Assembly (NCBI GenBank): GCA_965224245.1
Contig: OZ245046.1
Coordinates: forward strand, 4,640,001-4,704,000
Length of the DNA stretch: 64,000 bases
DNA from: Candidatus Eiseniibacteriota bacterium
GTDB lineage: Bacteria; Eisenbacteria; RBG-16-71-46; CAZAMP01
Reading direction: 5' to 3'
The notes under the pieces were generated by a model. That model was given only the letters and a program-made list of their open reading frames with translations, had not been told where the DNA came from and did not search any database. Positions 1-64,000 of this stretch are shown here, piece after piece. Within the stretch, counting starts at the first letter, position 1, and every line of letters begins with the position of its first letter. A program made the position numbers and the translations under genes.

Positions 1-3000
1 CGGGGACCGGCACCGGCGCACCCGGATCGCGCACGAACGCGCTCGACGCGAACACGTCGTCTCCGGCGTCGGCAGCACCTCCCACCCGATCCCCGCCCTC
101 CGGCGACCTCGCCACCGATGCCGGCGCATGGCGCGTGAAGCTCGCGCCGGTCCGGATCCTCGACCTCGAGGTCCGGGGCCGGCACCGGATCCCGATCCCG
201 GATCGCCGGCGCGGACTGCCGCCCGATCCCAACCTCACGGCCCTGCCCGATCCCCTGACCATCGATGCCCGGGGCGTCGAGCTCGTGGGCGACCTCGGCG
301 ACGTCACCCTCACCACGTCGCTCACCGCCGCACGCGGCGGCGAGACGACGCTGGAGATGCGCTGGCCGGCGCCGCCGAGCCGGGTCACGCCGCCGTGGCC
401 GGCGGATCGCGCGATGGACGATCCGGTGTGGGCCGCGTGGCAGTCGCCTCCGACGCCGGGAATCAGGGTCACGGCGCGACTCGACTCGCTGACCCCGGAC
501 GCGACGTTCGACGTGACGGGAACCGCGATCCTGCCCGGCCCGCGCACGTGGGCCTCTCGTCTGCCGGAGAACGCGGCGGTCCTCGATCTGGGCGAGGTGC
601 GCGCGCGCTTCGACGCGCACGGCTCGGCATCGGACCTGGTCGCGCGAATCGACCTCTCCGAGACCGCGTGGATCGATACGCTCTTCGCCGATCTCCGCCG
701 CCAGGACGACCGCGCGGTCCTCGACACGCTGGGGCTCGTCGTCGACGACGTCGCGCTCGGCGCCCGGGGGTCGGTCGTCGGCGAGATCGTGGACGCGACC
801 GCGCGGCTGGATCTCGGCGGGCTCTCGCTGGTACGCCGCCTGGCGCCGGGTCTGCCGGACTCCCTTCACGTCACCGCGCGGAGCGACGTGGCGGTGAGCG
901 GGCCATCGTCGGCGGCCCGTGTGGTCGCAAGCACGCGCGGCAGCGTCCTCGCCGGTCCGCTCCGCGCGCCGGCGCTCACGAGCGACGTCACGATCGAGGG
1001 CGGCCGACTCCGGACCGCGTTGGTGGTCACCGACACCGTGACGTCGATCGGCGACGTCACCGTGGATCGGTTCCGGGCGGCGTACGCCCCGACGCCGGGA
1101 GCGACGTCACCGACGTCCGGCCGGCTTCGCGTCGACGCCAGCGGGCCCGGCGTGTCGGTGACGCACCAGGCCCACATCGACGCGGCCGACACGATCACGA
1201 TCGACGCGGACACGCTCGTGGTCGTGGTCGGCGAGCGCGATCTTCGCGCACGCCGACCGTTCGCGATCCGCGTGAGCCCCGAGGCCGGCATTCTCGAGGT
1301 CGACTCCCTGAGCCTCGAGGGGTCGATGGGCACGATCCGGGCAAACGGTCGCTCGGCGCCCGACTCCACCACGCTGACCGCCCGCGTCGACGTGCGGGTT
1401 CCGGATCGTCCCGAGTGGATCGACGTCCCGGACGGGCTCTGGCCCGGCGGCCTCACGATCACACTCGACGCCCTGGCGGACGGGCTCCTGGCGCTGCGCG
1501 CGAGCCTGACCGGGCTGGCGATCGGGCGCGCCACGCCGCTGGCCCTCTCGGCCGATCTTCGCAACGAGCGCGGAGCGTTCACGGCGGCACTCACCGTCAG
1601 CGACGAATCGACGTCGACCGAGCTCGCCGGCCTGGACGCCTCGATCCCGGCCTCGTTCACGCGCTTCCCGGCCGCGTTCCGCGCCGTGCCCGAGTCGCTG
1701 TCGATCGCGGCGCGGTGGTCCGACTTTCCGCTGCCGATCACGGGCGATCCCGAGCGGCTTCGAGCCGGCTATCTGTCCGGTGCCAGCACCGGCGTGATCC
1801 CGACCGCGACCGGAACGCTCCAGACGATGGACCTCGGCGACACGCCGGAGCTCCGCTTCGACACCACGATCCGGTTCCCCGAGCGAACCGAGCTGGCGCC
1901 CTACACGTTCGTGGCCAGCGCGCGGGTCCTCGGACGTCGCGGCGGGCAGACGATTCCGCTTCGCACGTCGGTGGAGAGCAAGCTCACGCGGGGCGACGCG
2001 ACCGTGTTCGATCTGACGACACGCGTCCAGCACCGTCTGGTCCTCGATGACGCGCGAGGTCCCCGTCCCGTCATCGCCGACTCCGACTCGATCCTCGTGC
2101 ACGTCGTATCCAGCGGCATCCGGCTCTCCGAGCTGGACGCGTTCCTTCCCGACGCCTACGCCCTGGACGGCGCGTTCACGTTCGATCTCGACGTGAACGG
2201 CACCTTCGCGAGGCCCACGTTCGACGGACACTTCGACACCAAGGCGCTGAGCGTGAGACTCCCCGACGGCACGTATGCCACCGTCGTCGGCTCGGCCCGG
2301 CTGACCGGCACCGGGATGGCGCCCCGCCTCGTGGGCTCGCTCGAGGTGAGCAACGCCGTCATCAACATCCCCGCGGAGCAGAGGACCCTTCTGCCCAAGG
2401 ACGGCACCGCGATGCTCTGGGACGAGCAGGCCTTCCGCCTGGCGTTTCACAAGGGACCCGTGGCGACCGCCGGGTTCGGGAACGTCGGTCCAGAGCCCCG
2501 GCGGCTCCCGTCCCCGACGCGCTCACCGCTCGAGCTCCTGCCGAAGGACACGGTCGTGGACGTGGGGGTGCGCTTCCCCGGGCGATTCTGGCTGCGCGGT
2601 CGGGGACTCGACGTCGAGCTGGCGGGAGCGCTTCAGCTCGCGCTCCAGGAGGGCGTGCCCACGGTCGTGGGTGAGCTCGGTCCCACCGGGGGCGTTCTCG
2701 TGGTGCTGGGTCGGACGTTCCAGGTACAGGAAGGCCGCGTGGTGTTCTATGGACAGGACGAGTTCGATCCGACGCTGGACCTGTCGATGACGTCCACGCT
2801 CGACGACGTCGTGGTGACGGTGCACATGGGCGGCACGGTGCTGGAGCCGTCGCTCGAGCTGAGCTCGGTGCCCGAGATGGAGGAGGGCGACATCATGTCG
2901 CTGCTCCTGTTCGGAAAGCGCATCGACGATCTCGACACGGGCCAGACCGCACTCCTGGAGTCACGCGCGCTCGACCTGGCCCAGACGTTCGCGGCGGCGC

Positions 3001-3260
3001 AGGTGGAGCGCGCGATCACGCGTGAGCTCGGCGTGGACCTGGTGCGGGTTCGGCAGAGCGAGGACAGCGGCTCCGCGTCGCTGGTCATCGGCAAGTACCT
3101 GAGCCCGAAGGCGCTCCTCAAGTACGAGCAGGAGATCCTGGAGGGACAGGGCGCGTCGTTGACGCTGGAGTATCAGCTCGCGCGGCGGCTGAAGCTGGCG
3201 ACCTTCCTGAGCCGCTACTTCACGTCGGGCGCCGAGGTGCAGTGGTCGGTCGACTACTGA
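1..3260 (+). CDS. tamB: TamB-like translocation/assembly module protein (DUF490 C-terminus), 5' partial
   Basis: Beta-rich 1041+ aa ORF. C-terminus GRGLDVELAGAL...GRTFQVQEGRVVF...DPTLDL...SSVPEMEEGDIMSLLLFG...LVIGKYLSP...LEYQL...SGAEVQWSVDY is typical of TamB. Frame is open back to the window edge. Confidence 0.85.
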   Translation, partial: GTGTGAPGSRTNALDANTSSPASAAPPTRSPPSGDLATDAGAWRVKLAPVRILDLEVRGRHRIPIPDRRRGLPPDPNLTALPDPLTIDARGVELVGDLGDVTLTTSLTAARGGETTLEMRWPAPPSRVTPPWPADRAMDDPVWAAWQSPPTPGIRVTARLDSLTPDATFDVTGTAILPGPRTWASRLPENAAVLDLGEVRARFDAHGSASDLVARIDLSETAWIDTLFADLRRQDDRAVLDTLGLVVDDVALGARGSVVGEIVDATARLDLGGLSLVRRLAPGLPDSLHVTARSDVAVSGPSSAARVVASTRGSVLAGPLRAPALTSDVTIEGGRLRTALVVTDTVTSIGDVTVDRFRAAYAPTPGATSPTSGRLRVDASGPGVSVTHQAHIDAADTITIDADTLVVVVGERDLRARRPFAIRVSPEAGILEVDSLSLEGSMGTIRANGRSAPDSTTLTARVDVRVPDRPEWIDVPDGLWPGGLTITLDALADGLLALRASLTGLAIGRATPLALSADLRNERGAFTAALTVSDESTSTELAGLDASIPASFTRFPAAFRAVPESLSIAARWSDFPLPITGDPERLRAGYLSGASTGVIPTATGTLQTMDLGDTPELRFDTTIRFPERTELAPYTFVASARVLGRRGGQTIPLRTSVESKLTRGDATVFDLTTRVQHRLVLDDARGPRPVIADSDSILVHVVSSGIRLSELDAFLPDAYALDGAFTFDLDVNGTFARPTFDGHFDTKALSVRLPDGTYATVVGSARLTGTGMAPRLVGSLEVSNAVINIPAEQRTLLPKDGTAMLWDEQAFRLAFHKGPVATAGFGNVGPEPRRLPSPTRSPLELLPKDTVVDVGVRFPGRFWLRGRGLDVELAGALQLALQEGVPTVVGELGPTGGVLVVLGRTFQVQEGRVVFYGQDEFDPTLDLSMTSTLDDVVVTVHMGGTVLEPSLELSSVPEMEEGDIMSLLLFGKRIDDLDTGQTALLESRALDLAQTFAAAQVERAITRELGVDLVRVRQSEDSGSASLVIGKYLSPKALLKYEQEILEGQGASLTLEYQLARRLKLATFLSRYFTSGAEVQWSVDY

Positions 3261-3270
3261 CCCGGCGCGA

Positions 3271-5889
3271 TCAGAACTCGAAGCGAAGGTGCTCGTCGTG
3301 GCCCGCGGCGATCGTGATGGTCCGGATGTCCGGCGTTCCGAGGCGGCCGCCGCGGCTGACGCTGACGACGTGCGTGCCGCAGGGCAGCTCCACGTCGCGC
3401 TGCGGGGTCCGAAGCGCCAGTCCGTCCCGCGTGAGCTCCTCGCCGTCGACCAGGATCAGATCGTTGCCTCCGGACGTGATCGTGATCCGGCCGATGCACC
3501 CGGCGTCGGCGGCGCGTGCATCGTCGGCCGCGCCCGGGTCGATCGTCGCCGCGCCCGGGTCGATCGTCGCAGTGCGCGGGTCGATCGTCGCAGTGCCCGC
3601 GTCACCCCGTGTCGCGTCACCCGCGTCTCCCGGCTCGGACGAACCCGGGTCGTCCGGATCGTCGCGACCGCCGCGAGCGAGCCCGCTTCGATCGCGCTGG
3701 ACGAGCTCGACGTGCTCGGTGTGGACGTCGCCGCGTCGCAGGCGGACCGATTGGGTGTCGGGGACGTACCCCTCGAGGCTGACGCGGATCTCGACCGTCC
3801 CGGACCCCTCGTCGTCCAGCGGAACGTTCGCGTCGCGGACGGGAAGACGCCCCACGTCCTCGCCGTCGACCGACACGAGCGCGCCCGCCGGGCTCCCCTC
3901 GACGGTCAGCGACGCGCCTTCACGCGACAGAACGAGGGGCGGGACGTCGACCGACGCGCCGCGACCGACCTCGACCTCGCGCTCGGTGGTCGCATATCCC
4001 TCCCGGGTCGCGCGGATGGTGTACCGCCCGGTCTTCAGGGTCACGAACGGCGAGGCGGACGAGAGCACGACGTCGGTCTCGACGACGACGACCGTGGCGT
4101 CGGGCGGGTTCAGCTCGGTCAGATGCAGGGTCCCCTTCGCGAAGCCGAAGCTCACGATCGCGTATCCGATCAGCACGAGCACCGCCAGGGCCAGGAACCC
4201 GATCACGACCTTGCGGCCGGAGGCGCCCCCGCCGGCGTCGGGGGCGGCCGGGGTCGGGCTCGGGCTCGCGCTCGGGCGCCGGGGAGGTGACGGCTCCGGT
4301 TTGCGCGGGGGCTCGGAGGCGTCGTCCCTCGGGGGAGGTTTGGACGCCGCGCCACCCGCCGGCCCCTGCGGCGATCCCGTTTGCCCCAGTCGCGTGGCAT
4401 CGTCCGCCGAGGTGGGGCCGGTCGACGACCGGTGCGCCGGTGACGGATCCGACACGTCGCGCGGCGACGAGCCGGTGCGCGAGGGAACCGCACGCTGCGT
4501 GGCGTCGACGTCGTCCCCCGTCGGCGGAGGCGGAGCGGGCGGCGGTGAAGCGGGCGGCGACGGCGGCGGCGGCGGCGACTCCGGTGCGGTCGTTGCGCCC
4601 GAGATCGGACGCATCATGGTGGCGTCGTCGCCGGCCTCGTCGTGCGCGTCGCGACCGGGGGTCTCGCGGCCTCGTGCGATCACCGTCGCGTCATCCGCGG
4701 CATCTCCGACGGGTCGGGCGTCGGCCGGAGAAGGACCCGGGTGCCGTGCGGCCGCGGCGGTTCCGGACGCCTCGATGACGCGCGCCGCACCTTCGGTCAG
4801 CACGGCGCGCAGATCGTGCACGTTCTGTGACGCGAGGATTCGCACCAGCTCGGCCTTCATCTCCAACGCTTCGGGATGTCGCGGATTCAGCTGCAGCACG
4901 GTCGCCAGCACCTGGAGCGCGTCGCGGGCCTTCTGCTCCCCGAGCGCCAGCAGGTTGTGCGCGCGCAGGAGATTGCTCTGGACCTCCTTCTCCGAGAGCG
5001 CGTGGGCGACGCCGTCGGGGTCGGCCGCGAAGCGCGCGAGCAGCTGGCTTCGCCCCGCGATCGCGGCCTGCTCGACGTAGCGATCCAGCCACTGGTGCAC
5101 GGCGGCGGCGTCGCGCGGGCGCGCGTCGGGGTCCTTCGCGAGAAGCTGATGCACGAACTCCGAGAGCTCGCGGCTCACCAGCGGATTGCGTTCGTGGAGC
5201 GCCGCCGGCTGGTCGCGCAGGATCGCCGTTTGCACCGCGGGAACGGTGGATCCCGCGAACGGTCGCTCGCCGGCCAGAAGCTCGTAGGCCACGATGCCGA
5301 ACGCGAAGAGGTCGGCTCGCGGGTCCACGTGTCCGCCGGCGATCTGCTCGGGGGCCATGTAGGCCGGCGTACCCACGGACTGGTTGCCGGTCGACAGCGT
5401 GGACGACGCCTCGCGTGACCTGGCCAGCCCGAAGTCGGCGAGCTTGGCCACGCCCGCCGTGGAGAACATGATGTTGGACGGCTTGACGTCGCGGTGGAGA
5501 ACGCCCTCGGTGTGCGCCGACTCGAGCGCGTCCGCCACGTCGGCGAGCACGAGGAGCGCCACGTCGCGCGGGAGCGGCCGTACCGACTTCAGGACGTCCG
5601 CCAGCGTCGAGCCGTCCACGTACTCCATCGACAGGTACGGCGGATCGTGCTGCCGGGCGAACTCGATGACCTTGACGATGTGCGCGTTGTCGAGGACGGC
5701 GGCCGACCGGGCCTCGAGCTCGAAGCGGGCGAGAAAGTCGGTGTCGTCCGCGAGGTGCGGGTGGATCACTTTGATCGCGCGGCGCGCGCCGAGCGAGAGC
5801 TGCACGCCCTCGTAGACGGTACCCATCGCACCCGACGCGACACGGCGCTTGATGTCGTATCCGGGGATCGTCGGGAATGCTGCCGGCAC
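3271..5889 (-). CDS. Hanks-type Ser/Thr protein kinase with helical (TPR-like) segment, Pro-rich linker, one TM helix and extracytoplasmic PEGA-like domains
   Basis: Kinase motifs GAMGTVY, AIKVI, HRDVKPSNI, DFGLA, GTPAYMAPE, DLFAFG. TM VVIGFLALAVLVLIGYAIVSF. PEGA-like GRYTIRATREGY and SPAGALVSVDG...VSLEGY. Confidence 0.93.
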   Translation of the reverse strand: MPAAFPTIPGYDIKRRVASGAMGTVYEGVQLSLGARRAIKVIHPHLADDTDFLARFELEARSAAVLDNAHIVKVIEFARQHDPPYLSMEYVDGSTLADVLKSVRPLPRDVALLVLADVADALESAHTEGVLHRDVKPSNIMFSTAGVAKLADFGLARSREASSTLSTGNQSVGTPAYMAPEQIAGGHVDPRADLFAFGIVAYELLAGERPFAGSTVPAVQTAILRDQPAALHERNPLVSRELSEFVHQLLAKDPDARPRDAAAVHQWLDRYVEQAAIAGRSQLLARFAADPDGVAHALSEKEVQSNLLRAHNLLALGEQKARDALQVLATVLQLNPRHPEALEMKAELVRILASQNVHDLRAVLTEGAARVIEASGTAAAARHPGPSPADARPVGDAADDATVIARGRETPGRDAHDEAGDDATMMRPISGATTAPESPPPPPSPPASPPPAPPPPTGDDVDATQRAVPSRTGSSPRDVSDPSPAHRSSTGPTSADDATRLGQTGSPQGPAGGAASKPPPRDDASEPPRKPEPSPPRRPSASPSPTPAAPDAGGGASGRKVVIGFLALAVLVLIGYAIVSFGFAKGTLHLTELNPPDATVVVVETDVVLSSASPFVTLKTGRYTIRATREGYATTEREVEVGRGASVDVPPLVLSREGASLTVEGSPAGALVSVDGEDVGRLPVRDANVPLDDEGSGTVEIRVSLEGYVPDTQSVRLRRGDVHTEHVELVQRDRSGLARGGRDDPDDPGSSEPGDAGDATRGDAGTATIDPRTATIDPGAATIDPGAADDARAADAGCIGRITITSGGNDLILVDGEELTRDGLALRTPQRDVELPCGTHVVSVSRGGRLGTPDIRTITIAAGHDEHLRFEF
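3529..3591. repeat. 3 x 21-bp in-frame tandem repeat (ATIDPRT/ATIDPGA) in the kinase extracellular linker
   Basis: cgcgcccgggtcgatcgtcgc twice exactly (3529-3570), then agtgcgcgggtcgatcgtcgc. Confidence 0.9.
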
Positions 5890-6243
5890 GGTATGCGTCC
5901 TCGTGGGGGATCGACCGCGGGCAGACTAGCAGAGCGCCGGCGACGGCGCCACGCGCGTCGGACACCCGGGCCGCGCGTTGCGGATGTCATTGGTAGGCGC
6001 GCGGATACGGTGGGGTGGAGGACCAGGGCTCTTCGAGTTTATCAGTCGTTTTTTAAACGTCTCGATACGCACTTTCGTGCTTCCGCTTCGGCCGGGCCTC
6101 GATGGCCCGCCGCTCGGGCGTGGTGGAAGTGCGCGGGGTCGGTCCGCGTCATGAGGATCACGCCTTTCGCCGCCGTCGGCCGGTGAACTAGACTCGGACG
6201 CGGTTCGAGACCGGCTTCCCCCTCAGCAAGCGATGGATCGGTA

Positions 6244-7191
6244 GTGGTAGAGCAGGCCCTTCCCACGTCGGGATCCCAGCCCGACCCCGATTTCGACACG
6301 CTCCTGACCCGGGCCAAGGCGGGGGATCGGACGGCATGCGACCGCCTCCTGCGCTCGGTCGAACGCGACATGCGGGCCCGGATCGGCGCCCGCATCCAGG
6401 GACGCTCGGACATCGATCGGGACGAGGTCCTCCTCGACGCCCAGGTCTACCTGTTCGAGAAGATCGGCGTGTTCGACCCCGCGATGGGCACGTTCCGCGC
6501 CTTCGCGCTGGGACTCACGAACACGATCATCCGCCGCCTCTGGGACGGCAAGCCCATCGAGAGCCCCGTCTTCCGGACGAAGGACGGCGAGCTCGACGTC
6601 CTCACCGAGCCCGATCCGGGGATGCTCGAGGGACTCGACGAACGCCTGCGATCGGTCGTGGGGGCCGATCACGTCGTCCACGCCGGCGCCCGCGCGACGC
6701 CGGGCGACGTCTTCCTGGAGACGCTGGCGCTGTTCTTCTCCGAGGGCGGCTACCCGCACCAGCAGATCGCGTTCGCGTTCAGTCAGCTCATCTGGGGTCA
6801 ACGCAAGACCGAGCTGAAGGGGGCCAAGACGTCGCGGACGCCTCTCTGGGGGGCGGCGGACCGGGTCGTCAAGGAGGTGTCGGACTGGGCGCTCGAGAAC
6901 GCCAGGGGGGACTTCATCGACGAGCTCGAGGAGACGCTGGGGCTCGACCACGACTTCCTGGACCGGATGTCCGAGCCGATGCGCCGTCGGCTCGAGCTCC
7001 TTGGCCGGGTCCTCTTCGAGAAGGACGCCACCTCGCGCGAGCTGTTCAGGACGCTTCTCGACCGGAGGATCGGCGAGACCCGGCTCTCGGACTACTACGG
7101 CGACGAGCCGACGAAGTCCGTCGCCAACTGGACCCGGCTGGTCAAGAACAAGATTACCAAGGCGTTGGAACGGCAGGAGATCGCCTCTTGA
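6244..7191 (+). CDS. Atypical sigma-70/ECF-like RNA polymerase sigma factor (315 aa)
   Basis: LLTRAKAGDRTACDRLL...DRDEVLLDAQVYLFEKIGVFDPAMGTFRAFALGLTNTIIRR resembles ECF sigma2 (L..A..GD..AF..L; FDP..G.F..W...I). The final helix KSVANWTRLVKNKITKAL resembles the sigma4 recognition helix. Followed by a zinc anti-sigma-like gene. Confidence 0.7.
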   Translation: MVEQALPTSGSQPDPDFDTLLTRAKAGDRTACDRLLRSVERDMRARIGARIQGRSDIDRDEVLLDAQVYLFEKIGVFDPAMGTFRAFALGLTNTIIRRLWDGKPIESPVFRTKDGELDVLTEPDPGMLEGLDERLRSVVGADHVVHAGARATPGDVFLETLALFFSEGGYPHQQIAFAFSQLIWGQRKTELKGAKTSRTPLWGAADRVVKEVSDWALENARGDFIDELEETLGLDHDFLDRMSEPMRRRLELLGRVLFEKDATSRELFRTLLDRRIGETRLSDYYGDEPTKSVANWTRLVKNKITKALERQEIAS

Positions 7192-7345
7192 GCGACCCGG
7201 GATGCCAGACCGGCCGGAAAACGGCCCGACCCCGCCAGAACTCGACGGCGGCGTCGGTAGTCGTCGCGAGTTCAGGAGCCCGCCCGGGCTTCATGGTCAC
7301 GATGACGCCCCCGGCCCGCCGGGGCTCCGATCCAGGACTTTCGCC

Positions 7346-8107
7346 ATGACGCATCCAGGACGAGACACCCTTCTCGCCTTCGTGTCGGGACGCACCGACG
7401 ACGCCGACGCCGAGGCCGTGTACCAGCACATCGCGGAGTGCCCGCGGTGCGAGCGCCGGGTCGACGCGCTTCGCGTCCTCCGGGATCGCTTCGACGAGAG
7501 CTGGTCGTTCTTCGAGAGCGTCCTTGGCGACGTGGCTCTGAGCTTCGAGGAGAAGCGATTTCGCGCGTCGACGAACGCGATCGTGGTGGACTTCAAGGGA
7601 CTGATCGACGCCGGCCGCCGGCTCGCGATCGCGGCGCGCAACACCGTCGCCGACGCGGCCGCCCAGGCCGCCGGTGCGTTCGACGGTCGACTCGCGCCGG
7701 CCTACGGTGGTGTCGGCGACGTTCCCGCCGGGGACCCGGCCACACCTCACGTCGAGCGGGCCGCCGAGCTCATCGGTGCGGCCGACGTGGACGCCGCACG
7801 CGCCGAGCTCGAGACCGCGCACGCGCGCGACCCCAGATCCACCGGCGTCGTCGAGCTGGATCTGACCTGGCACGACGAGGTCTGCGGCAAGCTCGTGGTC
7901 AACGCCCCCCGTCGTCGCCTGTCGGTGCTCGTACACCCGCGCGCCGAGTTCGCGGCGGGCGCGGTGCGTCTTCGCGGTGAGGGCTACGACGAGCATCGCG
8001 CGCTCGAGCCGGTGGAGGGCGCCGCGTATCTCCTCGCGGAGTTCGACGCCGTGCCCGACGGTGCGTTCGACGTGGCGCTGGTCCTGGCCCCGACGGCGAC
8101 CGCGTAG
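7346..8107 (+). CDS. Soluble zf-HC2 (ZAS) anti-sigma-like protein with C-terminal beta-sandwich
   Basis: MTHPGRDTLLAFVSG...YQHIAECPRC matches H...HxxxCxxC. No TM helix. ATG 7346 follows AGGA; an alternative in-frame ATG lies at 7202. Confidence 0.75.
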   Translation: MTHPGRDTLLAFVSGRTDDADAEAVYQHIAECPRCERRVDALRVLRDRFDESWSFFESVLGDVALSFEEKRFRASTNAIVVDFKGLIDAGRRLAIAARNTVADAAAQAAGAFDGRLAPAYGGVGDVPAGDPATPHVERAAELIGAADVDAARAELETAHARDPRSTGVVELDLTWHDEVCGKLVVNAPRRRLSVLVHPRAEFAAGAVRLRGEGYDEHRALEPVEGAAYLLAEFDAVPDGAFDVALVLAPTATA

Positions 8108-8199
8108 CAGTCGCGTCGCGCGCACGGCCGGTCCGCTCGGTCGTGCGCCTCGGCTCGTCCACGCGCATCCCTCGCGCTCCAGGGACGTCCCCTGCACCG

Positions 8200-8208
8200 T
8201 GATATAGT
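8200..8208 (+). promoter_or_regulatory. Extended -10 promoter (TGa-TATAGT), probably leaderless
   Basis: TGATATAGT ends 6 nt before ATG 8215, with no Shine-Dalgarno. Confidence 0.55.
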
Positions 8209-8214
8209 CCCCGG

Positions 8215-9723
8215 ATGCCTTCACGATTTGCCCATCGTGACATCGACTACGAGATCGACTACCACCCGGCCTACTCGTATGCGCTCGACATGGCCGGGCT
8301 ACCGCTGATTCCGTCGATCACCGTCTCGAACCGACGCGCGCACCCGAGCCCGAGGCACGTCGTCTCGTTGTCGGTGCTCGAGCATCCGATCCGGGCCGAG
8401 GCCGTCGTCCCAGAGCTCGACGCCGGCGCGACCGCCACCACGGTGCCGCGCTTCGGCAGCAGCCTCACCGACCACCTCGAGCGCCTCGTTCAACCGATCC
8501 GCAACACCCTGGGCGTCACGATCGACGGCGCGACGGTCGCCGAGCTCCCGTTCCTGGCGCTGGATGCCTGGCGGTGGCCCCACACGCGACGGGCCCGCGC
8601 AGCGTGTGCGGCGTACGTGCTGCCGCACGAGGCCGAGGTCGCCCAGACGGTCGTGGAGGCCGGCGTGTGGCCGATGCATGCGCGCCACGATCCCACGCGC
8701 ACGAGCACGACGACGTTCACGGCGACGGCGACCGGTGATCCCGTGCGCGCGATGACGTCGCTCTATCGAGTCCTTCACACGTCGAACTCGGTCATCTACG
8801 AGATCCCGAAGGTGGAGCGCAGCCCGGAGCTCTCGGTGACGTTCCAGGTCGTGCGCGCACCCCATCTCATCCGGCCGTCGCTGTTCGCCGGACCGTCGCG
8901 CGGGAACTGCTTCGACCTCACCGCGTTCTTCGCCTCGTGCCTGGAGGCGATCGGACACACCCCTCTGATCATCTTCACCGGCGCGCTGGACCAGGCGCCG
9001 ACCCACGCGTTCCTCGGCTGCTGGACCCACGCCGAGCCCCGTCACGTCCCCGTCATCGATCGCAAGGCCGAGCTCCTGCGCGTGGTCGACGCGGGCGAGA
9101 TGGTCATCCTCGAGTGCACCGGCGTGTGTCGCGACCGCCAGTATCGGCTCGAGTTCGATGCCGCCCGCGATCGCGCGCTCGACATCCTGCGGTCGATGTC
9201 GCGCATTCACGCCATCGACGTCGCGACCTGCCGGCCACCGACCGGATCGGTGCGGCCGCTGGAGCTGGCGTTCGAGCCGGTGGTCCGTCGCGCCGTCTGG
9301 GAAGGGGAGCGCTTCCGCGAGCGCATGCGCCAGCGGGCGCTCGAGGGCACTCACCTTTTGTACGGGCTCTGCGCAGCCGGGAGCACCGAGTTCGACGAGA
9401 TCGTGACCGCACTGGGATCGAGCCCCGCGCGCGTGGCGGCGTTCATCGAGGAGTCGACACCGATCGGCGATCACACGGGCGCCCACGCGGTGACCGGCAA
9501 CTATCGCCGGGCGTTCAGCGACGCACGCGAGCGCGCGCGACTGCACGGACGCCGAACCGTCCGTGAGGCGGATCTCATCTGGGGCGTCGCGCGGAGCCAG
9601 TCCGCACGTCTGCACTACATCCTCGAGCAGTCGGGGTTCTCGATCGATGCGCTGCGGAGCGAAATGGCGCTCAGGTACCCCGAGGGCGACGAGACGGAGT
9701 CGATTCACGTTCCACGATCGTGA
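8215..9723 (+). CDS. Transglutaminase/papain-like domain protein fused to a C-terminal Clp-N (Clp repeat) domain
   Basis: GNCFDLTAFFASCLEAIGHTPLIIF...HAFLGCW...ILECT gives a Cys/His/acidic triad candidate. It resembles, from memory, the N-terminal region of DUF4011/DUF3320 helicases. C-terminus FEPVVRRAV...LEGTHLLYGL and TGNYRRAFSDARERARLHGRRTVREADLIWGV are two Clp_N-like repeats. Confidence 0.7.
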   Translation: MPSRFAHRDIDYEIDYHPAYSYALDMAGLPLIPSITVSNRRAHPSPRHVVSLSVLEHPIRAEAVVPELDAGATATTVPRFGSSLTDHLERLVQPIRNTLGVTIDGATVAELPFLALDAWRWPHTRRARAACAAYVLPHEAEVAQTVVEAGVWPMHARHDPTRTSTTTFTATATGDPVRAMTSLYRVLHTSNSVIYEIPKVERSPELSVTFQVVRAPHLIRPSLFAGPSRGNCFDLTAFFASCLEAIGHTPLIIFTGALDQAPTHAFLGCWTHAEPRHVPVIDRKAELLRVVDAGEMVILECTGVCRDRQYRLEFDAARDRALDILRSMSRIHAIDVATCRPPTGSVRPLELAFEPVVRRAVWEGERFRERMRQRALEGTHLLYGLCAAGSTEFDEIVTALGSSPARVAAFIEESTPIGDHTGAHAVTGNYRRAFSDARERARLHGRRTVREADLIWGVARSQSARLHYILEQSGFSIDALRSEMALRYPEGDETESIHVPRS

Positions 9724-9729
9724 ATCGAC

Positions 9730-12195
9730 TCACGGCGACCTCCCCAGCGTCCAGCCCGTCATCTTCCGCATGAAGTCCTGCAGATCCTCGGTGTGGCGGT
9801 TCCGGAACGTCCAGAGCTGCGTTCCGATCCACACGACTCGACCCTGAGGCTCTCCGAAGCTGCGGAACCGGGTCACCACCGGCTCCCGGTCGAGCGACGA
9901 GCCGAAGGTGGTGCCGCACACCTGGGTCACCGAGTCCGACTGCTCATACGCCCACGCGTTCGGAATGAACGTGTACAGCGTGTCCAGTCCCGCGCGCAGG
10001 AGCGGCGGGCTTCCGGTCATCGGCGTCGCGCCGACGTCGCCGAAGCGGTTCCGGGCACCCATCCATCGGTTCGTCCACAGGCCCCGGCGTTCGGGGTCGT
10101 ATCCGGTGGGATCGAACCTCCACGGCAGTCCGAGGGCGATCGCCTTCTCGGTCGGCTCCATGCCCACGATGCCGCTGCACTGCGTGCGGAGGCTCGGAGG
10201 CCCGGCGCGTCCGATGCGATCGAACTGCGTCCGCATCTGCATCACGTCCCACAGGAACGTGCCCGGGCCGAAGTTCGGTGACGGAAACTGCGGCAGCTCC
10301 GGCGTGTAGGGATCCGCCGGATAGAGATCGCCGAGGAGCGAGCCGATGGTCGTCGTTCCCCACACGACGAGTCCCCCACCCGCCCGCACGTAGAGCGAGA
10401 GGAACTTCCCCTGGGGTGCTCCGGGCTCGGGGTCGGTCACGTGGCCCAGGAGGCTGGGGTTGGGGCCCCCTGCGGCGGCGACGTTCCAGAAGAGGAGCTT
10501 GTACCGACTCAGCTCCGAGAGCGTGATCTCGCTCACGGCGTCCGACTCGGCGCACTCGCCCGCGAACACGTGCGCGTCGAAGCGATACAGGGGCTCGCCG
10601 AGCTCTCGATAGGGATCGATCGCGTACTCGAGCATGTTGCCCACGAACACGTCGTGCTCGCAGTCGCGAACCCCGGCCACCTTGTAGTCGTCCACCCACA
10701 GGGCGGTCCGATCGAAGGAGAACGCCACGACGTCCATCACGATCGTCGCGACCACCGTGTGGCTCGGGTCGTGCGTCTCGTCTCGCGCCCGGATGTACAG
10801 CACGTGCTGCTCACCGGCCTGGTCGTCGGTGAACATGATGTCGCCGACGACGCGGTCGTGGTTGCCCCATCCGATCCACCCGCCGCGTCCGTCGTCGGAC
10901 TGGCACACCTCGCACTCGGGATCCTCGATGTCGAGCGCGTAGTTGAGATCCGACACCTCCGAGCCGTAGCTCGCCGCGCTCGCCGTCCACTCGAACTTCA
11001 GCGGCACGTTCGCCGGCACCTCGACCCGCCAGGTGAGTCCCCGACTCACGAACGTGCTCGAGCCGAGGAAGGACTTCTCGGTCACGGTCAACGTCGGCGT
11101 GGATGGATACGACGGATCCGACTGGAACTTGACCACGTTCCCCTCGACTCCCGTCGTGGTGACCACGAGCTCGCGATCGGGTGAGATGGCGCCGGCCTCG
11201 TCCACGGCCCGGATGGCGAAGGCGTACTCACCCGGAGGGACGCTCCGGAGCTGGAGCTGCTCGAACGGATAGGGCTCCCCCGCCTTCGGCCACCAGTCGG
11301 TGGCGAGGTACGTGCTGTCGGTCACGGCATCGGGCTCGGACACGACCTGTTCGTTGGGGATCAAGAGGTTCTCGCGGGCGATCAGGAAGTGCGTGAAGTA
11401 GCGGATCACGAGCGCGTTGTCGTCGAACACCGAGTCGATGGGCACGAGCTTCATCTGGTAGCCGATCGGCTTGTCGTTCGGGTCGGTGCTGTCGTCGTCG
11501 CGACCTTTCCACCGCGTGGTGAGAAACGAGCCGAGCGTGGTGAATCGTTCGAGTCCCTCACCGACCGGGGTCACGAGCTGTGCGGTGGGCGCGATCGTCA
11601 CGGCGTTGAACGAGCGCGAGTCGGGTCTGGAGACGCCCCCCCGGTTGTCGATGGCCCGGATGAAGAACCGGTGCCACTCCGACGCGAGCGGTGGGCTCGT
11701 CGTCCCCGCGATCTCCTCGGCGGCCGACATCACGAACTGGCCCGAGTAGGTCTCGACGCGCTTCCAGAGAGAATCCGCCGCTTCCTGGACGGGGTCGAGT
11801 CCCAGCGCGCGGCAGCTGTCGGCGTCCTGGATGCAGACGACGTCGTCCACACTTACGAGGGCGCCGTCCCGGCCGCGGGCCCGGATCGTGCGCGTGCCCT
11901 CGCACAGACACGTGTCGTCGATCGCGTACTCGAAGTGGCTGATCGTGCCGTCGGCGTCCGACCCGAACCAGTAGAACTCGACCCGGTAGTCGGTGGTCTC
12001 TCCGTTGGCGGTGCCGCCGGTGATCCGCACCGTCGGAGGCTCGTTCGGCTTCAGCTTCGCGTCGTGTGGCTCCCACTCGCAGCCGAGCGCCACCAGCACC
12101 GCGACCGCGGCGCCGATCACGGGCCCGATCGCGACCCGGACGGTGCCCCCGGCGCTCCTTCTCCGCCCCGCCTGGGAGCTCGGGATCGGTCTCAT
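9730..12195 (-). CDS. Large lipoprotein (821 aa): Ig-like N-terminal modules plus a C-terminal alpha/beta (GATase1/ThuA-like) domain
   Basis: ATG at 12195 overlaps the stop of the upstream gene (ATGA). Lipobox-like LVALGC. NEPPTVRITGG...FYWFGSDADGTISHFEYAID and FFIRAIDNRG/FAIRAVDEAG modules. The 5' extension in the ORF track is non-coding-like. Confidence 0.75.
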   Translation of the reverse strand: MRPIPSSQAGRRRSAGGTVRVAIGPVIGAAVAVLVALGCEWEPHDAKLKPNEPPTVRITGGTANGETTDYRVEFYWFGSDADGTISHFEYAIDDTCLCEGTRTIRARGRDGALVSVDDVVCIQDADSCRALGLDPVQEAADSLWKRVETYSGQFVMSAAEEIAGTTSPPLASEWHRFFIRAIDNRGGVSRPDSRSFNAVTIAPTAQLVTPVGEGLERFTTLGSFLTTRWKGRDDDSTDPNDKPIGYQMKLVPIDSVFDDNALVIRYFTHFLIARENLLIPNEQVVSEPDAVTDSTYLATDWWPKAGEPYPFEQLQLRSVPPGEYAFAIRAVDEAGAISPDRELVVTTTGVEGNVVKFQSDPSYPSTPTLTVTEKSFLGSSTFVSRGLTWRVEVPANVPLKFEWTASAASYGSEVSDLNYALDIEDPECEVCQSDDGRGGWIGWGNHDRVVGDIMFTDDQAGEQHVLYIRARDETHDPSHTVVATIVMDVVAFSFDRTALWVDDYKVAGVRDCEHDVFVGNMLEYAIDPYRELGEPLYRFDAHVFAGECAESDAVSEITLSELSRYKLLFWNVAAAGGPNPSLLGHVTDPEPGAPQGKFLSLYVRAGGGLVVWGTTTIGSLLGDLYPADPYTPELPQFPSPNFGPGTFLWDVMQMRTQFDRIGRAGPPSLRTQCSGIVGMEPTEKAIALGLPWRFDPTGYDPERRGLWTNRWMGARNRFGDVGATPMTGSPPLLRAGLDTLYTFIPNAWAYEQSDSVTQVCGTTFGSSLDREPVVTRFRSFGEPQGRVVWIGTQLWTFRNRHTEDLQDFMRKMTGWTLGRSP

Positions 12196-13499
12196 CGGCC
12201 GCGCGACGCCACGTCGATCGCCGTGAAAGGGATCGTGACCGTCCGTCGCCGCCGTGCCATGTAGATGCCCGCGTCGCCGTCGTTCTGGCGGTCCATGATC
12301 TCGACCGTCAGCGTGTGCTCGGCCTCGTCCTCGGTCTGTGCGAAGAAGATCGGGAAGCACATCGGCGTCAGCTCGTCCGGCTCGGCCAGGGTGACGTCGT
12401 CGGTGATGAACTCGAACGGATCCAGGCTCCGGATGTCCTCGTCCACCGCCCAGCGCACGCCGTGCACGCGACCGGTGTGATCGCGGTCGCGGGCCCAGAT
12501 GATTGCGTCGATGGATCCGACCCGGTAGCCGTCCGCCTCCGGCGCGGAGAACTCCATCTCGATGACCTGACCCGGCTGCGGGATGCCTTGGTAGTCCAGG
12601 ACCGAGACGTCGGCCCGATCCCACCCTCCCCAGTAGACCGTCTGGACGGCGCACGGCACCGCCGAGGGGGCCGCGCTCTGCTCGCGGTACACCTTGTACA
12701 GGGTGTCCCGATCGCAAACCCGGAGGCTGTCGCCGAACGAGGCGGCGAGACGATCGCACTGGCGCGTCGGGATGCCGTCCTCGCGAAACACGAACACGGG
12801 ACCCCGGTCGATGTGCACGTCCAGCGTGTCGACGCCGAGCGAATCGTGGACGCCGTCGATGTTCTCCGCCGCGATGACCACGCGCCAGTCGCCCGAGAGC
12901 AACGGTCCCACGACGACGCTGGATCGGTCCTCGGTGAACGAGCACCGCCACAGTCGCGTGGAGCAGGACCCGTCGAGGCTGTTGCAGTCCATGACCATCG
13001 TGTCCAGCGCCCAGCCCAGCTCGGGCGCGTCCTCTTCGTTCACCTCGACGTCGATCTCGATCCACCACTCGGCGAACGGGTTCTCGGGGATGGCCAGCGT
13101 GTCGCGCGCGTCGATGTAGCCCTCGGGCAGACACGCGTTCGAATCGGGCACCGGCATGTTCTGGAGCGAGGGATCCCACGGGGTCACCACCGGGGAGCAG
13201 GGATCGCCGTCGTAGCTTCTGGTGGCCAGACGATAGGCCTTGATGGTGTCGGCGCCGCAGGTCGTCGCGGTCCGGCCGATCCAGAGCCACCGCTCGCGCT
13301 CCGCAGGGTCTACCGGATCGTCGGGATCATCGGGATCGTCCGGGTCGTCGGGGATCTCGTCGGGCACCGGCTCGGTGGCATCGTTGCGGTCGCACCCGGC
13401 TCCGAGCCCGAGCGAGACGAGAACCGTCCCGAGCGCGAGGGCACCGAAGAGCAGGCGCCGGCCGGGGGCGGCATCGTGTCTCATCGTCCTCATCATCAT
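12192..13499 (-). CDS. Acidic, Cys-containing lipoprotein of unknown function
   Basis: Signal peptide RRLLFGALALGTVLVSLGLGAGC followed by a PDD-repeat tether. GGGAGG SD; the true start may be 13493 or 13484. Confidence 0.75.
   Translation of the reverse strand: MMMRTMRHDAAPGRRLLFGALALGTVLVSLGLGAGCDRNDATEPVPDEIPDDPDDPDDPDDPVDPAERERWLWIGRTATTCGADTIKAYRLATRSYDGDPCSPVVTPWDPSLQNMPVPDSNACLPEGYIDARDTLAIPENPFAEWWIEIDVEVNEEDAPELGWALDTMVMDCNSLDGSCSTRLWRCSFTEDRSSVVVGPLLSGDWRVVIAAENIDGVHDSLGVDTLDVHIDRGPVFVFREDGIPTRQCDRLAASFGDSLRVCDRDTLYKVYREQSAAPSAVPCAVQTVYWGGWDRADVSVLDYQGIPQPGQVIEMEFSAPEADGYRVGSIDAIIWARDRDHTGRVHGVRWAVDEDIRSLDPFEFITDDVTLAEPDELTPMCFPIFFAQTEDEAEHTLTVEIMDRQNDGDAGIYMARRRRTVTIPFTAIDVASRGR
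13314..13365. repeat. 9-bp periodic repeat encoding a (PDD)n acidic linker
   Basis: Translation PDEIPDDPDDPDDPDDP directly after the lipobox. Confidence 0.7.
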
Positions 13500-13598
13500 C
13501 CTCCCATCAGCCCCGACCCCGGCCGCATTCTACTCCAGATACCCCGTCCGCGCCGAATCGTGCGCGGGCCCGGGGGGCCGCCCGGCGGCGCGCCCCGG

Positions 13599-15689
13599 TC
13601 AGTCGATGGGTACGATGGCCAGGTAAGCCGATCGGAACCGTCCGATGCCGTCGAAACGCCCCGCAAGCGCCAGCGCCCCGTCCACGACCGCCAGGCCGTG
13701 CACGGCTCCCCGCACGGGCACCAGCGGGCGCCACCGCCGGCCGTCCCAGGCGGCGAGGTTGCGGCTGGGCGTCTGGCCGGCGCGCTCGAACACGCCCCCC
13801 ACCAGGAGCCAGGATCCATGGGACAGGAGCGCCTTCGCGGAGTGCGGCGTCGTCCGAGCGGTGACACCGCCGCCGACGTCCGACCACGTCGATCCGTCCC
13901 AGCGGGCGATGCCGCTGGCGGGACGCCCGTCCGCGACCGCGAAGTCGCCGGCGATGAAGAGTGCCCCGCCGTGCTCGGCGATCGCGCGCACCCGACCGTC
14001 GACGCCGTGGCCGATCGGCTCCCAGGTCGCACCCGTCCAGCGCGCGATGCCGCCCGCGTCCACGCCGCCGATGATCGTGAAGCTGCCGCCGGCCACGAGA
14101 TCACCGCGGTGCGTCCCGAGTGCGATCACGCCGCCGTTCACGGCGGGCGGGCCGAGCGACGTCCACTCGGATCCGTCCCAGGCCGCTATTCCCGGCACGT
14201 CGAGCGATCCGGCGCGCGTGAAGTTGCCCGACACGATCAGTCGATCCTGGTGCTCGAGGAGCCCGATCACCGGGCCGTTCACGCCGCCCCCGAGCGACTC
14301 CCAGCTCCGGCCGTTCCACCGGGCCACGCGGTCCAGAGATCGGTGTCCGGACGATGCCCCGTGGCCCGCGCTGATGAAGAGCCCGCCGATCACCGGGCGA
14401 CCACGGAACGCCGCGACGGCGAGCACGTCGTCTCCAACGCCGTCGCCCATCGCGCGCCATCGACCGCCTTCGTAGGTCGCGACGCGGCTGCACGGGAGCG
14501 ATCCGATCGCGTCGAATCCCCCGGCGACCACGAGCGCGTCGCCGATGACCGATGCCGCATAGACGCGCGCGTTCGGACCGGATGCCGTGCCGTAGGACGC
14601 GGCACGCGCACCGCCGACGCGTGCGATCCCCGCCGCGTCGAACACGAGGGCATCAGCGGTGCCGGCCGCCACCTCGACACGATCGAACTCGCCGACGGCG
14701 ATCCAGGCGTCCCCGTCGGGGATCAGATCTTGGACCGGCCCGTTCGGCGCCGTGGAGAGGGGAGCCCATCGCGATCCGGTCCACTCGGCGAGGTGAGGCG
14801 TGGACTCGGCTCCGCTGGCCAGGAACCGACCCCCGGCCACCAGCCGATCGCCGGACGCCCGCAGCGCGAGAACGTCGTGGTCGAACCCGTCGCCCAGCGC
14901 CGTCCAGCGCGTGCCGTCGTGCCGCGCGACGTGCCGAAGCGGGGTCCCGTCGGATGCGCGCACGAACGCCCCCCCGACGACGAGATGGCCGGCGTGCCGG
15001 GTCATCGTCAGCACCGGGGCATCGAGCGCGGGCTCGAACGCGCGCCAGCGGATGCCGTCGTGGCGCGCGAGGAAGCACGGCTCTCCATCCACGGTGAGGT
15101 GGCCACCGGCCAGCAAGCCGCCGTCGGGCGACGTGCCGAGCACGATCACGCGTCCCGCCAGCGATGCGTCGAAGGGCTCCCAGCCCGAGTCGTTCCAGCG
15201 TGCGATCCGTCCCAGCCCGTCGAACGAGCCGGCGGCGACGAGCGTCTCGCCGTACGTCGTGAGTGCGGTGACCGCGCCGGGCAGACCCTCGCCGACCGCA
15301 CTCCAGGCTTCTCCGTCCCAGCGCGCGACGTTCCGGGTACGAGCGCCGCCGGCGGCGCCGAAGAGACCCCCCAGGATGAGGTCGCCGCCCGATCGCGTGG
15401 CCGACGTGATCGGACCGTCCACGCCCCCGCCCAGGGGACTCCACCGTTCGCCGTCCCAGCGCGCGACGTGATCGACCCGCGTCGGCCCGGCCCACGAGAA
15501 CACGCCGAACACCACGAAGCCCTCACCGTCGGGCTGGATGCCGCTGGCCGGGGCCGACACCCCGGGTGGGGCGAACAGCACCGCGTGGCTCTCGTCCGCC
15601 GCCGCCGACAGGCCGGCGATCGATGCGAGCAACATCGTGGATGCGACCGTGGCGATCGCACGCCGGGTGATGATGATCGGGTCGTGCAT
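13599..15689 (-). CDS. Secreted beta-propeller protein with about 12 ARWDGxxW repeats (Rax2/kelch-like)
   Basis: Repeated GG.F..AG...A..VARWDG..WS.LG.G.DG.V.AL units. Signal peptide from ATG 15689. Confidence 0.85.
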   Translation of the reverse strand: MHDPIIITRRAIATVASTMLLASIAGLSAAADESHAVLFAPPGVSAPASGIQPDGEGFVVFGVFSWAGPTRVDHVARWDGERWSPLGGGVDGPITSATRSGGDLILGGLFGAAGGARTRNVARWDGEAWSAVGEGLPGAVTALTTYGETLVAAGSFDGLGRIARWNDSGWEPFDASLAGRVIVLGTSPDGGLLAGGHLTVDGEPCFLARHDGIRWRAFEPALDAPVLTMTRHAGHLVVGGAFVRASDGTPLRHVARHDGTRWTALGDGFDHDVLALRASGDRLVAGGRFLASGAESTPHLAEWTGSRWAPLSTAPNGPVQDLIPDGDAWIAVGEFDRVEVAAGTADALVFDAAGIARVGGARAASYGTASGPNARVYAASVIGDALVVAGGFDAIGSLPCSRVATYEGGRWRAMGDGVGDDVLAVAAFRGRPVIGGLFISAGHGASSGHRSLDRVARWNGRSWESLGGGVNGPVIGLLEHQDRLIVSGNFTRAGSLDVPGIAAWDGSEWTSLGPPAVNGGVIALGTHRGDLVAGGSFTIIGGVDAGGIARWTGATWEPIGHGVDGRVRAIAEHGGALFIAGDFAVADGRPASGIARWDGSTWSDVGGGVTARTTPHSAKALLSHGSWLLVGGVFERAGQTPSRNLAAWDGRRWRPLVPVRGAVHGLAVVDGALALAGRFDGIGRFRSAYLAIVPID

Positions 15690-15793
15690 GCCGTGACGGT
15701 AGCGGCAGGCTCGGCGTGTGGCAACGGCGCGCATCGGGCGGCGCCCGACGCTCGGCTGCGCTCGCGGCGCCTTACCCGTATCATGCCGGCACG

Positions 15794-18679
15794 ATGAAGA
15801 CCCCGACCCCGACCCCGCGCCGTGCCCTGCCGGGCCACGGCCGTCGCCGCATCGTCCGCGGCGCGATCCGGGCGACGATGACGCTGTCCGCCGCGCTCGC
15901 ACTCCCGGCGTGCGACCAGTCGATCCCTCCGATCCCCGAGGCACCGGCGCCCCGGCCGCTGGCGCCGATGACGCTCGTCGACCGGAGCGTCCAGGGCGAG
16001 CGGGGCGTCTTCGGCGGCACGTGGTGGTACGACGCGGAGCCCCACTCGGTGCGCTACAACGACGCCTTCTCGAAGCTGAGCGTGTTCAGGTTCGACGACG
16101 TCACCGTGGATGCGATCGCCATCGAGCAGCCTTCCGCACTCGGTCCGCCGTTCGAGGGATACACCGACCGACTGGCCATCGCCGAGATCGAGGCCTACCG
16201 CCGCGACGATCCCACGTCCTACGTGCGCGACGACGGTGACCTCGCGCGCGCCGCCACCGTCACCGGATCCTCGACCGCGCCCGGTACGTCGATCGAGCGC
16301 GTTCACGACGGTCGCCTGATCGCCGAGGACGCCGACTCGACGGCGCTCTGGCGAACGATACCGGGGCCCGGCTCGCACTGGATCCGACTGGCGTGGGCGC
16401 GACCGACGACGCTGAACCAGCTCGTGTGCTACTGGCCGATCGTGATGCAGTCGGGCCGCTGGATCGGAGATCCGTCCGCGCACGAGGGGCTACGGCCCGA
16501 GCTCGTGCGGCTCTGGGCGTGTCGTGATGGATCGTGGACTCTCCTCTCGGCGACCGAGGAGGGACCGGACGCGCGCTACGATCGCTACTTCCTGAAGGAG
16601 CTTCTGGATGGAGCGGTCGCCCCCAGCTCGCGGCTCTCCCACATGGACCTGCTCTCCGACTGGCAGCACCTGGACGGACCGAGCCCGGGCGCGGCGGGCG
16701 ACTCCGAGACGCCGATCGGATCGGACTGGGTGATCGCATTGCCGCCGGACGCCGACACACCGATCCGGCTGGCCGCCGACGAGCTGTCCACGATGCTGAT
16801 GCGGACGTTCGGCGTGGAGACCGTGGTCGATTCGAGCGGCGCACACGACGCGGCGCACACGATCGCGTTCGGCCTGCTCCAGTCGCCACCGCCCGGATGG
16901 GAGCGCGCGGTCTCCGAGGCCGATCGCGAGCGCGTACGTGTACGGTGCGATCGAGCCGAGAGTCACGCCATCGTGACCACCCCCGAGCGTGTGTTCGCCA
17001 TCGGGGTCGACGCGATCGGCGTGCGGTTCGCCGCATGCCGGATCGTCGAGTGGCTCGAGACTCGTGGACTCCCGGCCCTGCCCCGCGGCGTCCGAACGTG
17101 GTCACCCCGCGTGTCCCCGCGGATCATGTCCGGGGTGTCGTTCGGACGGGGCGGTCCGGATCATCTCGGCTTCCCGGACGCGTACCTGTCGCTGATGGCA
17201 CGAAACTACCTGGACGCGATCTACCTGTTCCAGTCGATCCCGTTCCTGGACGTGACGCAGGTGGTGGGCTCGGAGCTGGCCGGCGTCATCGGCGACGTGC
17301 ACAAACGCGAGCGCATGCGTCATCTGATGGCGCGCGCGCGAACGCATGGGCTGGGCACCTACTGGTGCGTGGCATTGCCCGGCGCCTACTCGCCGAGCTT
17401 CTTCGAGCGGCATCCGGAGGTGCGAGGCGGCAACGTCGCCCCCCACGTCGTGTGCCTGTCCACGGAGCTGGGTGAGGCGCTCGTCCGCGAGTCGACGCGG
17501 CGCATCCTCGAGACGTTCCCCGACCTCACCGGTCTGGTCGTTCTGCGGAACGAGTTCTCGCACACCTGCGGAGGCCGCGCAAACTGCTCGAACTGCGTGG
17601 CCGAGACCACGCCGGCCACCGACCCCAATCAGCGAGTCTTCGCCTGGATCGTCGAGGAGGTGCGCGCCGCGGGGAGTGCGCTGGACGTGGTGGCCTTCGA
17701 CTGGCGCGCGGGCGGGCTGCCGGCGCCGGACCCCTCGCGCCTGCCGATCGAGGTGGACCTCTGGGTGCGTCCCGGACCGATCGCCCGCGAGACACCCGAG
17801 AACGACGTACGCGTCGTGCGTGTGGAGCCCGAGCTCGGGGCGCAGCTCGAAAGCCGCGGCGCGCGACGCGTGTGGGTCGAGGATCAGCTGACGCACGCGT
17901 TCCCGATGCACGCCGTTCCGGAGCTCGCCGTTCCTGAGCTGTACGCCGCGCGCTGGCAGGCGCTCTTCGACGTCGCGTCCCGCGACCGCGAAGCGGCCCC
18001 GATCGCGTTTGCCGGCGGCAACGGCAGCGGCTTCCTGCCCACGCCGATGACCGACTACGCGCTTCGAGAGCTGTTCTGGGAGACCGGCGAGTCGGAGGAC
18101 GAGAAGCTGGATCGCGTGGCCGCGCGGTGGTTCGGTCTCGAGGCGGTGCCCGCGGTCCGCCGGGCGTGGTGGACGTTCGCGGATGCGTTTCGCTCGCACG
18201 CGCGCTTCCCGAAGTACGTCTCGCGGCACGCGCTCCGCGAGCCGATCACGACCCTGAGCCCGGAGATCACCGCGGAGATGTGGTCGTCGCTCCGCCTGAC
18301 GAGCGCGGAGTGGGACGACGGGCTCGCCGCTCTGGACGAGGCGCTCTCGTCGTGCCCGCCCAACCGCCGCCGTGTCGCCGCCTGGAGCGAGGGCTTCGCG
18401 CGCGCGGTGAGCCTGTCGCTCCGGAGCCTGTGCAACGCGGCGGGGATCCGCGACGGCTGGGATCGCGGTCAGACGGCGGGATCGCGAGACGAGGCCGAGC
18501 GCGCCGCCCGGCAACGGCGACGCATGGTCGAGGCGGAGCTCCTGAACACGCGTGCCTACATCACGCTCGTGCACGATCGCAGCGAGATGCGCCAGCATCC
18601 ATTCTATCGCGACGCGTTCTCGCTACCGGTGCTCCTGGAGAAGCTGGCGACGATCGAAGCGGAGGTCGCGCGGCGGTGA
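15794..18679 (+). CDS. Large lipoprotein, glycoside-hydrolase-like (discoidin-like + GH20/GH67 N-terminal-like + TIM-barrel domain)
   Basis: Lipobox-like LPAC. HDG...LW...HWIRLAWARPTTLNQL is discoidin/F5-8-like. RLAADELS...ESHAIVT...AIGVDAIGVRFA is hexosaminidase domain-2-like. FFERHPEVRG...VCLS and HTCGGRANCSNC follow. Confidence 0.6.
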   Translation: MKTPTPTPRRALPGHGRRRIVRGAIRATMTLSAALALPACDQSIPPIPEAPAPRPLAPMTLVDRSVQGERGVFGGTWWYDAEPHSVRYNDAFSKLSVFRFDDVTVDAIAIEQPSALGPPFEGYTDRLAIAEIEAYRRDDPTSYVRDDGDLARAATVTGSSTAPGTSIERVHDGRLIAEDADSTALWRTIPGPGSHWIRLAWARPTTLNQLVCYWPIVMQSGRWIGDPSAHEGLRPELVRLWACRDGSWTLLSATEEGPDARYDRYFLKELLDGAVAPSSRLSHMDLLSDWQHLDGPSPGAAGDSETPIGSDWVIALPPDADTPIRLAADELSTMLMRTFGVETVVDSSGAHDAAHTIAFGLLQSPPPGWERAVSEADRERVRVRCDRAESHAIVTTPERVFAIGVDAIGVRFAACRIVEWLETRGLPALPRGVRTWSPRVSPRIMSGVSFGRGGPDHLGFPDAYLSLMARNYLDAIYLFQSIPFLDVTQVVGSELAGVIGDVHKRERMRHLMARARTHGLGTYWCVALPGAYSPSFFERHPEVRGGNVAPHVVCLSTELGEALVRESTRRILETFPDLTGLVVLRNEFSHTCGGRANCSNCVAETTPATDPNQRVFAWIVEEVRAAGSALDVVAFDWRAGGLPAPDPSRLPIEVDLWVRPGPIARETPENDVRVVRVEPELGAQLESRGARRVWVEDQLTHAFPMHAVPELAVPELYAARWQALFDVASRDREAAPIAFAGGNGSGFLPTPMTDYALRELFWETGESEDEKLDRVAARWFGLEAVPAVRRAWWTFADAFRSHARFPKYVSRHALREPITTLSPEITAEMWSSLRLTSAEWDDGLAALDEALSSCPPNRRRVAAWSEGFARAVSLSLRSLCNAAGIRDGWDRGQTAGSRDEAERAARQRRRMVEAELLNTRAYITLVHDRSEMRQHPFYRDAFSLPVLLEKLATIEAEVARR

Positions 18680-18724
18680 ACGGTCCCGAGCCGGCCGGCC
18701 CCGCGCCGGCCGGCAAACGGGCGC

Positions 18725-19822
18725 TCAGTCCTCGAGCGCCCAGTCCACGAGCCCCCGGAGAAGCTGGCGGACCTCGTCCGGATGCCGCTCGGCGAACTCG
18801 AACAGCGCGGTGCCGATCCACGCCACCTTGCCGTGTCGGCCCAGAGGATCCGCGTAGCGGGTGACCACCGGCATGCCGTCGAACGGTGCGCCTTCGGTCG
18901 TGCCGCACGGGATGCCCTGCTGCTCGTACGCATACGCGTTGGGGATGTAGCGGTACAGCACCTCGAAGCCCGACTGCGAATACGGAAGCTCCGCGATCGC
19001 ACCGTTGGCCACGATGCCGCGCGGATTGTCGGCGCCGGACCAGATGTCGGCCCACAGCGCGACCCGGGTCGGATCGTAGCCGGTCGGCTCCGCGATCCCG
19101 GCCGGCAGGCCGGCCGCCAATGCCGCGGGCGTGGCCTCGAGGCCGACGAGCCCGCCGCACGCCAGCGACACTCGCTGATCGGATCGCCCCACGCGATCGA
19201 GCTGGGTGCGGAGCTTCACGACGTCCCACACGAAGGAGCCCGGTCCGAAGTTCGGATCGTCGTAGAGAGGGAGATCCGGCGTGTAGGGCTCGCTCGGATA
19301 GAAGTCACCCAGCATCGCGCCGATCGTGCTTCGGCCCCAGATGATCACGTTTCCGCCGGCCCGGAGGTAGTCCGTCAGCACGTCGCCGAAGGGCGCGAAC
19401 GGGCTCGGATCGGTGGCGTGGCCCAGGACGCTCCCGCGGCCGCTCGCCGCGCAGTTCCACAGGAGAAGTCGGTAGCGAAGGAACGCCGTCAGATCCGGAT
19501 CCTGGGGCTCCGACACATCGATGCACGCCTCGAGAAGGCGGTGGCCCTCGAACTGAGGCACCTCGGCGCCGGGACGTACGTGACCCGCCAGCGCGTCGGC
19601 GATGATCGGCCCGATGATCGCGTCGTGCTCACAGTCGTCGAGCCCGGCGATGCGGAAGTCGTCCACCCAGAGTGCCGGCTCGCTGAAGCGAGCGGCTCCC
19701 TGCAAGCGTTCGGACGTCGCGTCCTCGTCGGGCGCGGTGCTGGGGGCCGGACCGGGATCGTCGGCCGGCGCACAGCTCAGGACGAGCGCGAGGGTGAACG
19801 CGGAAAGAGAACGGATGCCCAT
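18725..19822 (-). CDS. Lipoprotein, stand-alone paralogue of the C-terminal domain of 9730..12195
   Basis: GGAGGG SD, then MGIRSLSAFTLALVLSC lipobox. Collinear identity blocks shared with the larger lipoprotein. Confidence 0.8.
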   Translation of the reverse strand: MGIRSLSAFTLALVLSCAPADDPGPAPSTAPDEDATSERLQGAARFSEPALWVDDFRIAGLDDCEHDAIIGPIIADALAGHVRPGAEVPQFEGHRLLEACIDVSEPQDPDLTAFLRYRLLLWNCAASGRGSVLGHATDPSPFAPFGDVLTDYLRAGGNVIIWGRSTIGAMLGDFYPSEPYTPDLPLYDDPNFGPGSFVWDVVKLRTQLDRVGRSDQRVSLACGGLVGLEATPAALAAGLPAGIAEPTGYDPTRVALWADIWSGADNPRGIVANGAIAELPYSQSGFEVLYRYIPNAYAYEQQGIPCGTTEGAPFDGMPVVTRYADPLGRHGKVAWIGTALFEFAERHPDEVRQLLRGLVDWALED

Positions 19823-20125
19823 GGTTCCCTCCGGGGTTGGGACTCGGATGGTCCGTCGCGGTGGGGACACCGCGAACCGCCTGGGAGGTGAGTAGATACT
19901 GTGGCATGTTGAACGACGTGTCAATACGGTTTGGCTACCGTGGTGCGGGGTCCGCGGAGGCGACTCGTCGCTTCCCCGGCCGCGCGCGCCGGTATATAGT
20001 CGTTGCTCGCATTATGGCATCGCTCGCGGCCCAGAGCCGCCAGCCGAGCCTCGAGAGCCGCCTCACCGGGATGCGCCGACCGAGCCCGACGAATCCCGTG
20101 ACCCCGATACCCTCCGGAGGTCCTC

Positions 20126-22399
20126 ATGCCGACGATCGAAAGCACCCCTGAGTTCGTCGCCAGCACATACGCGCGCATGGCCGAGAACCTCGCCGTCGTC
20201 CGGGGCCGCCTCGGCCGACCCATGTCGCTGGCCGAGAAGATCATCCTCTCGCATCTGGACGCGCCGCGAACCGCCGAGATCTCTCCGGGCGAGGCCTACC
20301 TCGAGCTCCGGCCCGATCGGGTCGCCCTGCAGGACGCTACCGCGCAGATGGCGCTGCTCCAGTTCATGCAGGCGGGACGATCCGAGGCGGCCGTGCCGTC
20401 GACCGTGCACTGTGATCATCTGATCCGCGCACACCACGGTGCCCACTCCGACACGCAGACCGCGCTCAACGAGAACAACGAGGTCTACACGTTTCTCCGC
20501 GACACGTCGGCCAAGTACGGGCTCGGATTCTGGAAGCCGGGATCGGGGATCATCCACCAGGTCGTGCTGGAGAACTACGCGTTCCCCGGTGGCCTGATGA
20601 TCGGGACGGACTCGCACACGCCGAATGCGGGCGGCCTCGGCATGTGCGCGGTGGGGGTCGGCGGTGCGGACGCCGTCGACGTGATGGCCGGCTTCCCGTG
20701 GGAGGTGTTGCAGCCGAACATGGTCGGCGTGTACCTCACCGGCGAGATGGACGGGTGGACGGCACCCAAGGACGTGATCCTGTGGGTGCTCGGTCAGCTG
20801 ACGGTCAAGGGCGGCACGAACCGCATCGTGACCTACTTCGGACCCGGCGCGAAGACGATCAGCGCGACCGGAAAGGGCACGATCTGCAACATGGGCGCCG
20901 AGCTCGGGGCCACCTGCTCGCTGTTCCCGTTCGACGACGCGATGGCCCGCTATCTCGAGGCCACGGGGCGCGGCGAGCTCGCGCAGCTGGCACGAGCGAA
21001 CCTGAACCTGGTCACCAACGACGCCGAGGTCGAGGCCGATCCCGAGCCCTACTTCGATCAGCTCCTGCGTCTGGACCTCTCGACGCTCGAGCCACACCTC
21101 GTGGGACCCCACACGCCCGACCTCGCGCGCGAGGTGTCCGAGATGGCCGGCGCGGTCCGGGAGAACGACTATCCGGATCGCGTGTCGGTCGCACTGATCG
21201 GAAGCTGCACGAACTCCTCCTACGAGGACATCGCACGTGCGGTCAGCGTGGCCGAGCAGGCGATCGCCCACGGGCAGAAGATGGCCTCGCCGCTGATGGT
21301 CACGCCGGGATCCGATCAGGTGTACGAGACGATCAAGCGAGACGGGCTCCTCGACAAGCTGGAGGCCGTCGGAGCGCGGGTGCTCGCGAACGCATGTGGA
21401 CCGTGCATCGGGCAGTGGCGACGCGACGAGATCAAGAAGGGCGATCCGAACACGATCGTCACGTCGTTCAACCGGAACTTCCCGGGTCGAAACGACGCCA
21501 ACCCGAGCACGCTCGCGTTCATGGGTAGCCCGGAGATCGTGATGACGTACGGCCTGTCGGGACGGCTCAGCTTCAACCCGTTCACCGACGCGCTGAGCGC
21601 ACCGGACGGTACCGAGTGGACGCTCGAGGCGCCGCCGAAGGCGCCGGAGCTGCCGCCGGACGGCTTCGTCACCGCCGATGAGGGCTACGTCGCCCCGGCG
21701 GCGGACGGCTCCGAGGTGACGGTTGCGGTCTCTCCGCAGAGCGAACGCCTCCAGCTGCTGGAGCCGTTCGCCGCACCGAACCTCGAGGACTTCCGCAACA
21801 TGCCGTTGCTCGTGAAGACCCAGGGCAAGACGACGACCGATCACATCTCGCCGGCGGGACCCTGGCTCCGCTATCGCGGCCACCTCGACAGGATCAGCGA
21901 CAACATGTTCACCGGGGCGATCAACGCGTTCGGCGGCGAGCGTGGCACGACACGGAACCTCGAGACCGGCGAGGGCGACCAGCCGATCCCGGCCGTGGCG
22001 CGTGACTACAAGGCCAAGGGTCTCCGCTGGGTCGTCATCGGGGACGAGAACTACGGCGAGGGATCCAGCCGCGAGCACGCGGCCATGTCGCCGCGCTACC
22101 TGGGCGCCGGCGCCGTGGTCGTGCGCAGCTTCGCCCGCATTCACGAGACCAACCTGAAGAAGCAGGGCGTGCTTCCGTTCACGTTCGTGGACGCGGCCGA
22201 CTACGACAAGGTTCGCGAGACCGACCGCTTCTCGTTCGATGGACTCGACGCTCTGGCGCCCGGCCGTACCGTGACCATGACCATTCATCACGACGACGGC
22301 AACGCGGACCGGGCGGTTCTGGCCCACACGCTGAACGAGGATCAGGTCGCGTGGTTCCGGGCCGGGTCGGCCCTGAACCTGCTTCGCGATCGGAGCTGA
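20126..22399 (+). CDS. acnA: Aconitate hydratase (mitochondrial-type, about 750 aa)
   Basis: QDATAQMA, HCDH, DSHTPN, GSCTNSSYED, ACGPCIGQW, TTDHISPAG, GEGSSREHAA. GGAGG SD. Confidence 0.95.
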   Translation: MPTIESTPEFVASTYARMAENLAVVRGRLGRPMSLAEKIILSHLDAPRTAEISPGEAYLELRPDRVALQDATAQMALLQFMQAGRSEAAVPSTVHCDHLIRAHHGAHSDTQTALNENNEVYTFLRDTSAKYGLGFWKPGSGIIHQVVLENYAFPGGLMIGTDSHTPNAGGLGMCAVGVGGADAVDVMAGFPWEVLQPNMVGVYLTGEMDGWTAPKDVILWVLGQLTVKGGTNRIVTYFGPGAKTISATGKGTICNMGAELGATCSLFPFDDAMARYLEATGRGELAQLARANLNLVTNDAEVEADPEPYFDQLLRLDLSTLEPHLVGPHTPDLAREVSEMAGAVRENDYPDRVSVALIGSCTNSSYEDIARAVSVAEQAIAHGQKMASPLMVTPGSDQVYETIKRDGLLDKLEAVGARVLANACGPCIGQWRRDEIKKGDPNTIVTSFNRNFPGRNDANPSTLAFMGSPEIVMTYGLSGRLSFNPFTDALSAPDGTEWTLEAPPKAPELPPDGFVTADEGYVAPAADGSEVTVAVSPQSERLQLLEPFAAPNLEDFRNMPLLVKTQGKTTTDHISPAGPWLRYRGHLDRISDNMFTGAINAFGGERGTTRNLETGEGDQPIPAVARDYKAKGLRWVVIGDENYGEGSSREHAAMSPRYLGAGAVVVRSFARIHETNLKKQGVLPFTFVDAADYDKVRETDRFSFDGLDALAPGRTVTMTIHHDDGNADRAVLAHTLNEDQVAWFRAGSALNLLRDRS

Positions 22400-22431
22400 C
22401 GCCCGCTCGCCTCGTCTCCGGGAGGACGGGT

Positions 22432-23169
22432 ATGTTCCCACTACGTGACGACATCCCGTCCTACCGCCCACCCGTCGTCACCACGGCGATCGTCGTGGCC
22501 TGCGCGCTCGTGTTCGTGCTGGAAGTCCTGGCCGGGCCGACGCGCTCGGAGCTGGTGTTCACCTGGGGACTCGTTCCCGCCCGCGTGGTGGGTACCTTCG
22601 CGCGCGATCCGATCGACCTCATGGGGTGGCTCATCCCGTTCTTCACGTCGATGTTCCTGCACGGCGGCTGGTTTCACGTGATCGGCAACCTGTGGTTCCT
22701 GTGGGTGTTCGGCGACAACGTGGAGGATCGGTTCGGGCACGGACGGTTCCTGTTCTTCTACGTCTTCTGCGGTGTCGCGGCGGCGATCGTGCAGTTCCTG
22801 TTCGACGCGGGCTCGCGCATTCCGATGGTCGGCGCCTCCGGCGCGATCGCGGGCGTGCTCGGCGCGTACATGATCTTCTACCCCCGCGCGCGTGTGCTCA
22901 CGTTCATCCCGATCTTCTTCATCCCGTACCTCATCCGGGTGCCCGCGGTCGTGTTCCTGGGCATCTGGTTCGTCGAGCAGCTCCTGGCCGGCGGGATGTC
23001 CCTCGGCCGGGCCGACGGCGCCGGCGGCGTGGCGTGGTGGGCGCATCTCGGGGGCTTCGCGTGCGGCGCGCTCCTGGCGTTCCAGGAACGGGAGCGCGGA
23101 GGGCCCGGTCGCAGGCGCGTGGAGATCCACGACGACTGGCTCGACCGCCGGCGGCGACGGCGGTTCTGA
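22432..23169 (+). CDS. Rhomboid family intramembrane serine protease
   Basis: MFPLRDDIP start, SMFLHGGWFHVIGNLWFLWVFGDNVEDRFG, GASG catalytic Ser, WWAHLGGF catalytic His. Confidence 0.93.
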   Translation: MFPLRDDIPSYRPPVVTTAIVVACALVFVLEVLAGPTRSELVFTWGLVPARVVGTFARDPIDLMGWLIPFFTSMFLHGGWFHVIGNLWFLWVFGDNVEDRFGHGRFLFFYVFCGVAAAIVQFLFDAGSRIPMVGASGAIAGVLGAYMIFYPRARVLTFIPIFFIPYLIRVPAVVFLGIWFVEQLLAGGMSLGRADGAGGVAWWAHLGGFACGALLAFQERERGGPGRRRVEIHDDWLDRRRRRRF

Positions 23170-23723
23170 CCCGGCGAGATCCGCGACGGCGAAAGAGGAT
23201 GCGGCCGGGGGACGCGGATCCCGGCGCTCGCCACGAGCGTCCCTCCCCAGAGCTCTCGTTCTGGTCGCCGGGATCCACGAAGACCTGCCGCCGGGGGCGG
23301 GCATACGCCCTTGAGGGCCATTGGACCCCCGTCGATCAGAAGTATAGATGCTGAATCGACATCCTCAAAGTTAAAAACACTCTTGGCGATGGATGTATTG
23401 GATCACCCAACGATGAAACCTCCGTCCCTGACCAGGCGTCCTACACGTACGTTCGTCCGTCGCCGGCACCGCGACGTCCGACGCGGCGTGGACGGGCACA
23501 AGCCCCAGCCAAAAAACACGTTAGAGCGTCGGATCCAGGTGACTCCGGACGGTCGATCCGTGTCCCGGAAGGTCGTGATCGGGCCGCGCTTGCGGAGAGA
23601 CGTCCTCGTGGGCGACAGTTCCCGCGCGTCCGGCATCCGATCGAAACACACGAGGTACTCCGCGCCCTGGGCGCGTGGCGCCCCCGATCTCGCTGATCGG
23701 TGGCGCATTGGAGGTAAGGACCC

Positions 23724-24434
23724 ATGTTCTTCGATCCGCTCTGGCTCCTCTTGATGGGGGTCACGATGGCGCTGAGCCTCTGGGCCCAGGCCAAGGTGAA
23801 GGGCGCCTTCAAGAAGTTCAGTCAGTTCCGGACCCGCGGGGGGATGACCGGCGCCGAGGTCGCCAGGCGCATCCTGGCCGAGAACGGCATCTCCGACGTG
23901 CGAGTCGAGCCGGTGGGTGGTCGGCTCACCGACCACTACGACCCGCGCACGAAGGTGCTGCGTCTCAGCGAGCCGGTCTACGCGAGTGACAGCATGGCCG
24001 CCGTGGGCGTGGCCGCGCACGAGGTCGGTCACGCCATCCAGCACGCGCGCGCCTACGCGCCCCTGAACTTCCGATCGTCGTGGGTGCCGGTGGCCAGCAT
24101 GGGTGGCAACATCTCGATGATCATCATCGTGCTGGCGTTCTTCATGGGCGGCGCCGCGACCGCGGCGGGCTCTACGCTGGCCTGGCTCGGCGTGCTCCTG
24201 TTCGCGACGACGACCGTGTTCACGTTGATCACGCTCCCGGTGGAGTTCGACGCGAGCCGCCGCGCGCTCGTGACCTTGCAGCGCGGTGGCATCGTCACCG
24301 CCGACGAGCTGACCGGCGCCAAGAAGGTGCTGGACGCGGCCGCGCTCACCTACGTGGCCGCGGCGGTGGCATCGGTGCTGACGTTGATCTACTACATCTT
24401 CCGACTCGGTCTCGTGGGCGGTCGCGACGACTAG
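23724..24434 (+). CDS. YugP-family membrane zinc metallopeptidase (Zn_peptidase_2)
   Basis: LTDHYDP, VAAHEVGHAIQH, TLPVEFDASRRA, AAALTYVAA. GGAGG SD. Confidence 0.93.
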   Translation: MFFDPLWLLLMGVTMALSLWAQAKVKGAFKKFSQFRTRGGMTGAEVARRILAENGISDVRVEPVGGRLTDHYDPRTKVLRLSEPVYASDSMAAVGVAAHEVGHAIQHARAYAPLNFRSSWVPVASMGGNISMIIIVLAFFMGGAATAAGSTLAWLGVLLFATTTVFTLITLPVEFDASRRALVTLQRGGIVTADELTGAKKVLDAAALTYVAAAVASVLTLIYYIFRLGLVGGRDD

Positions 24435-24441
24435 CGCACAC

Positions 24442-26298
24442 GTGGATGCACAGGCGCGCGTCGCGCGATGGCTCGCCATCGCCGCGCGCGCCGTCGAGCT
24501 CGATCCCGCCACGTCGGGTGAGGCCGGTGCCTCGGCCGGAGCGAGGGTTCCCCTGCGGCGATTCGCCTCCGCGCTGGCCGCCGTGCGCGTGGCCCCGTCC
24601 GTGACCGACCCGTCCTCGCGCGGTGTGCCGCACCACGTCGCGATCTTCGGCGGCACGAACAGCGGCAAGTCGACCGTGGCCAGCCTGCTCCTCGGCGTCG
24701 ACAGCGGCGCGATGGCCGTGCGCGCGCGCTACACGCAGCACCCCACGGCCTACCACGCCGGCGATGCCGCGTGGATCTCCCGCCCGAGCTGGCCCCTGTC
24801 CGCGTACCGGGTCCATCGAGACGATCCGCCTCACTACAGCGACGAGGACATCGCCCGTGGCCGGTACGTACCGGGCATTCACCTCCGTCGGCGCGACGCC
24901 CTTCCCCGGATCGACGTGAGCGCCGCTCACGCCGAGCCCGGCCCCGTCCTGCCTGACGACGTCGTCCTGTGGGATCTCCCCGACTTCTCCACCGACGCCG
25001 CGGCCGCCTATCTCGACTCGGTGCTGGACATCATCGCACTGGCCGACCTCGTGCTCCTGACGCTCACCGAGGAATCCTACGCCGACGCTCGAGTGGACGA
25101 TCTCCTGGGGCTCGTGGGGCGCTCCGGGGTGGAGACACGCGTCATCGCCAACAAGGTCTCCGGCGATCCCGATCTCCTCGAGCACATCGAGGGTCGCATC
25201 GGCGAGATCCACGACCGCGGTCGCGTGTTCGCGCTGCCCCGCGTGGACGGATCCAGCGCGTCGGCGCGTCTGGCCGAGCTCATCGGGACCGAGGACGCGC
25301 GGGCGCTGCAAGCCGACGTCCACGCGGCCCTCGCCGACCGGGGACAGCTGCGCCGGCACGCGATCGAGGGGGCGCTCCGGCTCTGGGAGCGCGACGTGGA
25401 CACGATCCTGTCCCCGCTGGTGGAGGCCGCGGACGCGGACCTGGCCTGGCGCCGGTTCGTGCGCGAGCAGACCGAATCGATCATCCTGAGTGGCTACAGA
25501 CGGGACTATCTCGAGACCAGCGACTACGGCGAGTTCAACGAGACGGTCGTTCGCGTGCTGGATCTGCTCGAGGTTCCCGGCGTGGGTCCGGTGCTCCGAC
25601 AGGTGGCCAACATCGCGCGAGTGCCCATGCGTCTGGTGCTGGACACGCTCCGCGGGGCGTTCAACCAGATCGTGCCTCGTGATCGAGCGAAGACGAGAAC
25701 GCTCGAGCACCAGATCCTGGCCGTCCTCACGGCCGAATGGCTGGACGCCCTCAGGCGCGAGGCGCAACGGCTCGCCCAGGACACCCGGGAGGCGCAGTGG
25801 GCGGACATCGCCCGTACGCTCGGGGATCGCTCCGCGCTGGACCTGATCGAGTCGCGCTTCGTCGAGGCCTACGGCCGATATGCCGAGCTCCGCGGTCGTG
25901 AGGTCCGCGAGCGGGCGCGGGAGATCGTGGCCATCCTGGAGGACCACCCGGCCCTGTGCCGTACGCTACGATCGGTGCGACTCGGAACCGATCTGGCGGC
26001 GATCACCGCGGCGGTGGCCAGCGGCGGACTCAGCTGGACCGATGCGCTCTGGGGTCCCCTGGTGGCGGCGGTGATGCAGGAGGTGTTCGAGGCCGGGCTC
26101 GGCGTGTACATCGATGGACAGAAGCGACGCCTGAAACGGCGCCAGTTCGACCTGGTGGAACGTCTCGTACTGGAGGCGATGGAGGCGCCGGTGCTCGCGC
26201 TGGCCCCGTCCACGACCACGCACGACGATCTGGCCGCCGTGCGTTCGGACGTCGCGGCGGTCTCGGAGCTTCTCGGCCGCCACGCCTGGGGGACCTGA
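24442..26298 (+). CDS. Dynamin-like/YfjP-like GTPase 1
   Basis: G1 GGTNSGKST, G3-position DLPD, G4 NKVS. Long helical C-terminus with hydrophobic hairpin LAAITAAVASGGLSWTDALWGPLVAAVM. Confidence 0.7.
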   Translation: MDAQARVARWLAIAARAVELDPATSGEAGASAGARVPLRRFASALAAVRVAPSVTDPSSRGVPHHVAIFGGTNSGKSTVASLLLGVDSGAMAVRARYTQHPTAYHAGDAAWISRPSWPLSAYRVHRDDPPHYSDEDIARGRYVPGIHLRRRDALPRIDVSAAHAEPGPVLPDDVVLWDLPDFSTDAAAAYLDSVLDIIALADLVLLTLTEESYADARVDDLLGLVGRSGVETRVIANKVSGDPDLLEHIEGRIGEIHDRGRVFALPRVDGSSASARLAELIGTEDARALQADVHAALADRGQLRRHAIEGALRLWERDVDTILSPLVEAADADLAWRRFVREQTESIILSGYRRDYLETSDYGEFNETVVRVLDLLEVPGVGPVLRQVANIARVPMRLVLDTLRGAFNQIVPRDRAKTRTLEHQILAVLTAEWLDALRREAQRLAQDTREAQWADIARTLGDRSALDLIESRFVEAYGRYAELRGREVRERAREIVAILEDHPALCRTLRSVRLGTDLAAITAAVASGGLSWTDALWGPLVAAVMQEVFEAGLGVYIDGQKRRLKRRQFDLVERLVLEAMEAPVLALAPSTTTHDDLAAVRSDVAAVSELLGRHAWGT

Positions 26299-28211
26299 TG
26301 CGAGCGATCGACGATCTGCGCCGCGCGCTGGACGCGTCCCGCGTGGTCGCGATCGACCCCGACGGGCGGGCCCGGATCGACGAGGCCATCGAGCGAGCCC
26401 GCACGCTGCTCGCGAGCGCGGGCCCGCCGCGGCTGGTCGTCGCCATCACGGGCGGCACCGGCGCCGGCAAGAGCACGCTGATCAACGCGCTCGCGGGGCG
26501 TTCGATCGCCGTCGCCGCGGCCACGCGCCCGACGACGACGTCGCTCCACGTCTATCATCATCGCGACCTCCCACCCGACGTGATCCCGCCCTGGCTCCGG
26601 GAGGAGGCGGCGTTCACGGCACACGCCGAGCCCAGCCTCGCGAACGCGGTGTTGATCGACACACCCGATCTGGACAGCTTCGTCACCGAGCATCGCCGCC
26701 TGACCCGCGCGCTCCTGAAGGCCGCGGGTCTGGTGCTGTACGTGTTCACGCCGGACAAGTACGCCGACGAGCGGGTGTGGTCGGTGCTGCGGGAGGAGAA
26801 GGAGTTCAGCTCCTGCGCGGCCGTGCTCAATCGGATCGACGAGGTCGCGCCCGGCGAGGTCCCGTCGATTCTCGCCGACATCCGCGAGCGCTTCGCAGGC
26901 GTCGGCGTCAATGACGTTCCAGTCTTCGCGACCAGCGCTCGCGACCACGCGCCGGGCGGCGACGGTGTGCACCGGCGGCACGACTCGTTTCCGGCGCTGG
27001 TGGCGTTTCTGGAGCACGAGCGTCGCGACGGTGACCTCGCACGGCAGCGTCGCGCCCAGCGCGAGCGCGCCGTGGAGGCCGTGCGCACCGCGATCGCGGC
27101 GTCGGTGCCACGGGCGATCGACACGCACCTCTCCCGGCTGGATCGGGCCACCGACGAGCGGATCGATGCCGCGGTCGGCGAGCTGGACGCCACGATCGAC
27201 GAGCGGCTGTCCGCGCTGACGGACGCGCTACGCCCGGTGGCCGTGCTTGCGGGTCGGGCCAGCTTCTGGGGGCCGCTACGGGCGTGGCTCGCGGTGGGCG
27301 ACTTCGTCCGCTACGGCCTGCCCGGGATGGCGCGGCGCGCCGTCGCCGGCTTCCGTGGAACCGGTACGCGCGCCCCGATCGATCTGGGCGCGACGGCGGC
27401 GACCGAGATCTCGCGTCGGATCGCGCGTGACCTGCAGGCGCTCCAGGACCGCCTCTACGAGTGGGGACTGCCGGTCGCGCGGTGGCAGGCCCTGGCCGAG
27501 TCCATCGACGCCGCCCCCATCGCCGATCGCGTGGCCGACGAGATCGCATCGCGTTTCCAGCTCGCGAGCGCCCGGCGGCCCCTGGCTGTGCGCGTGGTCG
27601 CGTGGGTGCTCTCGGCGGTCGCGTTCGTCGTATCGCTCGTGGTCTCGGGCGCGGCGCTGTGGGAGATCGGACGCCGGCTGGTCCGGGGCGAGATCGCGGC
27701 CTTCGACGTGTTGCTCGATGCAGGGGCGCTGCTCGTGCTCGCGTTCGTGCTTCTGGGGGCGCTCAGCATGCTCGTGGGCGCCCGGGGACCCAACGTGCAC
27801 CGACTGCGCCGCGAGGTCCTGCGGGACGTGGTCGGCGGCCGGATCGCCTCGGTGGTCGACACGTACCGGGGCGAGCTCGTGCGTGAGCTGGAGCGGCTCG
27901 AGGTGCCCGTCGACGAGATGATGGCGCTCGCCCACGACGGTCCTGGTGACGGCGGTCCCGATCGACGCGACGCCGTGCGGTCCCCATCCGACGACCCTCG
28001 AGCGGGCGACGCCCCGGAGAGCCCCACCGCTCCGGACGGTGCCCCCGACCCGAACGACACCGATCCAGGCGACGGGTCGCCCGGGCCGGCGGATGACGGC
28101 AGGACCGACCCGCCGGCCAGCGCCGGAGAACGCGAGGCCTACGCCGGGTCTCTCGCCGCGCGCATGGCCAGGGCCGCCGAGCGCGGCCGATCCGGCGATT
28201 CCGGGCGTTGA
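26298..28211 (+). CDS. Dynamin-like/YfjP-like GTPase 2 with two C-terminal TM helices
   Basis: TGATG coupling to the previous gene. GGTGAGKST, RPTT, DTPD, NRID. Two hydrophobic helices and an acidic disordered tail. Confidence 0.75.
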   Translation: MRAIDDLRRALDASRVVAIDPDGRARIDEAIERARTLLASAGPPRLVVAITGGTGAGKSTLINALAGRSIAVAAATRPTTTSLHVYHHRDLPPDVIPPWLREEAAFTAHAEPSLANAVLIDTPDLDSFVTEHRRLTRALLKAAGLVLYVFTPDKYADERVWSVLREEKEFSSCAAVLNRIDEVAPGEVPSILADIRERFAGVGVNDVPVFATSARDHAPGGDGVHRRHDSFPALVAFLEHERRDGDLARQRRAQRERAVEAVRTAIAASVPRAIDTHLSRLDRATDERIDAAVGELDATIDERLSALTDALRPVAVLAGRASFWGPLRAWLAVGDFVRYGLPGMARRAVAGFRGTGTRAPIDLGATAATEISRRIARDLQALQDRLYEWGLPVARWQALAESIDAAPIADRVADEIASRFQLASARRPLAVRVVAWVLSAVAFVVSLVVSGAALWEIGRRLVRGEIAAFDVLLDAGALLVLAFVLLGALSMLVGARGPNVHRLRREVLRDVVGGRIASVVDTYRGELVRELERLEVPVDEMMALAHDGPGDGGPDRRDAVRSPSDDPRAGDAPESPTAPDGAPDPNDTDPGDGSPGPADDGRTDPPASAGEREAYAGSLAARMARAAERGRSGDSGR

Positions 28212-28237
28212 CGCGTTTCGGCCTCTCCCCGCATACT
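28208..28237 (+). promoter_or_regulatory. sigma70-type promoter of typA
   Basis: TTGACG-N18-CATACT, ending about 60 nt upstream of the ATG. Confidence 0.5.
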
Positions 28238-28299
28238 CCTCCGCCATCGGTTCGGGCTCGAGCATTCGGTCGTCACGCCGTGAGGCGGGGATTCCACGC

Positions 28300-30117
28300 A
28301 TGAACATTCGAAACGTCGCGATCATCGCACACGTGGATCACGGGAAGACCACGCTGGTCGATCAGATCCTCCGTCAGTGCCACGTCTTCCGCGACGACCA
28401 GGAGGTCGCGGAGCGCGTCCTGGACTCGAACGACCTGGAGCGCGAGCGCGGCATCACGATCATGTCGAAGAACATCGCGGTGCCGTATCGCGACACCCGC
28501 ATCAACCTGATCGACACCCCCGGCCACGCCGACTTCGGGGGTGAGGTCGAGCGCGTCCTGAAGATGGCCGACGGCGTGCTGCTCCTGGTCGACGCGTTCG
28601 AGGGACCGATGCCGCAGACCCGGTTCGTGTTGCAGAAGGCGCTCGGTCTGCACCTGAAGCCGATCGTGGTCATCAACAAGGTGGATCGTCCGAACTGCCG
28701 ACCGGCCGAGGTGGTCGACGAGGTGCTGGATCTGTTCATCGATCTCGGGGCCGACGAGAACCAGCTCGACTTTCCGGTGGTGTACGCGGCCGGGCGTGAT
28801 GGCTGGGCCACGCTGAGCCTCGATCACGACCGCGCGAACCTCGAGCCGCTGATGGAGACGATCGTGGGCGCCATCCCGCCGCCGGAGGTGGCCGACGGGC
28901 CGCTTCAGATGCTCGTGACGGCGCTCGACCACAGCGACTACGTGGGACGCATCGGAATCGGCCGCGTCTTCCGAGGCTCCATCCAGGCCAAGTCCACGGT
29001 CGCCATCGTCAAGCGCGCCGACGGCGCGGTGCAGGAGGCCGACATCCGGCGGCTGGACGTGTTCGAGGGCCTCGGTCGGCGCGAGACCAGCTTCGTCGGC
29101 GGCGGCGACATCTGCGCGGTCGTCGGCATCGAGGGCATCGACATCGGCGACACCATCGCCGACGTCGAGCATCCCGATCCCCTCCCGATCATCGCCATGG
29201 ACGAGCCCACGCTGTCGATGTACTTCATGGCGAACAACAGCCCGTTCTACGGCAACGAAGGCAAGTACTGCACGAGCCGCCAGGTCCGCGATCGCCTCTA
29301 CAAGGAGACCCAGCGCGACATGGCGCTCCGCGTCGAGGACACGCACAACCCCGACACGTTTCGCGTCTCGGGCCGCGGGGTCCTGCACCTGTCGATCCTG
29401 ATCGAGTCGATGCGTCGCGAGGGCTACGAGCTGATGGTGGGACAGCCTCGCGTCATCTACAAGGAGATCGACGGCAAGAAGGCCGAGCCGGTCGAGATCC
29501 TGACCGTGGACGTTCCCGACGAGCACGTCGGCACCGTGATCGAGTACGTGGCCACCCGTAAGGGCGACATGCTCGACATGGAGCCGGGCGAGGGCCGCAC
29601 GCGTCTGGTCTTTCACATCCCCAGCCGGGGCCTGATCGGATTCCGGAGCAAGATGCTGCGGAGCACATCGGGCGAGGTCGTGATCAATCACCGATTCCAT
29701 CAGTACGAGAACTTCAAGGGCTCGATCCCAGAGCGCCAGACCGGCAGCATCGTCTCCATGGCCCAGGGCGAGGCGGTCGGGTTCGCACTGGACGCGTTGC
29801 AGGACCGCGGACGGTTCTTCATCGGTCCCGGCGAGAAGCTCTACGAGGGACAGATCCTCGGCGAGCACGCGAAGGAGGGCGATCTCGTGGTCAACGCGCA
29901 GAAGGCCAAGAAGCTGACCAACATGCGCGCAGCGGGATCGGACAAGGCGCTGAAGCTGGCGCCGCCGACGCGGCTGAGCCTCGAGGAAGCGCTCGAATAC
30001 GTCAACAACGATGAGTTCGTCGAGGTGACGCCGAAGTCGATCCGGCTCCGGAAGTCGGTGCTGAACGACTCCGAGCGGAAGCTGGCCGAGAAGCATGCGA
30101 AGAAGGCCGTCAGCTGA
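28300..30117 (+). CDS. typA: Translational GTPase TypA/BipA
   Basis: MNIRNVAIIAHVDHGKTTLVD, ERERGITI, DTPGHADFGGEVER, GRGVLHL, KKLTNMRA, EVTPKSIRLRK. Confidence 0.97.
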   Translation: MNIRNVAIIAHVDHGKTTLVDQILRQCHVFRDDQEVAERVLDSNDLERERGITIMSKNIAVPYRDTRINLIDTPGHADFGGEVERVLKMADGVLLLVDAFEGPMPQTRFVLQKALGLHLKPIVVINKVDRPNCRPAEVVDEVLDLFIDLGADENQLDFPVVYAAGRDGWATLSLDHDRANLEPLMETIVGAIPPPEVADGPLQMLVTALDHSDYVGRIGIGRVFRGSIQAKSTVAIVKRADGAVQEADIRRLDVFEGLGRRETSFVGGGDICAVVGIEGIDIGDTIADVEHPDPLPIIAMDEPTLSMYFMANNSPFYGNEGKYCTSRQVRDRLYKETQRDMALRVEDTHNPDTFRVSGRGVLHLSILIESMRREGYELMVGQPRVIYKEIDGKKAEPVEILTVDVPDEHVGTVIEYVATRKGDMLDMEPGEGRTRLVFHIPSRGLIGFRSKMLRSTSGEVVINHRFHQYENFKGSIPERQTGSIVSMAQGEAVGFALDALQDRGRFFIGPGEKLYEGQILGEHAKEGDLVVNAQKAKKLTNMRAAGSDKALKLAPPTRLSLEEALEYVNNDEFVEVTPKSIRLRKSVLNDSERKLAEKHAKKAVS

Positions 30118-30254
30118 CAACCGGTCGGTACGGTCATCCGAAATCGTAGCGAGTACACCATTGTAGGTTCCGCACCCATCGGAGCGGATGTCCGCAGTCC
30201 ATCGGCCACGTGTCCGCCGGCGGCATACCAGCGTTCTCAACCTGGGAGGTCGAC

Positions 30255-33200
30255 GTGCGCCATCGGGGTCAAGCCGCATGGGTCGCCGCCGCGTTCACCG
30301 GACTGGCGGTCGGGTTCGCGGCGGCGGACGAGTTCTTTCCCCTCGGACTCTACGGGGCGGGCATGTTTCCCCCGAGCAGCCGCCAGTGGGCATGCTGCCC
30401 GGGGCCGGGCTGCATGCCCGACGTGAGCTGTACCGCGCCGGAGTGGAACGCGTTCGACGACGTCGCGGCAAATTCCGCCTTCAACGTTGTTCAGGACTAT
30501 TTCTACCGGACCGGCTATCCATCCTGGGTTCAGTTCGGGGATGTGGAGTGCTTCCTCGAGTCCGTCGAGGCCGCCGGCCTCAAAGCCATGGTCAGCCTGC
30601 CGCGCTGGCTTCCCGACGACATCTCGCCGACCTGCGCCCACAACGTCGCGGAGTCGTTCCATGCACCGCTGAATGCTTTCCAGCGCGCGCTCACCGACTC
30701 GGCTGCCGCGATGGTGGCCCGGCTGATGTCCAACGATGCCGTCTACGGCTGGTATCTGGCCGACGAACCGATCGACATCACCCACGATGCCGCCTTCCAC
30801 AGCATCGCGGTCTCGGCCGAAAAGCTGGAGCACGCCCGCAACGTCCTCCGAGGAATCGACGGCTCACATCCGATGCTCATCACGCTGCCGGACTACGACT
30901 CGTTCCTGTTCAACTCCGCCCCATGGCCCGTCAGCTCGGGTGACGATCGCTACGCGGACTGGCGTTGGAACAACGACGGCCCGACACGGGAGTACCGTGA
31001 TCCGTGCTGTCCCGACTTCAACTGCCAGCCGTGGATATGGAATGCCCCGTGTGTCCACGACACCCTCTGCACGACCGGCGGCACCGACCACTGTGGCTGC
31101 CCGGGTATCGAGCTGACGCAGGACTACACGTTCGCCGCCGACATCATCCAGGACGACACCTACGTCTCCGTCACCGCCGACTCGCTCGACCTCGAGATCT
31201 ACACGAAGCGCCTGCGCCAACAGGACGATCTGGTCGCGTCACAGCGTGCCGCCGGCGGCGCCGCCCAAGTGGTCATCTCGGTGGCCACGACGACCGGCTG
31301 TCCCGACAGTCCGGTCACGGTCCGTCCCAGTGCGGACAAGCTCCGATACGAGACCTACGCCAGCATCATCCACGGCATGGAGGGGGTCTGGTACTGGTCT
31401 TACGACCTGTCGTTCGACGATCCGGATGCGGACGGAAACTGTACGGTCGATGCTTGCATCCGGTACGGACCACCGGGCCCGTACTTCACCGGCGTGATGG
31501 CTCCGCTCTCGTTCGAGCTGGCAGGGATCGAGGATCACCTCCTGGGGACCAGCGTTCTGGAGTACCACTGGGAGGAAGACCTGACCGATGGAGATCCCTT
31601 CAACGACGGCGTTCCCGTTCAGCCCAACTCGGCCGAGACGTGGTTGAAGGACTACCACGTCGTTCATCAGCTCATGAAGAACGACGGAGCCCAGACGCTG
31701 CTGATGACGGCCAACGCAGGAGCGGACACGCTCGACATCCTCTTCGACATCTCCGCGCTGCCGGATGCCCCGGAATTCAACACGATCAAGAACGCCACGA
31801 TGGCGACCGTCCACAAGCTCGGCACGACACAGACCGTCCCCATCTCCAGCGGGACGATGGCCGCCCAGTACCTCCCGTACGAGGTGCGGCTGTACGAGTT
31901 CGTGGCGCCCATCGTGAGGGTTCCCGACGACGAACCCGATCTGCAGGTCGCGATCGACAACGCCGCGCCCGGGACGATCGTTCAGGCCGCGCCAGGAACC
32001 GTGTACGCCGGCGACTTGCTGATCAAGTCGGGTGTCAACGTGCAGGCCGCGCCCGGAGCGCCCATGCCCGAAGTGGATGCGACCGGAAACGGCTACGGCG
32101 TGTTCATCCCCGGCAGCGCCGGGCCGGGCACGGGGATATCGGGCTTCTACGTGCACGGAGCGACCGGAACCGGTGTCTCCATCTCGCTCGGTGCCGACGG
32201 TGTCAACGTCACCGACTGCGTGATCGAGGGCAGCAACACGGGCATTCTGGTGAACAACGCCTCGGCCACGCTGGACGGCAATCGAATCACCGCTTCGTAC
32301 ATCGGCCTGAACGCGACCGAGGCCGTGGACGGTGAGAGCTTCGACGTAACCGTGACCGACAACGTCATCCTAGGACCCGCGGCGAGCCAGGGAGTCGGTG
32401 TCGTACTGTCGCTTCCGGAATCTACGCCGACCTTCGAGAACAACACGGTGCTCGGATGGTCCATCGGCGCCTACTTCGACGCGACCGCGTTCATGCTGGT
32501 GGCGCGCAGCGTGTTCACCGGCAACGATACGGACCTGTGGTGCAATGGACAGGCGCCGGCGTTCTTTCACTGCACGTCGTTCGGCAACGGCGTCAACTGG
32601 AACTGCGCCTACACGCCCATGTGGAACGACACGTTCGACCCGATGCTGTGTGACGACACCGGCAGCGTGCACGTCAACTCGCCCTGCCTTAGCTGGAACA
32701 GTCCCTGGAGTGAGGACATCGGGGCGCACGTCGGCGTCGGGTGTGCCTCCGGTACGCTGGCCGCGTCGGCGACGCTCGACGACGACAACGTGGCTGCGGG
32801 CACGATCGCGGTGCCGTCGGACTTCCGCGTGCCGTCGGGTCTGTCGCTGGACGTGTCAACGCAGTCGGGTCTCACGTTCGAGTTCGACGACACCGACGAG
32901 GCCGACATCGCCGGTCGGCATCCGACGAAGACCGAGCTGCTCGTCGAGGGGAGCTTGACCGCGGCCGGCATCGCCGGCGCTCCGGTACGCTTCGTATCGG
33001 GCGAGACGCCAGCGGAGGGTGATTGGCACGGAATCGACGCGCGATCCGCGGCGACGTTCGAGCTGCGGCAGTCGGAGGTGCGCCACGCCACCGTCGCTGT
33101 TCGCCTCCCCAGCAACACGTCCCCCAGCCTCGTTCGGAACTGCGTGATCGGGGACAACCTCACGCAGGACGTCAGCGCCATCGGCTGGGTGTCGGCGGTG

Positions 33201-34142
33201 CGCGACGTCAGCTACAACACGATCGACGTCGGCGGTGGCGAGGGCGTGAAGTTCGTCGACAGCAACGTGGGCGCGCGGTGTGAGTACAACACGATCACGG
33301 TGAGCGGGAATGACGGAGTCATCGTGAATCCACGGGGCACGCACCAGAGTGACGTGCGAATACACGGCAACGTCATCGCTCTGAACGGTTCCAACAGTCG
33401 GGGAGTTCGCGTCCTGGCCGGAACGCCGTCGATCACGACGAACGTGATCGACGGAGGGAAGTTCGGCATCTACGTGTCCGGTGGCGACCCGGCGGTCGGG
33501 GATCCGTCGGATCCCACTTCCGGCAACACGGTGACGAACGCCACCGTCGCCGGCCTGTACGTCACCGGTGGCGGTACCGGGGGCACCGCGCGACACAACA
33601 CGTTCACGCAGGGTGCGAACGGCGTACGCGTAGACAACGGCGCGCTTCCGGATCTCGGAACGGCCGTGTCGCCCGGGCTAAACGACCTCTGCGGAAACTC
33701 GACGAACTGTCTCCTCAACACGACCGCGGGCTCAGTGGTCTCGGCACAGGGAAACTACACCGAGGAGTGTCCGGGCACCCTGTGCATCACCGGTGATTTC
33801 GACGTCACCGGTCAGATGTGCTGTTCGATGCCCAGCGCGCGTCTCCTCGCGGCCACGGTTCCGCTTCGACTCCGCGTGGCGGGCTCGAATCCCACCCGCT
33901 CGACGGCAACGCTACGCTTCGACATGGGCGCAACGGCACGAGCCGTTCGGGTCGAGGTGTTCGACGCGTCCGGGCGACGCGTGCGCCGGATGGCCGATGG
34001 TGTTCGATCGCCAGGAACCCACGAGATCGTGTGGGACGGCCGCAACGATCGCGGGTGGCGACTGGCGAGCGGAGTCTACTTCGTTCGGGTCGACGGCCCG
34101 GGGCTGGGTTCGGAGTCGGTGAAGGTGCTCGTGACTCGCTAA
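30255..34142 (+). CDS. Large secreted protein: Cys-rich GH clan A-like TIM barrel + right-handed beta-helix + FlgD-Ig/T9SS-like CTD
   Basis: GTG 30255 after GGAGG, signal peptide, VYGWYLADEP and LRYETYASIIHGMEGVWYWSY. IVRVPDD...LQVAID...PG precedes N-rich beta-helix repeats. C-terminal VWDGRNDRGWRLASGVYF. Confidence 0.7.
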   Translation: MRHRGQAAWVAAAFTGLAVGFAAADEFFPLGLYGAGMFPPSSRQWACCPGPGCMPDVSCTAPEWNAFDDVAANSAFNVVQDYFYRTGYPSWVQFGDVECFLESVEAAGLKAMVSLPRWLPDDISPTCAHNVAESFHAPLNAFQRALTDSAAAMVARLMSNDAVYGWYLADEPIDITHDAAFHSIAVSAEKLEHARNVLRGIDGSHPMLITLPDYDSFLFNSAPWPVSSGDDRYADWRWNNDGPTREYRDPCCPDFNCQPWIWNAPCVHDTLCTTGGTDHCGCPGIELTQDYTFAADIIQDDTYVSVTADSLDLEIYTKRLRQQDDLVASQRAAGGAAQVVISVATTTGCPDSPVTVRPSADKLRYETYASIIHGMEGVWYWSYDLSFDDPDADGNCTVDACIRYGPPGPYFTGVMAPLSFELAGIEDHLLGTSVLEYHWEEDLTDGDPFNDGVPVQPNSAETWLKDYHVVHQLMKNDGAQTLLMTANAGADTLDILFDISALPDAPEFNTIKNATMATVHKLGTTQTVPISSGTMAAQYLPYEVRLYEFVAPIVRVPDDEPDLQVAIDNAAPGTIVQAAPGTVYAGDLLIKSGVNVQAAPGAPMPEVDATGNGYGVFIPGSAGPGTGISGFYVHGATGTGVSISLGADGVNVTDCVIEGSNTGILVNNASATLDGNRITASYIGLNATEAVDGESFDVTVTDNVILGPAASQGVGVVLSLPESTPTFENNTVLGWSIGAYFDATAFMLVARSVFTGNDTDLWCNGQAPAFFHCTSFGNGVNWNCAYTPMWNDTFDPMLCDDTGSVHVNSPCLSWNSPWSEDIGAHVGVGCASGTLAASATLDDDNVAAGTIAVPSDFRVPSGLSLDVSTQSGLTFEFDDTDEADIAGRHPTKTELLVEGSLTAAGIAGAPVRFVSGETPAEGDWHGIDARSAATFELRQSEVRHATVAVRLPSNTSPSLVRNCVIGDNLTQDVSAIGWVSAVRDVSYNTIDVGGGEGVKFVDSNVGARCEYNTITVSGNDGVIVNPRGTHQSDVRIHGNVIALNGSNSRGVRVLAGTPSITTNVIDGGKFGIYVSGGDPAVGDPSDPTSGNTVTNATVAGLYVTGGGTGGTARHNTFTQGANGVRVDNGALPDLGTAVSPGLNDLCGNSTNCLLNTTAGSVVSAQGNYTEECPGTLCITGDFDVTGQMCCSMPSARLLAATVPLRLRVAGSNPTRSTATLRFDMGATARAVRVEVFDASGRRVRRMADGVRSPGTHEIVWDGRNDRGWRLASGVYFVRVDGPGLGSESVKVLVTR

Positions 34143-34159
34143 CCCCCTGCGAGGATCCC

Positions 34160-34244
34160 GGGATCCCGGCACCACCGGGGTCCCAATGACCACACGATCG
34201 GTCCGACGTCGGGCGAGTGTGGTACCCGTCCGATCGGACCGATC
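34160..34244. terminator. Two GC-rich hairpins between the large secreted gene and the antiporter
   Basis: GGGATCCCGG-N5-CCGGGGTCCC (34160-34184) and GATCGGTCCGA...TCGGACCGATC (34196-34244). No U-tract. Confidence 0.35.
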
Positions 34245-34353
34245 ACGATGATCCGGCTACCTCGCGGCGCAATCGGCTCGGTCGGACGGTTCACGACGCT
34301 GTCGTCTTGCGGACCCGAACGCGGGCCACTATCGTTCAGGCGCTCCACGCAAC

Positions 34354-36285
34354 ATGACCCATGAACATGGCGCGCCGATGGAATCGAACGGCATCCACAC
34401 CGATCCCGCGTTGACCGTCTCGCTGGCGCTGGCCGCCGGCCTGACCGCGCAGGCGATCGCCCACCACTTGCGCCTGCCCGGCATCGTGCTCCTTCTGGCC
34501 GCCGGCGCGCTCCTGGGACCGGACGTCGCCCACGTGATCCAGCCGAACGATCTCGGCGCCGGGCTCCAGACGCTGGTGGGCTTCGCGGTCGCCGTGATCC
34601 TGTTCGACGGCGGGCTCAATCTGAACATCCGGCAGCTCCGGCGCGAATCGGGCGCGATCCGCCGGCTGATCACGATCGGTGCGCTGGTCACCGCGATCGG
34701 TGCCGCCGTCGCGGCGCGGTACATCCTCCAGTGGGAGTGGCGCCTCTCGATCCTCTTCGGCACGCTCGTCATCGTGACCGGCCCCACCGTGATCGGCCCG
34801 CTCGTGAAGCGCATCAAGCTCAAGTCCAATCTCCAGACCGTGCTCGAGGCCGAGGGGGTCCTCATCGATCCCATCGGTGCGATCACGGCCGTGGTCGCGC
34901 TGGAGGTCGCGCTCCAGCCGACCGGAGAGTCGCTGGCGGCGGGACTCCTGACCGCCCTCGCGCGGCTGTCGTTCGGACTCATGCTCGGCCTCGTCGGCGG
35001 ATATGGACTCGTCTTCGTGCTGAAGCCGAAGCGGTTGATCCCCGAGAACCTGCGAAACGTGTTCGTGCTCGCGTTCGTGCTGGCGCTCTATCACGTCAGC
35101 AACTCGGTGCAGCACGAGAGCGGGATCGCGACGGTGACCATCGCAGGCATGGTCGTGGGCAACGTTCGAACACCGCTGGTGCGCGAGCTTCTCGAGTTCA
35201 AGGAGCAGCTGACGTCGATGCTGATCGGCATGCTGTTCGTCCTCCTGGCCGCGGACGTCCGTCTCAGCGACATCCAGGCGCTCGGTACGCCCGGGCTGTG
35301 GACCCTGGCCGCCGTGATGTTCGTGGTCCGGCCGCTGAACGTCCTCGCGAGCACGTGGGGTGCCAACATGACGGCGCGCGAGCGGACGTTCCTGTGCTGG
35401 CTCGCCCCGCGCGGGATCGTGGCCGCGGCCGTGGCCTCGCTGTTCGCGGTCACTCTCGACCAGCACGACATCGCGGGTGGGGCGTCACTGCGCGCGCTCG
35501 TGTTCCTGGTGATCGCGGGAACGGTTCTCGTGCAGGGCCTCACGGGCGGGCTGGTAGCCCGCCTGCTGGGCGTGCGCCGTCCGGCCAACGCGGGCTACAT
35601 CATCCTGGGCGCCAACGACATCAGCCGCGCGCTGGCCGGCGCGCTACGCGATGGCGAGGAGTCCGTGACGCTCGTGGACTCGAACGCGGATGCGGTCCGC
35701 TGCGCACAGGACGAGGGGTTCCGCGTGGTCTACGGCAACGGCCTCGAGGAGCGGACGCTACAGCGCGCGCGCGTCGACACGGTGGCCGGCGTCATCGCGA
35801 TGACCACGAACGAGGAGGTGAATCTCCTCTTCGCCCGGAACGCCCACTACGAGCACAAGGTCGCCAGGAGCTACGTCGCGCTCCGGCTCGACCAGGGCAC
35901 GGTGACGCCGGCGATGGTTCACGCGATCGAGGGCGAGATGCTCTTCGGCGCACAGCGCGGACTCGATCTCTGGAACGTCCGCCTCCGGCGCGGGCACGCC
36001 ACGGCCGAACGGTGGCGGCTGAACGCGCTCCCCGAGAACGCGACCGAGCTGAACGGGCCCAAGCCGACCGACGTCGCGCGGTGCGTGCTTCCACTGGTCA
36101 GATCACGCAGGGGACGGGTGACGCCGATCGGCGACTCGACGGAGCTGCGCGAGGGCGACGTGGTGACGCTCCTCGTCTACGACGAGCGGCGCGACGAGGT
36201 CGTCCCGTGGCTGACCGATCAGGGATGGGAGCCGGTGGTCGAGTCCGCCGAGCCCGAGGCGTCGGAGTCGGCAGAGTCGTCGTAG
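34354..36285 (+). CDS. CPA1 cation:proton antiporter with C-terminal TrkA-N/RCK domain
   Basis: LRLPGIVLLL, ILFDGGL, TGPTV, EGVLIDPIG, VRP, APRGIVAAAVA. Cytoplasmic IILGAN...VVYGNGL domain. Confidence 0.9.
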   Translation: MTHEHGAPMESNGIHTDPALTVSLALAAGLTAQAIAHHLRLPGIVLLLAAGALLGPDVAHVIQPNDLGAGLQTLVGFAVAVILFDGGLNLNIRQLRRESGAIRRLITIGALVTAIGAAVAARYILQWEWRLSILFGTLVIVTGPTVIGPLVKRIKLKSNLQTVLEAEGVLIDPIGAITAVVALEVALQPTGESLAAGLLTALARLSFGLMLGLVGGYGLVFVLKPKRLIPENLRNVFVLAFVLALYHVSNSVQHESGIATVTIAGMVVGNVRTPLVRELLEFKEQLTSMLIGMLFVLLAADVRLSDIQALGTPGLWTLAAVMFVVRPLNVLASTWGANMTARERTFLCWLAPRGIVAAAVASLFAVTLDQHDIAGGASLRALVFLVIAGTVLVQGLTGGLVARLLGVRRPANAGYIILGANDISRALAGALRDGEESVTLVDSNADAVRCAQDEGFRVVYGNGLEERTLQRARVDTVAGVIAMTTNEEVNLLFARNAHYEHKVARSYVALRLDQGTVTPAMVHAIEGEMLFGAQRGLDLWNVRLRRGHATAERWRLNALPENATELNGPKPTDVARCVLPLVRSRRGRVTPIGDSTELREGDVVTLLVYDERRDEVVPWLTDQGWEPVVESAEPEASESAESS

Positions 36286-37637
36286 CCGCTCCACCGGGCC
36301 GCCACCCGCACGAGAGCACTCGTGCCCAGACCGACGTATATCGGCTCGATGCCGAGCCAATACGACCCGCCGGCGCGGCCGCCGAAGAGCCACACCGCCG
36401 CGGTCACCCCCGGTACGACGATCCACGCCATCGCCCATCGCCCCGAGACACGGAGGCGGCGGTGGAGCGCCCCCATCATCGGGAGCAGCAGCGCCGGCGT
36501 TCCGATCGACCCCAGGTCGTGCCACAGGTCGACGACGCTGTCCGACGCCAGGGCGAGACCCACCGCGAAGACGCCCGTGCCGACGAGACCCCACCGTGCC
36601 CGGGCGCTGGCCGCGTCGCTCAGCTCGTCGTCGGATCGGGACACGAGGTTGGCCAGCGTGGCGGCCGCGATGAAGCCGTTGGTGTCCACCGTCGACATCA
36701 CGACCGCGAGCATGCCGACGAAGAAGAGCGCGCCCAGCACGGGCGGCAGGATCTGATGCGCGAGCGCGGGATACGCGGCCACCGGGTCGGTCGTGGCCGG
36801 CAGGAGCGCTCGCGCGTAGAGCGCCGTCGCGGTGGACATCGCATCGAACACGATCCAGAACCCCAGCGACACGAGGATTCCGCGCCGGGCCGTGCGCGCC
36901 GACTCCGCGGCGAACACGCGCTGATAGAACGCAGGCTCGATGAGCGTGGCCAGGGCGATGAAGAACCACACCACGACGTACTGCGGTGAGTTGCCGCCGT
37001 GCCACGTCCAGTGGGTGGTGGGTACGTCGGCGTGAACCGGCATGACGCCGAACGCGGTCACCAGATAGACGATGACGGCACCGAACGACGCAAACATCAG
37101 CGCGAACTGGAGCGCGTCGGTTCTGACCACGGCCCGGAGCCCGCCGCGCATCACGTAGCCCAGCGACAGGACGGCGCCCGCCACGATGCCCAGCCACGAG
37201 GGCCAGCCGAACACGAGCCCGAAGAGCGTGCCCAGCATCAGCACGTAGCTGGCGGGTGCGGTCATCGCGAAGACGACGAGACCGGCGAGGCGTCCGGCGG
37301 TGCGGCCGTAGCTTCGATTGATCGCGTCGGGTACCGAGACGAACCCGGATCGCCTGGCTCGCGTCGCGACCCCCAGCGCGAACAGGAGCGCGGCGACGTA
37401 GTACGGCACCCCGAACACGAGCCAGCTCGAGATGCCGTAGCGGTAGCCATACTCACCGACGCCGAGAATGCCGCCATACCACGACGACACCAGCGTGGCC
37501 ACGAACGCCGGCAACGTGAGCGCGCGTCCGGCCAGGAGATAGTCGGTCGCGTTCGTCGAGGGCCGGCGGATCACGCGCAGAACGAGATACGCCAGAAACC
37601 CGACGTAAACGGCGAGCGCGATCAGGTCGGATGGCAC
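36219..37637 (-). CDS. Sodium:solute symporter, predicted thiamine/precursor transporter
   Basis: DYLLAGRAL, GGLRAVVRTDALQ, FYQRVFAA, AVVMSTVD SSS motifs. GTG start 8 nt after the TonB receptor stop; lies downstream of the TPP riboswitch. Confidence 0.88.
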   Translation of the reverse strand: MPSDLIALAVYVGFLAYLVLRVIRRPSTNATDYLLAGRALTLPAFVATLVSSWYGGILGVGEYGYRYGISSWLVFGVPYYVAALLFALGVATRARRSGFVSVPDAINRSYGRTAGRLAGLVVFAMTAPASYVLMLGTLFGLVFGWPSWLGIVAGAVLSLGYVMRGGLRAVVRTDALQFALMFASFGAVIVYLVTAFGVMPVHADVPTTHWTWHGGNSPQYVVVWFFIALATLIEPAFYQRVFAAESARTARRGILVSLGFWIVFDAMSTATALYARALLPATTDPVAAYPALAHQILPPVLGALFFVGMLAVVMSTVDTNGFIAAATLANLVSRSDDELSDAASARARWGLVGTGVFAVGLALASDSVVDLWHDLGSIGTPALLLPMMGALHRRLRVSGRWAMAWIVVPGVTAAVWLFGGRAGGSYWLGIEPIYVGLGTSALVRVAARWSGYDDSADSDASGSADSTTGSHP

Positions 37638-37645
37638 GTTCGCAC

Positions 37646-40033
37646 CTAGAGCCGCGTCTCGAGACCCAGGAACACGCTCCGGGTCGCACCCGGCCAGTAG
37701 AACGCCTCGGGCGCCGGCGGCGAGCCGTCGTAGTAGGCGTATCCGAACGTCTCGTGAAGGGTGTCGAACACGTTGATGACCCGGAGCTCGAGCTCGAACG
37801 GACGTCCGAGATCGAGCGCCCTTCCGAGATTCACGCCGATCGTCGTGTTCACCAGCGTGAACGCATCGATGGCCAGCGACTCCACGTTCTCGCTCTCGAC
37901 GTACTGCTTGCCCACGTGCTGCGCCTGTGCGCCGAACGTCCATGCGCCCCGGCGGACCTCGGCGTAGAGGTTCCCCAGGATCTCGGGGTTCCGCGGGACC
38001 GTGTTGCCGTCGAGTCGCAGAAGGCCGCCGGCGTAGTCGTCGAGCCAGTAGGCGAAGATCTCGTGATCGACGTAGCGATGCCGGGCGAACGTGACGTTGC
38101 CGCCGACGAGAACGTCGTCACGTGGCTCGACGCGCGCGGCGATCTCGAGGCCCTGGTGTCGCGTGCGATCGGCGTTGGCCCGGGCCAGGCGGCCCTCCTC
38201 CTGGATGCGTCCGCCGTCGATCGGGATCAGCTCACCGCGGAACTCGAGATCGTACAGCGTCACCGACGCGTTCCAGCTCTCGCGGACGACCTCGGCTCCC
38301 AGCTCGAGATCGAGGACCTTCTCGGGATCCACGATCGGGTCGTCGAGACCGGTGATCACGTCGTCGGAGACGTCGGCGTAGGCGGGCACCGCGGAGGGAT
38401 CGTCCTCGTCCATGTAGTCGCTGCTCGACGGCTCGCGCCGGGCCAGGCTCACCGATCCGAAGACTGACAGGCCGCCGTCGAGTCGGTGTCGTACACCGAG
38501 CCTCGGGCTGACGAAGTCGTGGTCGGCCGAGAACTCGTAGCCGCGGAAGTTCTTGATCGCGGTCTGGTCGACGTCGTAGCGGTGTCCCTGATACTGGATC
38601 GCGCCGGTCACGCGCGTCCGTGATCCGAGGCGCTGCGCGAGCCGCGCGTAGGCCTCGACGCTCGTCTTGGACGTATCGTAGTCGTAGTAGCGGTCGAGCG
38701 CCTCGGCGTCCACGTTCTGGTCGGTCCACACGACCTCGCCGAAGTGATCGGACTCGTAGCGGCGCAGACCCAGCCCCACGGTCAGATCGCCGCCCGCCAA
38801 TGGCAGGCGCGCCTGCGGCAGCATGCCCCAGTAGAAGTTGTCGAGCCAGCGGCGGCGGACGAGGTCGGTCGTGTCGACGGTCTCGCCGTCCACGTCGATG
38901 GGAGCGAATCCGTAGTCGAAGAACGGCTCGTCGGTCTGGTACTGCTCGTAGAACCCCTCGCCGTCCACGTAGTACGCCGTGTTCGAGAGCGAGATGCCGT
39001 CCCCGACCTCGACGTCGGTCGTGATCGAGGTGATGGTCTGCCGGAAATCGTCGACGTTGTTGTCGTACACGTCGTAGACGTTGTCTCGTCGGGCGTCGCG
39101 ATCGCTCAGCACGTCGCGCGGCAGGCCGTCCCAGGCGAACCGCGTGACCTCGCTCCCCGACAGCACGTCCACCTTGTGCGAGACCGATCCGCTCCGGTAC
39201 AGCGCCGAGAGGGCGACGCTCTCCAGGTCGGCGTCGCTCGCGCGGCGATACCCCCCGCTCCGCTGACGCGAGTACCTCGCCGAGAACGCCGCCCGGCCCT
39301 CCAGCACGGGACCGCTGGCCACGATGGCCCGGAACGCCCGCGTGGGCGACGTGATGTCGGCGTCGGTGAACGTGCCGTAGCCGGTGGCCAGGTGCACGCC
39401 GGGCTCGATCGACGTCGGGCTCGTGAGCACGTTCACGCTGCCGCCGAAGGAGCTGGCGCCGAAGAGGTTCGTCCCGACACCGCGCTGCACCTGCACCTGG
39501 CTCGCGGACGCGAGGATGTCGCCGTGATCGACCCAGTACACCTGGTGCGCCTCGGGGTCGTTCAGGGGCACCCCGTTGACGAGGATGCCGAGGCGATCCT
39601 GGTAGAAGCCTCGAATGCGGAGGTACGTGTAGCCGAAGCCGTTCCCGGCGTCCGACCACGCGTACACGGACGGCACGCTGGACAGGACCATCGGAAGATC
39701 CTGGCCGTACGAGTACCGATCGATGGCCTCGCCGTCGAGGTTGGTGACCGGGACCGCGCTGCCGGAGGCCGCGTTCGCACGCTCGATGACGATGCGGTCG
39801 ACGGTGTAGACCGAGAGGCTGTCACCCGCCGCACGCGTGGATCCGATCGTGACCGCCGTCCGGTCCCCCGGATCGTCGGGTCGGGCCTCGTTTCGATCGG
39901 CGGCCGTGGCGTCCGCGTGCGCGGCGCACGCGAGGGTGCCGGCCGCCACGACCGACAGGGCCCACGTGAGCCCGCGCCCGCGGTGGCGGTCTCGCGCGCG
40001 ACGCCGGCGGCGAGAGTGGTTGGCGTCTGACAT
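37646..40033 (-). CDS. TonB-dependent receptor, predicted thiamine uptake
   Basis: Plug SDAGNGFGYTYLRIRG...VNGVPLNDPEAHQVYWVD...VQRGVG...GGSVN, beta-barrel, C-terminal NVFD...TRSVFLGLETRL. GGAGG SD. Confidence 0.92.
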   Translation of the reverse strand: MSDANHSRRRRRARDRHRGRGLTWALSVVAAGTLACAAHADATAADRNEARPDDPGDRTAVTIGSTRAAGDSLSVYTVDRIVIERANAASGSAVPVTNLDGEAIDRYSYGQDLPMVLSSVPSVYAWSDAGNGFGYTYLRIRGFYQDRLGILVNGVPLNDPEAHQVYWVDHGDILASASQVQVQRGVGTNLFGASSFGGSVNVLTSPTSIEPGVHLATGYGTFTDADITSPTRAFRAIVASGPVLEGRAAFSARYSRQRSGGYRRASDADLESVALSALYRSGSVSHKVDVLSGSEVTRFAWDGLPRDVLSDRDARRDNVYDVYDNNVDDFRQTITSITTDVEVGDGISLSNTAYYVDGEGFYEQYQTDEPFFDYGFAPIDVDGETVDTTDLVRRRWLDNFYWGMLPQARLPLAGGDLTVGLGLRRYESDHFGEVVWTDQNVDAEALDRYYDYDTSKTSVEAYARLAQRLGSRTRVTGAIQYQGHRYDVDQTAIKNFRGYEFSADHDFVSPRLGVRHRLDGGLSVFGSVSLARREPSSSDYMDEDDPSAVPAYADVSDDVITGLDDPIVDPEKVLDLELGAEVVRESWNASVTLYDLEFRGELIPIDGGRIQEEGRLARANADRTRHQGLEIAARVEPRDDVLVGGNVTFARHRYVDHEIFAYWLDDYAGGLLRLDGNTVPRNPEILGNLYAEVRRGAWTFGAQAQHVGKQYVESENVESLAIDAFTLVNTTIGVNLGRALDLGRPFELELRVINVFDTLHETFGYAYYDGSPPAPEAFYWPGATRSVFLGLETRL

Positions 40034-40036
40034 GGT

Positions 40037-40056
40037 GCACCTCCACGGGGAGACGC
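40037..40056 (-). promoter_or_regulatory. SD-sequestering hairpin (riboswitch expression platform)
   Basis: Minus strand GCGUCUCC-CCGU-GGAGGUGC forms an 8-bp stem that buries GGAGG just before the ATG. Confidence 0.6.
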
Positions 40057-40118
40057 AGCATCACACGAGGCAGGAAGCGGTGACGAGATACGGAGCGAAG
40101 GGCTCGCGTGGGCGATCT

Positions 40119-40210
40119 CGTGTGTTTCCCTACGCCGGTGTGAGCCGGTTCAGGTTCGAAGGGTATGCTCTCAGCCCGGCGCGTCGTCGCCGGACACCCC
40201 CAACACACTC
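40119..40210 (-). ncRNA. TPP (THI-box) riboswitch
   Basis: Minus strand GUGUGUUG-GGGGUGUCCGGC...GCCGGGCUGAGAGCAUACCCUUCGAACCUGAACCGGCUCACACCGGCGUAGGGAAACACAC. It has the UGAGA loop, AUACCC, ACCUGA, GCGUAGG and P1 GUGUGUU/AACACAC. Confidence 0.95.
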
Positions 40211-40413
40211 CGGAAGACGTTCTTCCGAAGAGGCGAGTCAGTGTAGCCGAGCCGGTGCGCCGCGACCAGCCAATCCCGGCGCGCAGGTGACGCGGATTCG
40301 ATCGGCAGACCGCGGGCCCGCTTGCTCGAACCGGTCCGGACCTGTCACACTGTGTTCTCCAGCTCGGCCACTGCCTCGGACGTCCCTCCCCAATCGACGC
40401 GGAGGCGGACCTC

Positions 40414-42660
40414 ATGCGAACGCGCGTTCAGGCGCCCGATCGACCCTGCCCTCGGCGCGACGTGCGGCCCCGTCTCGCATTCGCGGCCGGCGCCGCGGCG
40501 TGGCTCTCGGCGCTGGCGTGTGTGATCACGCCGGGCTCGGTGCTCGCCACCGAGTGCGCCGATTACACCCAGTACGCGCACTGGATCGGCGGCACGACCG
40601 GAACGCTCGACGCCCGGGCCTTCGACGCGGCGGGGGACCTCGTCTACGTCGCCGAGCAGAGCCGCGGGCTGACGATCTGGCGCCGGCAAGCTTCCGGAGC
40701 GCTCACCTACGTCGGTGGTACCCAGCCGTTCACCGCGCTCGACGTGCGCGTTCGCGAGGACTTCGCCTACGTCGCCGCGTTCACCGACGGGCTCATCACG
40801 GTGGACGTGAGCGACCCGACCGATCCCACCGTCGTGGCCCTGTACGAGGTCAGCGGGTACGGTCTGGCGGTCGACGTCGTGGACGGCCTGGTCTATCTGG
40901 GCGTCGAGCACGGCGCGCCCGACGGGGAGCTGCGCATCTACGATGCGGCCGCGAACCCGTGGTTACCGATTTACCAGGGGCGCGTCTTGACCCCATGGCA
41001 GGTCCGGACCGTCCGGGTTCGGCCGCCCTTCGCCTACGTGATCGACACGTTTCGCCTCGAGGGCGCGCCCACCGGGGGGATCGGGGTGTACGACGTCAGC
41101 GATCCCACGCTTCCGTACAAGGTCGCCTATCGTGGACTCGGCGTGTCCTCGGGTCTCGCGTTCTCGGGCACCTTCGCCTTCGTCGCCGCCGAGACGTTCG
41201 GGTTCTGGGTCATCGATCTCTCCGATCCGACGGTGCCGATCCGGGTCACGTACGCGGACGGCTACGCCGGCGAGGACGTGGCGGTGGTCGGCGAGACGCT
41301 CTGGGTCAGCGGCGACGCGGTTCGACTCTTCGACATCTCCAACCCCCGCCTGCCCGTCGCAGCGGGTCGACTGGAGGTGCGTTCCGGGAACCCGGGCGCG
41401 ATCGACGCCGTGGGGGACGCGGTGCTGGTGGCGGACGGCGGCGACGTGTATCTGGCGCAAGCCGGCTCGGGGGCGCTGGCCGCACCGACCGCGGTGGTCG
41501 GGGTACCCGAGCGCGTCTCGGCGCTGGTGACCTGGCCGGGAGCCGCGATCGCGGGGGACAGCACCGGCCTGCGCGTGATCGACCTGGCCACGCCCGACAA
41601 GCCGGTGTTGCGGGGCGCGCTCGACGACGTCGGCCCGATCTCGTCGCTGGCGTACGGCGGCGGATGCGTCGTCGCCGGTGACGCCGCCGGGAGAATCGCC
41701 CTCGTCGACGTCTCGGATCTGGACACGCCCGTGCTCCGGGACGTGCTGCCCGGCAACGGAGAGGCCATCGATGCACTCGCGGCCGATGCCGATCTGATCG
41801 CGTTCGGCACCTCCGCCGGCGGCACGAGCCTGCTCGCGCTGGCCACGCACGACGGCGGCGCGATCACGCCGCGCGGTACCCTCGTCTTGCCCGCCCCCGC
41901 GCGGGACGTCGCGCTTCGCGGAACGACGGCCGCGGTCGCGATGCACGCCGGCGGCTACCTCCTGGCCGACGTATCCGATCCCGCGATGCCGATCGTGTCG
42001 AGCACGCTCGTGACCGGTCGCCCGGTATCCCTGGACTGGTGGAACGACCGCCTCGTCGTCGCCGACGAGGTCCTGGGACTCGTCGTCGTCGACGCCGCCA
42101 AGCGGACGAGCCCGATCGTCGTCGGGCAGCGGAGGCTCGCGGTCCCGGTGCGCCGCGTCGAGAGCGAGGCCGGCGTCGCGTGGGCCGGGACCGACGGCGG
42201 CGTCTTCCTGATGGACCTCCGCGGCCCGGATCCGATCTCGATCGGCTTCCTTCCATCCGAGGATCTGGCCGCGATGGCGCTCGGCGAGGTGCTCCTGGCC
42301 GGCGGTGCGACCGATCACGTCGACGTGTTCGCGGGCACCTGTGCTGCGGTCGGGGTCGCCGGCGGGGAAGCGCCGGCGGTCTCGCCGATCCGGCTCGTGG
42401 CCGCGCCGAATCCGTTCCTGGGGTCCACGCGGATCTCGTTCGACCTCGTCCGTGGGGGCCGCGCGTCGCTGTCGATCTTCGACGTGACCGGACGGCGCGT
42501 GCGCACGCTGATCGACGGCGCGCGACGCGGTGCGGGAACGCACGACGCCTCGTGGGACGGCCGCGACGACGCCGATCGGCCCGTTTCGCCCGGCACGTAT
42601 TTCTACGTGCTCGACGGGCCGTCCGGCCGTGCCCGGGGGACGATCACGCGGGTGCGATAG
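40414..42660 (+). CDS. Secreted LVIVD-repeat beta-propeller protein with FlgD-Ig/T9SS-like CTD
   Basis: Repeats AYVA...GL..VDVSDP..P. C-terminal PNPF...IFDVTGRRVRTL...WDGRDDADRPVSPGTYF. Confidence 0.85.
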   Translation: MRTRVQAPDRPCPRRDVRPRLAFAAGAAAWLSALACVITPGSVLATECADYTQYAHWIGGTTGTLDARAFDAAGDLVYVAEQSRGLTIWRRQASGALTYVGGTQPFTALDVRVREDFAYVAAFTDGLITVDVSDPTDPTVVALYEVSGYGLAVDVVDGLVYLGVEHGAPDGELRIYDAAANPWLPIYQGRVLTPWQVRTVRVRPPFAYVIDTFRLEGAPTGGIGVYDVSDPTLPYKVAYRGLGVSSGLAFSGTFAFVAAETFGFWVIDLSDPTVPIRVTYADGYAGEDVAVVGETLWVSGDAVRLFDISNPRLPVAAGRLEVRSGNPGAIDAVGDAVLVADGGDVYLAQAGSGALAAPTAVVGVPERVSALVTWPGAAIAGDSTGLRVIDLATPDKPVLRGALDDVGPISSLAYGGGCVVAGDAAGRIALVDVSDLDTPVLRDVLPGNGEAIDALAADADLIAFGTSAGGTSLLALATHDGGAITPRGTLVLPAPARDVALRGTTAAVAMHAGGYLLADVSDPAMPIVSSTLVTGRPVSLDWWNDRLVVADEVLGLVVVDAAKRTSPIVVGQRRLAVPVRRVESEAGVAWAGTDGGVFLMDLRGPDPISIGFLPSEDLAAMALGEVLLAGGATDHVDVFAGTCAAVGVAGGEAPAVSPIRLVAAPNPFLGSTRISFDLVRGGRASLSIFDVTGRRVRTLIDGARRGAGTHDASWDGRDDADRPVSPGTYFYVLDGPSGRARGTITRVR

Positions 42661-43522
42661 GGATCGCCGCCACCTCACCGGTCAGCGCCGGCTCGCCCCA
42701 GCTCGCGGCGAGATCGGCGAATCCGGGCGTCGGGCCGCGCCATCGGAGCGCGTCGACGTCGTCGAACACGTCGACGTCGGTTCGCAGCACGGCGAGCCGG
42801 CGAAACAGGAGCGCGTCCCCCCGGTGCTCGGTCAGCGTGGCGGCCAGTCGCGCCTTGCCCCTGACGTCGACGTCCCACGAGGCGGGATCGGCGGGGATGT
42901 CCTCGAGGCGGCCGTACCGGGCGAGCACGCGCGACGACGACGTCGCGCCCCAGCCGGGGAGACCGGGAAACCCGTCGGCCGCATCGCCGGTCAGTGCGAG
43001 GTAGTCGGCGATGCTCTCGGGGGGAACGCCGAACTTCGCCTCGACCCCGGCCCGATCGCGCACGTCGCCCGATCGCACGTCGAGCTGGACGACCCGCTCG
43101 TCGCGGACGCTCTGGGCGAGGTCCTTGTCCGGGGTCCGGATCACCACGCGATCCACGCGCGAGTCCTCGGCGGCACGATGCGCCGCCGATGCGAGCGCAT
43201 CGTCCGCCTCCACCTCCACGCACGGCCAGACCACGATGCCGAGCGCGACGAGCGCGTCCTCCAGCGGATGGAACTGCGCCCAGAGATCCGGATCGATCCC
43301 CTCGCCGGTCTTGTACCCGGGCCACAGCTCGTTCCGGAACGACTCGACGACGTGATCGGTCGCCACGCCGACGTGGGTGACGCCCGACGCGAGAAGCCGC
43401 ACGACCGATCGGACGACCCCGATGACGGCGCCGCGCTCCTCGCCGTCGACCGGAGTGCGGGCGCGGCCCCCGTAGTACTGCCGGAAGAGCTCGTAGGTCC
43501 CGTCGATCAGATGAACGTCCAT
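42644..43522 (-). CDS. Stand-alone 5'-3' exonuclease / flap endonuclease
   Basis: HLIDG, FRNELWPGYK, EADDALAS, DKDLAQ, ALTGDAADGFPGLPGWG (H3TH). Confidence 0.92.
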   Translation of the reverse strand: MDVHLIDGTYELFRQYYGGRARTPVDGEERGAVIGVVRSVVRLLASGVTHVGVATDHVVESFRNELWPGYKTGEGIDPDLWAQFHPLEDALVALGIVVWPCVEVEADDALASAAHRAAEDSRVDRVVIRTPDKDLAQSVRDERVVQLDVRSGDVRDRAGVEAKFGVPPESIADYLALTGDAADGFPGLPGWGATSSSRVLARYGRLEDIPADPASWDVDVRGKARLAATLTEHRGDALLFRRLAVLRTDVDVFDDVDALRWRGPTPGFADLAASWGEPALTGEVAAIPIAPA

Positions 43523-43612
43523 GGGCGATCTCCGTTGGCCAGGCCTGGTGGTTGCCGAGTGGCCGTTTCGACTCGTAACGCTCCGACGACACGCGGTGCG
43601 GTCGACCGACGG

Positions 43613-44176
43613 CTAGCGAGCGGCGATCCGTCGCACCATCTCGCCCAGCTTGCAGACGGTGCGCCAGTTCCGGGCCGTGACCGGCGAGCCGACGATGCGA
43701 TCCAGCACGGCGGGGGTCAGCTTCGATCGACCGACGCCGCTCGCGAAGTGGATCCACAGGGCGTCCCCCTTCCGGATCACCGTCTCACCGCCCACCGCAC
43801 GACTCCGGAGCTCGGCCTCGGCCCTCGCGGCCGGAGGCCGCCGGGACAGCGCGAGGTGGACGAGCTTGGCATCCTCGTTCGACTCGTCGGCAAAGGGATT
43901 GCCCGTGACGTAGCGTCGCCACCGGGCGGCCGGCCGCACGATCACGGGCACCGGGAAGCGGAACCGCGCCTCGATCGCCTCCTCGAGCCGCGACTCGAGC
44001 GTCGTCGCGTGCACGTCCGAGCTGAACACGAGATTGCCGCTCTGGATGTAGGTCTCCACGTCGCCGAGCCCGATCCGGGCACATACCTCGCGCAGCGTCG
44101 CCATCGGGACCTTGTGCCGGCCCCCGACGTTGATGCCGCGCAGCAGGCCCACGTACGGCTGTCGCCGACTTGCCAT
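43613..44176 (-). CDS. DUF1697 family protein
   Basis: YVGLLRGINVGG.HKVPM, VETYIQSGNLVF, TARNWRTV.KL. Confidence 0.9.
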   Translation of the reverse strand: MASRRQPYVGLLRGINVGGRHKVPMATLREVCARIGLGDVETYIQSGNLVFSSDVHATTLESRLEEAIEARFRFPVPVIVRPAARWRRYVTGNPFADESNEDAKLVHLALSRRPPAARAEAELRSRAVGGETVIRKGDALWIHFASGVGRSKLTPAVLDRIVGSPVTARNWRTVCKLGEMVRRIAAR

Positions 44177-44205
44177 CGCGCCTCCGCTCCTGGTCGTCGG
44201 GCCGG

Positions 44206-45465
44206 TCAGCGCGCCAGTCGCGAGATCTGGGCGACGATCTCCCGGACGCCGAGATACGCGAACAGCGCCAGCGACCCCCCGAGCACGACGTTCGCCAGGA
44301 GCCCGTTCCGCAGCTCCCCTAGGCTCCGCTTGTTGTTCATCACCAGGAGCGTCCCCGCCAGGAACGGCATGAACAGAGACCCCACGGCCGCGTACACGAC
44401 GACGAGCCACACCGGACGCTCCATCAAGAGGAGCAGCATCGGCGGAAACGTCATGAAGAGCACGTATCCGCGATAGAGCCACCCGTGCTGGCTCTCGTAT
44501 CGATCCATCGCGGCGCCCTTCGCCCCGCGGAGCAGCCCCACGTAGTTGCCGAACATGTACGGCACGCCCTGCCACACGCCGACGATCGACGTGGCCACCG
44601 AGCCCCAGAACCCGACGAGAAACACGAGCTCGCCCGGTCGGCCGAACCGGTCGGCCAGCACCTGCGCCATCTGGATGACGCCCTGGCTCCCGCTCACGCT
44701 CAGCCCGCGCGGCAGCAACACGACGCCACCGAGGAGAATCACCGCGACGCCGAAGAGCCCGGTCAGGAGATAGCCGACGCCGAGGTCGAACCGGACGACC
44801 CTCGAGAACCCGGGTCCGCTCCAGCCCTTCTCCCGCATCCAGTAGTTGTACGAGAGGAGCGTCAGCGTGCCTCCCACCCCCCCGATCACGCCCATCACGA
44901 GCACCGTGGATCCGCTGGGCAGCGTGGGGACGAGGAGCCCGCGCAGCGTGTCGGCCAGCGGCGGCGCCTGGAGCGCGGCGCTTCCCATGATCGCCACGAA
45001 CATGAGCCCGATCGCCCACTTCATCGCGCTCTCGAACACCCCGTATCCGCCCAGCGACACGAAGAGCGCGGCGCCGACGGCGTGGACGATCGCCCACGCC
45101 TTCACCGAGAGCGCGGGCACGAGCGCGTGCGCGGCCAGTCCGCACGCGCTCATCAGCGCCGCGGAGACGATGAAGGTCCACAGGACGAGATAGACGAGGA
45201 AGTAGATCCGGACCGGGGTGCCGAACGTCTCGACCCAGCCCTCGAGGATCGTCGTGTCGGTGGCGAGCTGCCAGCGTGCGACGCCCTCCGCGAGCGCGAA
45301 CTTCAGGAGCCCCCCGAACGCGGCGGCCCACAGGAGGGGCAATCCGTACGTGGCGCCGGCCTTGGTCGCGGCCACCAGATCACCCGCACCGACGCCCGTG
45401 GCCGCAACGACGATCCCGGGACCCAGCATCGAGAACAGCTGGCGCCAGGATCGCGGTGCGGTCAT
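44206..45465 (-). CDS. NRAMP-family (MntH-related, divergent) membrane transporter
   Basis: LGPGIVVAATGVGAGDL, GATYGLPLLWA, about 11 TM helices, LLVMNNKRSLGELRNG. Lacks the canonical DPGN metal motif. Confidence 0.75.
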   Translation of the reverse strand: MTAPRSWRQLFSMLGPGIVVAATGVGAGDLVAATKAGATYGLPLLWAAAFGGLLKFALAEGVARWQLATDTTILEGWVETFGTPVRIYFLVYLVLWTFIVSAALMSACGLAAHALVPALSVKAWAIVHAVGAALFVSLGGYGVFESAMKWAIGLMFVAIMGSAALQAPPLADTLRGLLVPTLPSGSTVLVMGVIGGVGGTLTLLSYNYWMREKGWSGPGFSRVVRFDLGVGYLLTGLFGVAVILLGGVVLLPRGLSVSGSQGVIQMAQVLADRFGRPGELVFLVGFWGSVATSIVGVWQGVPYMFGNYVGLLRGAKGAAMDRYESQHGWLYRGYVLFMTFPPMLLLLMERPVWLVVVYAAVGSLFMPFLAGTLLVMNNKRSLGELRNGLLANVVLGGSLALFAYLGVREIVAQISRLAR

Positions 45466-45602
45466 CGAGGCCCCTTTCGAACCGGCGAGGGTGACGATGG
45501 TGACGGCGGCGTTAGAGCCCGCACCGCGTCGAGCCCGCGCATCATCCGATCCCCGCCGGGATGCGTCAACCGCACGGCGACGATCGGCGTCGCCGGCGCC
45601 GA

Positions 45603-46229
45603 TCAGCGCCGGATGATGCTGAGCGCGTAGTCGCGGCCGAGACCGAAGCGATACGCACCGCTGATCCAGAGCAGCGCGAAGGACTCCAGCAGTCGCGACG
45701 ACGCGATCCCGCCGGCCTCGATCGCCTCGAAGCCGAGGTCGGTGGCCAGCCCGGCCACCGTGCGACGGGCCGTGTCGTCGTCGCCGGCGACGTACATCAC
45801 CGCCCGGCGACCCTCCATCTCCGGATCGATCATCACGTTGTACCCGACGGTGTTGAACGCCTTCACCACGCGTGCGCCGGACGCCCAGCGCGCGACCTGC
45901 TCACCACCCGAGTCGTCTCCGTGGTGCGTGAGTCCGGACAGATCGGGGAGAAGTGGGTTCGTGCAGTCGACGACGATCTTCCCCGAGAGGCGCCCCGCCG
46001 CGGAGATCGCGGCCTCGGTGGCGTTCCATGGCGTGGCCAGGACCACGACGTCGGCCGGGTCCACGACCTCCGGGATGGGACCGGCCGCGCCGCCGGCCTC
46101 GGCGGCCAGCGTCGCGTACTTCGGGTCGTCGGGGTTTCGAACGCCGTAGCGCACTTCGTGATCGCCACGGGCCCATCCGCTTCCGAGTGCCGTGCCCACG
46201 TTGCCGGCGCCGATGATTCCGATCTTCAC
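45603..46229 (-). CDS. NADPH-dependent F420 reductase-like (F420_oxidored) oxidoreductase
   Basis: KIGIIGAGNVG, VVLATPW, KIVVDCTNP, SGGE, VVKAFNT, VAGDD. Confidence 0.9.
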   Translation of the reverse strand: MKIGIIGAGNVGTALGSGWARGDHEVRYGVRNPDDPKYATLAAEAGGAAGPIPEVVDPADVVVLATPWNATEAAISAAGRLSGKIVVDCTNPLLPDLSGLTHHGDDSGGEQVARWASGARVVKAFNTVGYNVMIDPEMEGRRAVMYVAGDDDTARRTVAGLATDLGFEAIEAGGIASSRLLESFALLWISGAYRFGLGRDYALSIIRR

Positions 46230-46299
46230 GACGAGCCTCCCATGGCGGCGATCGTGGCCGCCGTATCCGCGCTGGTCAGTCCTCGTTCGGCGACCCGGC

Positions 46300-46340
46300 T
46301 TGACGGCGGTCGCCCAATTCGATTACGATACCGCATCGTA
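46300..46340 (+). promoter_or_regulatory. tetR promoter with overlapping palindromic operator
   Basis: TTGACG(46300)-N18-TACGAT(46324). Perfect inverted repeat TACGAT-accgc-ATCGTA at 46324-46340 in the divergent intergenic region. Confidence 0.65.
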
Positions 46341-46376
46341 TATTAATTGATCCGGTCCTGCAACCGCGGAGACGCC

Positions 46377-47006
46377 GTGGCATCAGAGGGTTCGACATGT
46401 CGCTCGCGTGGACGTCCGCGCGACCCGCGACTCGACGCGCGCATCCTCGATGTCGCGCTGGAGCTTCTTTCACGGCAAGGCTTTGCGCGGATGACCATCG
46501 AGGCGGTGGCCCGTCGGGCTGGCGTCCCGAAGCCGACGATCTATCGTCGCTGGGCCTGCAAGGCCGATCTGGCCACCGCGGCCCTGGCCCGGCTCCGCTC
46601 GATGGAGCCGACCCCCGCGGGAGACTCCACGCGCGAGGCGCTGGTGTCCATCCTGGCCGGGTTCCAGCGGAACCTGACGCGCCCGAACGGCCTGGCCATG
46701 ATCGGGACGCTCCTGGCCGAGGAAGCCCGGCATCCGGAGCTGATCGTGCTCTTCCGGGAGCGTATCGTCCTACCCAGACGGCGGACGATCCGCGACGCGC
46801 TCGAGCGGGGCGTCGGCCGGGGCGAGATTCGATCCGACGCGGACCTCGATGCCGCGGTGAACCTCCTGGCGGGGTCGCTCTACGCGCGATACCTCGCCGG
46901 ACCGCCGATCCCCGAGGGATGGCCGCGCCGCATCGTCGACGTCGTGCTCGACGGCATCGCGGACGGCGCCGGCGAGGCCCGGCGCCACGGCACCCGGCTC
47001 GGGTGA
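46377..47006 (+). CDS. TetR/AcrR family transcriptional regulator
   Basis: RGRPRD...ILDVALELL...TIEAVARRAGVPKPTIYRRW..K. GTG 46377 after GGAG. Confidence 0.92.
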   Translation: MASEGSTCRSRGRPRDPRLDARILDVALELLSRQGFARMTIEAVARRAGVPKPTIYRRWACKADLATAALARLRSMEPTPAGDSTREALVSILAGFQRNLTRPNGLAMIGTLLAEEARHPELIVLFRERIVLPRRRTIRDALERGVGRGEIRSDADLDAAVNLLAGSLYARYLAGPPIPEGWPRRIVDVVLDGIADGAGEARRHGTRLG

Positions 47007-47053
47007 CGGGGGAACACTCGCCGTGCACGACGAGAGAACGAACGGGGAACCCG

Positions 47054-49519
47054 ATGCAAAAGTACCTGAGGCTCTGCACCGAGAAGGCCGCGCAGTCGAT
47101 ACAGCGTGGTGTCAGCGAGATGGTGAGCATGCGGCGGCGCGTCTTCACCCCCGAGTTCCTGCTCGTCGGAATCCTCGAACAGAACGAATCCATGGCCACG
47201 CGGATCATCGAGGAGCTCGCCGACGATCCCGCCGCCACGCGGCAGAAGATCGTCGACGCCTGCGTGGACTCGCCCATGCACGAGAAGGACCAGATGGTCA
47301 CGCCGCAGCAGCCGCAGGTGCTGGTGAGCCCGCAGGTGCAGCACGTGCTCGAGGCCGCGCACGGTGAGGCCCAGCGCGCCGAGGACAAGTTCATCGGAAG
47401 CGGGACGCTGTTCCTCGGCCTGTTCCACGAGGAGGCCGGGCGCGTCGCCACCATTCTCCGGGACGTGGGACTCGACACCGACCGTGCGCGAGAGGCGTAC
47501 GTCCAGCTGCGCGGCGCGCGACGTCTCGATTCCAAGGACGCCGAGCAGAAGACCGCGTTCCTGGAGCAGTACACGACCGACCTCACCGAGCTGGCCCGGC
47601 GCGGAGAGCTGGACCCGGTCATCGGACGTCAGAACGAGATCCGCCGCGTGATCCAGATCCTGTCCCGGCGCAAGAAGAACAACCCCGTCGTGATCGGCGA
47701 GCCCGGCACCGGGAAGACCGTCATCGTCGAGGGCCTCGCGCAGCGGATCGCCGCTGCCGAGGTGCCAGAGACGCTCCTCGGCAAGCAGGTGCTGCTCCTG
47801 GACATGGGCGAGCTGATGGCCGGCGCCAAGATGCGCGGCGAGTACGAGGAGCGCGTGAAGGCGATCAAGGACGAGGTCATCGCGGCGGGAGGCCAGATCA
47901 TCCTGTTCATCGACGAGCTGCACATGGTCGTGGGCGGGGGCGGCGACGCCGGCGGGAACGCCGCCAGCAACATGCTCAAGCCCGCGCTGGCGCGAGGTCA
48001 GCTGCAGTGCGTCGGCGCCACGACGACCGAGGAGTACAAGCGGTTCATCGAGAAGGACAAGGCGCTGGAGCGCCGCTTCCAGCCCATTCTTCTGGAGGAG
48101 CCCGACGTCGAGACCACGGTGCAGATCCTCGAGGGGCTGAAGGAGCACTACGAAGCACACCACCACATTCGCTACGACGACGAGGCCGTCCGGCAGGCGG
48201 CGGTGCTCTCCGAGCGCTACATCACCGACCGGCGGCTTCCCGACAAAGCCATCGACCTCCTCGACGAGGCCGGGAGCCGCAAGCACATCGACATGATCTA
48301 CGTGGACCCCGAGGTCGCGCACCTCGAGAAGGAGCGCCAGGAGGTCGTGGCGAGGAAGATGGCGGCTTTCGCGGCGCAGGACTTCCAGTCGGCCGCCGAG
48401 ATGCAGCAGCGCGCGATCCAGCTCAAGGACGCCATCGACCGCGCACGCAAGGAGAGCGCTGACGCCCGCGAGGACGGCGTCGTGACCGCCGACGACGTGG
48501 CCGCGGTGATCGCCGAGTGGACAGGGATCCCGGCCGCGCGCATCGCCGAGAGCGAGGCCGACAAGCTCGGACGCATGGAGGACAACATCCATCACCGGGT
48601 GATCGGGCAGGAGGAGGCCGTGGAGGCCGTCTGCAACGCGATCCGTCGCAATCGCGCCGGCCTCCGGAAGAGCTCACGTCCGATCGGATCGTTCCTGTTC
48701 CTCGGCCCCACCGGCGTTGGCAAGACCGAGCTGGCCAAGGCGCTGGCCGAGTTCCTCCTGGACGACGAGTCGAAGATCATCCGCCTCGACATGTCGGAGT
48801 ACACGGAGCGCCATCAGGTGGCGCGCCTCATCGGGGCGCCCCCGGGATACGTGGGCTACGGCGAGGGCGGTCAGCTCACCGAGGCCGTTCGCCGGCGGCC
48901 GTACTCGGTGGTGCTCCTCGACGAGATGGAGAAGGCGCACCACGACGTCTTCAACATCCTTCTCCAGATCCTGGACGAGGGCACGTTGACCGACAGCGAG
49001 GGCCGGCTGGTCTCGTTCCGGAACACCGTGATCGTGGGCACGAGCAACATCGGCAGCCACAAGATCGCCGACGAGAGGACCGCGATCGGGTTCGGCTCGG
49101 GCAAGAACCAGATCACCTACGACGAGGCGCGGCGGCGCGTGCTCGACGAGGTCCGGAAGACGTTCAAGCCCGAGTTCGTCAACCGGATCGACGACATCAT
49201 CGTGTTCCATCAGCTCGAGAAGCATCATCTCCGGGAGATCGTCGACCTCGTGCTCGCCGATCTCGTCGGACATCTCGCGGAGCGCCGCATCGCGCTCGAG
49301 GTGAGCGACGAGGTGAAGGACTTCCTCGTCGAGGCGGGCTACTCGCCGGTGTACGGGGCGCGGCCGCTCAAGCGCGAGGTCGAGCGGCGCGTGGAGAACC
49401 CCCTGTCGATGGCGATCATCGACCAGAAGTTCGGCGAGGGGGACCGGATCGTGGCACGCCTGGGAGACGACAACGCGGTGGTGTTCGAGACCGCGCCGGC
49501 CATCGTGACCGGAGCGTAG
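47054..49519 (+). CDS. clpC: ATP-dependent Clp protease ATP-binding subunit, ClpC-type
   Basis: Clp-N repeats, [21 protein letters not shown], short UVR-like M domain, [20 protein letters not shown] ClpP-docking loop, GARPL. Confidence 0.93.
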
Positions 49520-49582
49520 ACGGCGCTCTCGATCCGTCGTCGGTCGTTGCGACCCGGGGGCCGCTGTGGCACCCTCTCGCCC

Positions 49583-50857
<1,275 letters not shown>

Positions 50858-50927
50858 AGGTGCGACCGGCGGCGGCGTGGAGGCTGTGACTACATCGGCG
50901 CCGCGTGCCTGACGCGCGGGAGGCGCG

Positions 50928-51491
50928 ATGGACTCGGTGCTCTCGATCATCCTCGGGATCTGTCTCGCCGCGGCGTGTGGGTTCCGTGTCTTCGTCCCGT
51001 TCCTGGCCGCCAGCGTCGCCGTGCGGGCGGGCGCCCTCGAGCTGACCGATTCGTTTGTGTGGATCGGGAGCGAGGCGGCGCTCGCGGTCTTCGCGGCCGC
51101 CTCGATCGCCGAGGTGGTCGCGTACTACGTGCCCTGGTTCGACTCGCTTCTCGACGCGATCGTCGGCCCGGCGGCCGTCATCGCCGGCGTGCTGCTCTCC
51201 GCGTCCGTGCTCACCGACATGTCGCCTGCGCTCCGCTGGTCGCTGGCGCTGATCGCCGGGGGCGGGACCGCCGGCATCATGCAGGGCGCGACCACCGCGC
51301 TGCGGGCCGGCTCGACCGTCTCGACCGCCGGACTGGCCAACCCGGCCGTGGCGACCGGCGAGCTCGTCGCCGCCGCGGGGGTGCCGGCCCTCGCAATTGC
51401 GTTCCCGATCGTCTGCTTCGTGCTGCTCGCCGGATTCGCGGTGCTGATGTGGCGCGCCGGGGGCCGCCTGTGGCCGAGGCGCCGCCGCTGA
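50928..51491 (+). CDS. DUF4126 family membrane protein
   Basis: LGICLAAACGFRVFVP, YYVPWFDSLLD, GLANPAVATGE. Confidence 0.85.
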   Translation: MDSVLSIILGICLAAACGFRVFVPFLAASVAVRAGALELTDSFVWIGSEAALAVFAAASIAEVVAYYVPWFDSLLDAIVGPAAVIAGVLLSASVLTDMSPALRWSLALIAGGGTAGIMQGATTALRAGSTVSTAGLANPAVATGELVAAAGVPALAIAFPIVCFVLLAGFAVLMWRAGGRLWPRRRR

Positions 51492-51594
51492 GCCGGCTTC
51501 CCACGCAGATTTCCTCGGGCCGGACCGCCCCGAGCTGATAGCATCCCCGCCTCGCAACCGTCGCTCTCGACCCCGTTTCCCGGCAGGTTTCGAC

Positions 51595-52989
<1,395 letters not shown>

Positions 52990-53394
52990 ACGCGGACGGG
53001 CTCGCTCGTCGAGCCGGCACCCGCGTCGTCGGATTCTCCAACATCAGGTCGATCCCTTCTGGAAGGTCGCTGGAGACGCTCGCGATCTCGTCGGTGTACC
53101 CGGGTGCAATCGAGCCGCCGCAACGAAGCCGCGTCGCAACGCTGACCCCTCGGACAACGAGAGAACTCGTCGGCGTTCATGTCCCCGTCTCGTCGGTGAG
53201 CGCCAGGCTGCGAGCCGACCAAAGGACGGCAATCCAGCTGCACGAGTCGCGCCTCGGCGAGAGTCGCGCTTCGAGATTCTCACCCTTCGACCAAACGACC
53301 GCGCTTGATCCGTGGGAAGCCGGCCCACAACGATCCGGCTCGAGAACGTGGCCTGCCGGAGGTGTCCGGTCGCCTCGCGTGCATCATGGCCTCG

Positions 53395-55545
53395 TCACCG
53401 GAGAAGCACGACGCGATCCGACGCCACGATACCCCCCGACGTGCGCGCGCGGATCCAGTAGATCCCCGCAGCGAGCGGTCGTCCGTCCGCCCGGCGGCCG
53501 TCCCACCGGAGCTCGTGCGTGCCGGCCTGGAGCCGACCCGGCGACAGCACCCGGAGCCGGCGCCCGCTCACGTCGTGGACGTCGACGTCCACGCGGGCCG
53601 TCTGCCCCACGTCGAGGCGAACGCGCACGCCGCCCGCGGCGGCGGTGGCGATCACGTCGAGACCACGCCCGACACCACGTCCCGGGTCGTGCACCGACAC
53701 CACGTCGGGAACGGTCCCGATGAGGATCGAGGAGCCGCCGCTGCCGACGACGACTCGATCGCCGCGCACCAGCACCGACTGCGGGCCGTACTCCATCGGA
53801 ACCCTGGGCGTGGTCCACGTGATGCCGCCGTCGGCGGACAGGCGGACCGAGGCAATGGAGTACCCGCCTGCCGCGAGTGCGTTGCCGTTGCCGTCGAGCT
53901 CGCGCGCCTGGGCGGTGCTCACCTGGGTCCACGTCTCGCCGCCGTCGGTGGTCCGGTAGAGTGCCTCCGCGGCGATGACCCCCGTGGTCTCGTCGATCCA
54001 GGCCATGCCGAAGATCATGCGCGAGGGCAACCCCGCACCCGCCGGGTGGAACCAGGTGGCGCCCGCGTCGTCGGAGCGCCAGAGGCTCGACGTGAACGTG
54101 CCGCCGCCGCCCGCGTACACGACGTCGCCCCCGGCCGACGCCACGCACTCCATGCGTTCGGCGCCCGCCGGCGTGTCCGACCACGTCAGGCCACCGTCGG
54201 TGGATCGCTCGACGGTGCCGGACGACTCCCGCACGAGTGACGCCAGCACGACGTCGTCCCCGACCATCGCGAGGTCGGTGACGAAGCCCGAGCTCGACTG
54301 GAGCGCGTGGCCGGTCCACGTGGCCCCGCCGTCGGTGGTGCGATCGACCTGGACGCCCCCGCCGGGTTCGTACCCGGCCGCGAAGCCGACGTCGTCGTCG
54401 CGGAAGTGGATGGCCATCACCCAGTCCGATGGCGGCTCGTTCGGGTCCACGACCCACGTCGTGCCCACGTCGTCGCTACGAAGCCAGCGCTTCTGGTAGC
54501 CGGTGGTGGCGTAGCCGGACGCGAACACCGTGCCGTCGGGGCGATCGCCGAGGGCATCGACGATGAAGCGTGACCCGTCGTCGGGGTCGAGGGTGGCATT
54601 GGTCCAGGCCTCCCCGTCCGGGCTCCGGAACACGTCTCCGGAAGAGGACACGGCGAGGAAGCCCCCGGCGGGATGGCGGATGGCATCGAGGAAGCCGCCG
54701 ACGTCCTGGCGCAACACGGGGTACGTCCACGTCGCGCCATCGTCGTCGGTGCGCGCGATGGCGGCCCCTTCGGTGTCGATGAAGACGGTGTAGTGGTCGG
54801 CGTCGTCGATGAACACGCGACGCTGGTAGATGGGATCGCTGAACTCGTGCTTCTCGGTCCAGCTGACACCCCCGTCCCGCGTGCGCCAGGAGGAGAACTC
54901 CCCGACGATGACGCCCTCGTCGCCGGCGAAGTCGATGGCCTCGCAGGAGGCGCTCGTCGCGGCGCCGCCGGGGAGGTCGGTCCACGTGACGCCGCCGTCG
55001 ACGGTCTCGCGGGCGAGGCTGTTGCCCACCACGATGCCGCGGTCGGCGTCGAACCAGTACTGCCCCTTGAGCCCGGTCGCGCCGGGACTCGTCAAGAGCG
55101 ACCAGGTGAGGCCTCCGTCGGTGGAGCGAAGAACCTCGGAGAGGTACCCGAGAACGGTGAGGACGCCATCCACCTGGGTCAGCTCGCGGAGCGACTCGGT
55201 CGCCGGATGGGCGATCTCGATCCACGTCTCGCCCCCATCGGTGGAGCGGAGGATGCGGCCGGGCTCGGTGACGGCCACCAGCGTGCCCGGGGCAACCACC
55301 TCGACCTCGCGTATCGTCTCGTCGAGGGCGTCGCGGTCGCTGACGTCGGTCCAGCTCGCGCCGCCGTCGGTGGTGCGCATCACCGTGCCGCGTGCGCCCA
55401 CGGCGTAGCCCGTGGTGGCGGACTCGAACGCGACACCCCACAGGGCGTTGCCCTGAGGCAGGGGATTCTGCCACGTGAAGTCGGTGGCGAGTGCGGACGA
55501 TGCCAGGGCCAGGAGCGCGAGCGGTCGGGTGCAGCGAGCGAGCAT
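53395..55545 (-). CDS. Secreted BNR/YCF48-related beta-propeller with FlgD-Ig/T9SS-like CTD
   Basis: WQNPLPQGNAL, many RSTDGG.TW Asp-box repeats, C-terminal WDGRRADGRPLAAGIYW. Confidence 0.88.
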   Translation of the reverse strand: MLARCTRPLALLALASSALATDFTWQNPLPQGNALWGVAFESATTGYAVGARGTVMRTTDGGASWTDVSDRDALDETIREVEVVAPGTLVAVTEPGRILRSTDGGETWIEIAHPATESLRELTQVDGVLTVLGYLSEVLRSTDGGLTWSLLTSPGATGLKGQYWFDADRGIVVGNSLARETVDGGVTWTDLPGGAATSASCEAIDFAGDEGVIVGEFSSWRTRDGGVSWTEKHEFSDPIYQRRVFIDDADHYTVFIDTEGAAIARTDDDGATWTYPVLRQDVGGFLDAIRHPAGGFLAVSSSGDVFRSPDGEAWTNATLDPDDGSRFIVDALGDRPDGTVFASGYATTGYQKRWLRSDDVGTTWVVDPNEPPSDWVMAIHFRDDDVGFAAGYEPGGGVQVDRTTDGGATWTGHALQSSSGFVTDLAMVGDDVVLASLVRESSGTVERSTDGGLTWSDTPAGAERMECVASAGGDVVYAGGGGTFTSSLWRSDDAGATWFHPAGAGLPSRMIFGMAWIDETTGVIAAEALYRTTDGGETWTQVSTAQARELDGNGNALAAGGYSIASVRLSADGGITWTTPRVPMEYGPQSVLVRGDRVVVGSGGSSILIGTVPDVVSVHDPGRGVGRGLDVIATAAAGGVRVRLDVGQTARVDVDVHDVSGRRLRVLSPGRLQAGTHELRWDGRRADGRPLAAGIYWIRARTSGGIVASDRVVLLR

Positions 55546-55837
55546 GGAATGCCTCTCCGGAGGTTCTGGGGACCGAGGACGACGTCGGCGTTCATCCTGG
55601 CAGTCCGACCATCCTCCTCCGAAGATACATGGACCGCCTTTCTCCGCTGCTCCTCGACCGAGGCTCTTCCGGCGCGCTCGTCCTGTGGCGACCGGTCGTC
55701 TGCGCGGTCGCGGAACCCGGTCGACTCGCTAACTCTTTTGACTCCAACGTGCTCGGGCCGCGGGATGAGCCGCGGGGATCGAGCGTAGACCCGGCCGGAC
55801 GTCCACGCCGGCTACTCGTGATTCGCTCCGCGGCGTC

Positions 55838-56434
55838 TCAGCAATCGGTGCATGCGTCCGGGTCGTGACAGTCGACCACGCGGCCGCCCGCGTCGAACTC
55901 CAGATGGCAGCAGGCCATGAACGAATCGCGGAGCTTCCGGCGCGCACGCTGGACGCGCGACTTGGCCCCGGAGATCGACAGGCCGAGCGTGTCGGCAACC
56001 TCCTGCTGCTTGCGACCTTCCAGATCGGCGAGCGTGATCGCGATCCGGTCGGCCTCGGCAAGCTGGGCCACGAGCGAGCGCACGCACGCGGTGAGATCCG
56101 CCTCGTCGCCGAGCGTGGCGTCGGGTCCGGAGGGCGTGTCCGCGATGGCAGCCCGATCGGCACCGTGAGAACTCGGCACCGAATCGTCGGTCAGCACCAC
56201 GTCGTCGGGTCGGCGCCGGGCCCGGCGCGCACGATCCACGAGCGCATTGCGCGTGATGCGGTAGAGCCACCCGCGAAAGTTCTCGTCATCCCGTAAGGTC
56301 GCCCGGGACTGCCAGGCCCGAAGGAGCACGTCCTGGACCACGTCGTCGGCCGTCACCGCATCGTGCGTCCGGGCCAGCACGAACCGGCGCAGCTCCGCTC
56401 GGAAGTCGGCCCACGGAACGGACGTCTGCGTCAT
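55838..56434 (-). CDS. sigZ: ECF sigma factor, SigZ-like
   Basis: DDVVQDV, FRGWLYRITRNALVD, SISGAKSRVQRARRKL and the SigZ-type tail ACCHLEFD..G.VVDC. GAGGTG SD. Confidence 0.85.
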   Translation of the reverse strand: MTQTSVPWADFRAELRRFVLARTHDAVTADDVVQDVLLRAWQSRATLRDDENFRGWLYRITRNALVDRARRARRRPDDVVLTDDSVPSSHGADRAAIADTPSGPDATLGDEADLTACVRSLVAQLAEADRIAITLADLEGRKQQEVADTLGLSISGAKSRVQRARRKLRDSFMACCHLEFDAGGRVVDCHDPDACTDC

Positions 56435-56679
56435 CGTGTTCACCTCTGCTGTCGTTTCTCCGGCCAACGAACGAGAGGCCGCTCGCGACTCGCCGACATC
56501 ATACGCTCGAGCGGCGACTCGCGGGCACGGTCCCGGGACACGTCCGGGCCGGGACCGGCGGCACCCCGCCACAGGACAGACCTCCACCCATGAAGACGCT
56601 CGGGGTCGAAAAAGGACGCATGCCGCCGCAACTCCATGGTGTAACGTATGATCCAGAGACCGATCGACGGGAGGTGACG

Positions 56680-57348
56680 GTGCTTTCACGACGTTCTTTC
56701 GCCCGGATGGCCGGGGTGCTCGCGGCGGCCGGCTGGCTGGCGGCGCCCGGTGCCGTGGTGGCCCAGGATGGAGCCGATCGCTTCTACACCGGCGTCGGGG
56801 CCGATCCCGATGCCACGCTCGAGTTCCTGTTCGAGGTCACGTTCATGAAGATCGACGTGGCCGACGTGGCGGCGGCGTTGCCCCCGGCGGCGAGCGCCGC
56901 CCTCGTGGACGCGATCGCGATCGACGACAAGTCGGATCGACGCGCCCGCATTCGCGAGGTTCTGACCGAGGCCGATCCGGTCGTCTGCTCGATGACGTTT
57001 CAGCGCGACGCCGACTGGGGACGCTTGGAGAAGAGCCTCTCGCGCACCTGGAAGGCGGCCGAGGCGTGTGGCGCGGTGGACGCCACCCGTCGTGGCGAGA
57101 TCGAGCTGGACATGGCGGCCGTCATGGCACCCCTCGTCGAGCGGGGCGCGCTCGAAGGGGACGAGCTTCTCTATCGCGTGGACGGCGACGAGGTGACGAT
57201 CGCGTACGTCACGGTGGACGGCGAGCTGCTGGCCGAGACGACGCGGACCGGCGCCGACTGGGCGGACGGCGTCCGCGCCGCGTTCTTCTGCGCCGAGTCG
57301 CGCTACGGGAAGAAGTTCATCGAGGTGGCCGAGAAGCGGCGCCCCTGA
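56680..57348 (+). CDS. Exported protein with Tat-like signal, possibly chalcone-isomerase-like fold
   Basis: GTG after GGAGG, SRRSF twin-arginine motif plus hydrophobic stretch. FMKIDV, MTFQRD and EGDELLY loosely resemble CHI-like proteins. Confidence 0.55.
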   Translation: MLSRRSFARMAGVLAAAGWLAAPGAVVAQDGADRFYTGVGADPDATLEFLFEVTFMKIDVADVAAALPPAASAALVDAIAIDDKSDRRARIREVLTEADPVVCSMTFQRDADWGRLEKSLSRTWKAAEACGAVDATRRGEIELDMAAVMAPLVERGALEGDELLYRVDGDEVTIAYVTVDGELLAETTRTGADWADGVRAAFFCAESRYGKKFIEVAEKRRP

Positions 57349-57382
57349 GTCCGTCTCGACTCGGCGTACCGTCGGCCACTGG

Positions 57383-58261
57383 TTACCGATTACGCCCTCC
57401 GGATCGCCGGCGGGCCTCGCGCGCCCGTGCCGCCGATAGCGGCGGCACGTCCATCGCCGCGCGCTCGGCGTCGGTCACGGCCGTGGTGTCGATCGGCTCC
57501 ATCGTCCACACGCCGTCCACCGTGTGAAGCTGCGTGCCGTAGATCTGCGGCTTTCCCACGCTCCAGAGGTATCGATCCCAGGCCGCGGCCGTGAGCCAGC
57601 GGGCCGACGGGTGCGCGTGCTCCATCCCGGACGCCGTCCTCGCCAGCTCGTAGGCCAGTCGATACGACGTGGAGTCGCGGCCGTGCTGGAAGATCATCGC
57701 CGCGTGGAAGAAGTCGTCGGACACCTCGAGCGCGCCCGCGTCCACCAGCTCCCGTGCGCGGGCGCGACGTCGCGCATCGTTCCCGGACACGACGTCCCAG
57801 CCGACGCTGTCGGCGTTCCGGCGTTCGCTCTGATCGGCCGTGTACATCTCGTACAGCTCGCGGTTGACCGACGCGAGGTAGGTGTCGAGGTTCGCCCGGG
57901 CGCGCTGCAGGACACCCGTCCATCGGGGATCCTCGTGCAGGAGGTCGAGATCGGTGTCGCCGGAGAGCCAGTCGGGATTGCGATAGCCCCGCTCCAGCGC
58001 CTGGTCGAGCACGCGAAACGCGCTCTCGACGTCGCCGGAGAGCGCGTAGCAGCAGGCCGCGTTGTACGCATCCCCGGTCCCGTTCGGGGTCTCTCTGCTC
58101 GCCTTCTCGTAGAGAGGACCGCACTCGGCGTAGTGACCCGCCTCGTACGCCGCGTCCGCCTGGGCGCGTGGAGCGGGCGTCTCGTCCGCGGCCGCGGGTG
58201 AGGAATGCGAGGCCAGGGCCACGACCGCGAGCAGCGAGGCCAGCTTGCGTGGAGTCGACAT
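57383..58261 (-). CDS. Secreted TPR-end + DUF6624-like protein
   Basis: Signal peptide, YNAACCYALSG...L..ALERGY...D.DL..L..DPRW, then MYTADQSER...AAMIFQH...DRYL...GKPQIYGTQ...RAAMDVPPL. Confidence 0.75.
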   Translation of the reverse strand: MSTPRKLASLLAVVALASHSSPAAADETPAPRAQADAAYEAGHYAECGPLYEKASRETPNGTGDAYNAACCYALSGDVESAFRVLDQALERGYRNPDWLSGDTDLDLLHEDPRWTGVLQRARANLDTYLASVNRELYEMYTADQSERRNADSVGWDVVSGNDARRRARARELVDAGALEVSDDFFHAAMIFQHGRDSTSYRLAYELARTASGMEHAHPSARWLTAAAWDRYLWSVGKPQIYGTQLHTVDGVWTMEPIDTTAVTDAERAAMDVPPLSAARAREARRRSGGRNR

Positions 58262-58367
58262 GTTGCGTGCTCCGTCCGGAAGAGTCGTTCGGGTCCGCGG
58301 TGCGCCCGCGGCCGGCCCGCCGGACATCATAGCGCCGATCCCGCGTCGCGTCGCCGGGGTGAGACCC

Positions 58368-59153
58368 TCACCCTGGAGATCGGACGCGCCACGCGGCCAC
58401 GACGTCGACGACCACCCGCGCCACGACGTCCCGTCCGAAGCCGGGATCACGTTCCGTGTCGAGGTCCGGGTGCGGATCGGCGGCATGCGTGGCGGACCCA
58501 TCCCAGGCCGTGAACACGTGGGAGTCCGTCGCGGCGCGGGTATGCCGCGTCGAGCCCGTGCGGGCACGGCGTGTCCCGCCGGTGCGCGCGACGATGACAC
58601 CCCCGAGGCCCGGCGTCACGGCGCCGGGCCAGTAAGCCGCCGCCCTCGCCGCGAACGTGGCGGCCCGCGATGCGTTCAGCCGGTACGAGGTGCCGTGGAT
58701 CCGCTCGGCGGACACGAACGCGTCGGCCGTTTCGCCCGGCCCGCCCGCCATCTCGAAGACGCCGTCCAGGACCTGCACCCGGATCGACGAGTAGCTCGGG
58801 CGGAGCTCGGTCTCCGATGCGATCCGGTCGTGGTGGTGCCGCATGAAGTCCCCGTATGCGGCGCGATCCCGCCACAGGCCGAGGATCGCGGCGCGATCTC
58901 GCCACAGGCCGGGGATCGCGGCACCACCCGGCATGCCGGCACGACCGCGGGTACCGGCGCGTTCCGACGTCGCGAGACGACCGGGCGTCGCGTCGCCATC
59001 GGGAGCCCCCGGCGGCGAGGTGCTCCTCATCCATCCACCGACTTGCGAGAGAAACCCGTCGAGCGCGGCGAGCGCCCCCCAGCGCGACTGGGCTCGCGCG
59101 AAGGCGTCGCGACGCTCGGCGGGTACCTCACAGATGATCCACTTCACGAGCAC
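58368..59153 (-). CDS. YdbC/DUF4937 family protein with low-complexity insertion
   Basis: LVKWIICEV...FARAQSRW..L...DGFL.Q.GGW and WRDRAAYGDFMRHHHDRI. Confidence 0.7.
   Translation of the reverse strand: MLVKWIICEVPAERRDAFARAQSRWGALAALDGFLSQVGGWMRSTSPPGAPDGDATPGRLATSERAGTRGRAGMPGGAAIPGLWRDRAAILGLWRDRAAYGDFMRHHHDRIASETELRPSYSSIRVQVLDGVFEMAGGPGETADAFVSAERIHGTSYRLNASRAATFAARAAAYWPGAVTPGLGGVIVARTGGTRRARTGSTRHTRAATDSHVFTAWDGSATHAADPHPDLDTERDPGFGRDVVARVVVDVVAAWRVRSPG
58861..58920. repeat. 2 x 30-bp in-frame tandem duplication
   Basis: gcgcgatcccgccacaggccgaggatcgcg / gcgcgatctcgccacaggccggggatcgcg (2 mismatches), encoding AIPGLWRDRA-AILGLWRDRA. Confidence 0.9.
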
Positions 59154-59330
59154 GTCCCGCTCCTTCCTCGGGGGCGAGTCTAGCGCACGGCGTGCGAGGC
59201 CGCGATCGCGCCCGACGTCGGAGACGCGCGCTCGGAGCGACGAGCACGTGGAGCCGCTCGCGGCGCATGCTAGAGTCCGGGAGCTTCACGCCGTGTGATC
59301 GACCGATCGGATCCCACACCCCGGAGCGCC

Positions 59331-60410
59331 ATGAAAGCCCGACTCGCACTCGTCGTGACCTCGCTCGTCCTCAGCGTTCTGATCGGCCTGGCGCTCTCGC
59401 GGGGCGCATCCATGGGCGGCGACCGCGAGCGCCCGCTGATCGGCTTCGCGATGGACACGCTGAAGGAGGCGCGCTGGCAGCGCGACCGCGACGCGTTCGT
59501 GGCCCGCTGCGAGGAGCTCGGCGCCGACGTCCTCGTCCAGTCGGCCAACAGCGACGACACGCGCCAGATGCAGGACGTGCAGTCACTGGTGAGCCGCGAC
59601 GTGGACGTGCTCGTGCTCGTCCCCCACAACGGCGCCGCCATGGCGAAGGCCGTCCGGGTGGCCCACGACGCCGGCATCCCGGTGATGGCGTACGACCGGC
59701 TGATCCCCGACTGCGATCTCGACTTCTACATCACGTTCGACAACGTGCGCGTGGGCGAGATGCAGGCCGAATACCTCGTCTCGAAGATACCGCCGGACCG
59801 CACCTGGCGCATCGTCCGCATCTACGGCGCCAACACCGACCACAACGCGACGCTGTTCAAGGAGGGACAGGACCTCGTCCTCGCGCCCTACGTCGCCGAC
59901 GGCCGCATCGAGGTCGTGCACGAGGACTGGGCCGAGAACTGGAAGCCCGAGCAGGCCAAGAAGATCACCAACGCCGCGATCACGCGGCACGGCCGCGACA
60001 TCGACGCCGTGCTCGCGTCGAACGACGGCACCGCGGGCGGTGCGATCCAGGCGCTCCTCGAGGAGGGCCTCGCCGGGCGCGTCCTCGTGACCGGACAGGA
60101 CGCCGAGCTCGTGGCCTGCCAGCGCATCGTCGCGGGCACGCAGGCCATGACGATCTACAAGCCGTTGCGGGACGTGGCCCGGCGAGCGGCCGAGATCGCC
60201 GTCCGGATCGCCGAGCGCCGGCCCGTCTTCGCGGCGAAGTCCGTGGACAACGGCCGGGTCCAGGTGCCCGCCGAGCTGCTGGGCGTGGTGGCCGTGGATC
60301 GCGACAACCTGCGCGAGACCGTCGTCGCGTCGGGCTTCCACCCGGCCGACGACGTGTATCGGGACGTGCCTCCGGACGCGCGACCCGGCTCGGGGTCGTC
60401 GACGCCGTGA
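59331..60410 (+). CDS. xylF: D-xylose-type sugar ABC transporter substrate-binding protein
   Basis: EARWQRDRDAF, AYDRLI, FDNVRVG, DHNATLF, ASNDGTAGG, TGQDA, MTIYKP. Confidence 0.85.
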   Translation: MKARLALVVTSLVLSVLIGLALSRGASMGGDRERPLIGFAMDTLKEARWQRDRDAFVARCEELGADVLVQSANSDDTRQMQDVQSLVSRDVDVLVLVPHNGAAMAKAVRVAHDAGIPVMAYDRLIPDCDLDFYITFDNVRVGEMQAEYLVSKIPPDRTWRIVRIYGANTDHNATLFKEGQDLVLAPYVADGRIEVVHEDWAENWKPEQAKKITNAAITRHGRDIDAVLASNDGTAGGAIQALLEEGLAGRVLVTGQDAELVACQRIVAGTQAMTIYKPLRDVARRAAEIAVRIAERRPVFAAKSVDNGRVQVPAELLGVVAVDRDNLRETVVASGFHPADDVYRDVPPDARPGSGSSTP

Positions 60411-62062
60411 TGCACGCCGGCACGAGGCGCGGGCTCGAGACACACGGCATCACGATGCGCTACCCCGGCGTGGTCGCGCTGGACGACGTGTCGCTGTCGT
60501 TCCGCCCCGGCGAGGTGCACGCCCTCTGCGGCGAGAACGGCGCCGGCAAGTCCACGCTGATCAAGATCCTGAGCGGCGTCATTCCCGCCGCCGCCTACGA
60601 GGGACGGATCGAGCTGAACGGCGAGCCGTTCTCGCCCGCCTCCATCACGGGCGCGCGCGGGAGCGGCATCGCCGTCATCCACCAGGAGCTGGCGTTGATC
60701 GCCGAGCTGACGGTGGCCGAGAACGTCTTCCTCGGGCGCGAGCCGACCCGGCGTGGGCTCGTGGACTTCGAGCGCCTGTTCTCGGACACCGAGGCGCTCT
60801 TCGCTCGCCTGGGCCTCGACATCTCCGCATCGGCGCCGGTGCGCGCGCTCGGCATCGGCTCGCAGCAGCTGGTCGAGATCGCCAAGGCGCTCTCGTTCGA
60901 GTCGTCCTTCCTGCTCCTCGACGAGCCCACCGCGGCGCTGACCGATCGCGAGGTGGCCAAGCTGCACGACGTCGTGCGCGAGCTCCGGGCATCCGGGACG
61001 ACGTGCGTGTACATCACCCACCGGCTCGACGAGGTGTTCACGATCGCCGATCGCGTCAGCGTACTCCGGGACGGCACGCACGTGATGACCGAGGACGTGT
61101 CGAGCGTCGACGAGCCGGGGCTGATCCGGAGCATGGTGGGGCGGGAGATCGCCGACCTGTATCCGCGCCGGGCGGCCTCCGCGGACACGACCGCCGCGCC
61201 GCGGACACCGGCGGACCGAACCTCGGCGGATCGGACCCCGACGGCAGCGACACCGCCGGCGAGGATGCCGCGCGCCCGCACCCCGGAAGCGGATCGCGCT
61301 CGGCTCGAACTCGTGGACGTCACGGTCGCGCGTGGCCTCGACGACACCCCCGTGCTGGAGGGCATCGATCTCGCCGTGCACGCCGGTGAGGTGGTCGGCA
61401 TCGGCGGGCTGATGGGGGCGGGTCGCACCGAGCTGGCGCTGCACCTCATCGGGGCGTTCGGCCGCCGCCTCCGGGGCACGATGCGCGTGGACGGACGCGA
61501 GGTCGTCATCGGATCGCCGAGCGCCGCGCTCGACGCGGGCATCATGCTCGTGAGCGAGGATCGCAAGCGGTACGGCCTCTTCGGGAACGCGAGCGTGCGT
61601 TTCAACCTGACCATCGCGTCACTGGCGTCCGTGGTCCGGTTCGGCCTCGTCGACGAGGCGGCCGAGGGCGCGAGCGCCCTCGGCGCGGTTCGCGATCTGG
61701 GGATCAAGACACCGACCATCGATGCGGGCGTCCTCGGTCTCTCGGGCGGCAACCAGCAGCGCGTCGTTCTGGGGCGCGCGGTCCTGAGCCAGCCCGGCGT
61801 GTTTCTCCTCGACGAGCCCACCCGCGGGGTCGACGTGGGCGCCAAGCGCGAGATCTACGAGATCGTCAACGCGCTGACCGATCGCGGCAAGGCCGTCGTC
61901 CTGATCTCGAGCGAGCTGCCCGAGCTGATCGGCATGAGCGATCGCATCGTGGTCCTCAGCGCGGGCCGCGTCGGGGGCACGTTCGCGCGGGGCGAGGCCA
62001 CCGAGGAGGCGGTGCTGTCGGCCGCGATGCGATTCGGCAGCCGCATGAGGTCGTCGGCGTGA
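60410..62062 (+). CDS. xylG: Sugar ABC transporter ATP-binding protein (tandem ABC)
   Basis: CGENGAGKSTLIKILSG, IHQELAL, LDEPT, GLMGAGRTE, EDRK, LSGGNQQ, DEPTRGVDVGAK. TGATG coupling. Confidence 0.88.
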   Translation: MHAGTRRGLETHGITMRYPGVVALDDVSLSFRPGEVHALCGENGAGKSTLIKILSGVIPAAAYEGRIELNGEPFSPASITGARGSGIAVIHQELALIAELTVAENVFLGREPTRRGLVDFERLFSDTEALFARLGLDISASAPVRALGIGSQQLVEIAKALSFESSFLLLDEPTAALTDREVAKLHDVVRELRASGTTCVYITHRLDEVFTIADRVSVLRDGTHVMTEDVSSVDEPGLIRSMVGREIADLYPRRAASADTTAAPRTPADRTSADRTPTAATPPARMPRARTPEADRARLELVDVTVARGLDDTPVLEGIDLAVHAGEVVGIGGLMGAGRTELALHLIGAFGRRLRGTMRVDGREVVIGSPSAALDAGIMLVSEDRKRYGLFGNASVRFNLTIASLASVVRFGLVDEAAEGASALGAVRDLGIKTPTIDAGVLGLSGGNQQRVVLGRAVLSQPGVFLLDEPTRGVDVGAKREIYEIVNALTDRGKAVVLISSELPELIGMSDRIVVLSAGRVGGTFARGEATEEAVLSAAMRFGSRMRSSA

Positions 62063-63192
62063 GCGGCCGGGGCTCGCTCCGGGGCCTCGCGCTCTTCGGC
62101 GCGCTGGTCGCGATCTGGGTGTTCTTCGCGATCGCGTCCGAGTCGTTCCTGAGCCCGCGCAACCTCTCGCTCCTGGCCATCGAGCTCTCGGTGACGGCCA
62201 GCCTCGCGCTGGGGATGCTGCTGGTGCTCCTGCCGGCCCAGATCGACCTGTCGGCCGGAAGCGGCGTCGGGCTGATCGGCGGGGTGGCCAGCGTGCTCGT
62301 GTTTCATCACGGGTGGCCCTCGTCACTGGCCATGCTCACCGGGGCGGCGCTCGCGGTGGTCGTCTGGTCGCTGATGGGAACCCTTATCGTGCGGCAGCGC
62401 GTGCCCGCGTTCATCATCACGCTCGGCGGCCTGCTCGCGTTCAAGGGCTTCTTCTGGCTGGTGATCGGCAACGCGACGGTACCGGTCAGTCGCGGCGCGG
62501 CGATGAACGCCTATGCGGCACTGACCACGTTCTACCTGTCGCCGGCACTGAGCGCGATCGTGGTGGCCGTCGTCGTGCTGGGCGCGATCGTGGGCACGTT
62601 GCGGGTGCGCGCACGGCGCCTCCGCCACGGCTTCGACGTGGACGACCCCGAGATCACGTTCCTGAAGCTCTTCATCACCGCACAGGCGCTGGCGCTGGTG
62701 GCCATCGTGTCGAGCCAGTTCCGGGGGATCCCGCTGTCGCTCGTCGTCCTGGCCGCGCTGGCGGGTGCGGTGACCGTGTTCACGTCGCACACCCGCTACG
62801 GGCGCTATCTGTATGCAATCGGCGACAACGAGGAGGCGGCGTTCCTGTCGGGCATCCCGGTGGGACGCGTCGTGGTCACCGCGTTCGCGGCGATGGGTGC
62901 GGTCGTGGCCATCACGGGGTTCATGCAGACCGCGTACGCCGGCGCCTCCACCACGACGGTGGGCGAGCTGATGGAGCTCGACGCCATCGCGGCCTGCGTG
63001 ATCGGGGGCACGAGCCTCCGGGGCGGCCGCGGCACGGTGCTCGGCGTGCTCTTCGGCGCGCTGATCATGACCAGCCTCCTGAACGGGATGACGCTGCTGG
63101 CGGTGTCGCCCGAGCTGAAGCTGATCGTGCGCGGCAGCGTCCTCGTGCTCGCGGTCTGGATGGACGTGACGTTGACCCGCCGGGGGTCCTGA
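62059..63192 (+). CDS. xylH: Sugar ABC transporter permease
   Basis: FLSPRNLS.L, IDLSAGS, VPAFIITLGG, TRYGRYLYAIG.N.EAA.LSGI, ELDAIAACVIGGTSL.GG.G. Confidence 0.88.
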   Translation: MSGRGSLRGLALFGALVAIWVFFAIASESFLSPRNLSLLAIELSVTASLALGMLLVLLPAQIDLSAGSGVGLIGGVASVLVFHHGWPSSLAMLTGAALAVVVWSLMGTLIVRQRVPAFIITLGGLLAFKGFFWLVIGNATVPVSRGAAMNAYAALTTFYLSPALSAIVVAVVVLGAIVGTLRVRARRLRHGFDVDDPEITFLKLFITAQALALVAIVSSQFRGIPLSLVVLAALAGAVTVFTSHTRYGRYLYAIGDNEEAAFLSGIPVGRVVVTAFAAMGAVVAITGFMQTAYAGASTTTVGELMELDAIAACVIGGTSLRGGRGTVLGVLFGALIMTSLLNGMTLLAVSPELKLIVRGSVLVLAVWMDVTLTRRGS

Positions 63193-63392
63193 CCGCTCGA
63201 GCGATCTCGACGCCGGTCGATCGCGCGTTCGACGACCGTCGGCGCCCGGGGTCGTGTGGGTCACGGGGACACCGATCCCCCGGAGCGCCCAGGTCAGCCA
63301 TCTTCAGATGCCCCCGCCGTGGTATCCTCTTCGTCACGTATCCCTCGTCTCATCCCGATCACCGGACCCGGCCCGACCGAACGGAGGAATTC

Positions 63393-64000
63393 TTGCGCGC
63401 GCTTCACCCCGACCGAGCCCTTCTCGCCGCCGCCTGCGCGGCTCTCGTCGCGACATCGGCCTCGGCGCAGTCATCGGAGAACGTCACCATCCTCGGCCAG
63501 ATCTGGACGTCCGAGTGGCACGCCGATCTCTGGGGCTACGCCGCCGACGGCGTCGAGATCGCCATCCAGGGCGTGTACGACCGGACGTACTTCTTCGACG
63601 TGACCGACCCCGCCAACATCCAGATCGTCTACGAGCTGCCGGGGCCCGACTCGATCTGGCGCGACATCAAGACGTATGACCACTACGCGTACGTCGTGAA
63701 CGACGACCTCGGCCTCGGGGGACGCGGCATTCAGGTCGTGGACATGTCCGACCCGCTGAACCCGGTGCTCGTGCGCGAGGTGATGGATCACTTCACCACC
63801 GCCCACAACGTCTGGATCGATCAGGAGCTGGGTCTCCTGTTCGCGCCCGGCGCCGGCTCGTCGACGTTCGTGTACGACCTCATCGCCGATCCGTCGAACC
63901 CGACGTACCTCTACGACTTCAATCAGTACTACGTGCACGACATGCACTCGCGCGGCGGCATCGGCTACATGTCGGCGGTCTACGAGGGAACCATCGACAC
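63393..64000 (+). CDS. Choice-of-anchor B / LVIVD family secreted protein, 3' partial (absent from the ORF track)
   Basis: TTG after GGAGG. Own translation: signal peptide, NVTILGQ, ADLWGY, FDVTDP, SIWRDIKTYDHYAYVV, GIQVVDMSDP, TAHNVWID, YVHDM. Runs off the window. Confidence 0.85.
   Translation, partial: MRALHPDRALLAAACAALVATSASAQSSENVTILGQIWTSEWHADLWGYAADGVEIAIQGVYDRTYFFDVTDPANIQIVYELPGPDSIWRDIKTYDHYAYVVNDDLGLGGRGIQVVDMSDPLNPVLVREVMDHFTTAHNVWIDQELGLLFAPGAGSSTFVYDLIADPSNPTYLYDFNQYYVHDMHSRGGIGYMSAVYEGTID

Follow-up and report, generated by a model that had tools for sequence, protein, structure and literature searches.

A sigma-like, ZAS-like and transglutaminase-like/Clp-N gene trio: probably an undescribed gene-expression switch tied to Ser/Thr phosphorylation

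Within the 64,000-nucleotide stretch of DNA analysed here (the window), the gene for a membrane Ser/Thr kinase lies beside genes for a sigma-like protein, a ZAS-type anti-sigma-like protein and a third protein, P4, which combines transglutaminase-like and Clp-N domains. A sequence-only reading had proposed that the four form one pathway, and the question is which of them belong together and what they might do. Checked against the window, the genes lie at exactly the coordinates given earlier and the domain calls are confirmed, with the kinase gene divergent from the three co-oriented genes as described (Table 1). The GC3 pattern of the open reading frames is like that of real genes. Neither a sigma-70-type promoter nor a terminator was found in the divergent intergenic region, and no bipartite or promoter motif was common to the regions upstream of the sigma-like genes in the window and at other loci.

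Table 1. Positions of the genes and domains of the locus within the window
Feature	Position	Strand	Size or basis
Receptor-type Hanks Ser/Thr kinase with PEGA	3271..5889	-	872 aa
Kinase/sigma-like divergent intergenic region	5890..6243	.	354 bp
ECF-like sigma factor	6244..7191	+	315 aa
Sigma-2 domain, residues 13-104	6280..6555	+	structure matches and family profile
Sigma-4 first half, residues 153-183	6700..6792	+	GGYPHQQIAF signature, sigma-4 structure matches
Predicted helical insertion in sigma-4 helix-turn-helix, residues 184-288	6793..7107	+	conservation and model
Putative sigma-4 recognition helix, residues 289-309	7108..7170	+	sigma-4 alignment across split range
Soluble ZAS-type anti-sigma-like protein	7349..8107	+	252 aa
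P4, beta-sandwich/transglutaminase-like Cys-His/Clp-N protein	8215..9723	+	502 aa
P4 N-terminal beta-sandwich, residues 1-118	8215..8568	+	structure model, Ig-like sandwich matches
P4 transglutaminase-like thiol-peptidase domain, residues 124-336	8584..9222	+	fold matches, invariant residues
P4 C-terminal Clp N-domain, residues 351-490	9265..9684	+	structure matches, family profile

The sigma-like protein has no Pfam match at E≤0.1 and its NCBIfam sigma matches are weak (residues 15-82, E 7.7e-4). Sigma70_r2 of Pfam is nevertheless matched by 8/11 members of its family, the family profile picks up ordinary ECF sigmas (E 1e-13 to 1e-20), and residues 13-104 of the AlphaFold model give Z 11-12 to ECF sigma-2 domains (VIA Z 12.0 to AlgU, 8z6g, rmsd 2.5, 87 aligned; SigC 11.4, SigK 11.3, SigW 11.2). 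The protein is thus sigma2-bearing, as had been claimed, and its sigma-2 domain is normal. A linker that is disordered in the model (~residues 101-150) precedes the GGYPHQQIAF signature, which is invariant or nearly invariant in the family and forms the first helix of a helix-turn-helix; one profile alignment places it opposite LGFTHQEIA of an ordinary ECF sigma. Pfam Sigma70_r4 is matched by none of the 11 family members. Sigma-4 structures match modestly across residues 148-315 of the model (Z 5.6-6.6), among them 2h27 (Z 6.5, 69/69 residues, rmsd 2.6), 3vep (Z 5.9), 5fgm (Z 5.7) and 2o8x (Z 5.6), which align in full across the split. In the model ~105 inserted residues, of which L217, R249, F258, D261 and Y284 are among the conserved ones, interrupt the sigma-4 helix-turn-helix, whose DNA binding is putative; W296 is invariant in the putative recognition helix.

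The product of the second gene has a zf-HC2/anti-sigma domain at its N-terminus, followed by a linker in which a GVGD motif is conserved and by a C-terminal domain that is likewise conserved. Its motif HIAECPRC starts at residue 27 (H27-x3-C31-x2-C34, nt 7427-7450), and at 22.3 bits its zf-HC2 score just passes the cut-off of 22.2. Since no 19-residue window exceeds 1.6 on the Kyte-Doolittle scale, the protein lacks a TM segment, which agrees with its earlier description as a soluble HxxxCxxC protein. Across the family the motif is missing from 3/10 homologues, and zf-HC2 is matched by only 4/10.

P4 of the window has no Pfam match of its own at E≤0.1, Clp_N included, and no Pfam transglutaminase family is matched by it or by any of 82 relatives scanned (the best 82 of 495 matches at E≤1e-3); Pfam Clp_N is present in 21 of these 82. 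In the structure model (pLDDT 93.5, pTM 0.91) the N-terminal beta-sandwich resembles Ig-like sandwiches (VIA Z ~8), residues 124-336 fold like transglutaminase-type thiol peptidases (3kd4 Z 9.8, TglA 8.3, PeiW 8.0), and the eight helices of residues 351-490 make up the two four-helix repeats of a Clp N-domain (3pxg at Z 18.0; Foldseek E 1.1e-5 and TM 0.80 to the ClpC1 N-domain). These fold matches uphold the idea of a Cys-His peptidase-like protein that ends in two Clp-N repeats, and in many genomes the family profile also picks up Clp ATPases at their N-domains. Catalysis would fall to Q211, C232, H264 and E300; in the model C232 sits at a helix N-terminus and H264 and E300 are on or beside adjacent strands. 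Q211, C232 and H264 are invariant in an alignment of 71 sequences; across 149 sequences, conservation of 90% or more is seen for Q, C, D, H and for T (T302 column), a level that the E300 column reaches only when 71 or 82 sequences are aligned. Conservation of Q, C and H in both the 71 and the 149 sequences favours catalysis by P4. The term protease is not established for it, because transglutaminase-fold enzymes also cross-link, deamidate or acylate.

Full-length matches to the sigma-like family profile occur in only 10 of 206 genomes of the class (Candidatus Eisenbacteria). P4-type matches, counted without Clp ATPases and N-domain-only proteins, are present in all 10 of these and absent from the remaining 196 genomes, the match in G053 being only a fragment at a contig edge. 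In 14/14 loci the gene immediately after the sigma-like one is ZAS-like (weakly matched in L050, E 2.7e-5), and P4 lies within the same locus in 11 of the 14; of the loci without it, the contigs of L061 and L048 begin with the sigma-like gene or ~0.5 kb upstream of it, and that of L049 ends ~1.2 kb after the ZAS gene. Linkage is kept through varied gene orders: sigma-ZAS-P4; P4-sigma-ZAS; P4, a permease, then sigma-ZAS; and sigma-ZAS, four genes, then P4. The first order is also found in MAGs labelled Alphaproteobacteria, in which the sigma passes Sigma70_r2 (29.1 versus 24) and the ZAS protein passes zf-HC2 (25 versus 22.2). The sigma-like, ZAS-like and P4 genes are one conserved module. This much of the proposed four-gene pathway stands, including the conservation of gene neighbourhood, whereas the adjacent PEGA kinase is no conserved partner. 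In L014, L015 and L016 a second P4-like and ZAS-like pair, with no sigma gene, lies beside the conserved kinase operon, and P4 thus appears to have the anti-sigma, not the sigma, as its partner. Our literature searches yielded no description of a sigma/ZAS/P4 module, in line with the earlier remark that the combination is not recognisable from any named ECF group, and the trio is probably an undescribed gene-expression switch tied to Ser/Thr phosphorylation.

The tie to Ser/Thr phospho-signalling is real at the level of the module family. FHA domains are present on 27 of the 82 P4 relatives (best 82 of 495), and Pkinase fusions occur among the relatives (P0048, P0117, P0123). An operon of TPR-CsgG, OMP-like, kinase and CsgG genes accompanies the module in five loci: it separates ZAS from P4 in L013 and L047 and flanks the module in L014-L016. 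The complete loci L011 and L012 have no kinase within ~9 kb. As P4 of the window lacks an FHA domain, it is linked to phosphorylation through its neighbourhood only. The kinase in that neighbourhood is the PEGA membrane Hanks kinase that had been described, with Pkinase at residues 11-264 (E 2.8e-49), a Pro-rich linker, one hydrophobic/TM segment (~residues 555-588) and extracytoplasmic PEGA/CarboxypepD_reg-like domains (PEGA at residues 660-731, E 9.9e-15, in two stretches). The suggested phosphorylation link holds for the family; this kinase is not orthologous to the kinases linked to the module elsewhere.

Complex prediction was performed with the ZAS protein, sigma residues 150-315 and P4, the last being the scored partner. 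The assembly scored 0.46 against 0.01 for the best of three controls, and the control in which the ZAS chain was replaced and the sigma fragment kept fell to 0.01; at least 67% of contacts are shared between runs, with partner pLDDT of at least 79. In calibration the mark was reached by 58/80 solved complexes and 2/110 mismatched pairs, although at scores of 0.60 or below it was reached by only 7 of the 80 solved complexes and by both passing mismatches, and our run, unlike the calibration set-up, used custom alignments and three chains. As a whole the prediction lends weak support to the idea that P4 may bind a ZAS-containing assembly.

We propose, at about even confidence, a self-contained cytoplasmic switch in which P4 would act on the anti-sigma to free the sigma, with Ser/Thr phosphorylation as the trigger. 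An ECF-type sigma with a ~105-residue insertion in sigma-4 would be held inactive by the soluble ZAS-type anti-sigma. P4, as a dedicated partner enzyme with a Cys-His-Glu thiol peptidase domain, would dock on the anti-sigma, probably via its Clp-N or beta-sandwich surfaces and probably at the conserved linker or C-terminal domain of the latter; its conserved active site would then cleave or covalently modify the anti-sigma and so release the sigma, once a Hanks kinase had provided the phosphorylation. We infer that sigma and anti-sigma bind each other, that P4 may cleave or modify the anti-sigma and that its effect on the sigma is activation.

Which kinase would feed the window copy is a separate matter, and the adjacent PEGA kinase is one candidate only. 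Its divergent transcription 354 bp off, its receptor topology and extracytoplasmic domains, and the phospho-linked module family would suit a dedicated sensor that phosphorylates ZAS, P4 or sigma on an envelope signal. However, because the source genome (6.94 Mb) has ~99 Pkinase matches over cut-off, a kinase would lie within 5 kb of the module by chance at ~15-20%. A PEGA-type orthologue of the window kinase occurs at no other module locus, and the window kinase ranks 15th to 73rd of ~90-100 kinase matches that module-linked kinases from elsewhere give in the source genome, for which reason it was rejected as the conserved module kinase. At a distance of 3.1 Mb the source genome carries the orthologue of the conserved kinase operon (G000:C1:1539199-1544921), and its kinase (C1:1541692-1543911) seems at least as likely to feed the window module. 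We consider a dedicated sensor role for the PEGA kinase rather unlikely. The co-occurrence and adjacency of P4 would fit a member of the regulon equally well as a regulator, in which case sigma/anti-sigma would control P4 expression and the Clp-N domain would select other cellular or foreign substrates. P4-like N-terminal domains do occur in proteins of very different build, a 710-aa protein of the source genome with a weak CHAT match and ORFs of 800-1983 aa elsewhere, but the pairing of P4-like with ZAS-like genes even where no sigma gene is present, the FHA and kinase fusions that place P4 on the input side of signalling, and the dependence of the weak complex signal on the ZAS chain make P4 an unlikely output or accessory of the sigma.

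P4 could also be a non-catalytic anti-anti-sigma or adaptor that sequesters ZAS or passes it to a Clp protease, since adaptors and substrates dock on Clp N-domains and the structure matches of this one include solved complexes with MecA, ClpS and YjbA; given the conservation of Q, C and H and no Clp ATPase gene at the window locus, we hold this to be highly improbable. A role in biological conflict, anti-phage or abortive, with P4 as sensor or effector peptidase and the sigma driving an immune programme, would draw on the fusion of some relatives to Pkinase-TPR-TPR-S-RyR, TPR-S being a sensor repeat of conflict systems, and on the match of P4 residues 21-352 to the first 315 positions of the NCBIfam ProA model (NF058533, E 1.9e-22). 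Transglutaminase-like peptidases and ECF sigmas occur in conflict systems according to PMC7159879 and PMC8195603. Against this, PADLOC is matched by none of sigma, ZAS and P4, the window neighbours of the module are TamB and lipoproteins rather than defence genes, and the ProA score of 78.6 is far under the cut-off of 1500, so that a conflict system appears very unlikely.

The proposed logic of the preferred reading, P4 acting on the anti-sigma, is that of regulated anti-sigma proteolysis, in which a protease removes the anti-sigma and frees an ECF sigma, as for RseA by DegS/RseP/ClpXP and RsiW by PrsW. RseA and RsiW are membrane anti-sigmas cut at the membrane by serine or metallo proteases, whereas the present module is soluble in all its parts and has as its candidate enzyme a transglutaminase-fold Cys-His protein with its own Clp N-domain. 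In the soluble pairs RsrA-SigR and ChrR-SigE, as here, a cytoplasmic anti-sigma with an N-terminal HxxxCxxC domain is encoded directly after an ECF-type sigma. The window protein matches NCBIfam TIGR03988 and TIGR02451 only weakly (E 3.9e-3 and 6.2e-4), far under the family cut-offs, and differs in its extra conserved linker and C-terminal domain, in a Zn/redox motif dispensable in 3/10 homologues, and in an obligatory third, enzyme-like partner gene.

P4 shares its fold (Z 7.2-9.8) with transglutaminase-like thiol peptidases such as the putative protease 3kd4, the pseudomurein endoisopeptidases PeiW/PeiP and TglA, including the conserved arrangement of a Cys at a helix N-terminus and a His on a strand; LapG-type BTLCPs are further enzymes of this kind. 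It differs from them in adding the beta-sandwich and the Clp N-domain, in being cytoplasmic and in its linkage to sigma/anti-sigma genes. Its C-terminal domain has the double four-helix fold of Clp/Hsp100 N-domains and stand-alone N-domain proteins (ClpC1 NTD, ClpC2, ClpT; Z 15-18, Foldseek TM 0.77-0.83), but unlike Clp/Hsp100 proteins it is fused to a thiol-peptidase-like domain in place of an AAA+ unfoldase, and the window copy is below Pfam Clp_N at E≤0.1. The N-terminal part of the Prometheus anti-phage protein ProA (its DUF4011 N-terminal region) aligns with P4; ProA is described in PMC13700489 as a helicase/nuclease of ~1900 aa, and P4 is without these helicase/nuclease parts. Finally, a Ser/Thr kinase likewise neighbours an ECF-type sigma in the Hanks-kinase-dependent groups (ECF43, ECF59-62, ECF217, ECF267, ECF283; EcfK/PknS), as reported in PMC7826278 and in the abstract of PMC13147305. 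The former describes these groups as typically without an anti-sigma, the kinase phosphorylating the sigma directly, whereas in the sigma/ZAS/P4 module an anti-sigma is always present and it is P4, by its FHA domain or kinase fusions, that provides the link to phosphorylation.

The four genes that the sequence-only reading had tentatively joined into one pathway are real and lie at the coordinates it gave. They encode a Hanks kinase, a sigma-like protein, a ZAS-like candidate anti-sigma and P4, a protein modelled as a beta-sandwich followed by a transglutaminase-like Cys-His domain and a Clp N-domain. Judged by hydropathy, the sigma-like, ZAS-like and P4 proteins all lack a membrane segment. 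Neither of the two lipoprotein genes downstream has a Pfam match, and a 1186-aa open reading frame at 9730-13290 on the reverse strand, considered as a single gene, proved to be a composite of these two in different frames; it lies outside the module.

Genes of the module and its flanks in the window
Feature	Position	Strand	Product	Remarks
TamB-like gene, upstream flank	3-3260	+		TamB domain E 3.5e-46; extends past window start
Receptor-type Hanks kinase	3271-5889	-	872 aa	Pkinase and two PEGA stretches
Sigma-like gene	6244-7191	+	315 aa	354-bp divergent gap from kinase
ZAS-like gene	7349-8107	+	252 aa	
P4	8215-9723	+	502 aa	
Lipoprotein gene, downstream flank	9730-12195	-		convergent; lipobox-like N-terminus; stop/start overlap with the following gene
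Lipoprotein gene, downstream flank	12192-13499	-		convergent; lipobox-like N-terminus; stop/start overlap with the preceding gene

By searching 206 genomes of the class Candidatus Eisenbacteria with a profile of the sigma-like family we obtained full-length matches in 10 (the window genome G000, G006, G020, G021, G027 twice, G033, G041, G053, G064 and G101, the last being weaker at 8.3e-27); in the other genomes of the class the profile matches just the sigma-2 part of ordinary ECF sigmas. P4-type matches occur in exactly the same 10 genomes. The match in G053 is a C-terminal fragment at a contig edge, and G041 has its P4 copy on a separate contig, its sigma-ZAS contig stopping 1.2 kb past ZAS. 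The remaining matches to the P4 profile in the class are the N-domains of Clp ATPases of about 870 aa or N-domain-only proteins, which have other architectures. The unpublished genome G083 figures solely in the negatives of this count. A ZAS-like gene comes next after the sigma-like gene in 14/14 loci (with a weak match, E 2.7e-5, in L050), and P4 is found in the same locus in 11 of the 14, the other three being on incomplete contigs. The order sigma-ZAS-P4 of the window recurs in L050, and also in two MAGs labelled Alphaproteobacteria, where P4 carries an FHA domain, the sigma is over the Sigma70_r2 cut-off and the ZAS protein is over that of zf-HC2. Elsewhere we find P4-sigma-ZAS (L012), P4 separated by an opposite-strand permease gene from sigma-ZAS (L011), sigma-ZAS and P4 with four genes between them (L013 and L047), and a P4-like gene, sigma and ZAS together with a further, oppositely oriented P4-like gene (L014-L016). 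Behind this further P4-like gene, in each of the last three loci, comes another ZAS-like gene but no sigma gene, beside a kinase operon (L014 8498-10549, L015 6667-9070 and L016 6994-9213, all on the reverse strand), which pairs P4 with the anti-sigma. One additional locus, a 3.4-kb contig bearing a sigma-ZAS pair, came from a metagenome scan. One library protein, P0028, looked like a P4-sigma fusion; its low-complexity linker and truncated Clp-N region indicate read-through or a frameshift, and we count it as adjacency only. The sequence-only reading is borne out in so far as sigma, ZAS and P4 do co-occur, and it is very probable that these three genes work together.

The sigma-like protein of the window is divergent at the level of sequence. 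It has no Pfam match and no match in a PDB sequence search, a word-indexed homologue search returned the query alone, and its NCBIfam sigma matches are weak (E 7.7e-4; the best reaches 19.3 bits where 267 is the cut-off), so that the cut-off of a curated sigma model is not reached. Sigma70_r2 is nevertheless detected in 8 of the 11 family members (best E 4.5e-10), the window copy not among them and the homologue in L057 lying above the cut-off; the family profile in turn matches ordinary ECF sigmas at E 1e-13 to 1e-20. An AlphaFold model built from the 11 sequences has a mean pLDDT of 76, with the sigma-2 and C-terminal domains mostly above 80 and residues 101-150 disordered. Its residues 13-104 form a sigma-2 domain (Z 12.0 to AlgU, 11.4 to SigC, 11.3 to SigK and 11.2 to SigW), and in a Foldseek search with the model the best rows are nearly all sigma factors, at weak E-values. 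Sigma-4 structures align in full to the model, but over a split range, 148-315, with Z of 5.6-6.6; the best cases are 2h27 (Z 6.5, 69/69 residues, rmsd 2.6), 3vep (5.9), 5fgm (5.7) and 2o8x (5.6). Since the invariant GGYPHQQIAF motif of the family aligns with LGFTHQEIA of an ordinary ECF sigma, we suggest that it represents the first helix of the sigma-4 helix-turn-helix, in which case the last helix (289-309, with the invariant W296) would be the recognition helix. Between these two halves lie some 105 residues, helical and conserved. The C-terminal part of the protein may thus be a split sigma-4 helix-turn-helix with an insertion, an assignment made with moderate confidence because Pfam Sigma70_r4 is detected in 0 of the 11 members. 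An insertion within the DNA-binding helix-turn-helix would make it a puzzle how the domain reads a promoter.

Upstream of the sigma-like genes we find no shared bipartite promoter motif, a pair being common to no more than 4 of 13 sequences compared to 3-5 in shuffles, and a scan of the 354-bp divergent region for consensus sigma-70-type promoters and terminators gave 0 sites. An 11-nt string, CCGGCTTCCCC, is present upstream of the first module gene both in the window (6205-6225) and in L012; its recurrence could be due to chance in GC-rich DNA.

The ZAS-like protein is composed of an N-terminal domain bearing the HxxxCxxC motif (HIAECPRC from residue 27), a linker in which a GVGD motif is conserved, and a C-terminal domain that is likewise conserved. 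The zf-HC2 model is barely exceeded (22.3 bits against a cut-off of 22.2) and the NCBIfam models for ChrR and RsrA are matched weakly. Among 10 homologues, HxxxCxxC is retained in seven and zf-HC2 is detected in four.

For P4, the sequence-only reading had described a Cys-His peptidase-like protein ending in two Clp-N repeats, and both parts are upheld by fold matches and residue conservation. The model (71 sequences; pLDDT 93.5, pTM 0.91) comprises three domains: a beta-sandwich (residues 1-118), a transglutaminase-like thiol-peptidase fold (124-336) and a Clp N-domain made of a double four-helix repeat (351-490). For the last, Z is 18.0 with 3pxg and 15-17.6 with many other structures, and Foldseek matches it to a Clp N-domain with E 1.1e-5 and a TM score of 0.80. 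Residues 124-345 or thereabouts match 3kd4 (Z 9.8), 9crn (8.3), 8jx4 (8.0), 4xz7 (7.8), 4kty (7.3), 2f4o (7.2) and 3isr (7.2); TglA (8.3), PeiW (8.0), a transglutaminase (7.8), factor XIII (7.3) and PNGase (7.2) are among the proteins matched in this comparison. Across the 71 sequences Q211, C232 and H264 are invariant and E300 and T302 at least 90% conserved, and the Q, C, D, H and T columns are still at least 90% conserved across 149. C232 is modelled at a helix N-terminus, with H264 and E300 on or beside adjacent strands, which is the geometry expected of the transglutaminase-like superfamily. Residues 124-336 are therefore predicted to be a papain-like transglutaminase core with a Cys-His-Asp/Glu triad. 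Sequence models reveal little of this. Pfam gives nothing at E≤0.1 for the window P4, so that neither the peptidase-like nor the Clp_N domain is seen; a PDB sequence search has no match, Protein Atlas matches reach a score of just 0.77 and are leads at most, and a word-indexed search again returned the query alone. A full HMMER search finds 495 relatives at E≤1e-3 (83 at E≤1e-30). Among the best 82 of the 495, Clp_N is present in 21 and no Pfam transglutaminase family (Transglut_core and the like) is detected at E≤1e-3.

In the same genome, a 710-aa protein (G000:C1:3616844-3618976, locus L009 1174-3306, reverse strand) has a P4-like N-terminal domain (profile positions 44-306, E 1.7e-31) and a weak CHAT/caspase match (E 5.7e-5), and is followed by a DUF7379 alpha/beta-hydrolase-like gene.

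P4 residues 21-352 (window 8275-9270) also match the first 315 of the 1903 positions of the NCBIfam model for ProA, an anti-phage protein of the Prometheus system (E 1.9e-22; 78.6 bits against a cut-off of 1500). ProA is a full-length DUF4011/DNA2-like helicase-nuclease/DUF3320 protein, whereas P4 is below the cut-off of the model and matches its N-terminal part alone, and PADLOC matched none of sigma, ZAS and P4. According to PMC13700489, the matched part of ProA is the DUF4011 region. This homology, together with the confident P4 model, leads to the structural hypothesis that the ProA/DUF4011 region would be a beta-sandwich joined to a transglutaminase-like fold. A 1983-aa open reading frame with a P4/ProA N-terminal domain is present in another genome of the class (G051). 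A 1896-aa open reading frame beside P4 in L012, considered as a ProA homologue, is a pyruvate:ferredoxin oxidoreductase.

The kinase of the window is a receptor-type Hanks kinase, with Pkinase at residues 11-264 (E 2.8e-49; 168.3 bits against a cut-off of 31.7), two PEGA stretches (E 9.9e-15) and a single hydrophobic segment at about 555-588. At the family level a link between P4 and Ser/Thr phosphorylation is solid. FHA is present in 27 of the best 82 of the 495 P4 relatives (and the related Yop-YscD_cpl model in 29 of the 82), and the P4 domain is fused to Pkinase-TPR modules in three relatives; these are P0048 (Pkinase-TPR-FHA), P0117 (Pkinase-TPR-TPR-S and RyR) and P0123 (Pkinase-TPR-TPR-S). 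An FHA-P4 gene is convergent with a kinase gene in L060, the four genes between ZAS and P4 in L013 and L047 are an operon in which a Hanks kinase gene is accompanied by genes for TPR-CsgG-like, OMP-like and CsgG-like proteins, and this operon borders the module in L014-L016. An FHA domain is absent from the window P4, and within about 9 kb of the module in L011 and L012 no kinase was found.

The sequence-only reading proposed the adjacent PEGA kinase as the input of the pathway. Here the comparison argues otherwise. The genome holds about 99 Pkinase matches above the Pfam cut-off in 6.94 Mb, most of them in open reading frames of 800-1400 aa, so that a kinase within 5 kb is expected some 15-20% of the time. 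When module-linked kinases of other genomes are used as queries the window kinase ranks just 15 to 73, and the conserved kinase operon has its orthologue 3.1 Mb away (G000:C1:1539199-1544921, L062). The four genes there specify a TPR-CsgG-like protein, an OMP-beta-barrel-like protein, a CARDB-bearing Hanks kinase (G000:C1:1541692-1543911) and a CsgG-like protein, and they are orthologous to genes that lie within or alongside the module at five other loci. The window PEGA kinase is not a conserved partner of the module, and we consider it unlikely to be its input. What stands of the four-gene pathway is a conserved three-gene core and a phospho-link at the level of the family; the pathway is better described as this core with a variable kinase input. 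The observation from which that reading started is confirmed, and its interpretation as a whole is partly supported.

On the reading with the best support, ZAS would sequester the sigma factor, as adjacency at all 14 loci suggests. P4 would then be the dedicated enzyme that removes or alters ZAS under phospho-control, where catalysis, substrate and direction of effect are all inferred. When ZAS and sigma residues 150-315 were modelled in a complex with P4, and P4 was scored as the partner, the score was 0.46, the best of three controls giving 0.01, with at least 67% of contacts agreeing between runs and a partner pLDDT of at least 79. In calibration 58 of 80 solved complexes came up to the mark, as did 2 of 110 mismatched pairs; at scores of 0.60 or below, 7 of the 80 and both passing mismatches did so. 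Unlike the calibration set, the P4 prediction was run with custom alignments and three chains. When the ZAS chain was exchanged and the sigma fragment kept, the score fell to 0.01, pointing to ZAS as the contacted chain. The prediction lends weak support to a contact of P4 with ZAS. An alternative target of P4 would be the insertion in sigma-4. We put at about even chances the reading in which P4 acts enzymatically on the anti-sigma and so frees the sigma factor. A wider and more tentative proposal, which we hold to be somewhat less probable than its opposite, is a third route of ECF activation, in which a phospho-gated cytoplasmic transglutaminase-fold Cys enzyme with a Clp N-domain would cut or modify either the soluble anti-sigma or the 105-residue sigma-4 plug and so turn the sigma on, in a module present under at least two phylum labels and with an enzyme domain common to the N-terminus of Prometheus. 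If true, the pairing of a soluble anti-sigma with an obligatory Cys-His enzyme of its own would constitute a new mechanism of sigma release, and Hanks-kinase signalling would be tied to sigma control through a protease-like intermediary, FHA or kinase domains being present in many relatives.

In searches of full-text papers we found no description of the sigma/ZAS/P4 trio. As far as we found, a module of sigma, anti-sigma and Cys enzyme is undescribed, and it may yet belong to a named ECF group. Pairs of ECF sigmas and anti-sigmas are one of the main signalling devices of bacteria, and the sigma is known to be released by membrane proteolysis, by redox or conformational change of the anti-sigma, by partner switching, through C-terminal extensions or by direct phosphorylation. 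The sigma/ZAS pair is like that of soluble ZAS systems such as RsrA and ChrR, and the proposed logic of the module is similar to the regulated proteolysis of the anti-sigmas RseA and RsiW. Where the module differs is in the class of the enzyme and its location, and in having three genes as an obligatory set. Kinase-linked ECF groups (ECF43, 59-62, 217, 267 and 283) are described, in main-text passages of PMC7826278 that mention neither transglutaminase nor FHA, as typically without an anti-sigma and with the kinase as a conserved neighbour. The module does not fit that description: the anti-sigma is present in every one of its 14 loci and the PEGA kinase is not conserved.
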